47,936 nt of DNA. Origin: a virus (lineage: Duplodnaviria; Caudoviricetes). Position numbers and translations under genes: made by a program. The stretch lies in the IMG/VR virus record IMGVR_UViG_3300031949_000063, positions 1-47,936 of that record; one strand, 5' to 3'. Below the pieces are notes generated by a model that worked only from the letters and a program-made list of their open reading frames with translations, was not told the DNA's origin and searched no databases. This document shows, piece by piece, positions 1 through 47,936 of this stretch (the stretch's first letter is position 1; each line of letters opens with the position of its first letter).

Positions 1-68
1 CCCGATTGATATCTTGCCTTAGATTTTTCAAATCCCTGTTTCGTTTCACATAGTTACGGAGGCCATCC

Positions 69-533
69 TTGCCGGATCTTGTTTGGCACACCGAACAGCG
101 CAGGGTTTCGGACCTGACTCCGTGGGATAAGAATCCCCGCCGGTTGACGAAGAAGCAAGCGGAAGATTTGAAGAAGTCTCTGTCCAAGTTCAATCTCATG
201 TCGATCCCCGTTGTGGACCTGGATGGCCGCATCGTTTCCGGTCATCAGCGCGTGAACATCCTCAAACTGTTGGGCCGCGGGAACGAAACCATCGATATCC
301 GGGTGCCGAATCGCAAACTATCCGAGGCGGAATACCGCGAGGCGAATCTCCGGGAGAATAAGAACCTCGGCGAATGGGATGAGGACCTGCTGGCGGCGAT
401 CGACGAGGAACTGCTCCGGGAGGTTGGGTTCAATGGGTTGGACATCAACAACGTGTTCGGGCTTGCCCCTCCTCCTGAAAGCGGGGGCGGCAAGAAAGCT
501 ACCGTATGTCCGTCCTGCGGTGCTGAAATATGA
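69..533 (+). CDS. ParB/Srx-like N-terminal domain protein upstream of terminase
   Basis: Motifs KNPRR..LKKSL.KF, PVVDLDGRIVSGHQR and ENKNLGEWD; C-terminal CPSC; TTG start after GGAGG. Confidence 0.8.
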   Translation: MPDLVWHTEQRRVSDLTPWDKNPRRLTKKQAEDLKKSLSKFNLMSIPVVDLDGRIVSGHQRVNILKLLGRGNETIDIRVPNRKLSEAEYREANLRENKNLGEWDEDLLAAIDEELLREVGFNGLDINNVFGLAPPPESGGGKKATVCPSCGAEI

Positions 534-1015
534 GCGACCCATCCCCTCCGGTTGCCGAAGTCGATATCAACAGGCTGGCGAAGATTCTCAACGTCACGCC
601 GCGGCGCATCCAGCAGCTCGTTCAGGAGGGAATGCCCAAGGCGGGCAAGGGCCGGTATCCGCTCGTAGCCTGCATCCACTGGTTCATAAAATTCTGGCAG
701 GACCGGGCGGAAGGCCGGATCGCGGGATGGGGGATCAACCAGAAGAAGGGCGGGGTGATCGCCGCGAAGGAACGGCTCACAAGAACACAGGCCGATATCG
801 CGCAGATAGATTACGAGGAGCGTATCGGCTCCATCCATAAAACCGAGGAATGCCGCAGGTCGGCGTTCACCTTGGGCCGGGAATTGCGGGACATGATCCT
901 TATCGTCCCGGACCGCGTGGACGCGATCCTGGCCGCGGAGAACGACAGGGCGCGGGTCAATTCGACGCTGCGGCAGGAGCTCTCTCAGGTGCTCCATGAG
1001 TTCGCGGCAAAGTGA
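530..1015 (+). CDS. terS: Terminase small subunit (Nu1-like)
   Basis: N-terminal wHTH (LAKILNVTPRRIQQLVQEGMP), a coiled coil, and position directly before terL. Confidence 0.88.
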   Translation: MSDPSPPVAEVDINRLAKILNVTPRRIQQLVQEGMPKAGKGRYPLVACIHWFIKFWQDRAEGRIAGWGINQKKGGVIAAKERLTRTQADIAQIDYEERIGSIHKTEECRRSAFTLGRELRDMILIVPDRVDAILAAENDRARVNSTLRQELSQVLHEFAAK

Positions 1016-2888
1016 CGGTGCGGCCGTTTATGGAGAGGCGTTCCGTGAGGGCCTAAAACCCGACCCCCTCCTGACCGTCTCCGAGTGGGCGGACAAGGAA
1101 AGGATCCTCCCCCCGGTATCGTCTGCCGAGCCCGGACAGTGGCGCACCTCCCGTACTCCATATCTACGGGAGATTATGGATTGCCTCTCTCCGTCTTCTC
1201 CGGTCCAGCGCGTGACCTTCATGAAGGGCTCGCAGATCGGAGCGACCGAGAGCGGGAACAATTGGATCGGGTACGTCATTGCGATGGCGCCAGGGCCGAT
1301 GTTGGCCGTCCAGCCGAACCTGGACATGGCGAAGCGGTTCTCGAAGCAGCGCGTTCAACCCACGATCCGGAACACTCCCGCGCTTCACGGCAAAGTGAAG
1401 GACGCCCGGGTGCGGGATTCCGGCAATACGATCCTCGTCAAACAGTTCCCCGGCGGGATCCTGGTTATCACCGGGGCGGAATCGGCAACCAGCTTGCGGT
1501 CCATGCCGGCGCGTTACCTGTTCATGGACGAGATAGACCCGTATCCCGACGATTGCGGGGGAGAGGGCGATCCGTGCGGCTTGGCCGAAGCGCGGACGGC
1601 TACGTTCTCTTCACGGAAAAAGATATTCGAGACGTCTACTCCAACGGAGGCGGGGCGGTCTCGGATCGAGAGGCGATACGAACTCTCCGACAAGCGAAGG
1701 TATTTCGTCCCCTGCCCGTTCTGCAAGGGAGAGCAGTGGCTCAAGTGGGGGCAGATCGTATTCGATAAGGACGAGAAGTACCGGCTCACGGGTCCGGTCC
1801 GTTATAAGTGCGAGCATTGCGACGAATTGATCGATGAGCGGTACAAGACTTGGATGCTGGAATCAGGGAGGTGGATCGCCGAGGCCCCGGGCCCCGGGAA
1901 GCCCGCCGGGTTTTTCCTGTCGTCCCTCTATTCGCCCCTCGGCTGGCTCTCTTGGGATGCCATTGCGCAGGAGTTTCTCGACGCACGGAAGACCCGAGAC
2001 GTCGCGGCCCTGAAAGTGTGGACGAATACGAAGCTCGCCGAGGTCTGGGAGGAGGAAGGACTCGTCATCGACGACGGCACGCTCCTTTCGCGGCGCGAGA
2101 AATACCCGGCCGCTATTCCGGCTGGCGGGCTTGTCCTCACGATCGGAGTCGACCTGCAGGCCGATCGGATCGAGGCGTCCGTCGATGCTTGGGGCAAGCA
2201 CGAGGAAAGCTGGCTGATTGAATACGCCATCTTCCGCGGGAACCCAGAGACGGACCTGAAAGTCTGGGAGGACCTGCGAATCCTCCTGGATCGTTCGTGG
2301 GATCATGAATTGGGAGCTTCCCTGAGAATTGCTGCGGGCTGCGTCGATTCGGGACACGCGACGAGCCAGGTGTACAAGTTCGTCCGCACGATGGAACACC
2401 GCAGGGTATACGCCATCAAGGGGCAGGGAGGAAAGGGACTCCCGATCATCCGGATCTCCGAGAAGCGCAATAAGGCCAGGATCAAGCTCGGATTGGTCGG
2501 CGTGGACACTTGCAAGTCGCTTATCTATTCCCGGGTGATGCTTCCCGACTTTGGGCCGGGGTATATGCACTTCCCTACGTCGGTAGGTGAGGATTACTTC
2601 TCTGGGCTGACTGCGGAGAAGCGGGTCATCCGGAAGGTGCGCGGCAAGGAAATTGAGGAGTGGGTCAAAGTCCGGGCGCGAAATGAGCCGCTGGATTGCC
2701 GTGTCTATTCGCACGCGGCGCTGGATCTCCTGAAAATAAGGGATTGGGATCGGCTGGCGTTAAACATCAAGCGGCAGGCGGAGCTCCGCAAGGAAGAAAA
2801 GCCACCGGAGGACGCCGCACCACAAAACAATCCCACGCCCCCGCGTGGCGGGATGCCCCGCAAGGGCTGGTCCGCAACTCGCTGGTAA
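996..2888 (+). CDS. terL: Terminase large subunit (GpA family)
   Basis: TVSEWAD, PGQWRTSRTPY, KGSQIGATE Walker A, LFMDEID Walker B, STPT, Zn-finger, GVDLQ nuclease, RNEPLDC. Confidence 0.96.
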   Translation: MSSRQSDGAAVYGEAFREGLKPDPLLTVSEWADKERILPPVSSAEPGQWRTSRTPYLREIMDCLSPSSPVQRVTFMKGSQIGATESGNNWIGYVIAMAPGPMLAVQPNLDMAKRFSKQRVQPTIRNTPALHGKVKDARVRDSGNTILVKQFPGGILVITGAESATSLRSMPARYLFMDEIDPYPDDCGGEGDPCGLAEARTATFSSRKKIFETSTPTEAGRSRIERRYELSDKRRYFVPCPFCKGEQWLKWGQIVFDKDEKYRLTGPVRYKCEHCDELIDERYKTWMLESGRWIAEAPGPGKPAGFFLSSLYSPLGWLSWDAIAQEFLDARKTRDVAALKVWTNTKLAEVWEEEGLVIDDGTLLSRREKYPAAIPAGGLVLTIGVDLQADRIEASVDAWGKHEESWLIEYAIFRGNPETDLKVWEDLRILLDRSWDHELGASLRIAAGCVDSGHATSQVYKFVRTMEHRRVYAIKGQGGKGLPIIRISEKRNKARIKLGLVGVDTCKSLIYSRVMLPDFGPGYMHFPTSVGEDYFSGLTAEKRVIRKVRGKEIEEWVKVRARNEPLDCRVYSHAALDLLKIRDWDRLALNIKRQAELRKEEKPPEDAAPQNNPTPPRGGMPRKGWSATRW

Positions 2889-2897
2889 GGAGCGCCC

Positions 2898-3446
2898 ATG
2901 AATATTCCGAGTGCGATCACCGCGGGCGATACTGTCGACTGGACGGACTCCCTATCCGATTATCCGGCGACGACGTGGACGTTGAAGTATTCCCTCTGGA
3001 AATACGGGAACGCCGTCATCCTGATCATCGCATCGGCCTCCGGGACCGATCACGCCGTCGCAGTGCCCGCCGCCACCTCGAAGGCGTACGCCGCAGGGGA
3101 ATGGCAGTGGACCGCCTACGCGGAGAAGGGGTCCGGGGCGACGCTCGAGCGATACACGGTCGCCACGGGCCGTGTCACGATCAAGCCGGACGTCGCCGCC
3201 GCCAACGCCTCGGCGGACTTTCGGTCGCATGCGGAGAAGATGCTCGCCGGAATCGAGGCGACGCTGCTCGGGCGTGCCACCCGGGCAGAACTCTCCCTTA
3301 CGATCAACGGGAAGGCGATCCAGTACATGAAAACGAAGGAACTTCGGGATGAACGCGCGTATTTTCTGAGCGAGGTCGCAAAAGAACAACGCGCCGAAAG
3401 CGGTATTAATCCCGGCCGTCGAATAATGACGAGGTTCGGACCATGA
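2898..3446 (+). CDS. Head-tail adaptor (extended gpW-like)
   Basis: Lies between terL and portal; C-terminal gpW-like segment (LTINGKAIQY..KEL). Confidence 0.7.
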   Translation: MNIPSAITAGDTVDWTDSLSDYPATTWTLKYSLWKYGNAVILIIASASGTDHAVAVPAATSKAYAAGEWQWTAYAEKGSGATLERYTVATGRVTIKPDVAAANASADFRSHAEKMLAGIEATLLGRATRAELSLTINGKAIQYMKTKELRDERAYFLSEVAKEQRAESGINPGRRIMTRFGP

Positions 3447-5005
3447 GCATCATTCGGACCTTCCTGCGGGACTTCGGGTATCTCCATCGAGACGATCTGC
3501 GTAAGTCGGCGAGGGGATATTCTGCCGCATCGAGCAGCAGGCTCCTTGGCGACTGGATCATGTCACCGGTTACGGCCGATGCGGATATTCGGGCGGGACT
3601 TCTTGCAGTCCGGACGCGCGCGCGCGACCTGGCGCAGAACAATGATCTTGCGAAAGCGTATCTCCGGGCGATGAAGAAGAACGTCGTCGGCTCATCCGGT
3701 TTCGCGCTCCAGGTCAAGGCGATGGATTACTTCAACGGGAAGTTGGCTCCGGACAAAGCCGACAACGATTACCTTGAGCGTTCATTTTATGAATGGATGA
3801 AACCCGAGACGGCGACTGTCACCGGCAAATTATCATTCCGTAAGGTCCAGGAGCTTGTCATAGAGACGGTCGCCCGGGATGGAGAGATCTTCATTCACCT
3901 GATGCGCGGGGAGAGAATCAATCAATTCGGGTTCACTCTGCAGATCATCGAACCCGATTATGTGGACGAGAAATACAGCGACATCATGAAAAACGGGAAC
4001 ATCATCGTCATGGGCGTAGAGATGACCCTGTATCGCAAACCGGTCGCCTATCATGTCGCCGAACAAAATACTTCACTCGCGCTGTACGGTTCATTTTATG
4101 TCGGCGCTCCGTACCGAAGGATTCCCGCCGGGGACATCATCCACATATACGACCCGGATCGGGCCGATCAGACGCGCGGGATCTCCTGGATGCATTCGGG
4201 AATGGTGAGTACCCGGCACCTTGGGGGATACATCGAGGCGGCGGTCGTAAACTCCCGCGCCGGTGCCTGCAAGATGGGATTTTTCACGGATCCGACCGGA
4301 GACGCAGGAGAATATCAGGGCGACGAGACGAAGGCGGATACCGGTCTGCAAACTGATATTGCCGAACCGGGCACATTCAAGGACATCGGCCGGCATGGGT
4401 TCACTCCTTACGATCCGAAGTACCCGCATGAGCAGTTCGACCCGTTCACGAAGGCGATGATCCGGTTCATCGCATCAGGTCTCGGTGTTTCCTATCAGAC
4501 GCTGTCCGGGGATCTATCGGAGACGAGTTACGCTTCCGGCCGCCAGGGACTCCTCGAGGAGCGGGAGACGTACAAGAGCGCTCAGGAATTCATACGGGAA
4601 ACGTTCCTCGACCGCGTCTATGCCGAGTGGCTCTATATGGGACTTATGACCGGCCGGTTGAATCTTCCCTTCGCGAAGTTCAAGAAATTCAATTCGCCGA
4701 AATGGACCGGGCGGCGTTGGTCGTGGGTCGACCCCCTCAAGGACGTTCAGGCGGCGAAGGAAGCCCGGGCCGCCGGGTTCAAGTCGTCCACGCAGATCAT
4801 CAACGAGGCAGGCGGGGACATTGAAGATACCTACCTTGAAATGGAACAGGAGAACGCCCTGGCGTCGGAGCATGGTTTGAAGCTGGATTATGGAGTGAAG
4901 CCCGAAACTGTGCAGACGAATAAGGCCGATATGGACAACGAGGACCAGATGGCGGGCAAGCCGAAAAACAAGGGGAACGGAAAGGCTACCGCAGCGAACG
5001 ACTGA
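3443..5005 (+). CDS. Portal protein, lambda family
   Basis: RARDLAQNN, RDGEIF, QTRGISW, LSGDLSETSYASGRQG and WVDPLKD motifs. Confidence 0.95.
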   Translation: MSIIRTFLRDFGYLHRDDLRKSARGYSAASSSRLLGDWIMSPVTADADIRAGLLAVRTRARDLAQNNDLAKAYLRAMKKNVVGSSGFALQVKAMDYFNGKLAPDKADNDYLERSFYEWMKPETATVTGKLSFRKVQELVIETVARDGEIFIHLMRGERINQFGFTLQIIEPDYVDEKYSDIMKNGNIIVMGVEMTLYRKPVAYHVAEQNTSLALYGSFYVGAPYRRIPAGDIIHIYDPDRADQTRGISWMHSGMVSTRHLGGYIEAAVVNSRAGACKMGFFTDPTGDAGEYQGDETKADTGLQTDIAEPGTFKDIGRHGFTPYDPKYPHEQFDPFTKAMIRFIASGLGVSYQTLSGDLSETSYASGRQGLLEERETYKSAQEFIRETFLDRVYAEWLYMGLMTGRLNLPFAKFKKFNSPKWTGRRWSWVDPLKDVQAAKEARAAGFKSSTQIINEAGGDIEDTYLEMEQENALASEHGLKLDYGVKPETVQTNKADMDNEDQMAGKPKNKGNGKATAAND

Positions 5006-5028
5006 ACGGAAAAGAGGCGCAAATCTGG

Positions 5029-5060
5029 AAAGGGCCGGATATCCTCCGGCCTTTTTCTTT
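5029..5060 (+). terminator. Intrinsic terminator-like hairpin between portal and protease-capsid genes
   Basis: GGCCGGA-tatcc-TCCGGCC followed by TTTTTCTTTT. Confidence 0.65.
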
Positions 5061-5073
5061 TGGAGGTACGGCG

Positions 5074-7044
5074 ATGGAAATAAAGGAGTTACTGAGCACG
5101 CTGAAAAAGGAACCGATGCGACGGGCGTTGCAGATCGGCAGGGAGATGGTCCGCTCGAAGGACAGGACCGTCGATCTCGCGTTCTCATCCGAATTGCCGT
5201 ACGTCCGCTGGTGGGGGATCGAGATCCTGGACCACTCTCCCGGCGCGATGCGGATGGACCGGGCGAAGGACGGGATCGCCGTCCTGTACAACCACAGCCG
5301 CGACTCGCACCTCGGGATCCTCGGAGAATGCCGCTGCGACCCCGACAAGGTGGGCCGCGGCGCCGCGCGTTTCGGCAAGGGGCCGCTCGCGTCCGAGAAA
5401 TGGCAGGACGTGGACGACGGAATCCTCAAGGACGTGTCGGTCGGCTACGAAATCCACTTCATGCAGGAGATGGATCCGAAAAGCATGACTCCTGAGCTGA
5501 TGGAGATGGCGGCCCGGGAAAAGCTGCCGGTCTATCGGATCACGGATTGGGAGCCGTACGAGTGTTCTTTCGTGACGGTGCCCGCGGACCCGACGGTCGG
5601 CGTCGGGAGGGCTGCGGAAACTGGAACGGGAACGGAGCAGGAGAGGGATGTGAAGGCGGTTCTGTCCGGAATCAAACCAACCATCGAAATAACGAAGGAG
5701 GAAAGAATCATGCCGGACGACAAAAAGACGCTCGAAGAGATCGAGCGGGACACGCAGGAACAGCGCAAGGCGGCCGCGAAGGATGCGACCGAGAAGGAGC
5801 GGCAGCGGGTGCAGGGTATCAACGACATCTACGAGAAGTTCAAGAACTTCATCCCCGAGATGGCCCGCCGAAAGGCCGTCGACGAAGGGATGCCCCTGGA
5901 TATGTTCAGGGAGTACGCGCTGGGCCGGATGGAGGATCCGAAGCCGGTGAACATGCCGGTCGCGGAGCTCGGTCTCACGAAGCGGGAGGTCGAGCAATAC
6001 AGCATCTCCCGCGCGATCCTCTCCCAGGTTCCCGGGGAGAAGGTCGATGCTTCCTTCGAAATGGACTGCCACAAGGAGCTTCTGAAACGGAACATCGAAA
6101 CGAAGCAGAACGGGATCCTCGTACCCTACGACATCTCGCGGAAGTACACCGATCCTCGCGGAACACGGTGGGACGGCCGGCGCGATCTGTCACTCGCCAG
6201 CGACGCGGCCGGGGCATACCTGAAGGGGACCGACCACCTCGGCTCGGAGTTCATCGACGTGCTTCGGAACGCAATGGTGATCCGTCGTGCCGGCGCCCGC
6301 GTCCTTTCGGGATTGCGCGGCAACGTCGCCATCCCGAAGCGCACCGCCGGGGCAACCTCGTACTGGGTTGCCGAGGGCGTGGCGCCGACGGAAGGTGCGA
6401 ATACCTTCGCACAGCTCACCCTCACTCCAAACAACGTGGCGGCCTTCATCGACTACACGCGGAACCTCCTGCTCCAGAGCAATCCGTCCATCGATGGACT
6501 GGTCAACGGGGATCTCGCGCTGTCACTCGCCACGGCCATCGACCTCGCCGCGTTCCACGGGGCGGGAACCGACGAGCCGCAGGGGATCGTCGGAACCGAC
6601 GGTGTCGGGGCAACGACGGCGACAACGGTGTCGTTCGCCAAGATGCTGGACTTCCAGTCCGACGTCGCGGCGGCGAACGCGCTCGCTGGCTCCTGCGCCT
6701 ACGTCACCACTCCGGCGGTCGCCGCGATCCTGATGGCGGTGCCGAAGTTCTCGACCGGAGCGGCCATCGCATCCCCGGCGCTCTGGAATGGGAACATGCT
6801 CGAAGGAACCGATGTCTGCGGATTCCGAGGGTTCGCCACGAACCAGATCACGGCGGGATACTGCATCTTCGGTGACTTCTCCCAGGTCGTCATTGGCGAG
6901 TGGGGAGTGCTCGAGCTGCTCGTCAACCCGTTCATCCTTTCGTCCATCGGCGTGATCCGGGTCACAGCGTTCCAGTCGGTCGACGTCGGCCTCCGGTATC
7001 CGGGGGCGTTCTCCGTGTCGACCAGCGTAACCGCCCCGGCGTAA
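5074..7044 (+). CDS. Fused HK97-type prohead protease / major capsid protein
   Basis: N-terminal protease motifs (LYNH, VSVGY, ECSFVTVPAD) and a C-terminal HK97-fold capsid (WVAEG, FGDFSQ). Confidence 0.92.
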   Translation: MEIKELLSTLKKEPMRRALQIGREMVRSKDRTVDLAFSSELPYVRWWGIEILDHSPGAMRMDRAKDGIAVLYNHSRDSHLGILGECRCDPDKVGRGAARFGKGPLASEKWQDVDDGILKDVSVGYEIHFMQEMDPKSMTPELMEMAAREKLPVYRITDWEPYECSFVTVPADPTVGVGRAAETGTGTEQERDVKAVLSGIKPTIEITKEERIMPDDKKTLEEIERDTQEQRKAAAKDATEKERQRVQGINDIYEKFKNFIPEMARRKAVDEGMPLDMFREYALGRMEDPKPVNMPVAELGLTKREVEQYSISRAILSQVPGEKVDASFEMDCHKELLKRNIETKQNGILVPYDISRKYTDPRGTRWDGRRDLSLASDAAGAYLKGTDHLGSEFIDVLRNAMVIRRAGARVLSGLRGNVAIPKRTAGATSYWVAEGVAPTEGANTFAQLTLTPNNVAAFIDYTRNLLLQSNPSIDGLVNGDLALSLATAIDLAAFHGAGTDEPQGIVGTDGVGATTATTVSFAKMLDFQSDVAAANALAGSCAYVTTPAVAAILMAVPKFSTGAAIASPALWNGNMLEGTDVCGFRGFATNQITAGYCIFGDFSQVVIGEWGVLELLVNPFILSSIGVIRVTAFQSVDVGLRYPGAFSVSTSVTAPA

Positions 7045-7136
7045 TAACCTGACGGCGGAGTGACGTGGCACTTGATGTTATCTCGGGGGGCCGGGCATTA
7101 GTCCCCGGCCTCCCCTCTTCAAAAGGAGTGGAGAAC

Positions 7137-7397
7137 ATGGCGAAAGAGATAAGCGCAAAGATCAGGATCATAAAGGCTTGCTACGTCGGCAAGACGGCTC
7201 GGAAGGAGGGCGAGATTCTGACGGTTTCCGATAAACTTGCGCGGGAACTCGCCTGGATGAAGAAGGCCGAGCTGGTCAAACCCGAACCAGTCAAACCCGA
7301 GCCCGCCCAGACCCCCCCGTGGAATATTCCCGACGCTGTCGATGCGACAGTGGACAAGGGCGACGAAAAGACAAGCAAGGGAGGAAAGGTAAAATGA
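7137..7397 (+). CDS. Small post-capsid protein (possible packaging chaperone, gpFI position)
   Basis: RBS AGGAG, position after the capsid gene, KPEP repeat, Lys-rich tail. Confidence 0.55.
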   Translation: MAKEISAKIRIIKACYVGKTARKEGEILTVSDKLARELAWMKKAELVKPEPVKPEPAQTPPWNIPDAVDATVDKGDEKTSKGGKVK

Positions 7398-7873
7398 GAA
7401 ACCGACTGCTGGCGGCATTGGCCGCAACGATGATCTTTCTGGCTGCTGGAACCGTCATCGCAGAAGATCTCTACAACAACACCCTTGCGGTGCGCTCCAT
7501 ATCCCCGGCCACCGTCTCCAACGACGACAACATCGTCGGGCAAATCATCGACGGGCGGGGATACTCATCCGTGCTCTACATCATCAACGTGGCGACCGTG
7601 GCCGATACCGACGCGACGTTTACCCCGACGCTGGAGCATTGTGCCGTTGACAACTGCTCGGACGCGGCAGCGGTGGCGGACGCCAACTTACGTGGCACCG
7701 AGGCGCTGGCCACGTTCGGTATTGCCGATAACAATGCCGTGTACATGCTCGAATACGCCGGATCGAAACGGTATACGCGGCTGACGGTTACCCCGGCCAG
7801 CAACACGGGCGCGGCCACTTTCAGCGCCATCGCAATCAAGGGCTTCCCGCAGTACAGGCCGGTCGTGCGGTAG
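7394..7873 (+). CDS. Putative head decoration/cement protein with signal-peptide-like N-terminus
   Basis: ATG overlaps the upstream stop; beta-rich body (GQIIDGRGY, KRYTRLTVTP); hydrophobic leader ending VIA-E. Confidence 0.6.
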   Translation: MRNRLLAALAATMIFLAAGTVIAEDLYNNTLAVRSISPATVSNDDNIVGQIIDGRGYSSVLYIINVATVADTDATFTPTLEHCAVDNCSDAAAVADANLRGTEALATFGIADNNAVYMLEYAGSKRYTRLTVTPASNTGAATFSAIAIKGFPQYRPVVR

Positions 7874-7882
7874 GAATCGCAC

Positions 7883-8194
7883 ATGATTGACCTTGGCCCC
7901 TTCATCGACGACGTACTGAACACGGACGCCTTCGGCCAGGAGGCCCTGTGGTCGCCCACCGGGGGAGCGTCGAAGAAGATCAAGGGGGTGTTCGAGAACC
8001 CCTTCACGGCCGTCGAGGGCATCGGGGATGCGGGAGTCCCGTCTTCGATGCCGTCCTTTCTCTGCAAAACCTCCGCGGCGGGTGACGCCCGTCGAGGGGA
8101 CACGTTGTACCTCCTCGGGACGGTCTACTACGTCGAGGAAAACCGTCCGAACGGGGACGGGTTCACCACCCTGATACTTTCCAAGGAGGCGTGA
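7883..8194 (+). CDS. Head-tail joining protein (gpFII-like)
   Basis: Size, position, and GDTL...Y.V....DG..TL.L pattern. Confidence 0.75.
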   Translation: MIDLGPFIDDVLNTDAFGQEALWSPTGGASKKIKGVFENPFTAVEGIGDAGVPSSMPSFLCKTSAAGDARRGDTLYLLGTVYYVEENRPNGDGFTTLILSKEA

Positions 8195-8676
8195 TGGCGC
8201 TGAAGCGCGATCTGGTCATGCAGGCCGTCTCCGCGAGGATGGCGACCATCCTCGTCTCGAACGGGTTCCGCTCAGACATTGGGTCGCACGTCATAGAGTG
8301 GCGCCCGCAGGTGTTGACGGACGGCGGCGGCGGGTACGTTCCGACCGAGCAGGAGGAACTTCCGGCGATCCACGTCCGCGACACGAACGACCAGGTCTCA
8401 GTGGCCGACCTGTCCGGCAACGAAGACCATGAACTGACTCTCGAACTCGAGATCGCGCACGAGGCCGGTGCGACGGGGCAGACGATGCGGAAGCAGGCGC
8501 AGGACGTGAGAAAAGTCATCGGGGTCGACAGGACGTGGGGCGGCCTCGCGCGAGCGGACTACAAGGACCAGGCCATGACCATGAGCACAGTCCGGCTGAA
8601 GGCGGAGCAGTCGTTCTTCCGCACGCTGATCCGGACGCAAATCATCTTCACCACTTCCGCCTTCGGCGAAGAATAG
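8191..8676 (+). CDS. Tail terminator protein (gpU-like)
   Basis: Position before the tail tube gene; ELPAI and DRTWGGLA motifs. Confidence 0.7.
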   Translation: MMALKRDLVMQAVSARMATILVSNGFRSDIGSHVIEWRPQVLTDGGGGYVPTEQEELPAIHVRDTNDQVSVADLSGNEDHELTLELEIAHEAGATGQTMRKQAQDVRKVIGVDRTWGGLARADYKDQAMTMSTVRLKAEQSFFRTLIRTQIIFTTSAFGEE

Positions 8677-8688
8677 GGGGACGGTTCC

Positions 8689-9402
8689 ATGACAGAAGCG
8701 ATTGCAAGTTTGGGCGTCTTGCTCAAGCGCGACGGGAACACGGTCGCGGAACTCACGAAGATCGGTCCGGTGGGAAAAACCAGGAAGACGATCGACTGCA
8801 CGAACATGAACACCACGGGGGGATACGAGGAGTTCATCGGAGGGATGCGGAGCGGCGGCGTAGTGGCCGTCGAGGGGAACTTCATCGCCGGGGACGCGGA
8901 CGGGCAGATGGGGATGCAGACCGACTTCGACGGTGAAGCCGCGCAGGACTTCATCGTGGTGTTCCCGACCGCCATCACCGCGACCTGGACCTTCTCGGGC
9001 GTCGTGACGAAGTTCCAGACGGACTTCTCGGTGAACAACAAGGTCCCGTTCTCCGCCGAGATCCAGATCAGCGGGGAGCCGGTCCTCGCGGTCACCGCGT
9101 CGGCGGGACTCACCACGCCGTTCTTCGTCGTTTCGGAGAGCGCGGTCGTCACCCCGGACGAGTCGGGCACGAAATACGAGTACATCGCGTCGGTCCTCAC
9201 CGCCATCTCTTCGGTGACGGTCACGCCGACCGCCACCGCCGGGGTGATCCGGGTCAACGGGTCCATCGTCACCACCGGGAACCCTTCGAGCGCGATCGCT
9301 CTCGGGGCCGCGGGGTCGATCACGGACATCACCATCACCGTCACGGAGACCGGAAAGGTCGCGACCACCTACGTCATCCACGTCGGTCGCGCGAGTTCGT
9401 AA
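8689..9402 (+). CDS. Major tail tube protein with C-terminal cadherin/Ig-like domain
   Basis: IDCT..GYEEFIGG.R.GG and WTFSG.V motifs; C-terminal SVTVTPTA...VNG...ITITVT beta-sandwich. Confidence 0.88.
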   Translation: MTEAIASLGVLLKRDGNTVAELTKIGPVGKTRKTIDCTNMNTTGGYEEFIGGMRSGGVVAVEGNFIAGDADGQMGMQTDFDGEAAQDFIVVFPTAITATWTFSGVVTKFQTDFSVNNKVPFSAEIQISGEPVLAVTASAGLTTPFFVVSESAVVTPDESGTKYEYIASVLTAISSVTVTPTATAGVIRVNGSIVTTGNPSSAIALGAAGSITDITITVTETGKVATTYVIHVGRASS

Positions 9403-9478
9403 GGGAGAGCGCAGTAAACGAACCCATGCGCGGGGGGGAGGGAGTTCCTCCTCCCCGCGGTAATGTGGAGGAGAGAGG

Positions 9479-9736
9479 ATGCCATTCGCCCCGCACGATT
9501 CGCTGTGCGCTGATTTTTGCATAGTGCTCGGACTCGACCCCAAGATGGTCAGGAAGATCGTGTTGACGATGGAGCCGGAGGATGTCGTTACATTTGAGGC
9601 GCAGATATACCCGAGCAAGGACGGAATCAGGGGCGTCGGGGAGATAATCACGAAGCGTTGCAAGATCGTTCCAATAGCGGAACCAGTTGAGGTAATAGGT
9701 GCTGAATATATCGAATACCAGAAGGAGGAAGGATGA
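9479..9736 (+). CDS. Hypothetical protein
   Basis: Good RBS (GGAGGAG); fills the gap between tail tube and chaperone genes. Confidence 0.5.
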   Translation: MPFAPHDSLCADFCIVLGLDPKMVRKIVLTMEPEDVVTFEAQIYPSKDGIRGVGEIITKRCKIVPIAEPVEVIGAEYIEYQKEEG

Positions 9737-10080
9737 GGCCGACGATCAAGACGGTGAAGATCGAACTGGACAAGGAACGGACCCTGCGCTTCGATTTCAA
9801 CGCGCTGTCGCATTTCGAGGAGGCCACCGGGCTGAACTCGCTCGACGCCTCGGTTTGGAAGAACCTGAACGCGCGGAACCTGAAGGCCATGTTGTGGGCG
9901 GCCCTGAAGCACGAGGATGACGCCCTCACGCTGCCGCAGGTGGGTGCGATGCTCCACTCGGGGAACGTGAACTACATCACCGAGAAGATCACCGAGGCGT
10001 ACAGGGCGGCGGCCCCGCAGGGAGACGGGGAAGAGGCGGAGGACGGCGACGGAAAAAAGGACCCTCCCCCGACTGGCTGA
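9733..10080 (+). CDS. Tail assembly chaperone (gpG-like)
   Basis: ELDKERTLRFDFNAL motif; lies upstream of the tape measure gene; slippery site near its end. Confidence 0.85.
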   Translation: MRPTIKTVKIELDKERTLRFDFNALSHFEEATGLNSLDASVWKNLNARNLKAMLWAALKHEDDALTLPQVGAMLHSGNVNYITEKITEAYRAAAPQGDGEEAEDGDGKKDPPPTG

Positions 10081-10382
10081 CGCTCTGGTCGGTCGGGAGA
10101 TTCGACCTCCGGCTGTCTGAAGAGGACTTTTGGAAGTTGACACCGAGAGAATTCGAATCGCTGTCGTTCCGCAGGCGCAACGAGCGGGAGGGAGAGGACT
10201 ACAGGACCGCCGCCATCGTCTGCGCGACGTACAACGTCTGGCGCGATCCGAAGTCGGATCCGATCACGCCGGAAGACATACTCGGGAAGAAGAAGGCGAA
10301 GAGTAGGCAGTCGCCGGAAGACATGCTGCTGATGGTGCAGGCGCTCCACAAATCTTTCGGAGGGAAGGACCCGGTGGGATGA
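10053..10382 (+). CDS. gpGT-like extension reached by a -1 frameshift at A_AAA_AAG (10053-10059)
   Basis: The in-frame heptamer A AAA AAG is followed by an open -1 frame: GPSPDWLTLW...EEDFWKLTPREF... to the stop at 10382. Confidence 0.85.
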   Translation, partial: KKGPSPDWLTLWSVGRFDLRLSEEDFWKLTPREFESLSFRRRNEREGEDYRTAAIVCATYNVWRDPKSDPITPEDILGKKKAKSRQSPEDMLLMVQALHKSFGGKDPVG

Positions 10383-10383
10383 G

Positions 10384-13065
10384 ATGAACGAGGGAATCCT
10401 TTTCACCATCGGTGCCGACGTCACTCGGATTCAATCCGATATGGCGAAGGTGTCCTCCGTCATGGGGTCCTCCGTCTCCAAGATGGAGGGGATGTTCAAC
10501 CGTCTGAAGGGTTCCCTGGCCGGGATCATCTCCGTCGGCGCTCTCGCGTTCCTCGCGAAGGACGCGATCAACACGGCGGACCGCGTGGAGGAGATGGGCC
10601 GGACGTTCGGGATCGCGGCGAGTGAACTCTCGACGTACATGGTCACGGCGAAGCAGTCCGGCATCGAGACGGAAGGTGTCGGGAAGGGGCTGAAGTTCCT
10701 CGCGAAGAACGCGGTGGATGCCGCCGCGGGAGGCGAGAAGACTGCCGGGACGTTCCGCGCGATGGGGATAGACGTCAGGGACGCGAGCGGGCAGGTCAAG
10801 CCGCTGTCGGTCCTGATGGACGAGGTCAGGGGGAAGTTCAGCACGTACGAGGACGGGGCGGAGAAGGCCGCGCTCGCGACGAAACTCTTCGGCAAGGAAG
10901 GCCAGGCGATGGTGCCGTGGCTCTCCCAGAGCGTCGAACAGATAGAGCGCGTGAACAAGGTCGCCAGGGACTTCGGGAAGATCATGTCGGATGAGGCGAT
11001 CGGAGTCACCGCGGAACTCGCGGACAACCTCGACCTGCTTCAGTTCGCCGCCGAGGGGATGGCGAACCAGTTCGTCGCTGGAATCGCCCCCGCGCTGAAC
11101 CAGGTGTCTACCGAACTCGTCGCGTGGGCGACCGAGACGAACGCCTGCAAGGTGGCCGCCGACGCGCTCGTCGAGGCGGTGAAGGTTCTCGTGGGCGCGG
11201 GGTACACGGCCGTCCTCATGTTCAGGATGCTCGGGACCTCCCTCGCGGGATTCGCCGCCGCAGCGGTGGCCTTCTTCTCGGGGGAGATGGGGCAGATCGG
11301 CGGCATCTGGTCCGCCACGATGGAACAACTCGACTCGGACATGGGGAAGTACGGCGACTCCATGTCGAAGTTGACTGGGGAGAACACGAACCCCGCGGGA
11401 TTCGTCGGACCCGTGAGGCCCAAGGTGATGACGAAGGCTCCCGTCGTCGGAGAGGGGGCCGAGGGCGATTACGAAAAGATCAGGAAGAAGATCGAGGAAC
11501 TGAACGGCGCGTCCCTCTCGGGACTGTCGAAGGAGTTCGCATCGCTCGACGCCAAGGTCTCGTCGTTCGCCTCGCAGATTCAGAACTCGAAGACCATGAC
11601 CGGCGCGCAGCAGGCCGAACTCCGCGCGCTCGCGGAGGCCACGGCGGAGGCGGCCAAGCAGACGGCGTTCTCCGCGTCGATCGACAAACTGAAGGCGTCC
11701 GAACTCTCGGGGATGGCGAAGCACTACCACGACATCGACAAGCAGGTGAAGGACTTCACCGCCGCCGTCCAGGGGAACACGAGGTACACCGCCGAGCAGA
11801 GGGGGGAGATGATCCGGCTCGCCGAGGTCGCGGGGGAGGTGGCGAAGGACACGTACTCGGCAGCCGCCGCGCTGAAGTTGCAGAACGACCAACTGGAAGC
11901 GGAAACGAAACACCTGAAGGAAACCACGGACGCCATGATCGCCGGTAGGGAGGCAGCGGAAGCCTTCTTCAAGTCCGACGCCTCCGGGCTGACGAACGCG
12001 CTCGACGCGTTGTCGAAGCAGGCGGAGTCCGCGATCCAGTCCCTCATCCGCGCGTACGACATAGACGCCGAGACGCCGCCGCCGCAGGAGTTCATCGAGG
12101 CGCACGCCGCCATCATCTCGAAGTTGGAGAAGCGAAAAACCCTGCTCCTGGAGTTGGGGGGGATCGAGGCGAAGCAAGCGCGAGAGCGGGCGGAATACTA
12201 CGCGGCCTCGGGGATCGCGATCGACGCGGAGGCCGAGGCCATGAACGCGCAGCGGGAGGCCATCTTCGACGTGGCCGTGAGGTACGGGGACGTGACCGTC
12301 GCGATCTCGATGCTGAACGAGGGGATGCTCGCGCACCAGCAGAGGATCGAGGACACGCAGGCGTACGTCTCCGCCTTCGTGGACGTCTGGAAGGAGGCGT
12401 ACAAGTCGATCGGAAGGATGGCGCTCGACGTCGGCATGGACATCAGGGAGGGGCTCGTCGGCGCTCTCTCCGACACCATCCTCGGCGCGAAGACCGCGAG
12501 CGAGGCGTTCTCGGCCCTCGGGAAGGCCGTGCTGAAGATGATCGTGGACACTCTCCTGAAGTGGATCGTCAACCGCACGATCATGGCAGGATTGGAGGCA
12601 ATGTTCATCGCCGGAACGGTGGAGACGACGACCTTCGCAGCCGCCGCCATCGGTGCGGCGTGGATCACCCCCGCGTACCTGGCGAGCGTGGCGACGCTCG
12701 GTTCGGCGGACGTGGATGCGCTCGCGGCTCTCGCGTTGGGCATCGCCGGGGCTCAGGGCTTGCTTCTCGCGTCGAAGGGAGTTCAAGCCGGACTCGGAGG
12801 CGGACTGTCGGACGCGATCGGCGGAGGAACCGGCGCGATGTTCGCCTCGGGGAGCGACTTCGTTCCGAAGACCATGACCGCCCTCGTTCACATGGGGGAG
12901 CGCATCCTGACCCCGGAGCAAAACAAGGACTTCACGCAGTTCATCAAGGGCGAGGTGCCAGGCTCGAACGCGGGCGGGGACGTGTATCTCGACGGGCATC
13001 TCGTGGGAAGAATCCTTGAACGCCGCGCGGAACGGTACGGCGGGATGAAGTTGAGGTTCACATGA
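10384..13065 (+). CDS. Tape measure protein
   Basis: 893 aa, Ala-rich helical; LFGKEG motif; C-terminal FASGSDFVP...VHMGERIL. Confidence 0.92.
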   Translation: MNEGILFTIGADVTRIQSDMAKVSSVMGSSVSKMEGMFNRLKGSLAGIISVGALAFLAKDAINTADRVEEMGRTFGIAASELSTYMVTAKQSGIETEGVGKGLKFLAKNAVDAAAGGEKTAGTFRAMGIDVRDASGQVKPLSVLMDEVRGKFSTYEDGAEKAALATKLFGKEGQAMVPWLSQSVEQIERVNKVARDFGKIMSDEAIGVTAELADNLDLLQFAAEGMANQFVAGIAPALNQVSTELVAWATETNACKVAADALVEAVKVLVGAGYTAVLMFRMLGTSLAGFAAAAVAFFSGEMGQIGGIWSATMEQLDSDMGKYGDSMSKLTGENTNPAGFVGPVRPKVMTKAPVVGEGAEGDYEKIRKKIEELNGASLSGLSKEFASLDAKVSSFASQIQNSKTMTGAQQAELRALAEATAEAAKQTAFSASIDKLKASELSGMAKHYHDIDKQVKDFTAAVQGNTRYTAEQRGEMIRLAEVAGEVAKDTYSAAAALKLQNDQLEAETKHLKETTDAMIAGREAAEAFFKSDASGLTNALDALSKQAESAIQSLIRAYDIDAETPPPQEFIEAHAAIISKLEKRKTLLLELGGIEAKQARERAEYYAASGIAIDAEAEAMNAQREAIFDVAVRYGDVTVAISMLNEGMLAHQQRIEDTQAYVSAFVDVWKEAYKSIGRMALDVGMDIREGLVGALSDTILGAKTASEAFSALGKAVLKMIVDTLLKWIVNRTIMAGLEAMFIAGTVETTTFAAAAIGAAWITPAYLASVATLGSADVDALAALALGIAGAQGLLLASKGVQAGLGGGLSDAIGGGTGAMFASGSDFVPKTMTALVHMGERILTPEQNKDFTQFIKGEVPGSNAGGDVYLDGHLVGRILERRAERYGGMKLRFT

Positions 13066-13829
13066 GAATCTACCGGGAGAACCACGTCGACCACGTAGAC
13101 ACCACCATCACCGCGGCGTCGGAGGCGGCGGACCTTCCCGCGTCGAACCTCCGCGATCCTGATCGGGGGAACGTGTACCGAACCGGGGCGTCTTCGACGG
13201 ATGAGGCCATCGTGTTCGACCTCGCTTCCGCCAAGGCAGTGCGGTCGGTGATCATTCTCGACCACACGTTGACGGCAGGCGACAGCGCGATCGGGCTTCA
13301 GGGGAACGACACCGACTCGTGGGGGACTCCGGCAGTGGACGAGGTGATCACCTTCGCCGAGGGGACGATGGCACATCACCTGTCGGCGGAGGAAACGTAC
13401 CAGTTCTGGCGCGTCATCTTCACAAAGTCCGCCTCCGGTGAGACGCGGGACATCGGGAGGATCTTCCTCGGGCCGTATGACGAGATGGCGCGGGGGCCGA
13501 AGATACCGGACGGCCTGGACATCACCCCGGTCGACCTGTCGCAGACGGACCGCGCGCTCGGGGGCAAGACTCACTCGGAGATCAAGGGGCAGTATGACAA
13601 CATCATCGTCGACTTCCCTCCGATCGGAGACGCGCAGATGGACCTGCTGAAGTCGCTCTCCGAATCGTGCGGGTCGCACACCCCGTTCTTCGTGTCGATC
13701 GACCCGACGAACGAGCCGGTGGAGTTGCTTTACTACGTCAAGGCGAAGTCCCTGAAGGGCAGGAAGGTGAAGATGTGGGGATCCGCTCCGGTGTGGGACA
13801 CCTCGCTTGAGATGAACGAGGAAATCTGA
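13062..13829 (+). CDS. Distal tail-like protein
   Basis: Directly follows the tape measure gene; ASNL..P and IGRIFLG patterns. Confidence 0.65.
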   Translation: MRIYRENHVDHVDTTITAASEAADLPASNLRDPDRGNVYRTGASSTDEAIVFDLASAKAVRSVIILDHTLTAGDSAIGLQGNDTDSWGTPAVDEVITFAEGTMAHHLSAEETYQFWRVIFTKSASGETRDIGRIFLGPYDEMARGPKIPDGLDITPVDLSQTDRALGGKTHSEIKGQYDNIIVDFPPIGDAQMDLLKSLSESCGSHTPFFVSIDPTNEPVELLYYVKAKSLKGRKVKMWGSAPVWDTSLEMNEEI

Positions 13830-14902
13830 TGACCGTGCTCACCGACAGGCTGGACTTCCCTAACTCCCGCAAGGTGTTCCTGGTGGAGCAGACCGCGGGG
13901 GAGCAGTTGAACCTATGGACGCTGGCGACGGGGCAGACCTACACCTATTGGTGCGCCACCTCGCTGCACGTGGACGACGTCCTGGAGAACGGGGCGTCAC
14001 TGGTCGAGCAGGTTTCCATCGTGGACGCGGAATCGAACGCGGGATCTTTCTATTGGGACCAGGCCGCGGGGCTGGTGTACGTCCACTGCACCGGAGACGT
14101 CCTGCCCTCCGGGATGACGATCCAGGCCATCGTCTCCTTTGCCTTTTCCACGGAGGGGCGGGTTTACAACGATCGCTACTACGACCCGAGGATCGTCTCC
14201 TTTCCGTCGCTGTCGATGCGCGTCGAGCGCGTGTTCGGAGATCCTGGGCAACTCGGCTCCGGGGCGATGGTGTACTCGAACCGCGACGGGTTCTTCGACC
14301 TCCTGTCCTCCCTCCAATGGGACGCGGGAAGGATCGTCTTGAAGATGGGGATCGACGACCCGTACCCTCCGTACGCGCAGGCTGCGTACGCCGAGTTCGA
14401 CACCGTGGGGACGTGGATCGTGAACGAGTGGAGCAAGAGCGACGCGGAGTTCACGGTGGAATTCGAGGAGGTCAAGGCGGCGACCAAGGTGAAGGTCCCG
14501 ACGGACCACTTCACCCGCGAAGAGTTCCCGTTCATGCGCGAGGAGGACGTCGGCAAGGTGAAGCCGATCGCTTACGGGCAGATTTTCGACGTCGCCCCGA
14601 TATGCGTCCACGTGTCGGAAAAGCGGTTCAGAGTGGCGGGTCACTCAATCCAGGGGTTCTTCGGCATCAGGATGAAGAGCGCCGTGTCGGGGTATTGGGT
14701 CAACACCGTGTTCGGCACCATCGACAACTCCCTGGCGGAGTTCACCGTCCCGGCGTGGGACATGAAGGCCGAGATGTCGGTGGACTTCTTCGGGAAGATG
14801 ATGGAGGACGGGATCACCTTGATGGACAACCCCTCCGACGTGGTGAAAGACATGCTGCAAACGTACCTCGGCGTCACCGACGCCGAGATCGACGCGGCGT
14901 AG
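13829..14902 (+). CDS. Tail tip/hub protein, N-terminal part
   Basis: GKVKPIAYG motif; ends NPSDVVKDML...EIDAA-stop, apparently mid-domain. Confidence 0.7.
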   Translation: MTVLTDRLDFPNSRKVFLVEQTAGEQLNLWTLATGQTYTYWCATSLHVDDVLENGASLVEQVSIVDAESNAGSFYWDQAAGLVYVHCTGDVLPSGMTIQAIVSFAFSTEGRVYNDRYYDPRIVSFPSLSMRVERVFGDPGQLGSGAMVYSNRDGFFDLLSSLQWDAGRIVLKMGIDDPYPPYAQAAYAEFDTVGTWIVNEWSKSDAEFTVEFEEVKAATKVKVPTDHFTREEFPFMREEDVGKVKPIAYGQIFDVAPICVHVSEKRFRVAGHSIQGFFGIRMKSAVSGYWVNTVFGTIDNSLAEFTVPAWDMKAEMSVDFFGKMMEDGITLMDNPSDVVKDMLQTYLGVTDAEIDAA

Positions 14903-14912
14903 AGGAGAGCGC

Positions 14913-16451
14913 GTGGCTGATTTTATCTATGTGGCGGACACGTACAACCATCGCGTTGTGAAACGCGCCCTGCCGGACCTCGCCTATGATTCGGAGGTCG
15001 GGTCGGTCGGGTCGGGAAACGACCAATTCCAATATCCCATAGGGATGACGGTGGTCGGTGGGAACATATACGTCGCCGATTCTTTCAACAACCGGATCGT
15101 TGTTAGGGCAGAGGTAGACCTGTCGTTCGTGTCCGCGCTCGACACCTTCAACGGGTCGGACACTTTCTCACATCCCGAAGGAGTGGACAACGACGGGACG
15201 TATCTGATCGTCAGCGACACGAGCAACTGCCGGATCATAAGATTCCTCCTCGCGGATCTTTCCTACGTCGATGAAGTCGGGTCCTTCGGCAGCGGCGACG
15301 ATCAGTTCAATTCGCCGAAATTAATGACTAACGATGGGACGTATCTGTACGTCGCAGATCATTTAAATAACCGGGTCGTGAAGAGGCTCCTGTCCGACCT
15401 TTCCTACGTCGGGCAGGTGGCGGCGGTGGCGTATGCCCTGGGAGTCGCGAACGACGGGACTCACCTATACGTCACAAAGTGGAACGCTGGCGTGGTTCAA
15501 AAGTTCCTTCTCTCCGATCTTTCGTTCGTCGCCGAGGCGGGTAGTTATGGAACCGGAAATGAAAACTTGAAGGGACCTGCCGGGATCGCCACCGACAGCA
15601 CGAATTTATACATCGCTGATTCTGAAAACAATCGCATCGTGACCCGGCTCGCGTCGGACCTCTCCCTCGTCTCGGTGTTCGGGTCGAGCGGGTCCGGCGA
15701 CGACGAGTTTAACGTCCCGCAGGGAGTATGGTCCGGAGAGGTCGCTGGTCCCTCCCCCAGACCGCCGTCCTTCGACACGACGCGGACGGAACTCATCGGG
15801 CAGGCGCGGCTGTCCGTCTACCTCAACGAGGAGGTCGAAGCCTTCGACGTGTTCTCCACGCTGAACGCGGCGGTCGCGTCGTACCTGTTCAACGATCACC
15901 TCGGAAAGTACCGATACGTCGCTTACGTGCCGCCAGCAGGCGCCACCCTTCCTCAGTTCACGGAGGATGAAATCTTCTCCTTCGTCGAAGACGTGGACGC
16001 GTCGAAGATCATCTCTCGGGTGAAAGCGAAGTTCCAGCACCGCGTCACGCAGGATTACTGGCAGGTCCGGTTCGTGGACCGCCCGCAGTCGCAGCATCTC
16101 AAGCGGTCTCCCGTTCCGATCCTGAAAGAGATCGAGTTCCCGTTCGTCCAGGCGTCCGATGGATTAAAGGGGGGACAGCGGGCCGTGCTCATGGAGGGAG
16201 TGCCGCAGAGGGTCTACAAGGCCAAGGTGTCGTCTAAGGGGTGGACGCTCCTGCCGGCGGACTTCATCCAGGTCACGTACGCGCGGCACGGGATCAACGG
16301 CATCTTCGAGGTCCTGGAAACGAAGCGGGACCTAAAGACCGGCAAGGTGGACCTGGTGGTCGGGGGCCTGCGCGGGATCACCGGCGGAGGAACCAGCGGA
16401 GGGTTCGGGTATCCGGGCCATTGGTGCGACGACGAGGTGGTGGTCGTATGA
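14913..16451 (+). CDS. NHL-repeat beta-propeller fused to the C-terminal part of the tail hub protein
   Basis: About six YVAD..N.R / GS.GSG.DQF..P.G repeats, a PSPRPP linker, then a hub-like region. Confidence 0.8.
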   Translation: MADFIYVADTYNHRVVKRALPDLAYDSEVGSVGSGNDQFQYPIGMTVVGGNIYVADSFNNRIVVRAEVDLSFVSALDTFNGSDTFSHPEGVDNDGTYLIVSDTSNCRIIRFLLADLSYVDEVGSFGSGDDQFNSPKLMTNDGTYLYVADHLNNRVVKRLLSDLSYVGQVAAVAYALGVANDGTHLYVTKWNAGVVQKFLLSDLSFVAEAGSYGTGNENLKGPAGIATDSTNLYIADSENNRIVTRLASDLSLVSVFGSSGSGDDEFNVPQGVWSGEVAGPSPRPPSFDTTRTELIGQARLSVYLNEEVEAFDVFSTLNAAVASYLFNDHLGKYRYVAYVPPAGATLPQFTEDEIFSFVEDVDASKIISRVKAKFQHRVTQDYWQVRFVDRPQSQHLKRSPVPILKEIEFPFVQASDGLKGGQRAVLMEGVPQRVYKAKVSSKGWTLLPADFIQVTYARHGINGIFEVLETKRDLKTGKVDLVVGGLRGITGGGTSGGFGYPGHWCDDEVVVV

Positions 16452-16474
16452 CCAGGGGCGGGAGGTAGAGGCGG

Positions 16475-16648
16475 ATGGCGATAGAGTTCCCGGCATCTCT
16501 CGGAGGCGGGTCGGCGGAGTTCTGGGACGCGGGCTGGACCGACGAGCAGAAGGCATACGCGAAGCAGAACTTCGGATACTGGTGCGACGAGGACGGGTTC
16601 GCCGATCCGGCGGACCCCGAAAGTTATCTCTGCTCGACGTGGGCATAG
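16475..16648 (+). CDS. Small tail-associated protein (57 aa; not in the ORF track)
   Basis: RBS GGAGG/AGAGG plus ATG; reads MAIEFPASLGGGS...GYWCDEDG...STWA; GYWCDE echoes GHWCDD at the end of the upstream ORF. Confidence 0.65.
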   Translation: MAIEFPASLGGGSAEFWDAGWTDEQKAYAKQNFGYWCDEDGFADPADPESYLCSTWA

Positions 16649-16657
16649 GAGGGAAAG

Positions 16658-17101
16658 ATGCCTCTAAAGGATCCGGTCGCCAGACTTATATATTTCAGAG
16701 AGTACAGAGAAAAGAATAAGGAACACCTTCGGGAGATAGCGCGAGTCAATGCGGCGAAGCGGTACAAATTAAACCCGGATAAGCATAGAAAACACTCCAA
16801 CGCATGGAAAGAGAAAAATAAGGAGACATCAAAAGAGAAAAGGATTGAGAAAAAAAGAAAATATATAGATTTCTTGAATGAAATAAAAACAGACTCTGGA
16901 TGCGTTAAGTGCGGGTATAAGGAGAACCCGGCGAAATTGCACATGCACCACAAGGAGCCAGCGAGTAAAGCATTCGATGTGTCGCACGGGTGGCATTATA
17001 CGATGGCGGCGGCAGTTGCTGAAATAGCAAAGTGCGAAGTTCTTTGCGTTAGTTGCCATGCAATAGAGACGAAGTGTTGGGAGAATAAAAAATGTGGATA
17101 G
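16658..17101 (+). CDS. HNH endonuclease (free-standing, in tail operon)
   Basis: CxxC...HH.EP...CEVLCxxCH; AT-rich relative to its flanks. Confidence 0.85.
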   Translation: MPLKDPVARLIYFREYREKNKEHLREIARVNAAKRYKLNPDKHRKHSNAWKEKNKETSKEKRIEKKRKYIDFLNEIKTDSGCVKCGYKENPAKLHMHHKEPASKAFDVSHGWHYTMAAAVAEIAKCEVLCVSCHAIETKCWENKKCG

Positions 17102-18084
17102 ACATGACAAATCCGATCGTTGGCGAGGCCACGAAGAAGGTGGCTTTCGCCGACGCGGTCATCAACAACCTCGTTCACCTGTTCGCGAACATGGGAGGGG
17201 CCGGAGGAGGCGGAGGCGGGAACCTCGTTCCGAACGGCGATTTCGAATTGGACGCCAACTCGGACGGAGTACCGGACGCGTGGGATCTGACGGAGTATAC
17301 CGCGGGGTCCTTCGCGATCGACGAGACCACCCCAGGACAGGGGGCGCGAGGTATCAAGTTCACCTCACCGGGAGCCTCTGGCGGCGGCGACCTGCAATCC
17401 ACGGACTTCTTCGCGGTCGGTCCAGGGAAAACCCTGTGCGTCGACTTCATCCATTGGGCATCCGTGGCGGGGATTCATAACCGCGTAGAAATCCGGTGGT
17501 ATTCAACCGCGCTGGAAGCAAATTACATCTCCACGACCGGCCCGCTCGGTGACGGCAATCCCGACATCTATGATTCGACCGCGAACCCGACGTCCATCGC
17601 GAGACACGTCGGGTACGCCACGCCTCCCTCGACCGCTCGGTTCGCCAAGTTGAAAATCATCGGGGCGCTGAACGACAACGCGACGGCGGGGGTTGCGTAC
17701 TTCGACGACGTGAACGTGTGCGTGGTTACGGAGACGCTCGGCCCCGTTCTCTACGATGGGCTTCTTTACACCGCCGGAGGATGGGAGTTGGTGGCGAGAT
17801 ACCCCACGACGGATCCCATGTATTTCGATCCGGCCTTGTTGCCGAGCATGCGCTTCGCCGCCGCCATCACTCAAAATGGGGGAACTGGTCAGCACGCGTA
17901 CGTCCGAGTGAAGATCGGATCAAATTACTCGAACGAGTTGAAGCGGGACGGCAACGGGGACACCAACGGAATCCTCGAGGTGAGTCTCGCGGGGATTCTC
18001 GGGACGCGGTCGGCTATCGAGATCCAGACGAACGTTGGAAGCGCCGCCCTCGGGTATATCACCGTCGTTCAACTCATCCCCTGA
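17092..18084 (+). CDS. Tail fibre/receptor-binding protein with carbohydrate-binding-like domain
   Basis: Gly linker then NLVPNGDFE...AYFDDV galactose-binding-like (CBM) signature. Confidence 0.7.
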   Translation: MWIDMTNPIVGEATKKVAFADAVINNLVHLFANMGGAGGGGGGNLVPNGDFELDANSDGVPDAWDLTEYTAGSFAIDETTPGQGARGIKFTSPGASGGGDLQSTDFFAVGPGKTLCVDFIHWASVAGIHNRVEIRWYSTALEANYISTTGPLGDGNPDIYDSTANPTSIARHVGYATPPSTARFAKLKIIGALNDNATAGVAYFDDVNVCVVTETLGPVLYDGLLYTAGGWELVARYPTTDPMYFDPALLPSMRFAAAITQNGGTGQHAYVRVKIGSNYSNELKRDGNGDTNGILEVSLAGILGTRSAIEIQTNVGSAALGYITVVQLIP

Positions 18085-18156
18085 CGGATAACGCTACCGC
18101 GCGGGCAACGAGACAGATGATACAGGAGCACCACAAAACAGCGGGAGGGCAAGGCC

Positions 18157-18672
18157 ATGAAAAAGTTCTTCGCGATGCTGCTCGGATTCACGGGAAAGAT
18201 CGAGATGAAGACGTTGTACGAGGTCGAGTGCTTCGGGCCGGACGGGAAGTTGAAGTGGCGGGACGGCTTCGAGAACCTAGTCGTCACGGCGGGGCTGAAC
18301 AAGATCCTCGACGCATGCTTCAAAACTGGACTCGCATCCCCGGCGTGGTACGTCGGCCTGAAGGACACCGGCACGGTCGCAGCCGGCGACACCATGGCTT
18401 CCCACGCTGGATGGGCGTGGATCGACAACTATACCGGCGATCGGCAGGCGTTCACTCCGGGATCGATCGCCGCCGGGTCGGTGGATAACTCCGCCTCCAA
18501 GGCCGTGTTCCCGATCACCGGGGACGACACGATCTACGGCTGCGGCCTCTGCGACAGCGCGACCGGCGACACCGGGGAGCTGTACGGAGCCGGGGACTTC
18601 GCATCCCCGCGTGCGGTGCTGACCGGCGACACGCTGAACGTGCAGGTCACGCTGACGGCGGCGGCGGCGTAA
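18157..18672 (+). CDS. Virion structural beta-sandwich protein (fibre subunit candidate)
   Basis: VEC..DG.LKW...NLVVTAG and GDTLNVQVTL motifs typical of phage tail-associated proteins; followed by a terminator. Confidence 0.65.
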   Translation: MKKFFAMLLGFTGKIEMKTLYEVECFGPDGKLKWRDGFENLVVTAGLNKILDACFKTGLASPAWYVGLKDTGTVAAGDTMASHAGWAWIDNYTGDRQAFTPGSIAAGSVDNSASKAVFPITGDDTIYGCGLCDSATGDTGELYGAGDFASPRAVLTGDTLNVQVTLTAAAA

Positions 18673-18682
18673 CAACAGACGA

Positions 18683-18719
18683 GAGCGGGGCGGTCCTCCT
18701 GACGCCCCGCTCACTTTTT
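18683..18719 (+). terminator. Intrinsic terminator
   Basis: GAGCGGGGCG/CGCCCCGCTC stem plus TTTTT. Confidence 0.8.
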
Positions 18720-18769
18720 ACCCGGAGGTTTAGATGTCCCTTAATTGCCGCCCGTGGGGGGTAAGGTAG

Positions 18770-20890
18770 ATGGCGTTTGCTCACGTACAAGGAAACTCCG
18801 GGTTTAACGCCGGGTCAGCCAATACGCTTGCCGTAGCCCGAACCGGTGTGACCGCAGGGAACTTAATTGTTGCATTTGTGACACATGAGGGCGCAACTAC
18901 AACTATATCCGTTTCAGATGGTACGACAACTTTCACTGCCGCCCCGAACAAGGGAAATATTTCGTCTGACTGTTGGGCGCAGTTTCATTATTTATTGGTG
19001 GCGAACGGTGGGGACAAGACGTACACGGTTACATTCGGCGCGAATAGGACGTACCGAAATCTAATTATAATGGAGTTTTCCTATTCCGGAACCGCCTCAT
19101 ACGATACCGGCAACAGCACCGCTGGCATTAGTTCTGGAAATGTCACCACGTCTGGATCGGATGCGCTTGGCGTTGGAGGAAGGACCGATTACGCTGGCGT
19201 AACCACTACCGACGAAAAAATAAACAACGTCGCGTCTACAGAACCAGCCTATTCCCCACCAACGGGCAGCATGGCGAGTGCCTGGTACAACATATTATCC
19301 GCAACGTTCACAAACGGGGCGGCCACAAATACATCAAACCTCTCTGGTGTTACGAACATCATTGTGTTCAAGGCGGCGGCGGCGGGGGGAACCACCTACA
19401 ACGAATCCCTGACCCTTGCTCTCGCCGCCGATATGGCTCGCGGCGGGCCGCTCACTGCCATCAATGCGCTGGTCCTTGCCTTGTCCGCCGATCTGACCAG
19501 AACGAGTATCCTCTCCGCGATCAACGCGCTGATCCTCGCCGTCGCTGCCGGTAAAAACCAGACCGGGAGTTTGACGTTCGAAGAAGCCGTGGAATTGGCG
19601 GTGCTGGTCGAGAAGGTCCGGTCCGTCAGCGCATCGCTTAACGAAGCAGAATCTTTTTCTGTAGGCGTTGGGCTGACTCGCACGAGCATCCTCTCGGCCG
19701 TGGCTGCGGCCATGTTCGGAATCGTGTCCGAACAAGGGCAGACGAGCACGGCGTCGATGGTCGAGGCGGTAATCCTCTCGATGTCTGCGGCGCAGGATCA
19801 GTCTGGCGGGGCATCGTTCGAGGAAGCCGTAGAACTCGCGGTGAGCGCGGCGAAGGTGCAGGGAGCAGCCGTGTCCATGAACCCCGGCGTTTCCTTCGGA
19901 CTGGTATCCGACCTTTCCCCGGGTGGGCAGTCTGACATCAACGCGGGAGCGTCTTTCGGAATGAACACCGGGCTGACGCTCTCAACGGTCCTTTCGATGG
20001 TCGAAGCCCATGCCTTCGGGATCGCCGTCGCCAAGGCCGTAACAGGCGGGGCGGATTTTAACGAGGCGGTCATCCTCACGATCAACGCTGCGGAAGCGCG
20101 GTCGGCGACGACCTCCATGAACGCCTCCATGTCTCTCGGAATCATGGCCGAGCAGAGCGACGGGACCGTCCTCTCGACGGACGCGGCGATCGCCCTGTCC
20201 CTCGCCGTGGCGATGCTGCAGGCGGGGAACACGGAAGTCGGTCCGCAGACCTACGACGAGGCGGTAGAGATAGCCACCGCGATGGGAATGTCGCTGACCT
20301 CCATCGGAACCTTCCACGAAGCCGTGACGCTGGCGACCGCGGCTGGCGTCGGTCAGACCGGGCAAACCGTCCTCGTCAACGCGCTCGTCCTTCAGGCGAC
20401 GGCGGCCATGACACAGAACTCCGTGGGAACTCTGCTGGCGTCCCTGCACATGGACGTCTCCATGGGAGAGGCGTTCGGGACGGCGCTCATCCTTCAGGCG
20501 TCCGCTCTCCTCGGCGTGTCTGCTGGTCTTGACTCCGCCGGAGGGTCCGAGTTCGACGAATCCGCGGCGCTCGGCGTGAGCGCGGGGATGGCCCAGGCCC
20601 TCGGGTACTTGGTGAACGCAGCCCTTACCCTGAACGTCCAGGTGTCGAAGACTCAGGCGACCGTCTTGACGGCGGAGGCGCAGGTCGCGTTCTCCATCGC
20701 GTGCTCGGAGATCGACGAACTCGAGGGCGCGATGACCCTCAACGTTTCGGTCGGGCTGTCGATCGTCGCCGGCATGCAGCGTTGGGGAATCGTCCCGCAG
20801 ATCGCCGCCGCGAAGCACCTCTACGACGCGCTCGCACGAAAGAGGGAGTACGACGCGCTCGCACGAAAGAGGGAGTACGACGACCAGTAG
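18770..20890 (+). CDS. Long fibre-associated protein: N-terminal beta domain plus about 23 x 20-aa repeats
   Basis: Lower-GC N-terminal ~200 aa, then strict 20-residue periodicity (e.g. FEEAVELAV recurs 80 aa apart). Confidence 0.75.
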   Translation: MAFAHVQGNSGFNAGSANTLAVARTGVTAGNLIVAFVTHEGATTTISVSDGTTTFTAAPNKGNISSDCWAQFHYLLVANGGDKTYTVTFGANRTYRNLIIMEFSYSGTASYDTGNSTAGISSGNVTTSGSDALGVGGRTDYAGVTTTDEKINNVASTEPAYSPPTGSMASAWYNILSATFTNGAATNTSNLSGVTNIIVFKAAAAGGTTYNESLTLALAADMARGGPLTAINALVLALSADLTRTSILSAINALILAVAAGKNQTGSLTFEEAVELAVLVEKVRSVSASLNEAESFSVGVGLTRTSILSAVAAAMFGIVSEQGQTSTASMVEAVILSMSAAQDQSGGASFEEAVELAVSAAKVQGAAVSMNPGVSFGLVSDLSPGGQSDINAGASFGMNTGLTLSTVLSMVEAHAFGIAVAKAVTGGADFNEAVILTINAAEARSATTSMNASMSLGIMAEQSDGTVLSTDAAIALSLAVAMLQAGNTEVGPQTYDEAVEIATAMGMSLTSIGTFHEAVTLATAAGVGQTGQTVLVNALVLQATAAMTQNSVGTLLASLHMDVSMGEAFGTALILQASALLGVSAGLDSAGGSEFDESAALGVSAGMAQALGYLVNAALTLNVQVSKTQATVLTAEAQVAFSIACSEIDELEGAMTLNVSVGLSIVAGMQRWGIVPQIAAAKHLYDALARKREYDALARKREYDDQ
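20822..20882 (+). repeat. Perfect 27-bp tandem duplication (YDALARKRE x2 plus partial)
   Basis: TACGACGCGCTCGCACGAAAGAGGGAG at 20822 and 20849, then TACGACG. Confidence 0.95.
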
Positions 20891-20899
20891 GAGGGGGCT

Positions 20900-21217
20900 A
20901 TGGCGCAAGAGGCACGGGAACCGAAACAACCGTCGGAGAAGGTCTGGTACACGATCAACTTCGACGCAAAGGAAGCGCTGATCGCCGGGGACAGTCTCGC
21001 CACGCTTCTCTCCCTGGTCTGCGTGCTGGATCCCGCCGGGACCGTTGTGACGGACACGGCGATCGAGCCGGCATCTCCGACGATCGTCGGAAACAAGGTC
21101 ACGTTCCTCGGCATCGGCGGGACGGACGGGCAGGCCTACAAGTACACGGCGAAGGTCAGGACGACGCTGCTCGAGGAGCTCGAGGAAGACCTGATCGTCC
21201 GAATTTTGGAGGGCTGA
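20900..21217 (+). CDS. Putative fibre-tail adaptor protein
   Basis: KQPSE...Y.I.F and GGTDG..YK...T motifs; small beta-rich protein after the fibre genes. Confidence 0.55.
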   Translation: MAQEAREPKQPSEKVWYTINFDAKEALIAGDSLATLLSLVCVLDPAGTVVTDTAIEPASPTIVGNKVTFLGIGGTDGQAYKYTAKVRTTLLEELEEDLIVRILEG

Positions 21218-21248
21218 CGTACGGAGCCCCGGTAAATAGTTTTTTACT

Positions 21249-21270
21249 AACGGCCCTTCGGGGCCGTTTT
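21249..21270 (+). terminator. Intrinsic terminator (UUCG loop)
   Basis: AACGGCCC-TTCG-GGGCCGTT-TT. Confidence 0.75.
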
Positions 21271-21285
21271 AATTCAGGAGATGCG

Positions 21286-21759
21286 ATGCGCTCCAATTTC
21301 CGCGACTGGCTGACGAACCTGCGAGAGGACGAAGGGTTCAAGTCGAACGACTCCCGCGACCCGGGGAAGCGCACGGTGTACGGAATCTCCGAGAAGTATC
21401 ACCCGGAGATGTTCAAGGATGGGAAGGAGCCGACGCTCGCGGACCTTCCAGACTTCTACCTGCGAGAGTACTGGATTCCGGGAGGGTGCGACAACCTCCC
21501 GTTCCCGTTGGACGTGAACCACGCGGACGCCTGCGTCAACCCGGGGATCGGAGCGGCGGCAAAGTTCCTCGAACAGTCCGGGGAACATAAGGACGTGCTG
21601 TGGCGCACCACGGAGTACGTCTTTCTGAGGCAGGAATACTACCTGGAGAGAATCCTAAAGAACCCAGCGATGTTGTACGCGCTTCGCGGGTGGATGCTCA
21701 GGACCATACGATATTGGAAACTAACCGTTGGAAACATGATCGACATGGAGGCCACATGA
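21286..21759 (+). CDS. Endolysin, glycoside hydrolase family 108-like
   Basis: EG..ND..DPG..T.YGIS, FY...YW, D..VN.G and RGW..R motifs; RBS AGGAG. Confidence 0.85.
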   Translation: MRSNFRDWLTNLREDEGFKSNDSRDPGKRTVYGISEKYHPEMFKDGKEPTLADLPDFYLREYWIPGGCDNLPFPLDVNHADACVNPGIGAAAKFLEQSGEHKDVLWRTTEYVFLRQEYYLERILKNPAMLYALRGWMLRTIRYWKLTVGNMIDMEAT

Positions 21760-22100
21760 AAAAGTTGATCGTTCTTCTCGCGCTGTTCGTTCTGGCTCCG
21801 GTGATCGTTCAGGCGTGGACGATTTCCTGGGATCCGGTCACAACGTACACAGACAACGCCGCGATCGAGCCGGCGAAGATGCCGGTGAAGTACGAAATCA
21901 AGAAGGACGGAGCGGTCCTGGTGACTGGAACAACGGCCACCTCGTTCGTGTTTTCTGACACGGGGCACGGGCTGGTTCGTTCCTTCACGGCAAAAGCGAC
22001 GTTGCAAACAGGAGAGGCATCGGCGGAGTCGCCTGCCTATTCGTGGACCGTCCCTTTGGGGGCACCCCGCAGCCCGGGCAATCTCCGGGTTGCTCCGTAG
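21756..22100 (+). CDS. Secreted fibronectin type III-like protein
   Basis: Signal peptide MKKLIVLLALFVLAPVIVQA, then ISWDPVT...Y...ES...P..P.NLRV. Confidence 0.7.
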   Translation: MKKLIVLLALFVLAPVIVQAWTISWDPVTTYTDNAAIEPAKMPVKYEIKKDGAVLVTGTTATSFVFSDTGHGLVRSFTAKATLQTGEASAESPAYSWTVPLGAPRSPGNLRVAP

Positions 22101-22129
22101 CGAACCGTTGAACTGAAAGGGGGAAGAAA

Positions 22130-22261
22130 ATGACCTGGTACATCGTTGGATTTCTGGTTCTCGTGGCGACGTTCGTGGTGGGGTTTTTCGTCGGAGGCAA
22201 GCACAAGGAGAGGGTGATGAAGGCCGCGTCGGTCATGAAGGACGCAGTCAACAAGTTGTAA
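22130..22261 (+). CDS. Small single-TM membrane protein (lysis region; not in the ORF track)
   Basis: RBS plus ATG; MTWYIVGFLVLVATFVVGFFVGGKHKE... Confidence 0.6.
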   Translation: MTWYIVGFLVLVATFVVGFFVGGKHKERVMKAASVMKDAVNKL

Positions 22262-22449
22262 TGTCCTGTCCTCGATGCAGTCGGGACGTTTCTCCGATGG
22301 AGGATGAGATCGTCCTCTACCACCTGAACGCGTTGATCGAGAACGTGAAGTTGCGCCCTCACAAGGAAGCCGAGGAAACAGACAAGGCTTGCGTGGCGAT
22401 CACGGCGTACATCCGAGGCCGGGAGCGGAGATACTGGGAGGTGAAGTGA
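22261..22449 (+). CDS. Hypothetical protein
   Basis: Coupled by a TAATG overlap; N-terminal CxxC. Confidence 0.5.
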   Translation: MSCPRCSRDVSPMEDEIVLYHLNALIENVKLRPHKEAEETDKACVAITAYIRGRERRYWEVK

Positions 22450-22516
22450 TGGACTTCCTCTTGCTGGTGGCGATCTTCGTGATCTTTCTCGGCGTGGCCG
22501 CATTCATCAATCGGAG

Positions 22517-22888
22517 GTGATGATGACTTCTTTTCGCGACCTGATCGACAAGGCTCTCAACTGGTCCGGGGGCGCGTACGTCGGCCTGTCCACCCTCGTC
22601 GTTAACGGGATGGCGATCGCCGAGTACGCTTCTGGGACTCCGATGGTCGTGTCCTTCCCCGACGGGCGGTCGCAGATGTTCATCACGCACGCCGCCCCGC
22701 AGTGGTACGTCGGCACGATCGGCATCTACACCGTGATCCTCGGGTTGTTCTGGGTGGGACGCCCGGTCAACACGTGGGTCAACGCGAAGGCCGCGGAGAA
22801 GGGGACGCCTCCGGCACCGGTCGTTCCCGAACCGATACCGGGAGGTGAAACGGTCCCCATTCCCGCCGCGCCGAAGCCGGTGGAATAG
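22517..22888 (+). CDS. Membrane protein, holin candidate
   Basis: Two hydrophobic segments; lysis-module context. Confidence 0.45.
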   Translation: MMMTSFRDLIDKALNWSGGAYVGLSTLVVNGMAIAEYASGTPMVVSFPDGRSQMFITHAAPQWYVGTIGIYTVILGLFWVGRPVNTWVNAKAAEKGTPPAPVVPEPIPGGETVPIPAAPKPVE

Positions 22889-22914
22889 GGCACCGAACGA
22901 ACAAGGAGGTATCG

Positions 22915-23220
22915 TTGATGATGAAAGTTATCGGAGGCATCCTGGCGATCTTGTCGCTGTTCGTCGTTCTTTGGAAGGCCGACAAGTACGTGGCCCACGC
23001 CGAAGAACTGCGCCTCGTTGAAATGAGGCTCGACCAGAAGATCGAGGGGGACCGCGCCAAGATCCTTCAGCAGCAGAATTGGGAACTCAAGAAAGAGTAC
23101 CGGGGGAGATCCATGCCCGTCGCGGTGGAGAAGGAGATCATGGACAACGCGGAGGAAATCGAAAACATAAAGGCGAAGTTGAATCCCGCGAGCACAAGGC
23201 CGAAGCCCGGTGCGAAATGA
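22915..23220 (+). CDS. N-terminal TM coiled-coil protein
   Basis: Strong RBS, TM helix and coiled coil. Confidence 0.55.
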   Translation: MMMKVIGGILAILSLFVVLWKADKYVAHAEELRLVEMRLDQKIEGDRAKILQQQNWELKKEYRGRSMPVAVEKEIMDNAEEIENIKAKLNPASTRPKPGAK

Positions 23221-23813
23221 AAGAAAGCGGAAAAGGGATCCCTGCCTGGGCTGTGAAATGGGGCCTGATTGCCCTGTGCGTTATTCTTGCGCTTGTCTAC
23301 TTCCGCTACGCCAAGGACTCCTGGAAGCCGTGGACGAACGAGCCTCGGCAGGCGACACAACCGAAGGAACCGAAGGAGATCCACACCATCGAAAGGATCC
23401 TCGTACCCGGGCCGGAAAGGGTGCGCGTCATTGAAAAGATAAAGTACGCCGACAAGATCCCGGGGGCGCTCACGCCCGCAACGATGCAGGACAACTCGGC
23501 CCACGTTATAGCCTCGGCCAAGATCCCGCCCTCCCCCGCGGGAGGAACCGCCTCGGCCATCCTGCGGACGGGTCCCGACGGGGTGGGAACAGGCAGCATC
23601 GAATGGAAGCCGGCCGACCCGCCGTTCTTCGCCATCCAGAAGGAGTTCGGAGTCAGGGGAGGGATGGGAACGGGGGGGCTGATCCTGGGCGAACTGTACG
23701 GACGCCCTGTTCGCCTGGGGCCCGTTACGGTAGAGATTCGAGCATTTGGAAAGCGTGACGATCGCTCCGGAGCTGATTTCGGGGCGGCGATCCTCGGAGA
23801 TATGAGGTTCTGA
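23217..23813 (+). CDS. Membrane-anchored protein (possible spanin-like)
   Basis: ATGA overlap; N-terminal TM; C-terminal amphipathic beta strands ending in Phe. Confidence 0.5.
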   Translation: MKESGKGIPAWAVKWGLIALCVILALVYFRYAKDSWKPWTNEPRQATQPKEPKEIHTIERILVPGPERVRVIEKIKYADKIPGALTPATMQDNSAHVIASAKIPPSPAGGTASAILRTGPDGVGTGSIEWKPADPPFFAIQKEFGVRGGMGTGGLILGELYGRPVRLGPVTVEIRAFGKRDDRSGADFGAAILGDMRF

Positions 23814-24170
23814 ATGGAAAACCCAATCGGACCCGGCCACCTTCGGATAGAGGACTTCGCTCGTTCGATGGAGGAGGCGACCAGCAAACTCGACGCGATC
23901 CTCCAAGGACAGAAGGACGCGAAGACGCGGATGGGCGATCTGGTCGCGGCCCTGAAAAACAAAAACGATTGGGACGAGTCGGTCCTCGCTCTGATGAACG
24001 CCATGGCTGAGCAGATTCTCGCCGTCGCGGGAGAGAGCACCGAGGCGATAGCCCTTGCCGACGCGGTCAGGGAAAAGGTTCAACTCGTCGAGAAGTTGCT
24101 CGCGGAAAAGACGTATCGTGCATTGCTGTCTCGGAGCGACAAAGAGAAGGGACGTGACGCGGATGACTGA
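23814..24170 (+). CDS. Hypothetical helical protein
   Basis: Abuts the upstream stop; codon usage consistent with neighbours. Confidence 0.55.
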   Translation: MENPIGPGHLRIEDFARSMEEATSKLDAILQGQKDAKTRMGDLVAALKNKNDWDESVLALMNAMAEQILAVAGESTEAIALADAVREKVQLVEKLLAEKTYRALLSRSDKEKGRDADD

Positions 24171-24534
24171 AGGCAGGTCTGTCTCTCGTCCTTATGATGG
24201 CCCCGAGCGGCGCAAACTCGTGCGCAGGGAGATGATCCTCAAGGAAGACGATATCAGCGTCATAAAAAGCATTATCGCGCAGACCTTCGAGGAGAGGTAC
24301 AAAGGGCATTGCCGATACGACATCGAGCCGGAGGACATGAAGGACCTGTTGGCGTTCGTCAGGGTGTTCCAGCGCGGAGCCATGGACATCAAGGGGGCGA
24401 CCCGATCCCTGCTGATCAAGAAGGTGATCCCCCGGGTGATCATAGGAACCCTCCTCACCATTCTGGCGGACTACCTGGGGCTGCTGAGGCCCGTCCTCAA
24501 CGTGGCTATGAAGGTGATGAGGGGGGGAGGGTGA
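24163..24534 (+). CDS. Membrane protein with YDGPERR motif (holin-like candidate)
   Basis: YDGPERRK N-terminus and a C-terminal TM segment. Confidence 0.5.
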   Translation: MTEGRSVSRPYDGPERRKLVRREMILKEDDISVIKSIIAQTFEERYKGHCRYDIEPEDMKDLLAFVRVFQRGAMDIKGATRSLLIKKVIPRVIIGTLLTILADYLGLLRPVLNVAMKVMRGGG

Positions 24535-24689
24535 TCGGCTGATCGTCCGTACCCCGCCCGTAGCGCAGGGCTGGCCGTGTGGGGCGAACGGCCCCTTAAA
24601 CGACCTCGGATAGGAAGGGTGGCCGGGGAGCCGGATTTCGCTCGAGGATGGCCTGTGGTGGAGCGGGGCGGTTTTGATCTAAGGTCGAA

Positions 24690-24860
24690 TCAGGCGGCCA
24701 GCGACACGCCAGAGACACGGTTTTCTGATATGCTCGCACGGTGAATCAATTACTTACGCCACGAAAAAGGCAATCCCCATGTGGATGAGCATGACATGAA
24801 AGAGGCAAATTCCCTTTAATTATCGCGGTGCACCACAACCCCAGGGACACGCGGGGGGCA
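24690..24860. other. Putative attP region
   Basis: Next to the integrase 3' end; IHF consensus AATCAATTACTTA (24744-24756); GACACG repeats at 24703, 24714 and 24846. Confidence 0.6.
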
Positions 24861-25976
24861 TGGCGCATAGTTCCTCATCGCCACGACCGGCGTGTTCCCG
24901 AGCGCCTCTGCTACCGCCTCCCCGATCGCCCGCTCCTTATCCCGCCGGATCCGCACCGCCAGAGAATGCCGGGTCCCCTCGTACAGCGGGGCGTCGACCC
25001 CGGCGATCCGGGCCGCCCGTTTCCAGGCGTCGGACAGAACGCCGACCGATACCGGGCGACCGTCCTTCCCGACGAACAGGAAGGCCCCCGGGAGCTTCCC
25101 TTTCCCTGCCGCCAGTAGATCCGCGAACAAGTGATCAGATACCCGCTTGAACTGAACCTTCCCCGCCTTCGTCTCCTTCACCTGCCCCCGGTCCCCGATG
25201 ACCTTGCAGACCACGATCCCGTCTTCCTGAACGTCCCCCGCCTGCAGCGCGACGGCCTCCCCGGGCCGGATCCCGGTTTCGATCAGGACGCGCAGGGCGA
25301 GCCGGTACCGCTCCGGGGCGGCGGCGACCACCTTGTCCTGCTCCGGCCGGGTTATCCACCGGACGATCCGGGTCGGCACCTTGACCTCCGGGAACGCGGG
25401 GACCCGCTCCAACTCCTCCCGGCGCTTCATCCAGTTCAGGAGCGTCCGCAGTGCGAACAGGACGGATTGGACGGTCTTCGGGCGGTAGGTCTTCAGCAGG
25501 CCCCGGTACAGGTCCTCGACCGCCCCCGCCCGGATCTCCCGCACGTCCACGTTTCCGATGCTGGCCTGAATGTGCCGTAGGAAGATTTCCTGATGGTCCG
25601 CGTAGGTCTTCGAGCGGGTTTCCCGGAGGTATTCGATCCACCGCCTCCCGGCATCCTCGAGCAGGAAGCCCCGGCGCATTCTTCGGGACCACCGGGTAGG
25701 GTCGAACGCCTTCGGATTTCGGTCGTAGTCGGCACGGATCGCCTCGAGGAGCCGGTGCGCGGCGGGGAAGGTTAGGAGCTGCTCCTGCTCGTCCGTGTAG
25801 ACCCGGCCCACGTTCCCCTTGCGATCACGGAACCCCCGGGCGTCCACGTAGACCGCCGGGGCGGATACGCCGCAAGCGGAACAGACGACGGCCACCTGGC
25901 GGCCCCTTGCGTACTCGTCGCGCCACTTACCGCCACAGCGATCGCACGTCTTCCTTGCACGGATGGACCCCCGCAT
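24816..25976 (-). CDS. int: Tyrosine integrase
   Basis: ETGIRPGE (catalytic Arg), TK, YEGTRHS, LGN, C-terminal Tyr; N-terminal CxxC..CxxC; likely start ATG at 25976. Confidence 0.88.
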   Translation of the reverse strand: MRGSIRARKTCDRCGGKWRDEYARGRQVAVVCSACGVSAPAVYVDARGFRDRKGNVGRVYTDEQEQLLTFPAAHRLLEAIRADYDRNPKAFDPTRWSRRMRRGFLLEDAGRRWIEYLRETRSKTYADHQEIFLRHIQASIGNVDVREIRAGAVEDLYRGLLKTYRPKTVQSVLFALRTLLNWMKRREELERVPAFPEVKVPTRIVRWITRPEQDKVVAAAPERYRLALRVLIETGIRPGEAVALQAGDVQEDGIVVCKVIGDRGQVKETKAGKVQFKRVSDHLFADLLAAGKGKLPGAFLFVGKDGRPVSVGVLSDAWKRAARIAGVDAPLYEGTRHSLAVRIRRDKERAIGEAVAEALGNTPVVAMRNYAPCPPRVPGVVVHRDN

Positions 25977-26124
25977 CGTCAACCCTCCCCAGGGTAGTGG
26001 GGAGGATACTACTTCACCGCCGCCCGCGAAGGCAACCTGGGGAGGATAGACCCCCACGGGCGACGGCGAAGGCTGGATCATCCGAACAGCTCCTCGCTGG
26101 CGCGGACTTCCCCGCGGCCGACCG

Positions 26125-26325
26125 TCACCATTGTTCCTCTACGCCGGTCCCATCGAGGAGCGTTTCGTCGATATACTCCACGTCTTTCTTCATCGTGAAG
26201 AAGTCCTCGTGTTTCATTTCCTTCGCTGTCGCCAACGCCGCCCCGAGGTCAACAGCTTCGATGGTCCTCTCCACCCACACCTCGAACCGCTTTTTGACGC
26301 GAAACTCCTTCAGTCCTTTTGCCAT
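26125..26325 (-). CDS. Hypothetical protein
   Basis: RBS AAGGAG before MAKGLKEF. Confidence 0.6.
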   Translation of the reverse strand: MAKGLKEFRVKKRFEVWVERTIEAVDLGAALATAKEMKHEDFFTMKKDVEYIDETLLDGTGVEEQW

Positions 26326-26386
26326 TGGTTTCTCCTTTTCTGCGTCACGCAATCCAGGGGTAGGGACAGGCCGGAGGCGATTCGGA

Positions 26387-26572
26387 TCACTTCTTTTTCC
26401 TCCGAAACTCCGCCGCCTTCGGACACGTGGCGAAGTGGCTCGTCCCGTCCGGGTTGACCGGCATCGGCTTCTCCTTTGGCTTGATCCAGTAGATCAACGC
26501 CTTGCAGCCACGGCACTCCGCAGGGTTCGCGGAGGGCGGGATCTCGAAGGTGAGCGGCGAGCGGTCAGGCAT
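26387..26572 (-). CDS. Small Zn-finger phage protein
   Basis: CRGC..IYW...MPVNPDG.SHFATCP.A..FR pattern. Confidence 0.65.
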   Translation of the reverse strand: MPDRSPLTFEIPPSANPAECRGCKALIYWIKPKEKPMPVNPDGTSHFATCPKAAEFRRKKK

Positions 26573-26954
26573 TGAGTCCCTCCATCATCGCGACATCCCC
26601 GTCAGCAGCCTTCTTCTCTTCGGCCACCCGTCGCTTGATGTACTCGACAATGCGCCGTTTCTCGTTCCAGATCAGGACCTCTATCGATTCCATGATGGGG
26701 CAGTTCTCGCAGTCCCACACGAACACCCACCCGCCGAACATCGCCCATCCAATCGAGTCATCAGGGGACTCGATGAACTTTTCGGGTTCTTTCTTTGCTC
26801 TCTCTTGAAACTCTTCCAGTTCCCCCTCTTCCCACTCGAGGGCGCGGATTCCGCCAGCGAAGTAGCACTTCCCGCAACTGCAGGTCTGGTAAAGAGAGCC
26901 AGCCGCACTCGTTATCACATCCCTGAACGTCTCGCTGACTGTCGGCTCACCCAT
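26565..26954 (-). CDS. Hypothetical Cys-containing protein
   Basis: Overlaps neighbouring genes within the early operon. Confidence 0.55.
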   Translation of the reverse strand: MGEPTVSETFRDVITSAAGSLYQTCSCGKCYFAGGIRALEWEEGELEEFQERAKKEPEKFIESPDDSIGWAMFGGWVFVWDCENCPIMESIEVLIWNEKRRIVEYIKRRVAEEKKAADGDVAMMEGLNA

Positions 26955-27138
26955 GCGTTATATGCCTCCTTTTCTGCTTCCCCGGGGGATGCCCCGTGTG
27001 GTAGCAGGGGCAATGTCGGCACTTGTACGGCCTCACGCCCCCGTCCGTCTTCCTCGCAGCGATCCACGCGGAGGACATCGTGGAGTGGCGGACCTTTCCC
27101 GAACACGACTTCGCGCGCAGGCGGCGCTTGGAGGCCAT
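26947..27138 (-). CDS. Small Zn-finger protein
   Basis: C.GK.RH...YKCRHC..YH.GH. Confidence 0.6.
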   Translation of the reverse strand: MASKRRLRAKSCSGKVRHSTMSSAWIAARKTDGGVRPYKCRHCPCYHTGHPPGKQKRRHITHG

Positions 27139-27344
27139 CAGGTGGTCGACTCCGGCTCACCGGCGAGGCCGCAGTAGCCCTTCCAACCTTCACCATCGGG
27201 AGTGCATGTATCCTCAATCCACCGCCACGCCATGCACTTGGAGGCGATGCAATTATATTTACCCTCATCGTCTGCGCGGACGACCGCCCCATATCCGCCG
27301 TCACAACAGGCCTTCCCCTCCGCTTCCTTCTCTGTGAGGATCAT
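27138..27344 (-). CDS. Small Cys-rich phage protein
   Basis: TEKEA..K.C, CIASKCMAWRW and GYCGLAG motifs. Confidence 0.65.
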   Translation of the reverse strand: MILTEKEAEGKACCDGGYGAVVRADDEGKYNCIASKCMAWRWIEDTCTPDGEGWKGYCGLAGEPESTT

Positions 27345-27565
27345 CTCTTCCTCCCGAGGATCCTTGCCGCCTCCGCTCCGCGGTCTTGGACCAGGTATTC
27401 CCCGTCGGCAAGGCCGAGCGCGGCCCTTGCCTTATTGATCCTCTCGGGCGTGGTCGGCAATCCGCCGATGAAGTTGATCTTGCAGAGCGAACAGACCGGC
27501 TCTCCCGTGACGGCGGAGAAAAGGTCATCCTTGCTTGGCGTCCCGCAGATTCCGCATTGATTCAT
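27341..27565 (-). CDS. Small Zn-finger protein
   Basis: CxxC...CxxC; translationally coupled to neighbours. Confidence 0.55.
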   Translation of the reverse strand: MNQCGICGTPSKDDLFSAVTGEPVCSLCKINFIGGLPTTPERINKARAALGLADGEYLVQDRGAEAARILGRKR

Positions 27566-29049
27566 GCGACCTTCCCCCCGACGATCTCGATCTCGCCGGC
27601 CCGCGGCGCCCCCACGCGCGACACGAAATACTGGAAGCCGTCGTTGTGCGCCTGACGTTCGAACGCGGCGAGGCTGTCGTCGTCGAGCTGCTCCACCCCG
27701 TCGATGCAGATGAGCTTGAGCGGAGCGTTCTCGGCCAGCGCGCGGACGATGGACAGTGCCAGTTCCATCTTCTCGGCGCCGGAGAGCTGGTCGATCGGGA
27801 TCCCGCCGACGGTGATCTCGTCCCCGTCGATCTTCAGGCCCTCGATCGGCAGCTTCGCTTCGGAGAGGACCTGGGCGGGGAGCTCGTCGCGGAACTTGAT
27901 GACCATCCCGTCGAGGGCGTCGGCCTCGGTCTGGAGGGTGTCCCGGGCGGCTTCGGCGGATTCGGCTTCACGTGCGATCTGTAGCATCCCCAACGCGGTT
28001 TGCAGGTTTACCTCCTCCAGTTGAAGCCCTCCGGCCTCGTCCGCACATTCATTCAGGCGGGACTCATCGAACGCCCCGGGCAGCCCGGGCAGCGTCTCCT
28101 GATCTAGCCGGATGTCCCTCTCCATGTTCACCACGTCGCCCTGGAGGCGGTCGATGTTCGCGGCGACCTCCCTTCCCACCTGCAGGTCATTCTCTGCGGC
28201 ACGGAGAGCGAGGCGCAGGTCCTCGACCTTCTTCAGTAGGGAAAGGAGATCGGGGGATACTTCCTTGGCGAGGGCTTCCTTCGCCCGGGCTAGGATCCCC
28301 TGATTCTTCAGGATCCGATCCTCGATCTTTTTCCGGGTATCCTTCGCCCTCTCCGCAGCCTTTTTGTCGGCCTCCAGCCCGGCGATCCGGGTACGGTTCG
28401 CTTCCCGACGTTCCGCCAGCCCCTTCTCTTGTTCAGACAGACTCCCCTCGTCCGGAACCGGACCCTCCGGCACCTTCGCCCGGGCGGTCCGCGCCAGCTC
28501 CCGCCGGTTGACCAGCTCCTTGTTCTTCGCGGCCCGAAGCGCGTAGTAGTGCCGCCGCACCAGGTCGAACATCACCAGCGCCGGCCCCTCCTTCGGGATC
28601 CCCGGCACGACCTCCCCGGTGATCTCCACGATGTCATCGAAGGTCACCTTCTTGGCGATCGCTTCCAGCAGCATCTTCGTGCGGTCGGCCTTCTTGGACC
28701 GGTGGAACTCCATCGGATTGAACTGCGTGGCGCCGAGCAGGGAGGACAGGTACGCCTGCGGGGACTTCGTGCGCGCGAATCCATCGGCGTTCGTCACATC
28801 GACTCGCGACCCGGAAGCGGTGATCTTCCGCGCGACCCGGATCTCTTCCAGGTCGACGACGATCTCCGCCCGGGCGGTCCCCTGGTGGATCATGGTGGGG
28901 TCCGCGCCCTCGAGGCAGGCCCGGACGGCGTTGAGGATCGACGACTTACCGGCCCGGTTTTTCCCTGAGAAAACGGTAACCTTGCCGGGCTTGATGTCCG
29001 CTTCGAGGATCCCTGCGAAATTCGAGATGCGGAGGCTGATGACCTTCAC
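27562..29049 (-). CDS. SMC/SbcC-like AAA ATPase
   Basis: Walker A GKNRAGKSS, long coiled coil, LSGAE signature, Walker B ICIDGVE; GTG start at 29049. Confidence 0.88.
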   Translation of the reverse strand: MKVISLRISNFAGILEADIKPGKVTVFSGKNRAGKSSILNAVRACLEGADPTMIHQGTARAEIVVDLEEIRVARKITASGSRVDVTNADGFARTKSPQAYLSSLLGATQFNPMEFHRSKKADRTKMLLEAIAKKVTFDDIVEITGEVVPGIPKEGPALVMFDLVRRHYYALRAAKNKELVNRRELARTARAKVPEGPVPDEGSLSEQEKGLAERREANRTRIAGLEADKKAAERAKDTRKKIEDRILKNQGILARAKEALAKEVSPDLLSLLKKVEDLRLALRAAENDLQVGREVAANIDRLQGDVVNMERDIRLDQETLPGLPGAFDESRLNECADEAGGLQLEEVNLQTALGMLQIAREAESAEAARDTLQTEADALDGMVIKFRDELPAQVLSEAKLPIEGLKIDGDEITVGGIPIDQLSGAEKMELALSIVRALAENAPLKLICIDGVEQLDDDSLAAFERQAHNDGFQYFVSRVGAPRAGEIEIVGGKVA

Positions 29050-29213
29050 TTGGCGCCTCCCTTCTTGTCTACCTTCTTCGGCTTTTCGGACGGCTCCTCC
29101 TGCGAACAAGCCGCGCATTTACGAGGAAATTCGCCTCCCTGATCGTCGTCGATGAACTCCCCGCAGACTTCACAAAGCGTTCCGTCGAGCATCATGTCGG
29201 ATATTTCGCCCAT
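29046..29213 (-). CDS. Small Zn-finger protein (not in the ORF track)
   Basis: MGEISDMMLDGTLCEVCGEFI...PRKCAAC; fills the gap between RecT-like and ATPase genes. Confidence 0.65.
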   Translation of the reverse strand: MGEISDMMLDGTLCEVCGEFIDDDQGGEFPRKCAACSQEEPSEKPKKVDKKGGAK

Positions 29214-29214
29214 A

Positions 29215-30246
29215 TTACTTTCCTCCTCGGAGCGCCTTCTCGCGCTCCTCGCGGTGCTTCTCGTAAGCTTTCTTCATCATCGCGCTGCACTTCCCGATCA
29301 CGTCCTTGCAGGCATCCCACCGGACCGACAGGTCCTCGAGCGAAGCGGCCCGGTTCAGGTACGCCGGGACATCCGCGGAGTCGGTCGGGGCCTTCTCTGT
29401 CTTGCCGAATGGCAGTCCTTCCTCTCCCTCGTCGGCGCCCGGCTCGCGCTCGGGAGTTCCGGCTTCCGCTTTTTTCCCCTCATCCGTGGGGGCAGAACCG
29501 GAAGTGACATCCTTCTTCTCGGGCTCCGTTGTCGTGGGGGGCGGGTCCTTCTTCGGATCCTCTTTCTCGGGCTCAGGATCGCTCACGATCCCGAGCTTCG
29601 CCTTCAGGCCGTCGACGCCCTTCGTCGGCGCAGACGGAACCCCGCCCCCTGATGGGATCTCCTCCTCCATCGGCGTGATGTCCACGATTTCCTCGACCGT
29701 CTTCATCCCCATAAGGACCTCGGGGGCGTACAGGCGGCCGAAGAATGTCGCGGCTCGGTACCGGAGCATCAGTTCCGGCATGGTCTTCCACTTGCTCCCG
29801 GCCTTGTCGAGCCAGCCTTCCTTCCTCGCCATGTCGATGGTGACGCGCGGGGATTCGAGGCGTTCTTTCGTGGCGTTCTCGGTGGCCCACGCGATGCACC
29901 CCTTGTCGTCTCCCTCGCCGGTCACGGCGAAGCGGAGCGGGGAGAACTTCCCGGTGGAGTTGATCGCCGCGATGATGAACTGCGCGGACCAGCCCGGCTT
30001 CCCATGGACGATGTAGAGGTTTTGCATGACGGCCAGCGGGGACGCGCCGATCCGATGCGCCATTTCCAGCGCGATTGTCGTGTTGGCGATGTTACCCCGG
30101 AAGATCTCCGGAACCAGAGCTGAGGCCGCGAGGAGGTTCGCCGCCCGTTGCATCAGGGCAAAACCATCCCGCGTGTTGAAGCTCATCTGTACGTCCACGA
30201 TTTGAGGCTGCTGAACCTGGACCAACGCTTCTGCTGCTTCCGCCAT
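29215..30246 (-). CDS. RecT-like single-strand annealing protein
   Basis: VP..FRG..AN..IA...A.R.G.SP..VMQNLY.V.GKP and W..MPE.ML.YRA motifs; adjacent to YqaJ. Confidence 0.8.
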   Translation of the reverse strand: MAEAAEALVQVQQPQIVDVQMSFNTRDGFALMQRAANLLAASALVPEIFRGNIANTTIALEMAHRIGASPLAVMQNLYIVHGKPGWSAQFIIAAINSTGKFSPLRFAVTGEGDDKGCIAWATENATKERLESPRVTIDMARKEGWLDKAGSKWKTMPELMLRYRAATFFGRLYAPEVLMGMKTVEEIVDITPMEEEIPSGGGVPSAPTKGVDGLKAKLGIVSDPEPEKEDPKKDPPPTTTEPEKKDVTSGSAPTDEGKKAEAGTPEREPGADEGEEGLPFGKTEKAPTDSADVPAYLNRAASLEDLSVRWDACKDVIGKCSAMMKKAYEKHREEREKALRGGK

Positions 30247-30271
30247 GATCGTCTCCTCTCCTTTTCGGGGG

Positions 30272-31207
30272 TTATCGTTTTGCCGGAGTCGGTCTGAACA
30301 CCCGGGGTCCCGGCCTGATGATGGTGTGCTGCGCGATCAGATCCGAGGGGGCGTTCAGGGCCCGCGCCACGGCCTCCCATTCCGTTTTCTCCGAATCCTT
30401 GTTCTTCCGCCAGAGCGCCTTCCCGCAGATCCCCTGGATCCCCTCCGCCTCGCCGATGATCGCTTTCAGGCGGTTCTCGTACTCCGTCTGGATCGCCTCG
30501 TCGGCCTTCACCTGGTCCTTGATGGCGAACAGATCCTTGAGGAGCTGCTCCGCTTCCTCGTTCGCGCCGATCAGGGGGAGCGTGTTCCGCTGGTACTTCT
30601 GAGCGAGATAAGCGGCGCAAGCTTCAGAACCGTCCAAGGCGGGCTCTTCATTCCCCATGACGTAGCGGACGAAGAAGGCGTCGCAGCGTGACAGGATCTC
30701 GTTTTCCAGTTCGAGGTCGCGGACGAGCCGGAAGACGCGGAAATCGTCGAACCCGATCAGGGCGGCATAATCCCATTCAGGCAGGTTGTGGACGGCCATT
30801 CCGATGACGCCCTGTGGAACATAATAGATGGGCACACCGTCCGAGCCGTCCTCGCCCCAATCGTCGGCCATGCGGGCGTCAACCGTCTTGCATTCAACGC
30901 CGCGTGAACGCCCGACCACGAGCCGATCCGCCGTGGCAAAGACGTGAAGGCCGCCCGGATGATAAACTGTGGTCATCCCGTCGCCGGTCAGTTCGACGCC
31001 TTCGCGCTCCGCGTAGAGTCGGGCGACAGGCTCTTCCAGAAGGCGTCCGACCTTGAGCCGGAGCGAATCTTCGCGCGGAGGAGCAAAGCCCTTTTTCTCG
31101 GCCCACACGCTGACGGGAGACGCCCACTTCGACACGCCAAGGATCGCGGCGGCCTCCGATGCCCCGATCCCCTTCTTTCGTTCTTCAAGCCATTCGGCCC
31201 TATTCAT
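30272..31207 (-). CDS. YqaJ-like (lambda exonuclease family) nuclease
   Basis: WLEERKKGIGASE, G..LE, AD, ECKT and P.YY..Q motifs. Confidence 0.9.
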   Translation of the reverse strand: MNRAEWLEERKKGIGASEAAAILGVSKWASPVSVWAEKKGFAPPREDSLRLKVGRLLEEPVARLYAEREGVELTGDGMTTVYHPGGLHVFATADRLVVGRSRGVECKTVDARMADDWGEDGSDGVPIYYVPQGVIGMAVHNLPEWDYAALIGFDDFRVFRLVRDLELENEILSRCDAFFVRYVMGNEEPALDGSEACAAYLAQKYQRNTLPLIGANEEAEQLLKDLFAIKDQVKADEAIQTEYENRLKAIIGEAEGIQGICGKALWRKNKDSEKTEWEAVARALNAPSDLIAQHTIIRPGPRVFRPTPAKR

Positions 31208-31704
31208 CTCGTTACCCTCTTTCGGCGATTGCTGTTCTGTTCGCTCCTGGTCGCCCAACGGCAGTTTCCCGGCTCATAATTTCCATCGTTGTTGATTCGG
31301 TCGATGCTCATCCCGGATGGCCGGCGGCCCATGTCGCGAAGGAATGCCTCGAAACTGTCACTCCATTCCCGGCACATCGTGATCCCGCGCCCGCCATAGT
31401 CTTTCCAGCAAGGAAGATTCTGGTTGAAGCATCTATTTCTTATCCTTCTCCAGGTTGCGAATTCGACAGTTTCCCCATTGCGGCTTTCTCCGTGCGTTCT
31501 TGATCGTGCAGAAACAAGTTCTCGGTTTAAGCAACCACAGGACCGTGTCCGCCCATATCTCAAGTGGTTGCCTCTGACAAGGGAGTGATTTCCGCAGTCG
31601 CAAACCACATTCCAATACGTGAGACCATGCTTATCGTTTTCTGCCCGGGAAAGAACGATCAGTCTCCCGAATTGTCTCCCTGTCAGGTCAATGGGCCTTG
31701 CCAC
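31204..31704 (-). CDS. HNH endonuclease
   Basis: DLTGRQFGRL, CDCG, SCGC, YGGRGI and SIDRINNDGNYEPGNCRWAT motifs. Confidence 0.88.
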   Translation of the reverse strand: MARPIDLTGRQFGRLIVLSRAENDKHGLTYWNVVCDCGNHSLVRGNHLRYGRTRSCGCLNRELVSARSRTHGESRNGETVEFATWRRIRNRCFNQNLPCWKDYGGRGITMCREWSDSFEAFLRDMGRRPSGMSIDRINNDGNYEPGNCRWATRSEQNSNRRKRVTR

Positions 31705-31862
31705 TCTCGTTCTTCCCTCCTGGCTTCCGCCTCGTCGATCTTCCGGTCTGTCGATTCGCAATACTCGCAGCAGTAAAGCTGCTCCGGCTCCTCCGGGACG
31801 AACGGATACCCGCAGAGGCGGCAGGATCGTTTGGCGAGCGCGGCACGTTCGCGGGCGTTCAT
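31683..31862 (-). CDS. Small Zn-finger protein
   Basis: CRLCG.PF...YCCEYC. Confidence 0.5.
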   Translation of the reverse strand: MNARERAALAKRSCRLCGYPFVPEEPEQLYCCEYCESTDRKIDEAEARREEREWQGPLT

Positions 31863-32120
31863 CCGAAGAACCCCGCAATCGCCACGCTGACGACTCCCAC
31901 CACGAGCGCCCATAAGAGGGCGGACAGCGCACGCGCGGCGAAGGAGGTCATAACGTCTCCTTCAGCAACGCGCGGTCGATCACCTTCCGTACCCGCGCCA
32001 CGATGCCATCGGGCGGCAGGTCCATGCGGGCGGCGATGGTGCGGGGCTGGTGCTTCCAGTACCACTCCGCCTCGCCGAGTGTGTTCACGGCGCGGAGTTG
32101 AACACGGTCAAATCGGTCGG

Positions 32121-32966
32121 TCATGCTGCCCTCCTTTTTGCTTCCCGCGTTGCCGTGGCTTTCTTCGCTTGCCTAATTTTTTCTGCGTCGAGGGCGTTCC
32201 TAACCTCGGTAGCAAGATCAACTTTTGGACTATGGCGATAGTTGTAGACCTCGGTAAGAATCCCGAGATAGTTCGGGACATGATATTTTTTCTTCATAAT
32301 GCCGATGTTGCTTCTGATCCTTTTCGTCAGTTCGCCGATGTCCACTACTTTCGTTTTCACGACCTGTGATATGGTCCGAACGAATGGGGCCTTAGTGCTG
32401 TACGATATTTCGAGTGAGGAACAATACATGATGAGGTTACCGACTGCCTCTGCATGGTCTGGGTTTGGAATCTCGAAACTGCCATCCCTGATATCAAGAT
32501 TGCTTTCGTATCCTGGTTTGCTGCTGCCGCCGCCTCCGCCAAGGTGGAACAAATAGATGCACGTTGACATCGGGATCTTGGTCTTCCGCTGGAAATCAAC
32601 CAAAACTTGATAATTGGGGTTTTTGTTTTCCCGTGCGCGAGATATGACCCAATCCTCCAGCGTCCATGTGGGCCTTCCGCCGCCGCTCTCTCTGTCATGT
32701 ATTGGAATTTTCAAATCGTCGATCTGGAATCTGACGGGGATTCCATGCTTCCTTGCAATGCCAAATCGGGTGTGTCCCTTAATGATCGTGTGCTTCCCGT
32801 TTCCGTTCTTCGGGTACACAATCATGGGTTCGGTTTCCCACCAAGCATCCCTTAACATCATCGCTTCGAGTTTATAGTAGACAGCGGTTCCCTCCTGTAC
32901 GGTCCGGTTTACCTGGTGTTCCTCGAATAGGTCGTAGTTTTTCGTAGTCATAACTTTGTTACCCAC
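32121..32966 (-). CDS. Hypothetical protein with ParB-like N-terminus
   Basis: TKNYDLF...NR and P.IV...IIKGHTR motifs; lower GC. Confidence 0.55.
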   Translation of the reverse strand: MGNKVMTTKNYDLFEEHQVNRTVQEGTAVYYKLEAMMLRDAWWETEPMIVYPKNGNGKHTIIKGHTRFGIARKHGIPVRFQIDDLKIPIHDRESGGGRPTWTLEDWVISRARENKNPNYQVLVDFQRKTKIPMSTCIYLFHLGGGGGSSKPGYESNLDIRDGSFEIPNPDHAEAVGNLIMYCSSLEISYSTKAPFVRTISQVVKTKVVDIGELTKRIRSNIGIMKKKYHVPNYLGILTEVYNYRHSPKVDLATEVRNALDAEKIRQAKKATATREAKRRAA

Positions 32967-33561
32967 GGGAACCGCCTCCTTCCGTCAGTTGGTTTTCGAT
33001 CCAATCCGTCACCCGCTTGAATGCCTTTCGTCTCATCGGGTCATCTTTGCCGATCCTTTCCAGTTGCAGGATCGCGCTCCCTGCGTGATTCATCGCCTGC
33101 GAACCCAATAGCCATCCGTTCTTCGGCTCTTTATATTTCGGAAGTCTCTTCTTTGCCTTCCTTTCCTCGATCTTTTCAACAACCTCTTGGACGTGCTTCG
33201 CTGTCACCTTTCCCTCTGGGGCCGTCTCCACGGCTTCCTTCCACGCGGTAGCCTGCTGTTCCTTAGGGAGCGCGGCGAGAGGGCGAAGTTGGCGCTCGGA
33301 CGAGGGAGTAACCCGTGGGTTACTTTCTGTGATAGCCCCGGATGCCTCCGCTGAATGGATCAATCTATAAGCGTGTACCTTCGTCATCCTCCATCTCTCC
33401 TTGCAATACACCTCAAAGGTGGGGTGCGAATCTCGGTAGAGGCGGGCATCCCGTATCGTCATCAGCGCGTTGCCCACCTCGTAAAAGGATGACAATCCCT
33501 TCTCGATGATCCGTTCGAGCGTCGATAATTGGACAGCCTCACTCTCTGCAACAACGTTCAT
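32959..33561 (-). CDS. Helical DNA-binding phage protein
   Basis: FYEVGNAL..IRD.RLYR...TFE.YC.ERW and ERQLRPL motifs. Confidence 0.65.
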   Translation of the reverse strand: MNVVAESEAVQLSTLERIIEKGLSSFYEVGNALMTIRDARLYRDSHPTFEVYCKERWRMTKVHAYRLIHSAEASGAITESNPRVTPSSERQLRPLAALPKEQQATAWKEAVETAPEGKVTAKHVQEVVEKIEERKAKKRLPKYKEPKNGWLLGSQAMNHAGSAILQLERIGKDDPMRRKAFKRVTDWIENQLTEGGGSRG

Positions 33562-33670
33562 CTTCACCCTCCCGTAACGAGTTGCCGCACCGCCAGCACG
33601 ATGCGGAAGCCGCCGTACACCGTTAGCCCGAGGACCACCCACGCGCCGAGGGCAAGGAGGCAGAGGCGGA

Positions 33671-33982
33671 TCATGGGCAGCCCTCCGCTTTGGAGAGGGC
33701 GGTTGTAATCCTTTCAAGCGCCCACTCGCCGCTCCTGGCGCATCCGACATAAGCGCCAGCAGCGATTCCCTTGCCAACGTATGCCTCGGCGAGCTTCAGC
33801 ACCTCCAACAGTATCGGAGCGGCCTCAATGAGCCTCATGTCCGCATCGGTCACAATGATGTCGGGATGGCCATCTGAGCGGCTATTCGTCGGTTGGAGAA
33901 TGTGCGCCGTTCCGTCCTCATTCAATAGCCGCCGCCATGAACAGGAGGTCCACCATTTCCACGGCCCAGGCGTATGGCTCAT
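33671..33982 (-). CDS. Conserved phage protein (HTPGPW...A.LIAAAP type)
   Basis: MSHTPGPW...DMRLIEAAP.LL..L...AL.KAEG. Confidence 0.7.
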   Translation of the reverse strand: MSHTPGPWKWWTSCSWRRLLNEDGTAHILQPTNSRSDGHPDIIVTDADMRLIEAAPILLEVLKLAEAYVGKGIAAGAYVGCARSGEWALERITTALSKAEGCP

Positions 33983-34329
33983 TTCCCCTCCCTCACCGCT
34001 CCCACCTTCTGCCAGAACGCCTCGCGTTCCTCCGGCGTCTCGGGATCGAACTTCCTCCGGGCGGCCTCGACGAATACGGGGTCCGGCATCCGGGAGGCGC
34101 GGTGTTCCTCTTCCGCGGGTGCGAACAGACGGTTGATCTCCGACATCGAGTAGTCGATCGCGACGACGCCGGGGCCTTCGCAGCGGGACCACATCCTGAC
34201 CTTGTTGGGCTGCTTGCCGAAGATACCCGGTACCTTCCTCTCGACGATCCAGACCCGGCCCGGCGTCCGGCATCCCGCGAGTTCCGCGAAACGATCACCG
34301 ACCGCGACACTCTTGAACCTGATCCCCAT
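33979..34329 (-). CDS. Hypothetical protein
   Basis: Strong RBS AAAGGAGG before MGIRFKS. Confidence 0.6.
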   Translation of the reverse strand: MGIRFKSVAVGDRFAELAGCRTPGRVWIVERKVPGIFGKQPNKVRMWSRCEGPGVVAIDYSMSEINRLFAPAEEEHRASRMPDPVFVEAARRKFDPETPEEREAFWQKVGAVREGK

Positions 34330-34349
34330 CGCCTTCCTCCTTTCGGTTG

Positions 34350-34442
34350 TGGTCCCGGCGGGGCATCCTGAGTGCCCTACGGTGGCGCTTAACGTGCGCC
34401 CCACCCGCCGAGGCGGGGGAGTCCGTAACGGACGCCGGGACC
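34350..34442 (-). ncRNA. Cloverleaf-like structured RNA ending in ACCA
   Basis: A perfect 10-bp stem GGTCCCGGCG/CGCCGGGACC closes four hairpins. Confidence 0.6.
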
Positions 34443-34477
34443 TGGTGCGGGGCGGTGGCTGGTGCGTATTCCAGCAT

Positions 34478-34927
34478 TTAACCGCGCCTCATCTTTTTGT
34501 GTTCACTGGCGTGGCATGGCCTGCACAACACGACACACTTGGCGAGTTCTGCAATCACAGAATCCCTGGCGTGGGTATGTCCATTCGAGATTTTAAAAAG
34601 CTTAGTCTTGGGATCGGCATGGTGATAACCCAGTTGCTCTGGATCGGAGTTATAACCGCAGACAGAGCATCCTTCTTCCAGCTTTTTGTTAGCGATAAAC
34701 TCAACATATGCAGCGTAATACGCAGCGTAATAAGCTGTCATCTTCTCGCGATGCATGACGTAATAAGCGGACATATTCTCGCGATGTATGGCACGATACC
34801 GGGCATTTTTTGCTGCAATTTTCTCAGGATGCGCAGCAGCATACCGAGCATCACATGCAGCTCTCTTCTCGGGATGTGCGGCTCGATACCGAGCTTGACG
34901 CGCTGCCTGTTTGACTTTGCTCTTCAT
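34478..34927 (-). CDS. HNH endonuclease (paralogue of 16658..17101)
   Basis: GCSVCGY...HHADP...AELAKCVVLCRPCH; N-terminal RY.AAHPEK repeats; alternative start at 35071. Confidence 0.85.
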   Translation of the reverse strand: MKSKVKQAARQARYRAAHPEKRAACDARYAAAHPEKIAAKNARYRAIHRENMSAYYVMHREKMTAYYAAYYAAYVEFIANKKLEEGCSVCGYNSDPEQLGYHHADPKTKLFKISNGHTHARDSVIAELAKCVVLCRPCHASEHKKMRRG

Positions 34928-34941
34928 GTTGCCCCCTACCT

Positions 34942-35006
34942 TGGTGGGGACGGCGTCGGGGCGCATCCCGAATTTAAGGCCCATCCTTTCGGACAGCGCC
35001 GCCCCC
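34942..35006 (-). ncRNA. 65-nt tRNA-like RNA with acceptor-type stem and unpaired 3' ACCA
   Basis: GGGGGCGGCG/CGCCGTCCCC stem plus ACCA; inner GAAA-tetraloop hairpin and TCGGG/CCCGA hairpin. Confidence 0.6.
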
Positions 35007-35008
35007 TC

Positions 35009-35269
35009 TTGCGTGCTGGCGAGTATCTTCCCCACGGATTCGTGCGCGGCTCGTTCTCCGATAGGGGCCATATGTTCCCTGCCGATCCCTACCCGCTCGC
35101 TCGACTTCCCGATCCCGGTTCCTTTTCGCTATCCTCCCTCTTGGCAGGGGAGGGGCCGATGCGGCGCCCGAAGGCAGATCGGCAACTCTTCGCTACTCAG
35201 GCAACCCGCCGGGGTGCGCGTCCGCTCTCAGCCCGCTTCCGGCAACGTGTCCCGCCAGCACTTACGCAA
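35009..35269 (-). ncRNA. Large structured RNA domain, family unassigned
   Basis: Closed by TTGCG..GTGCTGGCG / CGCCAGCAC.GCAA; internal hairpins include a UUCG loop. Confidence 0.45.
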
Positions 35270-35364
35270 TCTCAATGAGCAACCTGCTTTGCCCGCGCCC
35301 CAAGGTTGGGCGCTTTCAGCCGGTACCATGTGCTCCGGCGGGCCGTGCCACTTCCACCTTCCGT

Positions 35365-35961
35365 CTACGGCTGTGCTGCGGTAATAGCGCACGCCTTAGC
35401 CATTCCGTCCCTATGGGGATTGGAGCAGGGTCGGTCAATGCGCCGTGACTTTATTTTTTGATATTGGATGCGGTTTTTCTCTTTTTTACATGTTTTGCAT
35501 TTAACTAAATACTTGCCCCTCTTTTTTCCCTCAATGTACGTATTGTCTGTGGTTAGTTCATGCCCGAAGATACAATGACTTTTTTGTATGCTAAATCCTG
35601 CGTCTGCCACTCTTGCAAATCTTCCCCAATTTCTCCCTATCCGACCCTTTCGGACGCAATCTTCAAAATTGTCTCGTTGGGTGCCAAGAAATAAATGATC
35701 TGGATTAACGCAAGTCGGATTGTCGCATTTATGTATAACGTTCAGCCCCTCAGGGATGGTTCCGCGATGAAGAATCCATGAAACACGGTGTGCCATCATG
35801 CGGGCCTTCCCTTTGTCCATGGAATGAAAGAGCACAATTTGTCCGTATGGTTCCGTATTATATTTATAGTCCCGCACCAAGGCCCCTCGCCATATCCAGC
35901 AATCAGCGTCCTTTTCCACCTTTTCCCAAAACCTTTTTTCGAACACCTTCCTGATCGCCAT
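35365..35961 (-). CDS. HNH endonuclease (first gene of the leftward operon)
   Basis: RFWEKV...CWIW.G, AHRVSW, HKCDNP.CVNPDHL.LGT..DN; C-terminal HC..GHE...NTY...CxxC. Confidence 0.9.
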   Translation of the reverse strand: MAIRKVFEKRFWEKVEKDADCWIWRGALVRDYKYNTEPYGQIVLFHSMDKGKARMMAHRVSWILHRGTIPEGLNVIHKCDNPTCVNPDHLFLGTQRDNFEDCVRKGRIGRNWGRFARVADAGFSIQKSHCIFGHELTTDNTYIEGKKRGKYLVKCKTCKKEKNRIQYQKIKSRRIDRPCSNPHRDGMAKACAITAAQP

Positions 35962-35992
35962 TCTAACAACCCCTTCCTCGCAAGCGATGAGG

Positions 35993-36076
35993 CTGATTCC
36001 ATTATCCACAAATGGAATCAGGTGTCAACATTTATTTTCTATTGACGGAATTATTTTTTTGGTTCATATTGGCCCC
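35993..36076. promoter_or_regulatory. Divergent sigma70-like promoters with a palindromic operator
   Basis: Leftward TTGACA(36028-23)-16-GATAAT; rightward TTGACG(36042)-17-CATATT; inverted repeat CTGATTCCATT-N7-AATGGAATCAG (35993-36021). Confidence 0.75.
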
Positions 36077-36286
36077 ATGAAGCTGAAACCATACCTCGAC
36101 AAGATGGGGCTGTCTAAATCCGATTTCGCCGAAGCGTCCAGCATCCCGTTGCCCACCGTGTACCGCCTGATCGACGAGCCGTGGCGCACCCCTGACGGGG
36201 AGACCATCGCCAAGGTTGTGCGGGCAACCAATGGGCAGGTGGGACTGTTCGACCTCGTGGAAAACGGTAAACCCTCAGCCGCCTGA
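36077..36286 (+). CDS. Cro-like HTH regulator (probably leaderless)
   Basis: 69 aa XRE-type HTH (LSKSDFAEASSIPLPTVYRL...P...I...TNGQV...DL). Confidence 0.85.
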   Translation: MKLKPYLDKMGLSKSDFAEASSIPLPTVYRLIDEPWRTPDGETIAKVVRATNGQVGLFDLVENGKPSAA

Positions 36287-36401
36287 CGTTCCATAAGGAG
36301 TACGCCGGATTGCAGACCGTAGGCAGTAATCGCCCAAGCGGATTCATCCGGGAGTACGGCCCCGCCGTGTTCGAGGCGCTGAAGGTTAAGGCGGGGAAGC
36401 G

Positions 36402-37052
36402 GTGACGGTCTCTTGCCCATATCTTCACAAGCCCGAGCCCTGCGCGCGCAGACAGAACTGGACGACTCCGGCTCCGAGCGATTGCCGGGAATGTGATTTT
36501 AGGGGGCGGCCGGCTACATCCACCGAAGCAGCAGCCCCGCCCGTGAAGACCCGCCCGAAAACCGAAACGATTACTCCGCCGAAGGAGGCCCCCGTGCCGA
36601 ACAAAATGACGCCGAAGGAGAGGTGCCTCGCGCTGCTGGCCCGAAACGGTTCCACTTCGCCGAGTCTGATGATGCAGCGCTGCCATATCTCCTCGGAGGA
36701 TCTGAAGGCGATCGTCGCCGAGGGGGAGATCAAGGCGTGGCCGTACCGTGGCATCCGCCAAAGGATGACGGTGATCTACACGCTTCCGGACGCGAAGGAC
36801 CCCCGCACGAAGGAGATGCTCGGGGGAGGAGTCGCGAAGTCGGAGAAGAAGGTGGCGCCGGCGAAGGCCACCGAGAAAAAGCCGGCGCGCGCCACGGGTG
36901 AACCTGTTGTTCGCAACAGGAAGCCGACCCCCTCCAATGGCTCCGGCTCAATCGCGGCGGTGATCGCCGACCTCGAGGCTCGCCGCGCGGAGGCGCTGGA
37001 CGCGGCAGAGAAGTACGACCGTGCGATCGATACGCTGAGGGCGCTGGCGTGA
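36402..37052 (+). CDS. Hypothetical, possible winged-helix protein (alternative start GTG 36594)
   Basis: Strong RBS before 36594; basic linker; C-terminal coiled coil. Confidence 0.5.
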   Translation: MTVSCPYLHKPEPCARRQNWTTPAPSDCRECDFRGRPATSTEAAAPPVKTRPKTETITPPKEAPVPNKMTPKERCLALLARNGSTSPSLMMQRCHISSEDLKAIVAEGEIKAWPYRGIRQRMTVIYTLPDAKDPRTKEMLGGGVAKSEKKVAPAKATEKKPARATGEPVVRNRKPTPSNGSGSIAAVIADLEARRAEALDAAEKYDRAIDTLRALA

Positions 37053-37279
37053 AGAACCTTCCCTGCTCCTGCGGCATCGTCACGCCCGACCCCTTGATCG
37101 TCGGCATCCAGGACGGCGTCGACGATCTTCCCCCACAGATCCTATGGAACTGCCTCAAGGGATCGACGCACGGGATTTTCAAGCCGCTGGCCACGCCGGA
37201 ACAATGGAGGATCGCGATGGACGTTGAGGATGCGGTCAGGCCGAAATCTCCAGAGATGATGGTGGGAGGCCGCCCGTAG
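37049..37279 (+). CDS. Hypothetical protein
   Basis: GTGA overlap with the upstream gene. Confidence 0.45.
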   Translation: MKNLPCSCGIVTPDPLIVGIQDGVDDLPPQILWNCLKGSTHGIFKPLATPEQWRIAMDVEDAVRPKSPEMMVGGRP

Positions 37280-37314
37280 ATGGAGCCCGCCCTGCGCCTG
37301 CCGATCTACCACCG

Positions 37315-39096
37315 ATGGAAGGGCCGCAGATGATCCTCCGCGCCGACGCAAGACATATCCCGTTGCGCGATGAGTCCGTTGACTCCATCGTTACCGATCC
37401 TCCCTATGAACTCGGTTTCATGGGGAAGAAGTGGGATTCCTCCGGTGTGGCGTACAGCGTGGACGTGTGGACCGAAGCGTTGCGCGTCCTTAAACCGGGC
37501 GGGCATCTGCTGGCGTTCGGAGGGTCCCGCACCTATCACCGGCTGGCATGTGCGATCGAGGATGCGGGGTTCGAGATTAGAGACCAAATGCAATGGATTT
37601 TTGGTCAAGGATTTCCGAAATCCAAGAATATAGGTTGCAGATGTGCTTCTGACGGTGTACGCTATAACCATGAGACTACATCCCAAAACATGCGAGATGT
37701 GCGGGAAATATTGGACGCCGAAGAACCGGTATCAGTCGAAGAGAAACAAGACGTGCTCAAGGCAATGCCTGAATCGCCTTCTACGAATAGTGGCTGGCAT
37801 GAAACCTGCCCCAGTACAGGAGCACAAGGGGAAGTCGAAGGCAACCTGCTCAGTATGCGGCACGGTGTTTTGGAGAAATTCAAGGCATCTGGCGAGAGTG
37901 TCACTCCCGGTTTGTTCGAGGATCTGCAACGGGAAGGTAAGGGCCAAGGATTTGATCCACTTCTCGGGGAACTGGAAGGGGAAGCACAGGCCGGGGAAAT
38001 ACGGCCCGAAGAATCCCGCGTGGAAGGGCGGGGTGACGTACAAGAGGCCCCACGGGAATTACAAGGGCGTGAAGTATGTCCGATGCCCGGAGAAGTTCAA
38101 GGCGATGGCCCGGAAGGACGGGTACGTGATGGAGCATCGCCTGATAATGGCCGAGAAGATCGGGAGGCCCCTGCTCCGGTCGGAAGTGGTGCATCATCGA
38201 GATCACAATCCCGCAAACAACACCCGCAAGAACCTCCTGATGTTCAATTCAAACGGGGAACACAAGAAGGCCGAGCCGAAACTTGCCCGAAGTGCGGGGG
38301 CCTGATTCAGTACAAAGGATTCGGGACAGCCTTAAAACCAGCACACGAGCCGCTTGTTCTCGCCCGCAAACCCCTCATCGGCACCGTCGCCGCGAACGTG
38401 CTGGCACGCGGGACGGGGGCGATCAACGTGGACGGATGCCGGGTGGGGACGGACGGCGGATGTCAAGGCGTAGGCGCAGGCGCAGGCGCGAGAGTCTTCA
38501 CCAACGCCCTGAACGGAACATTCGCCCCACCGGTGCCAGGATTGGGCCGCTGGCCCGCGAACGTCATCCACGACGGGAGTGAGGAAGTTGAGTCCCTATT
38601 TCCACAGACGACAAGCGGCGGGGATGGAGACAAGCGCGGCGGCTGTCAATTCTTTATGGGGGGCGACAAGCGGACGGAACCCGCCTATGGGCAACCGCGA
38701 GACTCCGGTTCCGCCGCCCGGTTCTTCTACTGCGCGAAGGCGAGCAAGGAGGACAGGGATTGGGCGCTGGAAGGGATGGAGGAAAGGAACGCCGACAATC
38801 GGCACGCCTATTCCGGACTTCCCGATTTACGGATGGACAAGGTGCAGGAACGCAAGTCGTCCCGCAACCACCACCCTACGGTGAAGCCCCTCGACCTGAT
38901 GCGCTACCTATGCCGCCTCGTGACGCCTCCGGGCGGGGTCGTGCTGGATCCGTTCGCAGGAAGCGGATCCACACTCCGGGGCGCGTTCCTCGAAGGATTC
39001 AAGCCCATCGGGATCGAGTTGGACGCGGAGTATTGCCGCATCGCAAGGGGCAGGATGAACCTGCTGACCCCGGCGATGGCGGGGTTGATGGGATGA
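37315..39096 (+). CDS. DNA N6-adenine/N4-cytosine methyltransferase (beta class) with a large internal insertion
   Basis: TDPPY, RVLKPGG, GFPKS, GTALKPAHEP, GRWPAN, HPTVKP and DPFAGSGST motifs, all in one open frame. Confidence 0.9.
   Translation: MEGPQMILRADARHIPLRDESVDSIVTDPPYELGFMGKKWDSSGVAYSVDVWTEALRVLKPGGHLLAFGGSRTYHRLACAIEDAGFEIRDQMQWIFGQGFPKSKNIGCRCASDGVRYNHETTSQNMRDVREILDAEEPVSVEEKQDVLKAMPESPSTNSGWHETCPSTGAQGEVEGNLLSMRHGVLEKFKASGESVTPGLFEDLQREGKGQGFDPLLGELEGEAQAGEIRPEESRVEGRGDVQEAPRELQGREVCPMPGEVQGDGPEGRVRDGASPDNGREDREAPAPVGSGASSRSQSRKQHPQEPPDVQFKRGTQEGRAETCPKCGGLIQYKGFGTALKPAHEPLVLARKPLIGTVAANVLARGTGAINVDGCRVGTDGGCQGVGAGAGARVFTNALNGTFAPPVPGLGRWPANVIHDGSEEVESLFPQTTSGGDGDKRGGCQFFMGGDKRTEPAYGQPRDSGSAARFFYCAKASKEDRDWALEGMEERNADNRHAYSGLPDLRMDKVQERKSSRNHHPTVKPLDLMRYLCRLVTPPGGVVLDPFAGSGSTLRGAFLEGFKPIGIELDAEYCRIARGRMNLLTPAMAGLMG
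37670..38305 (+). CDS. HNH endonuclease nested in the +1 frame inside the methyltransferase
   Basis: Two Zn-finger repeats (CxxC..CSxxC), NPAWKGG, YVMEHRLIM...EVVHHRDHNPANN...NL. Confidence 0.88.
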   Translation: MRLHPKTCEMCGKYWTPKNRYQSKRNKTCSRQCLNRLLRIVAGMKPAPVQEHKGKSKATCSVCGTVFWRNSRHLARVSLPVCSRICNGKVRAKDLIHFSGNWKGKHRPGKYGPKNPAWKGGVTYKRPHGNYKGVKYVRCPEKFKAMARKDGYVMEHRLIMAEKIGRPLLRSEVVHHRDHNPANNTRKNLLMFNSNGEHKKAEPKLARSAGA

Positions 39097-39145
39097 TCGC
39101 CATCCGTAAGGTCGACAAGTTCTGGTTCGTGGACCTGCTGGCGGG

Positions 39146-40291
39146 ATGAAGGGAAAGGCTTTTTACAACGAGATCGACCCGCGGGGTGCGGCGACCCTGC
39201 GGGAGCTGATCCGGAGGGGGATCATCGCCCCCGGCGACGTAGACGAAAGGAGCATCGAGGATGTCCGACCAGCCGATCTTGCCGGGTATGCACAGTGCCA
39301 CTTCTTCGCTGGCGCTGGCGTCTGGTCTTACGCCTTACGGTGCGCCGGCTGGCCCGACGACCGCCCCGTGTGGACTGGATCCTGCCCTTGCCAGCCTTTC
39401 AGCGCGGCAGGCAAAGGAGCGGGGGTTGCTGACGAGCGGCACCTATGGCCGGCGTGGGACTGGCTCATCGGACAGCGCCGACCTCATGTCGTCTTTGGTG
39501 AGCAGGTTGAAAGCGCGGTCCTCCATGGCTGGCTCGACCTTGTTCAATCTGACCTGGAAGGAAAAGGTTACGCCCTCGGGTCGATCGGTCTACCTGCTGC
39601 GGGCTTCGGTGCGCCGCACGGCCGGGCTCGGATTTACTTCGTGGCGGAGTCCGGCGGCGGGAGACTCGATCCGGGGTGTTCATCCGAACCCGGATGCGAG
39701 GGCGGGGCGGCATTCACTGAACAACGAGGCGGCGTTGTCTGGATGGCCGACGCCGGATACCCGACCGGATGCACCGAACAGCGGCACGAACCGGGGGAAG
39801 AACTGGGGCGGGGAGAGGCCGCGCCTAACGGTGCAGGGGCTCGGGAACGCGGCGCAGTTAGCGACTTGGCCGACACCTCGAACCCCGACAGGCGGCCCGG
39901 AGAGCGGGGAGAGGAAACAGGAACTCGGCCGGACGGAGAGCGGCGGCGGGGATCTGCAAGCGGTCGCTCTGATGGCATCGTGGGCAACCCCATCCAGCCG
40001 GGACTGGAAGGACACCCCGGGTATGAGCGAGACGGGGACGAACCCGGATGGGAGCAGCCGGACGCGTCTCGACCAGCTCCCGCGCCAGGTGCAGTTAACG
40101 GTTTCTGGGGGGGGGCAGAGTGGATTCCCTGCCGAGATGGAAAAGCCCGGCCAGTTGAACCCGGCACATTCCCGCTGGCTCATGGGGCTACCGCCCGTGT
40201 GGGACGACTGCATCTGTACGGCAATAGCATCGTTGCCCCGGTCGCGGAAGCGTTCGTGAGGGCGTATATGGACCTGCTGGCGAGAGCGTGA
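39146..40291 (+). CDS. C5 cytosine DNA methyltransferase, alpha polypeptide
   Basis: Motif I FFAGAG, motif IV SCPCQPFS, motif VI EQV, motif VIII HGRARIY, motif X YGNSIV; motif IX not evident. Confidence 0.88.
   Translation: MKGKAFYNEIDPRGAATLRELIRRGIIAPGDVDERSIEDVRPADLAGYAQCHFFAGAGVWSYALRCAGWPDDRPVWTGSCPCQPFSAAGKGAGVADERHLWPAWDWLIGQRRPHVVFGEQVESAVLHGWLDLVQSDLEGKGYALGSIGLPAAGFGAPHGRARIYFVAESGGGRLDPGCSSEPGCEGGAAFTEQRGGVVWMADAGYPTGCTEQRHEPGEELGRGEAAPNGAGARERGAVSDLADTSNPDRRPGERGEETGTRPDGERRRGSASGRSDGIVGNPIQPGLEGHPGYERDGDEPGWEQPDASRPAPAPGAVNGFWGGAEWIPCRDGKARPVEPGTFPLAHGATARVGRLHLYGNSIVAPVAEAFVRAYMDLLARA
39261..40259 (+). CDS. Overlapping +1-frame polypeptide (beta subunit-like) of the C5 methyltransferase
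   Basis: Has its own RBS and ATG; four W-x-[TS]-P repeats; motif IX-like LNPAHSRWLMGLP. Confidence 0.75.
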   Translation: MSDQPILPGMHSATSSLALASGLTPYGAPAGPTTAPCGLDPALASLSARQAKERGLLTSGTYGRRGTGSSDSADLMSSLVSRLKARSSMAGSTLFNLTWKEKVTPSGRSVYLLRASVRRTAGLGFTSWRSPAAGDSIRGVHPNPDARAGRHSLNNEAALSGWPTPDTRPDAPNSGTNRGKNWGGERPRLTVQGLGNAAQLATWPTPRTPTGGPESGERKQELGRTESGGGDLQAVALMASWATPSSRDWKDTPGMSETGTNPDGSSRTRLDQLPRQVQLTVSGGGQSGFPAEMEKPGQLNPAHSRWLMGLPPVWDDCICTAIASLPRSRKRS

Positions 40292-40304
40292 GGGAGGGGT
40301 AGCC

Positions 40305-41006
40305 ATCAAATACGTCAACCATATGTCGAGTTCCGTGGAAGACGAAAAACATGAGGCCTTAATAGAGAAATGCGGCATGGAAGGGTATGGCGCCTACTGG
40401 GTCGTGGCGGAGAAGATCGCGGCACAGATCCGGCCCGAATGCGTGTCCACTTCCTTGACCCTTTCTTGGCGAAATTGGGCTCGCCACCTCCGAACCTCGA
40501 CTCAAAAGACGCAGTTTCTGCTGAGGTCTATGAGTGAGGCTCGATTGGTTAGCCTTACCGAGTTGAACGGTTCCGTCAAGGTTGACATGCCTAACATATT
40601 GAAATATGCGGACGAATATACCCGCAAACTCCTGACAAAATCCCGACAAACTCCTGACAAACTCCGGAGCGACACCGGATCCCCGGCAGTACCGGCCTTA
40701 CCGGCAGTACCGGAAGAACAAGATCTTAAACCTATTGCTCCGACTCCGGAGAAAGGAAACGGCTCCGGGTCGAAGCCGAAGGCATGGGTAAATCTCATTT
40801 CCTGGAATCAGGACAAGGGCTGCTTCGAAGGGATCACCCCTGAGATCGTCGAGAAGTGGGAGAAGGCGTACCCGGCGGTGGACCTAAACTCCCAACTGAA
40901 CAGGGCCGATGAATGGCTGAAAGCAAACCCCACGAAACAGAAAAGTAACTACTACCGCTTTGTAATCAACTGGTTATCGAGGGCGCAGGAAAGGGGCGGG
41001 AGGTAA
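40305..41006 (+). CDS. Replication initiator protein (ATG 40323 or non-canonical ATC 40305)
   Basis: N-terminal GMEGYGAYW HTH-like domain, central iterons, C-terminal W...YP.VD...WL..NP.K...RF..NWLSR domain. Confidence 0.75.
   Translation: MKYVNHMSSSVEDEKHEALIEKCGMEGYGAYWVVAEKIAAQIRPECVSTSLTLSWRNWARHLRTSTQKTQFLLRSMSEARLVSLTELNGSVKVDMPNILKYADEYTRKLLTKSRQTPDKLRSDTGSPAVPALPAVPEEQDLKPIAPTPEKGNGSGSKPKAWVNLISWNQDKGCFEGITPEIVEKWEKAYPAVDLNSQLNRADEWLKANPTKQKSNYYRFVINWLSRAQERGGR
40625..40668 (+). repeat. Four tandem 11-bp iterons (putative replication origin)
   Basis: CAAACTCCTGA, CAAAATCCCGA, CAAACTCCTGA, CAAACTCCGGA. Confidence 0.75.
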
Positions 41007-41455
41007 TGGACTACGCAAGAGCCGTGCAGAGGGCGCAGGAAGAGGATCAGAAAGACACTGAAAATAAAGGGATAAAAGGTCAGTGCGCCTTCAAGTCTCA
41101 CTTCGGACAATGTGGGTTGCGCGGGACCATCGGGACCTCGGGGGCCAAAGGTGGAACCTGGTATTGCTCACTCCATAATCGGGTCCTTTGCCGAGAAGTA
41201 GATGGCGTTGGAAGACTTCACGACTTGGAGGGGATCCGGATCCAGAACAGCATCGACGGAATGCGGCGGGTGATCCGGATCGAGCGGGAGCAGGGAGCTA
41301 CCAGGTGGGATCACCGATCGATCGAGGAATGGTGGGAGCGGGCCGACGGAACGATCCAACCGGCGCCTCTTCCGGCCGGATGCGCGAACGTGCCGGGCGA
41401 GAAGGGGCCGAACAGTGGGGATGTAGATGATCAATTGAAGCTCATTGAAGCCTGA
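41006..41455 (+). CDS. Hypothetical Cys/His protein downstream of the initiator
   Basis: TAATG coupling; C..C..WYC..H pattern. Confidence 0.55.
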   Translation: MDYARAVQRAQEEDQKDTENKGIKGQCAFKSHFGQCGLRGTIGTSGAKGGTWYCSLHNRVLCREVDGVGRLHDLEGIRIQNSIDGMRRVIRIEREQGATRWDHRSIEEWWERADGTIQPAPLPAGCANVPGEKGPNSGDVDDQLKLIEA

Positions 41456-42155
41456 CGAACCGCACCCCATAAAAGAGAAGGAGGAAGAAATGCTCGAAAG
41501 TTTCGCGCTGAACGGCAGAGTCGGCGACATCGGCATCAAGGACAAAACGATCGAGGTGAAGCTCGTCTTCCCGAACGACGAGCGGACGCAGGACGAGTTG
41601 GCGTTCCTGTTCCCGATCAAGAAGGGGTTGGCCACCGTCCGGATCATTGCCGCGGTGAATGTGGGGTACACGCCGGGCCGGCGCCGGTCCGATCGGGACG
41701 AGATGGGCACGCCGCTGTTGCCAGGGGTGGTCGACATGAACGAACTTTGCCACGCCTGCGGCCGGACCGTGGACTGCGTGAACGAGCCGTTCTTCGCGAA
41801 GCCGGTGGACGGCGGCAAGGAGATCATCCTATGCGATGCGTGCTACCGGGTGCCGCAGCCGGAGGAGATCGAGACGCCGCCGGCGACAGAGGGCGCACCC
41901 GGGGATCCGCCGGCCGATGGTTCCTCCCCCGCGCAGCTCGAGCAGGCCGCGGACACGATCCTCGAGGGGGACCCGCCTGCGCCGAAGGTCTGCGTTTCCT
42001 GTGGCCATCCGCACGGCGAGCCGTTCGTGAAGGAGGGCGGGGAGAAGCGCGTGAAGCATCCCTGTACGACCGTCGAGGGGGACGCGGGAGTCTTCGAGCG
42101 GTGCCCGTCGTGCGGCGCGATGAACCAGTTCCCGGAGGAAGGGGGCGAGGGGTGA
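41445..42155 (+). CDS. Hypothetical protein with Zn ribbons
   Basis: Four CxxC pairs; start position uncertain. Confidence 0.55.
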   Translation: MKPDEPHPIKEKEEEMLESFALNGRVGDIGIKDKTIEVKLVFPNDERTQDELAFLFPIKKGLATVRIIAAVNVGYTPGRRRSDRDEMGTPLLPGVVDMNELCHACGRTVDCVNEPFFAKPVDGGKEIILCDACYRVPQPEEIETPPATEGAPGDPPADGSSPAQLEQAADTILEGDPPAPKVCVSCGHPHGEPFVKEGGEKRVKHPCTTVEGDAGVFERCPSCGAMNQFPEEGGEG

Positions 42156-42814
42156 AGGTTCGCCCTTCAGAGATCGACGTGGCGAAGGGAATCATCGGTT
42201 ACCTCACCGGTCTCCAGTGGGAGGTGTTCCAGGAGGTTTCGATTAGCAGCGGCGGCCCACGCGCCGACATCGTGGCGCGGCAGAATTCCATCGTCTGGAT
42301 CATCGAGACCAAGACGACGTTCGGGCTTCCGGTGATCGAACAGGCGCGGCGTTGGGAAATATATTCCCACTTGGTCTCCGTCGCCACCCCGTCGCATGTC
42401 GGTGAGTTCGGGAAGGAGGTCTGCCGTCTCTTTGGCGTCGGGATCCTATCGGCGGGCCGCACCTATTCGGACGGAAGTGGAACGACAGAGGTCCTACGCC
42501 CCAGGTTGAATCGACGCCCACTGCGGCTCCCGAAACTATGTGAGGAGCACAAGACCTACGCGCCGGCAGGGACCAACGGCGGCGGGTACTTTACCCCATA
42601 CAACCGGACATGCCGCGACGTGCTGTCTGCGGTGACGCGCGAACCGGGGATTACGATGAAAAAGCTGGTCGACATAGTCGATCACCATTATGCCAGCGAC
42701 ACCACGGCCAGGAACTGTCTGCGCAACTGGATCAAGTGGGACAAGGTGCCAGGCGTCGAGATCCGATACGAGGGAAACAAGATGTTCGTACACCCGAAGG
42801 AGGCCACGCCATGA
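42152..42814 (+). CDS. PD-(D/E)xK nuclease-like protein
   Basis: QEV...RADIV...IIETK...Q motif; GTG start. Confidence 0.65.
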   Translation: MKVRPSEIDVAKGIIGYLTGLQWEVFQEVSISSGGPRADIVARQNSIVWIIETKTTFGLPVIEQARRWEIYSHLVSVATPSHVGEFGKEVCRLFGVGILSAGRTYSDGSGTTEVLRPRLNRRPLRLPKLCEEHKTYAPAGTNGGGYFTPYNRTCRDVLSAVTREPGITMKKLVDIVDHHYASDTTARNCLRNWIKWDKVPGVEIRYEGNKMFVHPKEATP

Positions 42815-43023
42815 CCTTCATCCTCGACACATCCAAGGTCCGCGAGCTGGCGAAGCCGTCGCACGCCCGCTGTCACGGGAACGGTATCTCCGGGTACACG
42901 GGCGGCGGGACGAAGGCCATCGTCTGCCGGTGCGTCTGGCGGGCGCTGGAGGCGAAGGGGGTCCACCCAGGGAATGCGTCGGCGGTGCGGAAGGCGCTCG
43001 GGAGAGAGGAGGCGGTGGTATGA
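42811..43023 (+). CDS. Small Cys-containing protein
   Basis: RBS AAGGAGG; RCHG.G...CRC. Confidence 0.55.
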   Translation: MTFILDTSKVRELAKPSHARCHGNGISGYTGGGTKAIVCRCVWRALEAKGVHPGNASAVRKALGREEAVV

Positions 43024-43400
43024 ATCCGAACTTTTACGCTTGGGGCATGGCGATCGGGATCGTGTTGATGCTTGGAATTATCGCGTTGGTTTGGTGGTCC
43101 TGCCGTGAACCGAAGCCTAAGGACGACCCAGATGCCTTTGCTCACACAAAGGACGTGGCTTCCTGTGACGGCTGCGGGTGCCTGCTTCTCAAGGGGCCGA
43201 AGTATAAGCAACCGTCGAGCGTAGAGTTGGATATTTGGCGCAATTATCGTGGTGGGTTGTGGATTCTCGAACCTGAGTGGAAAGAAGTTATACGCGAGCA
43301 CTACCTATGCCTCCGCTGTCAGGTGGACGGGGTGCCTCCAGCGAAGATTGCGGAGTCAATCGATGAGGCTCATGCGGCGCGGGAGGCGAAGGCGTGCTGA
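43020..43400 (+). CDS. Membrane-anchored Zn-finger protein
   Basis: N-terminal TM helix and two CxxC motifs. Confidence 0.55.
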   Translation: MNPNFYAWGMAIGIVLMLGIIALVWWSCREPKPKDDPDAFAHTKDVASCDGCGCLLLKGPKYKQPSSVELDIWRNYRGGLWILEPEWKEVIREHYLCLRCQVDGVPPAKIAESIDEAHAAREAKAC

Positions 43401-43987
43401 TCCTCGGCGTCGACCCCGGGCCTCTGCGCTCCGCTGGCGTCCTGATCTCGGAGAAGTTCGAGGTCGTCGTGGCGGAGGTGTTCGGTAACGAGATCTTGAT
43501 CGGCCACGTCAAGCGCGGCGCTTGGGATGGGGTGGCGGTCGAGTCGATTCAGTCGTACGGGATGTCGGTGGGCCGCGAGGTCTTCGACACCTGCTACATG
43601 ATCGGGCGCATCCAGCAGGCCTGCAAGGACAAGGGGATGCCCTGCACGCTCTACCCACGGCAGGAGTACCTGCGCAGGATTTGCGGTGGAAGCCACACAA
43701 AGGATTCGATCCTCCGCCAGGCGCTCGAACTGCGCTTCGGCGGGTACGGGGAGACGGCCACCACCGAGGTGATCCCCGCGGGGGAGGAGGGCGCCGGGAT
43801 CTACATCAACGGTCCGCGGAAGGGGCAGCGGCGCGTCCGTACGGTGCGGATCCCGGAGCCGCTCCACGCGCTGAACTGCTCCGACAAACGCAGCGCGTTC
43901 GCCGTGGCCACGTACCACGTCGACGTGACAACGCACGAGAGGAGGACCGCGAATGTACCGCGACCTGAAGCCCTGCATCCGGTGTAA
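43394..43987 (+). CDS. RuvC-like Holliday junction resolvase
   Basis: ILGVDPG, AVE and D..SAFAVA RNase H-fold motifs. Confidence 0.65.
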   Translation: MLILGVDPGPLRSAGVLISEKFEVVVAEVFGNEILIGHVKRGAWDGVAVESIQSYGMSVGREVFDTCYMIGRIQQACKDKGMPCTLYPRQEYLRRICGGSHTKDSILRQALELRFGGYGETATTEVIPAGEEGAGIYINGPRKGQRRVRTVRIPEPLHALNCSDKRSAFAVATYHVDVTTHERRTANVPRPEALHPV

Positions 43988-44195
43988 GGGGACTGGCAAG
44001 GTGCCGATTGAGATACTGAGCCAGGACCGCCAGGACCACACGGTCATCGGGATGGCGAAGTGCCACGGATGCGGGGGCACGGGAAAGGTGCCGGTGATGC
44101 CGCCCACCGAGCTGGAGCGGATTCTCTTCGGCGATCCGGACGCAACGCCGCCGCAGGGCGTGATCTATGAAAACGAGAAGGAGGCCGCGAAATGA
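43953..44195 (+). CDS. DnaJ-type Zn-finger protein
   Basis: Two CxxCxGxG motifs. Confidence 0.65.
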   Translation: MYRDLKPCIRCKGTGKVPIEILSQDRQDHTVIGMAKCHGCGGTGKVPVMPPTELERILFGDPDATPPQGVIYENEKEAAK

Positions 44196-44497
44196 GGCTA
44201 TACCGAGTGCCAATGTTGAACGACTACCCAGAGTTCCGCGGCCAGTTTCTCTTCAGCACGATGTCCTCCGAGCTTGCGTTCCTCGACGCGAAGGGCCACA
44301 TACACCTGTTCAAATCGGAGATCCAAGGGGCGATCTTGGCCGCGTTCATGGAGCGGGAGGTGCGGCCCGCGCCGGAGCGCGAGCACGAGTTCCTGCCGAG
44401 GATCAATGAGCCGACACCCGCCGTCGTCCGCACGATGGTACCCATCGAGGCGTACGTCTCAAGCATCGAGCGGCTGGCGAGGGCGATACGCGGATGA
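44192..44497 (+). CDS. Hypothetical protein
   Basis: ATGA coupling and RBS. Confidence 0.55.
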   Translation: MRLYRVPMLNDYPEFRGQFLFSTMSSELAFLDAKGHIHLFKSEIQGAILAAFMEREVRPAPEREHEFLPRINEPTPAVVRTMVPIEAYVSSIERLARAIRG

Positions 44498-44670
44498 CGT
44501 TCCGCCCCCGACTTGTTCCTTGCCCGAACGGATGCACGACGTTCCTCGGCGAGGAGAGTCGGGGCGTGCGGGTCGAATATGCGACGAACCCGGATTGCCC
44601 GCTGTGCCGTGGACGCGGCGAGGTCATCGAGATCGAGAGGGACGGGGAACCACGGGAGAAGGGAGATTGA
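44494..44670 (+). CDS. Small Zn-finger protein (not in the ORF track)
   Basis: MTFRPRLVPCPNGC...CPLCRGRG; ATGA coupling. Confidence 0.55.
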   Translation: MTFRPRLVPCPNGCTTFLGEESRGVRVEYATNPDCPLCRGRGEVIEIERDGEPREKGD

Positions 44671-45107
44671 GGACCCTCCGTCAGCACGTCGAGGAAGCCG
44701 AGCGGATCATGTCGATCTGCGGCGTGAAGACCTTGATCCCCCATAAAGGACGGCCCGCACCAAAGCGGGTGAACGCGGACAACGAGCAGCTGGAGTACGC
44801 GACCGACGTCCGCAAGATCGTCGAGGAGAACGACCGGACGAGCTATGCGGGGGGCTACCTGCGGGCCTCGGACGACGTGGCGGGCACCTATTGGAACTCG
44901 ATCCCGGAGCACTCGGTCTGCCCGCTATGTATGGGGCGTGCCCCGGCGGAGCGGATCGGGAAAGGGAAGGTGTTCTGCAAGCCTTGCGGGTCGTTCGTAC
45001 ATCCGAAGAACCTGCGGGGGCTGGTGGCGGCGGACATCCGGGCGATGCGGAATGCCTTGATCAAGGGCAAGATCCGATGCAGGGCGGGGAGGGGGGAGCG
45101 GGAATGA
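44667..45107 (+). CDS. Hypothetical Zn-ribbon protein (late regulator position)
   Basis: TTG start overlapping the upstream stop; CPLC...CKPC. Confidence 0.45.
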   Translation: MRTLRQHVEEAERIMSICGVKTLIPHKGRPAPKRVNADNEQLEYATDVRKIVEENDRTSYAGGYLRASDDVAGTYWNSIPEHSVCPLCMGRAPAERIGKGKVFCKPCGSFVHPKNLRGLVAADIRAMRNALIKGKIRCRAGRGERE

Positions 45108-45316
45108 CCGAGGTGCGCTGGCTATCCGGCTGGAAGCAGATCGCGCGGCATTTCCAGGTGAGCCGCCGTACGGTGATCTCCTGGGCCGATCGCCGTGGGA
45201 TGCCAGTGGTCCGCGACGGAGGCACCGTCAGCGCCGAGATATCCGCGCTCGATCGGTGGCGGAAGGAGTGCAAAACGGTGCAAAGTGGTGCAACGGAGTG
45301 CAGAGGCGCAAATTAA
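45104..45316 (+). CDS. Excisionase/MerR-like HTH protein
   Basis: LSGWKQIARHFQVSRRTVISW...GMPV...LDRW. Confidence 0.7.
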   Translation: MTEVRWLSGWKQIARHFQVSRRTVISWADRRGMPVVRDGGTVSAEISALDRWRKECKTVQSGATECRGAN

Positions 45317-45465
45317 TGTTGCACACCCCCCTTAAAATGTTGCAAATGAGATCAGGATGGAAGTGATGTCGATATACCACGGGGCACGGCCCCAACGGTA
45401 GAGCGGCGGTGAGAGCCAGGCGGGGCTGAAAGTGCTTCCCGCCGGTCAATAAGGCGCGCGGACTG

Positions 45466-45504
45466 GAAAGGCTCGGAGACGCCCTCCGGGCCTTTCGCAT
45501 TTTA
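45466..45504 (+). terminator. Terminator-like hairpin
   Basis: GAAAGGCTCGGAG/CTCCGGGCCTTTC plus GCATTTT. Confidence 0.6.
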
Positions 45505-45548
45505 ATATTTGCGTATACGATCCTCCCATTAATAAAGGGAGGTCGACC

Positions 45549-45977
45549 ATGCGCCAAAATATTGCCATGCTGGCAGCTCTCGCCGTCCTGTGCTCCGCCT
45601 GCGGAGGAGGCGACGGAGGAAGTTCTACTCAAGTCGTGACGCCCGTCGAGCAATCGCTGGTCGGGTCGTACTCCTCCACGACGTGGGATCGCGACGGTGT
45701 GACGCAGGGTGTCCTCTCTCTGGAGATGGAGATCGGGAATACACAGATCCGGATTACCGGATCAACGAATCCTGGGGATATGTTCATCCTGAGCACGGTC
45801 TGCACCTACACCGCCAGCAATGGCGGCCTGCTGGCCAGAAGCCCAGGCACGGCAGTCTACGGGTTTTCCTATCATGGTGCCGGAACGCAGTTGAGGACGT
45901 GGCATCAAGCGTTGATGTCCGACGTCACCACGACGGTCTACTGGACAAAAACGAGCGACAGCACGACGCTGCACTGA
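45549..45977 (+). CDS. Lipoprotein (moron-like)
   Basis: Lipobox-like LCSAC followed by GGG; beta-rich body; flanked by hairpin terminators. Confidence 0.75.
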   Translation: MRQNIAMLAALAVLCSACGGGDGGSSTQVVTPVEQSLVGSYSSTTWDRDGVTQGVLSLEMEIGNTQIRITGSTNPGDMFILSTVCTYTASNGGLLARSPGTAVYGFSYHGAGTQLRTWHQALMSDVTTTVYWTKTSDSTTLH

Positions 45978-46002
45978 CCGTACGGCAGCATCCGATATAC
46001 CG

Positions 46003-46040
46003 AAAGCCTCGGCCCGAAAGGTCCGGGGCTTTTCTATTTC
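46003..46040 (+). terminator. Intrinsic terminator
   Basis: AAAGCCTCGG...CCGGGGCTTT followed by a T-rich tail. Confidence 0.65.
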
Positions 46041-46056
46041 CCCACCAGGAGCCGAG

Positions 46057-46266
46057 ATGGCCGTCGCGATCCCCGCCGGGCTGGCCTGGAGGAAGTGTCG
46101 CAGGCTCGACCGTGAGATGGCGTGCCTACGAATCCGGATCTCCCCGGCGCACGGCAGAGAGCGGACGATCCGGAAGTGTGATGCCTGCCCGGTGGGCACG
46201 AGCCGAGCGAGATGCCTGGCGATGCACGCGCGGCGCGTGGACGCGCTGATCCTGGGGGCGGCATGA
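46057..46266 (+). CDS. Small Cys-rich protein
   Basis: RBS AGGAG; overlaps the next start (ATGA). Confidence 0.45.
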   Translation: MAVAIPAGLAWRKCRRLDREMACLRIRISPAHGRERTIRKCDACPVGTSRARCLAMHARRVDALILGAA

Positions 46267-46991
46267 TTCAGCTCGAAGTAAAGGGGCTCGATACCACCCT
46301 CCGCTATCTCGGGGCGGATCTGCCAAAGCAAGCCCGGTACGCAACAATGCTCGCGCTTACGAGGACCGCCTCGAAAGTGCGCGATCGGCAATACTCCGAA
46401 ATGCATCGGGTATTCGACAGGCCCACCCCGTACACGCTGAGGGCAATACGAGTCAAGCCTGCGACGAAGAGCGACCTGTCGGCCTGGGTGGGGTTTAAGA
46501 GGCCATGGGCGGCAAGGGCGGAAGAGTACATGCCCTCCCAGGTTGAGGGAGGCAGGCGCCCACTGAAGGCGCTTGAGTTGTTTATCCAATCTCGAGTCAC
46601 AACGATGAGCCCGCAAGGTAAGCGTGGGGTATATCCAAAGGGGACATACTTCGTTCCAGGGCGAGGAGCGAGACTGGACGCCTACGGGAATATGTCACGA
46701 GGGCAGGTTCAACAGATCCTATCCGCTCTCCAAGCACACACCGACCAAAAGCAGAACGAAACGGCCAGATCAAGGAAGCGAGCCAAAAGGACTGTCAGTT
46801 ATTGGGCTACACAAAGGGGCATTTGGGAGATCAAAGGTCAGAGCATGTTGATGGCGTTGGTGGCGGTTAAAGGAACGCCACTATATAGCAAGCGATATCC
46901 GTTTTATGAAGTATCGCAGCGGTTCGTAAGCGAGATATGGCCGGGAGAGTTCGAAAGGGCGTTCGCCGAGGCGCTGGCGACGGCGAGATAG
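46263..46991 (+). CDS. Tail completion protein (gpZ-like), displaced upstream of terminase
   Basis: A...ALTRTA, FDRPTP.T, Q..GG.R..K and LDAYGN motifs. Confidence 0.65.
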   Translation: MIQLEVKGLDTTLRYLGADLPKQARYATMLALTRTASKVRDRQYSEMHRVFDRPTPYTLRAIRVKPATKSDLSAWVGFKRPWAARAEEYMPSQVEGGRRPLKALELFIQSRVTTMSPQGKRGVYPKGTYFVPGRGARLDAYGNMSRGQVQQILSALQAHTDQKQNETARSRKRAKRTVSYWATQRGIWEIKGQSMLMALVAVKGTPLYSKRYPFYEVSQRFVSEIWPGEFERAFAEALATAR

Positions 46992-47088
46992 AAAGAAGCA
47001 GGGTAGGCCCGGCAAGGGGTAGCTCCCCGCCCGACTCGTCATCGGGCAGCCGGGCCTTTCAGCGACGAACCTCGGGACGGGAGGGGAG

Positions 47089-47874
47089 ATGGCAAGAGGT
47101 AGAGATCCAGAGAAGCGGAAGGCGTCGCAACGCGCGTTTTACGAAAGAAACAAAGAAAGACTTAAAGCGAAAGAACGGGCGAAGTGGCGAGTTGATGTAG
47201 AGCACAGTAGAAAGCGTATTAATGAAAGGATGGTGAAAAGGCGGGCAACGGAAGAAGGGAAAAAAGAAAGACAGGAGATCAGGAAAAGGGCGGCAGAAAG
47301 GAAGGGGAAAGGGTACCGAACTTCAAAAGAAAGAAGCGAACTCAAGGCGGCGCGGGAAACAGAGAAGGCTCGGCGCAGTGAAGAATGGGCGCAGCACGAG
47401 AATAAATGGATCGTGAGGTTAAAGAAAGAATTACCGGATCTTCATGACCCATCGCTCAGTATTAGTACTTTGGTTTATCGTGCCCGATATAACCTTGACG
47501 ATATATTTAAGGCGCGAGAGATCGCGCGGGCGGCGAAATCAGACAGCAAGGCGACCCTGCTTGACGACGGGTCGCTGACGCCTGAAATTATGCGCTTACT
47601 CTTTACTCGTAAGGATTGCCCATACTGCGGGAGGCGCATGGCATCTCAGGATAAAACACTGGACCACATTATACCGCGATGGCGCGGAGGTTGGCATTCA
47701 AAGAGGAACGCCATCGTTTGCTGTTACTCCTGCAACAGCAAGAAGCGGGCAAAGACGCCAGAGCAATGGCTCGAATGTATTGATAAATCAAGGCAAGTCC
47801 ATGTAAGGCGGGCATGGCAGAGCGCAGGGGCGGGAGAGGCGGCACAGGGTTGGCTTATAGTATCAAATGGATAA
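47089..47874 (+). CDS. HNH endonuclease next to cos (possible terminase-associated)
   Basis: CPYCG...TLDHIIP..RGG.H...N...CC..CNSKK. Confidence 0.88.
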   Translation: MARGRDPEKRKASQRAFYERNKERLKAKERAKWRVDVEHSRKRINERMVKRRATEEGKKERQEIRKRAAERKGKGYRTSKERSELKAARETEKARRSEEWAQHENKWIVRLKKELPDLHDPSLSISTLVYRARYNLDDIFKAREIARAAKSDSKATLLDDGSLTPEIMRLLFTRKDCPYCGRRMASQDKTLDHIIPRWRGGWHSKRNAIVCCYSCNSKKRAKTPEQWLECIDKSRQVHVRRAWQSAGAGEAAQGWLIVSNG

Positions 47875-47883
47875 TCATAATAA

Positions 47884-47936
47884 TATCAAGCACTTGGGGT
47901 CCTCCTGGCAGTTTTTCGGATCAGGTATATTCGAAC
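47884..47936 (+). other. Putative cos region (IHF site plus cosQ-like heptamer)
   Basis: TATCAAGCACTTG matches WATCAANNNNTTR; GGGTCCT (47897-47903) is identical to lambda cosQ; lies between the HNH gene and the terminase operon on circularisation. Confidence 0.6.

Follow-up and report, generated by a model that had tools for sequence, protein, structure and literature searches.

The window, by which we mean the entire 47,936-base virus record analysed here (98% complete), belongs to a temperate tailed phage; genes for terminase, portal, major head, tape measure, RecT and integrase are recognised on it by PHROGs-type profile matches. Within its replication region, a DNA methyltransferase gene harbours a second, complete gene for an HNH endonuclease on the same strand (Table 1), and another methylase gene, for a cytosine enzyme, follows directly 3' of the pair. 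The two overlapping frames are offset by 355 nt, and the longest form of the HNH frame begins with a GTG at 37643. An assembly join as the cause of the overlap is ruled out by a single contig of run X1, possibly the source sample, which spans 37433-38579 and thus the insert with 0 differences. The genome holds no second copy of the element. Three free-standing HNH genes lie elsewhere on the phage (34478-35071 and 35365-36009 on the minus strand, 47089-47874 on the plus strand).

Table 1. Features of the methyltransferase/HNH locus, in window coordinates
Feature	Position	Strand	Remarks
Beta-class N6/N4 DNA methyltransferase gene	37315..39096	+	593 aa, open throughout
Catalytic motif DPPY (aa 28-31)	37396..37407	+	Invariant in 73-row alignment
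Gly-Gln where relatives carry the intein (between Gly and Ser)	37603..37608	+	Candidate altered homing site (proposed role)
GFPKS, left conserved flank	37609..37623	+	Opens loop between strands beta4 and beta5
Insert, methylase frame, 233 codons	37624..38322	+	Replaces variable loop of 12-170 aa
Putative -35 box TTGCAG	37635..37640	+	17 nt before -10 box; overlaps C108 codon
CxC = CRC (C108, C110), left half of putative clasp, methylase frame	37636..37644	+	
Putative -10 box TACGCT	37658..37663	+	6 nt before HNH ATG, leaderless geometry
HNH endonuclease gene, 211 aa, +1 frame	37670..38305	+	ATG start; wholly inside methylase ORF
HNH zinc finger 1 (C8, C11, C29, C33)	37691..37768	+	From sequence; shorter relatives are without this finger
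HNH zinc finger 2 (C60, C63, C82, C86)	37847..37927	+	Invariant in 61 sequences
HNH nuclease core (E155-H156-R157, H175-H176, N188, H198-K199, E202)	38132..38275	+	Invariant columns in 61 sequences
CxxC = CPKC (C324, C327), right half of putative clasp, methylase frame	38284..38295	+	Overlaps variable HNH tail
GTALKP, right conserved flank	38323..38340	+	From sequence and alignment
SAM-binding motif DPFAGSG (aa 545-551)	38947..38967	+	D545, P546, F547, G549, S550, G551 invariant in 73-row alignment

A sequence-only reading of this DNA had recognised in the inner frame a 211-aa HNH protein with zinc fingers and the motifs EHRLIM and HH.D.N..NN. This is borne out by the ORF map and by matches to PHROGs HNH families (down to E 2e-16); EHRLIM and HHRDHNPANN are both present, and a Pfam HNH_3 match falls below the cut-off (E 1.9e-4). 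The structure model of the protein (pLDDT 88) has its nearest, albeit weak, fold in I-HmuI (Z 5.6, rmsd 3.9, 78 aligned residues; Foldseek E 0.45), and a Foldseek search with the model returned nothing at E<=0.001.

A methyltransferase with an insert in a variable loop

The outer frame matches Pfam N6_N4_Mtase (E 1.6e-29) and the CcrM profile 6pbd (E 8e-36). DPPY precedes FxGxG, and the modelled structure has a CcrM/RsrI-like fold that matches M.BceJIV and CcrM, as expected of a beta-class amino-methyltransferase. The frame does remain open across the ~220-codon insert, as had been claimed: the ORF is uninterrupted, with 233 aa from GFPKS to GTALKP, 220 of which span C108 to C327. Read in the host frame, the insert has no Pfam match. 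Its description as low-complexity and E/G/Q/P-rich holds for the enrichment (41% vs 28% in the remaining methylase protein), but "biased" is a fairer word than "low-complexity". An AlphaFold model of the full-length methylase gives a pLDDT above 90 for the core and below 50 for most of aa 113-320 (71 at CxxC); this predicted combination of ordered core and disordered insert is consistent with the suggestion that the insert is tolerated as a disordered loop.

In empty alleles, the loop from GFPK to GTALKP spans 12-170 aa. Aligning such insert-free homologues, as had been proposed, places the insert in a variable loop but cannot fix its exact ends, because the empty loop is hypervariable; a related X1 allele, which jumps from 37600 to 38383 across undetermined bases, is too divergent for placing them. 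A search of 37550-38450 for target-site duplications or terminal repeats found short, chance-like pairs only. In the alignment, the loop comes after strand beta4 and corresponds to Loop-45 of CcrM, which contacts and reads DNA (PMC6787082). It follows that the insert could impair the enzyme, and also that closing the ends of the loop should matter. In three other loci (L355, L366, L387), the same loop is occupied by an HNH of yet another, third type (292-297 aa, read in the +2 frame), with the host frame open and without the cysteine pairs described below, which marks the loop as a hot spot.

The host frame is kept open by selection

For the host frame to acquire a stop codon, an HNH codon that is followed by AA, AG or GA must end in T; we refer to such third positions as risk sites. 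The HNH gene of the window uses 0 of its 45 risk sites, where 10.4 are expected (P ~7e-6), and permuting its synonymous codons left the host frame free of stops in 1 of 3000 permutations. The third frame across the insert contains 12 stops (10.1 expected), and two other HNH genes of the phage use 17/45 and 9/36 of their risk sites. Such depletion is absent from the other genes of the phage, except for the second frame of the adjoining C5 cytosine methylase. The latter consists of two overlapping frames (39146-40291 and 39261-40259, plus strand) that both match methyltransferase families, a layout that resembles the two-frame arrangement of M.EcoHK31I; its inner ORF uses 0/43 risk sites for outer-frame stops (9.3 expected).

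Depletion extends to the relatives of the element, with the caveat that all counts across relatives, here and in the later sections, are inflated by kinship: none of 685 risk sites is used in 21 non-redundant intein-free elements (223 expected) and none of 2015 in 55 intein-borne elements (758 expected), while 78 of the top 80 viral loci (out of 111; HNH identity 38-69%) and 75 of 76 scorable metagenome loci (from the top 80 out of 327) are free of host-frame stops, the one metagenome exception repeating the viral locus L023. Relatives with methylase-frame stops, whose frequent occurrence had been named as grounds for giving up the idea, do exist, but only as a small minority with a split methylase (L023, L075, L181), which represents a different solution rather than decay. 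Two of these split loci are undepleted (L023 uses 16/38 and L075 17/37 risk sites) and serve as a control, indicating that depletion serves read-through. The open host frame is under selection, and the earlier proposal that stops are purged from it is upheld by the codon statistics of the window and of its relatives alike. A locus with a more distant HNH (L174) has an open 722-aa host frame in another methylase, where the HNH lies directly before the DPF motif, is surrounded by CxC and CxxC and uses 0/28 risk sites.

One HNH family in inteins, loops and split genes

Among the same top 80 viral loci (out of 111), the HNH is intein-borne in 54 (one cut by the contig end), lies in a read-through loop in 24 and is associated with a split methylase in two. 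The inteins interrupt Trp-x-Tyr-Gly-Ser-Gly-Phe-Pro-Lys between Gly and Ser, seven codons upstream of the loop insertion, and carry the HNH out of frame. Their assignment is based on their ends (C...GN followed by S), on exteins that, once joined, restore the empty consensus (Gly-Ser in 51 of 52) and on weak profile matches: TIGR01445 at E 1e-3 in one of five intein-class relatives tested, the AceL intein 6zgq at E 3e-4, and intein-related NCBIfam models in three of five; a Pfam Hint domain was found in none of four tested.

In contrast to these 54 of 80 relatives, an intein can be dismissed for the window, which has neither Hint domain nor intein ends; its methylase matches no intein family and contains no terminal Asn before Cys, Ser or Thr. 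As to a group I or group II intron, Rfam yields no match at E<=1 over 37000-39400, and little non-coding room is left for a ribozyme core. These profile searches agree with the earlier remark that neither intein ends nor an intron core are evident in the sequence. Might the insert nevertheless be removed, by unrecognised RNA splicing, ribosome bypass or protein splicing? Close relatives protein-splice seven codons away, and the insert begins near a Cys and is followed by a Thr. Against this stand the missing Rfam and intein matches and the missing terminal Asn; moreover, removal at the RNA level would need no purging of stops along the whole insert, and the HNH gene takes up 636 of its 699 nt, which leaves almost no non-coding room for a ribozyme. 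Removal of the insert hence appears very improbable.

In the split loci L075 (~2100-3560) and L181 (~1100-2500), whose HNHs are 65% identical, one methylase ORF terminates ahead of the HNH and a second opens beyond it, the two positions matching between the loci. In L023 (~1500-3520, minus strand), the methylase is interrupted upstream of W-x-Y-G by an HNH gene in antisense orientation; CHC closes the first half and CPCC opens the second, which makes these cysteines a candidate zinc clasp that would link the two chains. An HNH core tree of 102 rows, from which L262, L294 and seven distant rows were left out, places the window together with L001 within a nine-member loop clade (97) among intein-borne rows. 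A single clade of loop and split elements is not rejected on the HNH common core (p-AU 0.51). Repeated switching between intein and loop, for which a first quick tree needed at least three changes, was abandoned, since on the common core only one change, in either direction, is certain.

The abundance of inteins bears on another alternative, namely that the host frame is open only as a leftover of a recent intein, or as a safeguard against downstream polarity, and that the loop-bearing methylase is inactive. Within an intein the frame is necessarily open, and the HNH clade of the window lies among intein-borne relatives; the insert occupies the counterpart of the DNA-reading loop of CcrM; and the methylase is noted as dispensable in section 4.1 of the ShiLan paper (Arsenault 2025, PMC11855218). 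An inactive enzyme is, however, at odds with catalytic and SAM motifs that are invariant in 18 carriers of the cysteine pairs at 38-67% identity to the window, and with the complete lack of used risk sites in divergent intein-free elements while split relatives from the same HNH group are undepleted. Paired cysteines would also be pointless in a dead protein. We consider this alternative unlikely.

Cysteine pairs at the ends of the loop

As had been pointed out, CRC and CPKC bracket the insert in the methylase frame, and they do so at the positions given in Table 1. Among 41 non-redundant loop elements, 27 contain both a CxC and a CxxC, seven neither, four the right pair only and three the left pair only, and the two pairs co-occur (Fisher p 0.0013, nominal). 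In the three left-only elements, a CxxC is present 18-20 aa further out; in the four right-only elements, the CxxC is at a shifted, HNH-derived position. The combined pattern occurs in 0 of 76 empty loops. Co-occurrence and absence from empty alleles back the notion of a putative cysteine clasp. Such a clasp is not required, since in 11 of the 41 loop elements at least one pair is missing from the whole vicinity and the frame is open all the same.

Alternatively, the element may be read through as proposed, with cysteine pairs that are mere by-products of the promoter TTG (see below) and of the HNH tail and that bind nothing. Consistent with this, the first Cys codon (C108) shares nucleotides with the putative -35 TTG, both in the window and in five relatives, the HNH-derived CxxC occurs without the left pair in four elements and neither pair occurs in seven, and the model reaches a pLDDT of just 50-71 at the two pairs. 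Conversely, the left CxC persists in elements whose HNH start and promoter are located elsewhere (L040, L055, L060, L063, L065, L072), the HNH-frame residues that overlap the CxxC are variable, and the same pairs recur around another HNH type in StellaBean, Applejack and Lamina13, at a third insertion site, and outside the antisense HNH of L023. By-product cysteines seem rather unlikely. At the third site, which lies before a duplicated W-x-Y/H-G, the cassette is read through in frame (L498, L425); L498 has both cysteine pairs and L425 at least the right one. Two empty loops (L119, L132) contain a compact CxxC...CxC, the reverse order of the clasp.

A putative internal promoter

Of 38 intein-free elements that start with ATG, 12 have a TAnnnT whose end lies exactly 6 nt upstream of this codon, compared with 0.36-0.47 expected; one of the 12 (L296) probably represents a wrong start. 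Boxes of the -10 type located 6-7 nt before an ATG are a mark of leaderless transcripts. For the host frame, the A of the -10 box is a synonymous position, and a TTG is located 17 nt upstream of the -10 box in the window, L001, L039, L067, L078, L229 and the split L075. The latter has TTGATA-17-TAATAT at a place where no host frame constrains the boxes, and two metagenome loci (L451, L459) repeat the promoter spacing. The boxes of the window agree with consensus at 6 of 12 positions only, and a consensus promoter scan of the window found no site; 26 of the 38 elements are without the -10 spacing, several having Shine-Dalgarno-like motifs instead. Taken as a pattern of sequence, the conserved spacing suggests that the HNH is made from a leaderless transcript.

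Mobility and a candidate target site

Has the element moved between methylases? A methylase tree was built with inserts removed (98 rows: 28 loop, 25 intein and 45 randomly kept empty alleles). On this tree the loop label needs 19 changes, seven of them forced by strong branches, compared with four on the HNH tree, and a single clade of loop carriers is rejected (p-AU 7.6e-5). Beyond L001, the nearest methylases of the window are empty alleles; among the 79 methylases nearest to its N-terminus, this insert is present in 0 of 76 parsed loops. The element is mobile, its carriers being scattered over the methylase tree. Together with the codon tests and the model of an ordered core with a disordered insert, this distribution supports the splicing-free homing element that had been envisaged.

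The three insertion points fall within a stretch of ~15 codons about the site of the intein. Of 130 empty alleles, 118 retain Gly-Ser there (70/75 and 48/55), compared with 14 of 41 loop carriers and two of eight new metagenome loops. As a lead from sequence, the loss of Gly-Ser would fit self-immunity of a target that is left unbroken by loop insertion; relaxed protein constraint would explain it too, and a third of the carriers retain the site.

A proposed mechanism

How might a hidden nuclease spread without destroying its host enzyme? We envision a mobile homing cassette that consists of a Cys pair with an internal promoter, an out-of-frame HNH gene and a second Cys pair, and assign to this reading a probability of roughly 0.72. 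The HNH would be translated from a short transcript of its own, which is probably leaderless, as the conserved promoter spacing suggests. Because its HNH motif is intact, it would nick or cut insert-free methylase alleles in co-infecting phages or prophages, and recombination would copy the cassette in; mobility is shown by the incongruence of methylase and HNH trees, and the RecT and integrase genes of the phage count in its favour. Selection clears all host-frame stops; the methylase would probably be translated straight through the cassette into an active enzyme, and the cassette would be tolerated in a loop that already measures 12-170 aa in empty alleles. It is reasonably likely, judging from the co-occurrence of the two pairs, that CxC and CxxC would bind one zinc and so pin the ends of the 220-aa disordered loop by the conserved flanks. 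More tentatively, the target may include the codons for Tyr-Gly-Ser-Gly-Phe-Pro-Lys; intein-free carriers often alter them, which might confer self-immunity.

A more general possibility, which we put forward with some reserve, is that the zinc clasp is an element-encoded substitute for splicing, and that one HNH lineage has reached three settlements at one spot: an intein, a clasped loop with its own leaderless promoter, and a split gene, where the pairs of L023 would join two polypeptides. If true, this would amount to a natural experiment on homing nucleases that gain or shed splicing hosts. The family offers testable answers on how a hidden HNH is expressed, what it cuts and how the host enzyme survives, in the form of a candidate promoter, a candidate target and four cysteines. 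Moreover, it connects the intein-borne with the intein-free state of a single nuclease and is thereby relevant to the question whether homing nucleases enter inteins secondarily.

Comparison with known systems

I-HmuI, which is intron-encoded and, to our knowledge, without the two N-terminal C4 fingers, resembles the HNH of the window in the fold of the nuclease core, and this match is weak (PDB 1u3e). The basic layout of a hidden HNH is no longer surprising: the ShiLan domain, an out-of-frame HNH concealed in mycobacteriophage DNA methylases, has been published (PMC11855218), and its mobility is reported by Gosselin 2023 (PMC9957025). The ShiLan elements and the window share the N6/N4 methylase family (Mantra gp64 aligns), a stop-free insertion in the methylase, a frame-shifted HNH with zinc fingers, the absence of intein or intron signs, and a sporadic, disjunct distribution, and the HNH of Mantra gp64 is distantly homologous to that of the window (28.6% identity, E 4e-8). 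On the other hand, the ShiLan HNH is in the +2 frame, starts with a GTG 18 bp in, lies after GTALKP and comes with an 11-residue duplication, whereas that of the window is in the +1 frame, starts with an ATG and lies before GTALKP; Mantra lacks the clasp that the window possesses. The different insertion site and frame rule out that the window holds the ShiLan element itself. The ShiLan account proposes leaderless initiation without a sequence signal; a term search of its complete text did not find the word "promoter" and found cysteine only for the HNH fingers (PMC11855218).

StellaBean gp97/98, Applejack gp54/55 and Lamina13 gp61/62 are closer in position, with an HNH in the +1 frame of the same loop and RCDC...CSWC end pairs; their overlaps are already annotated in GenBank, and the Applejack case is named in PMC12613952. 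Their HNH is of another type (CxxC...HH...CxxCH), falls outside the 29 tblastn matches of the window's HNH and has a Shine-Dalgarno-like GAGG before its ATG. Inteins with out-of-frame nucleases are known for other nuclease types (10.1101/2025.01.02.630785; 10.64898/2026.09.14.751524); this layout is common to most relatives of the present HNH, unlike the window, which has no intein. As far as their accessible text goes, those accounts contain neither an out-of-frame HNH in a methylase intein nor a nuclease common to intein-borne and intein-free states. Rescue of a split gene is described for Aeh1 nrdA, split by mobE (PMC3045599), a situation like that of L075, L181 and L023, in which an HNH splits the methylase and the halves have new tails, and different from the unsplit gene of the window. 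In the literature searched, mostly open-access articles in their main text, we found nothing on the clasp, on the internal promoter or on an HNH common to intein and intein-free states. To a kind of element that is known, the present analysis adds an HNH lineage that extends across intein, loop and split gene, the promoter spacing, the statistics of the putative clasp and the altered site.
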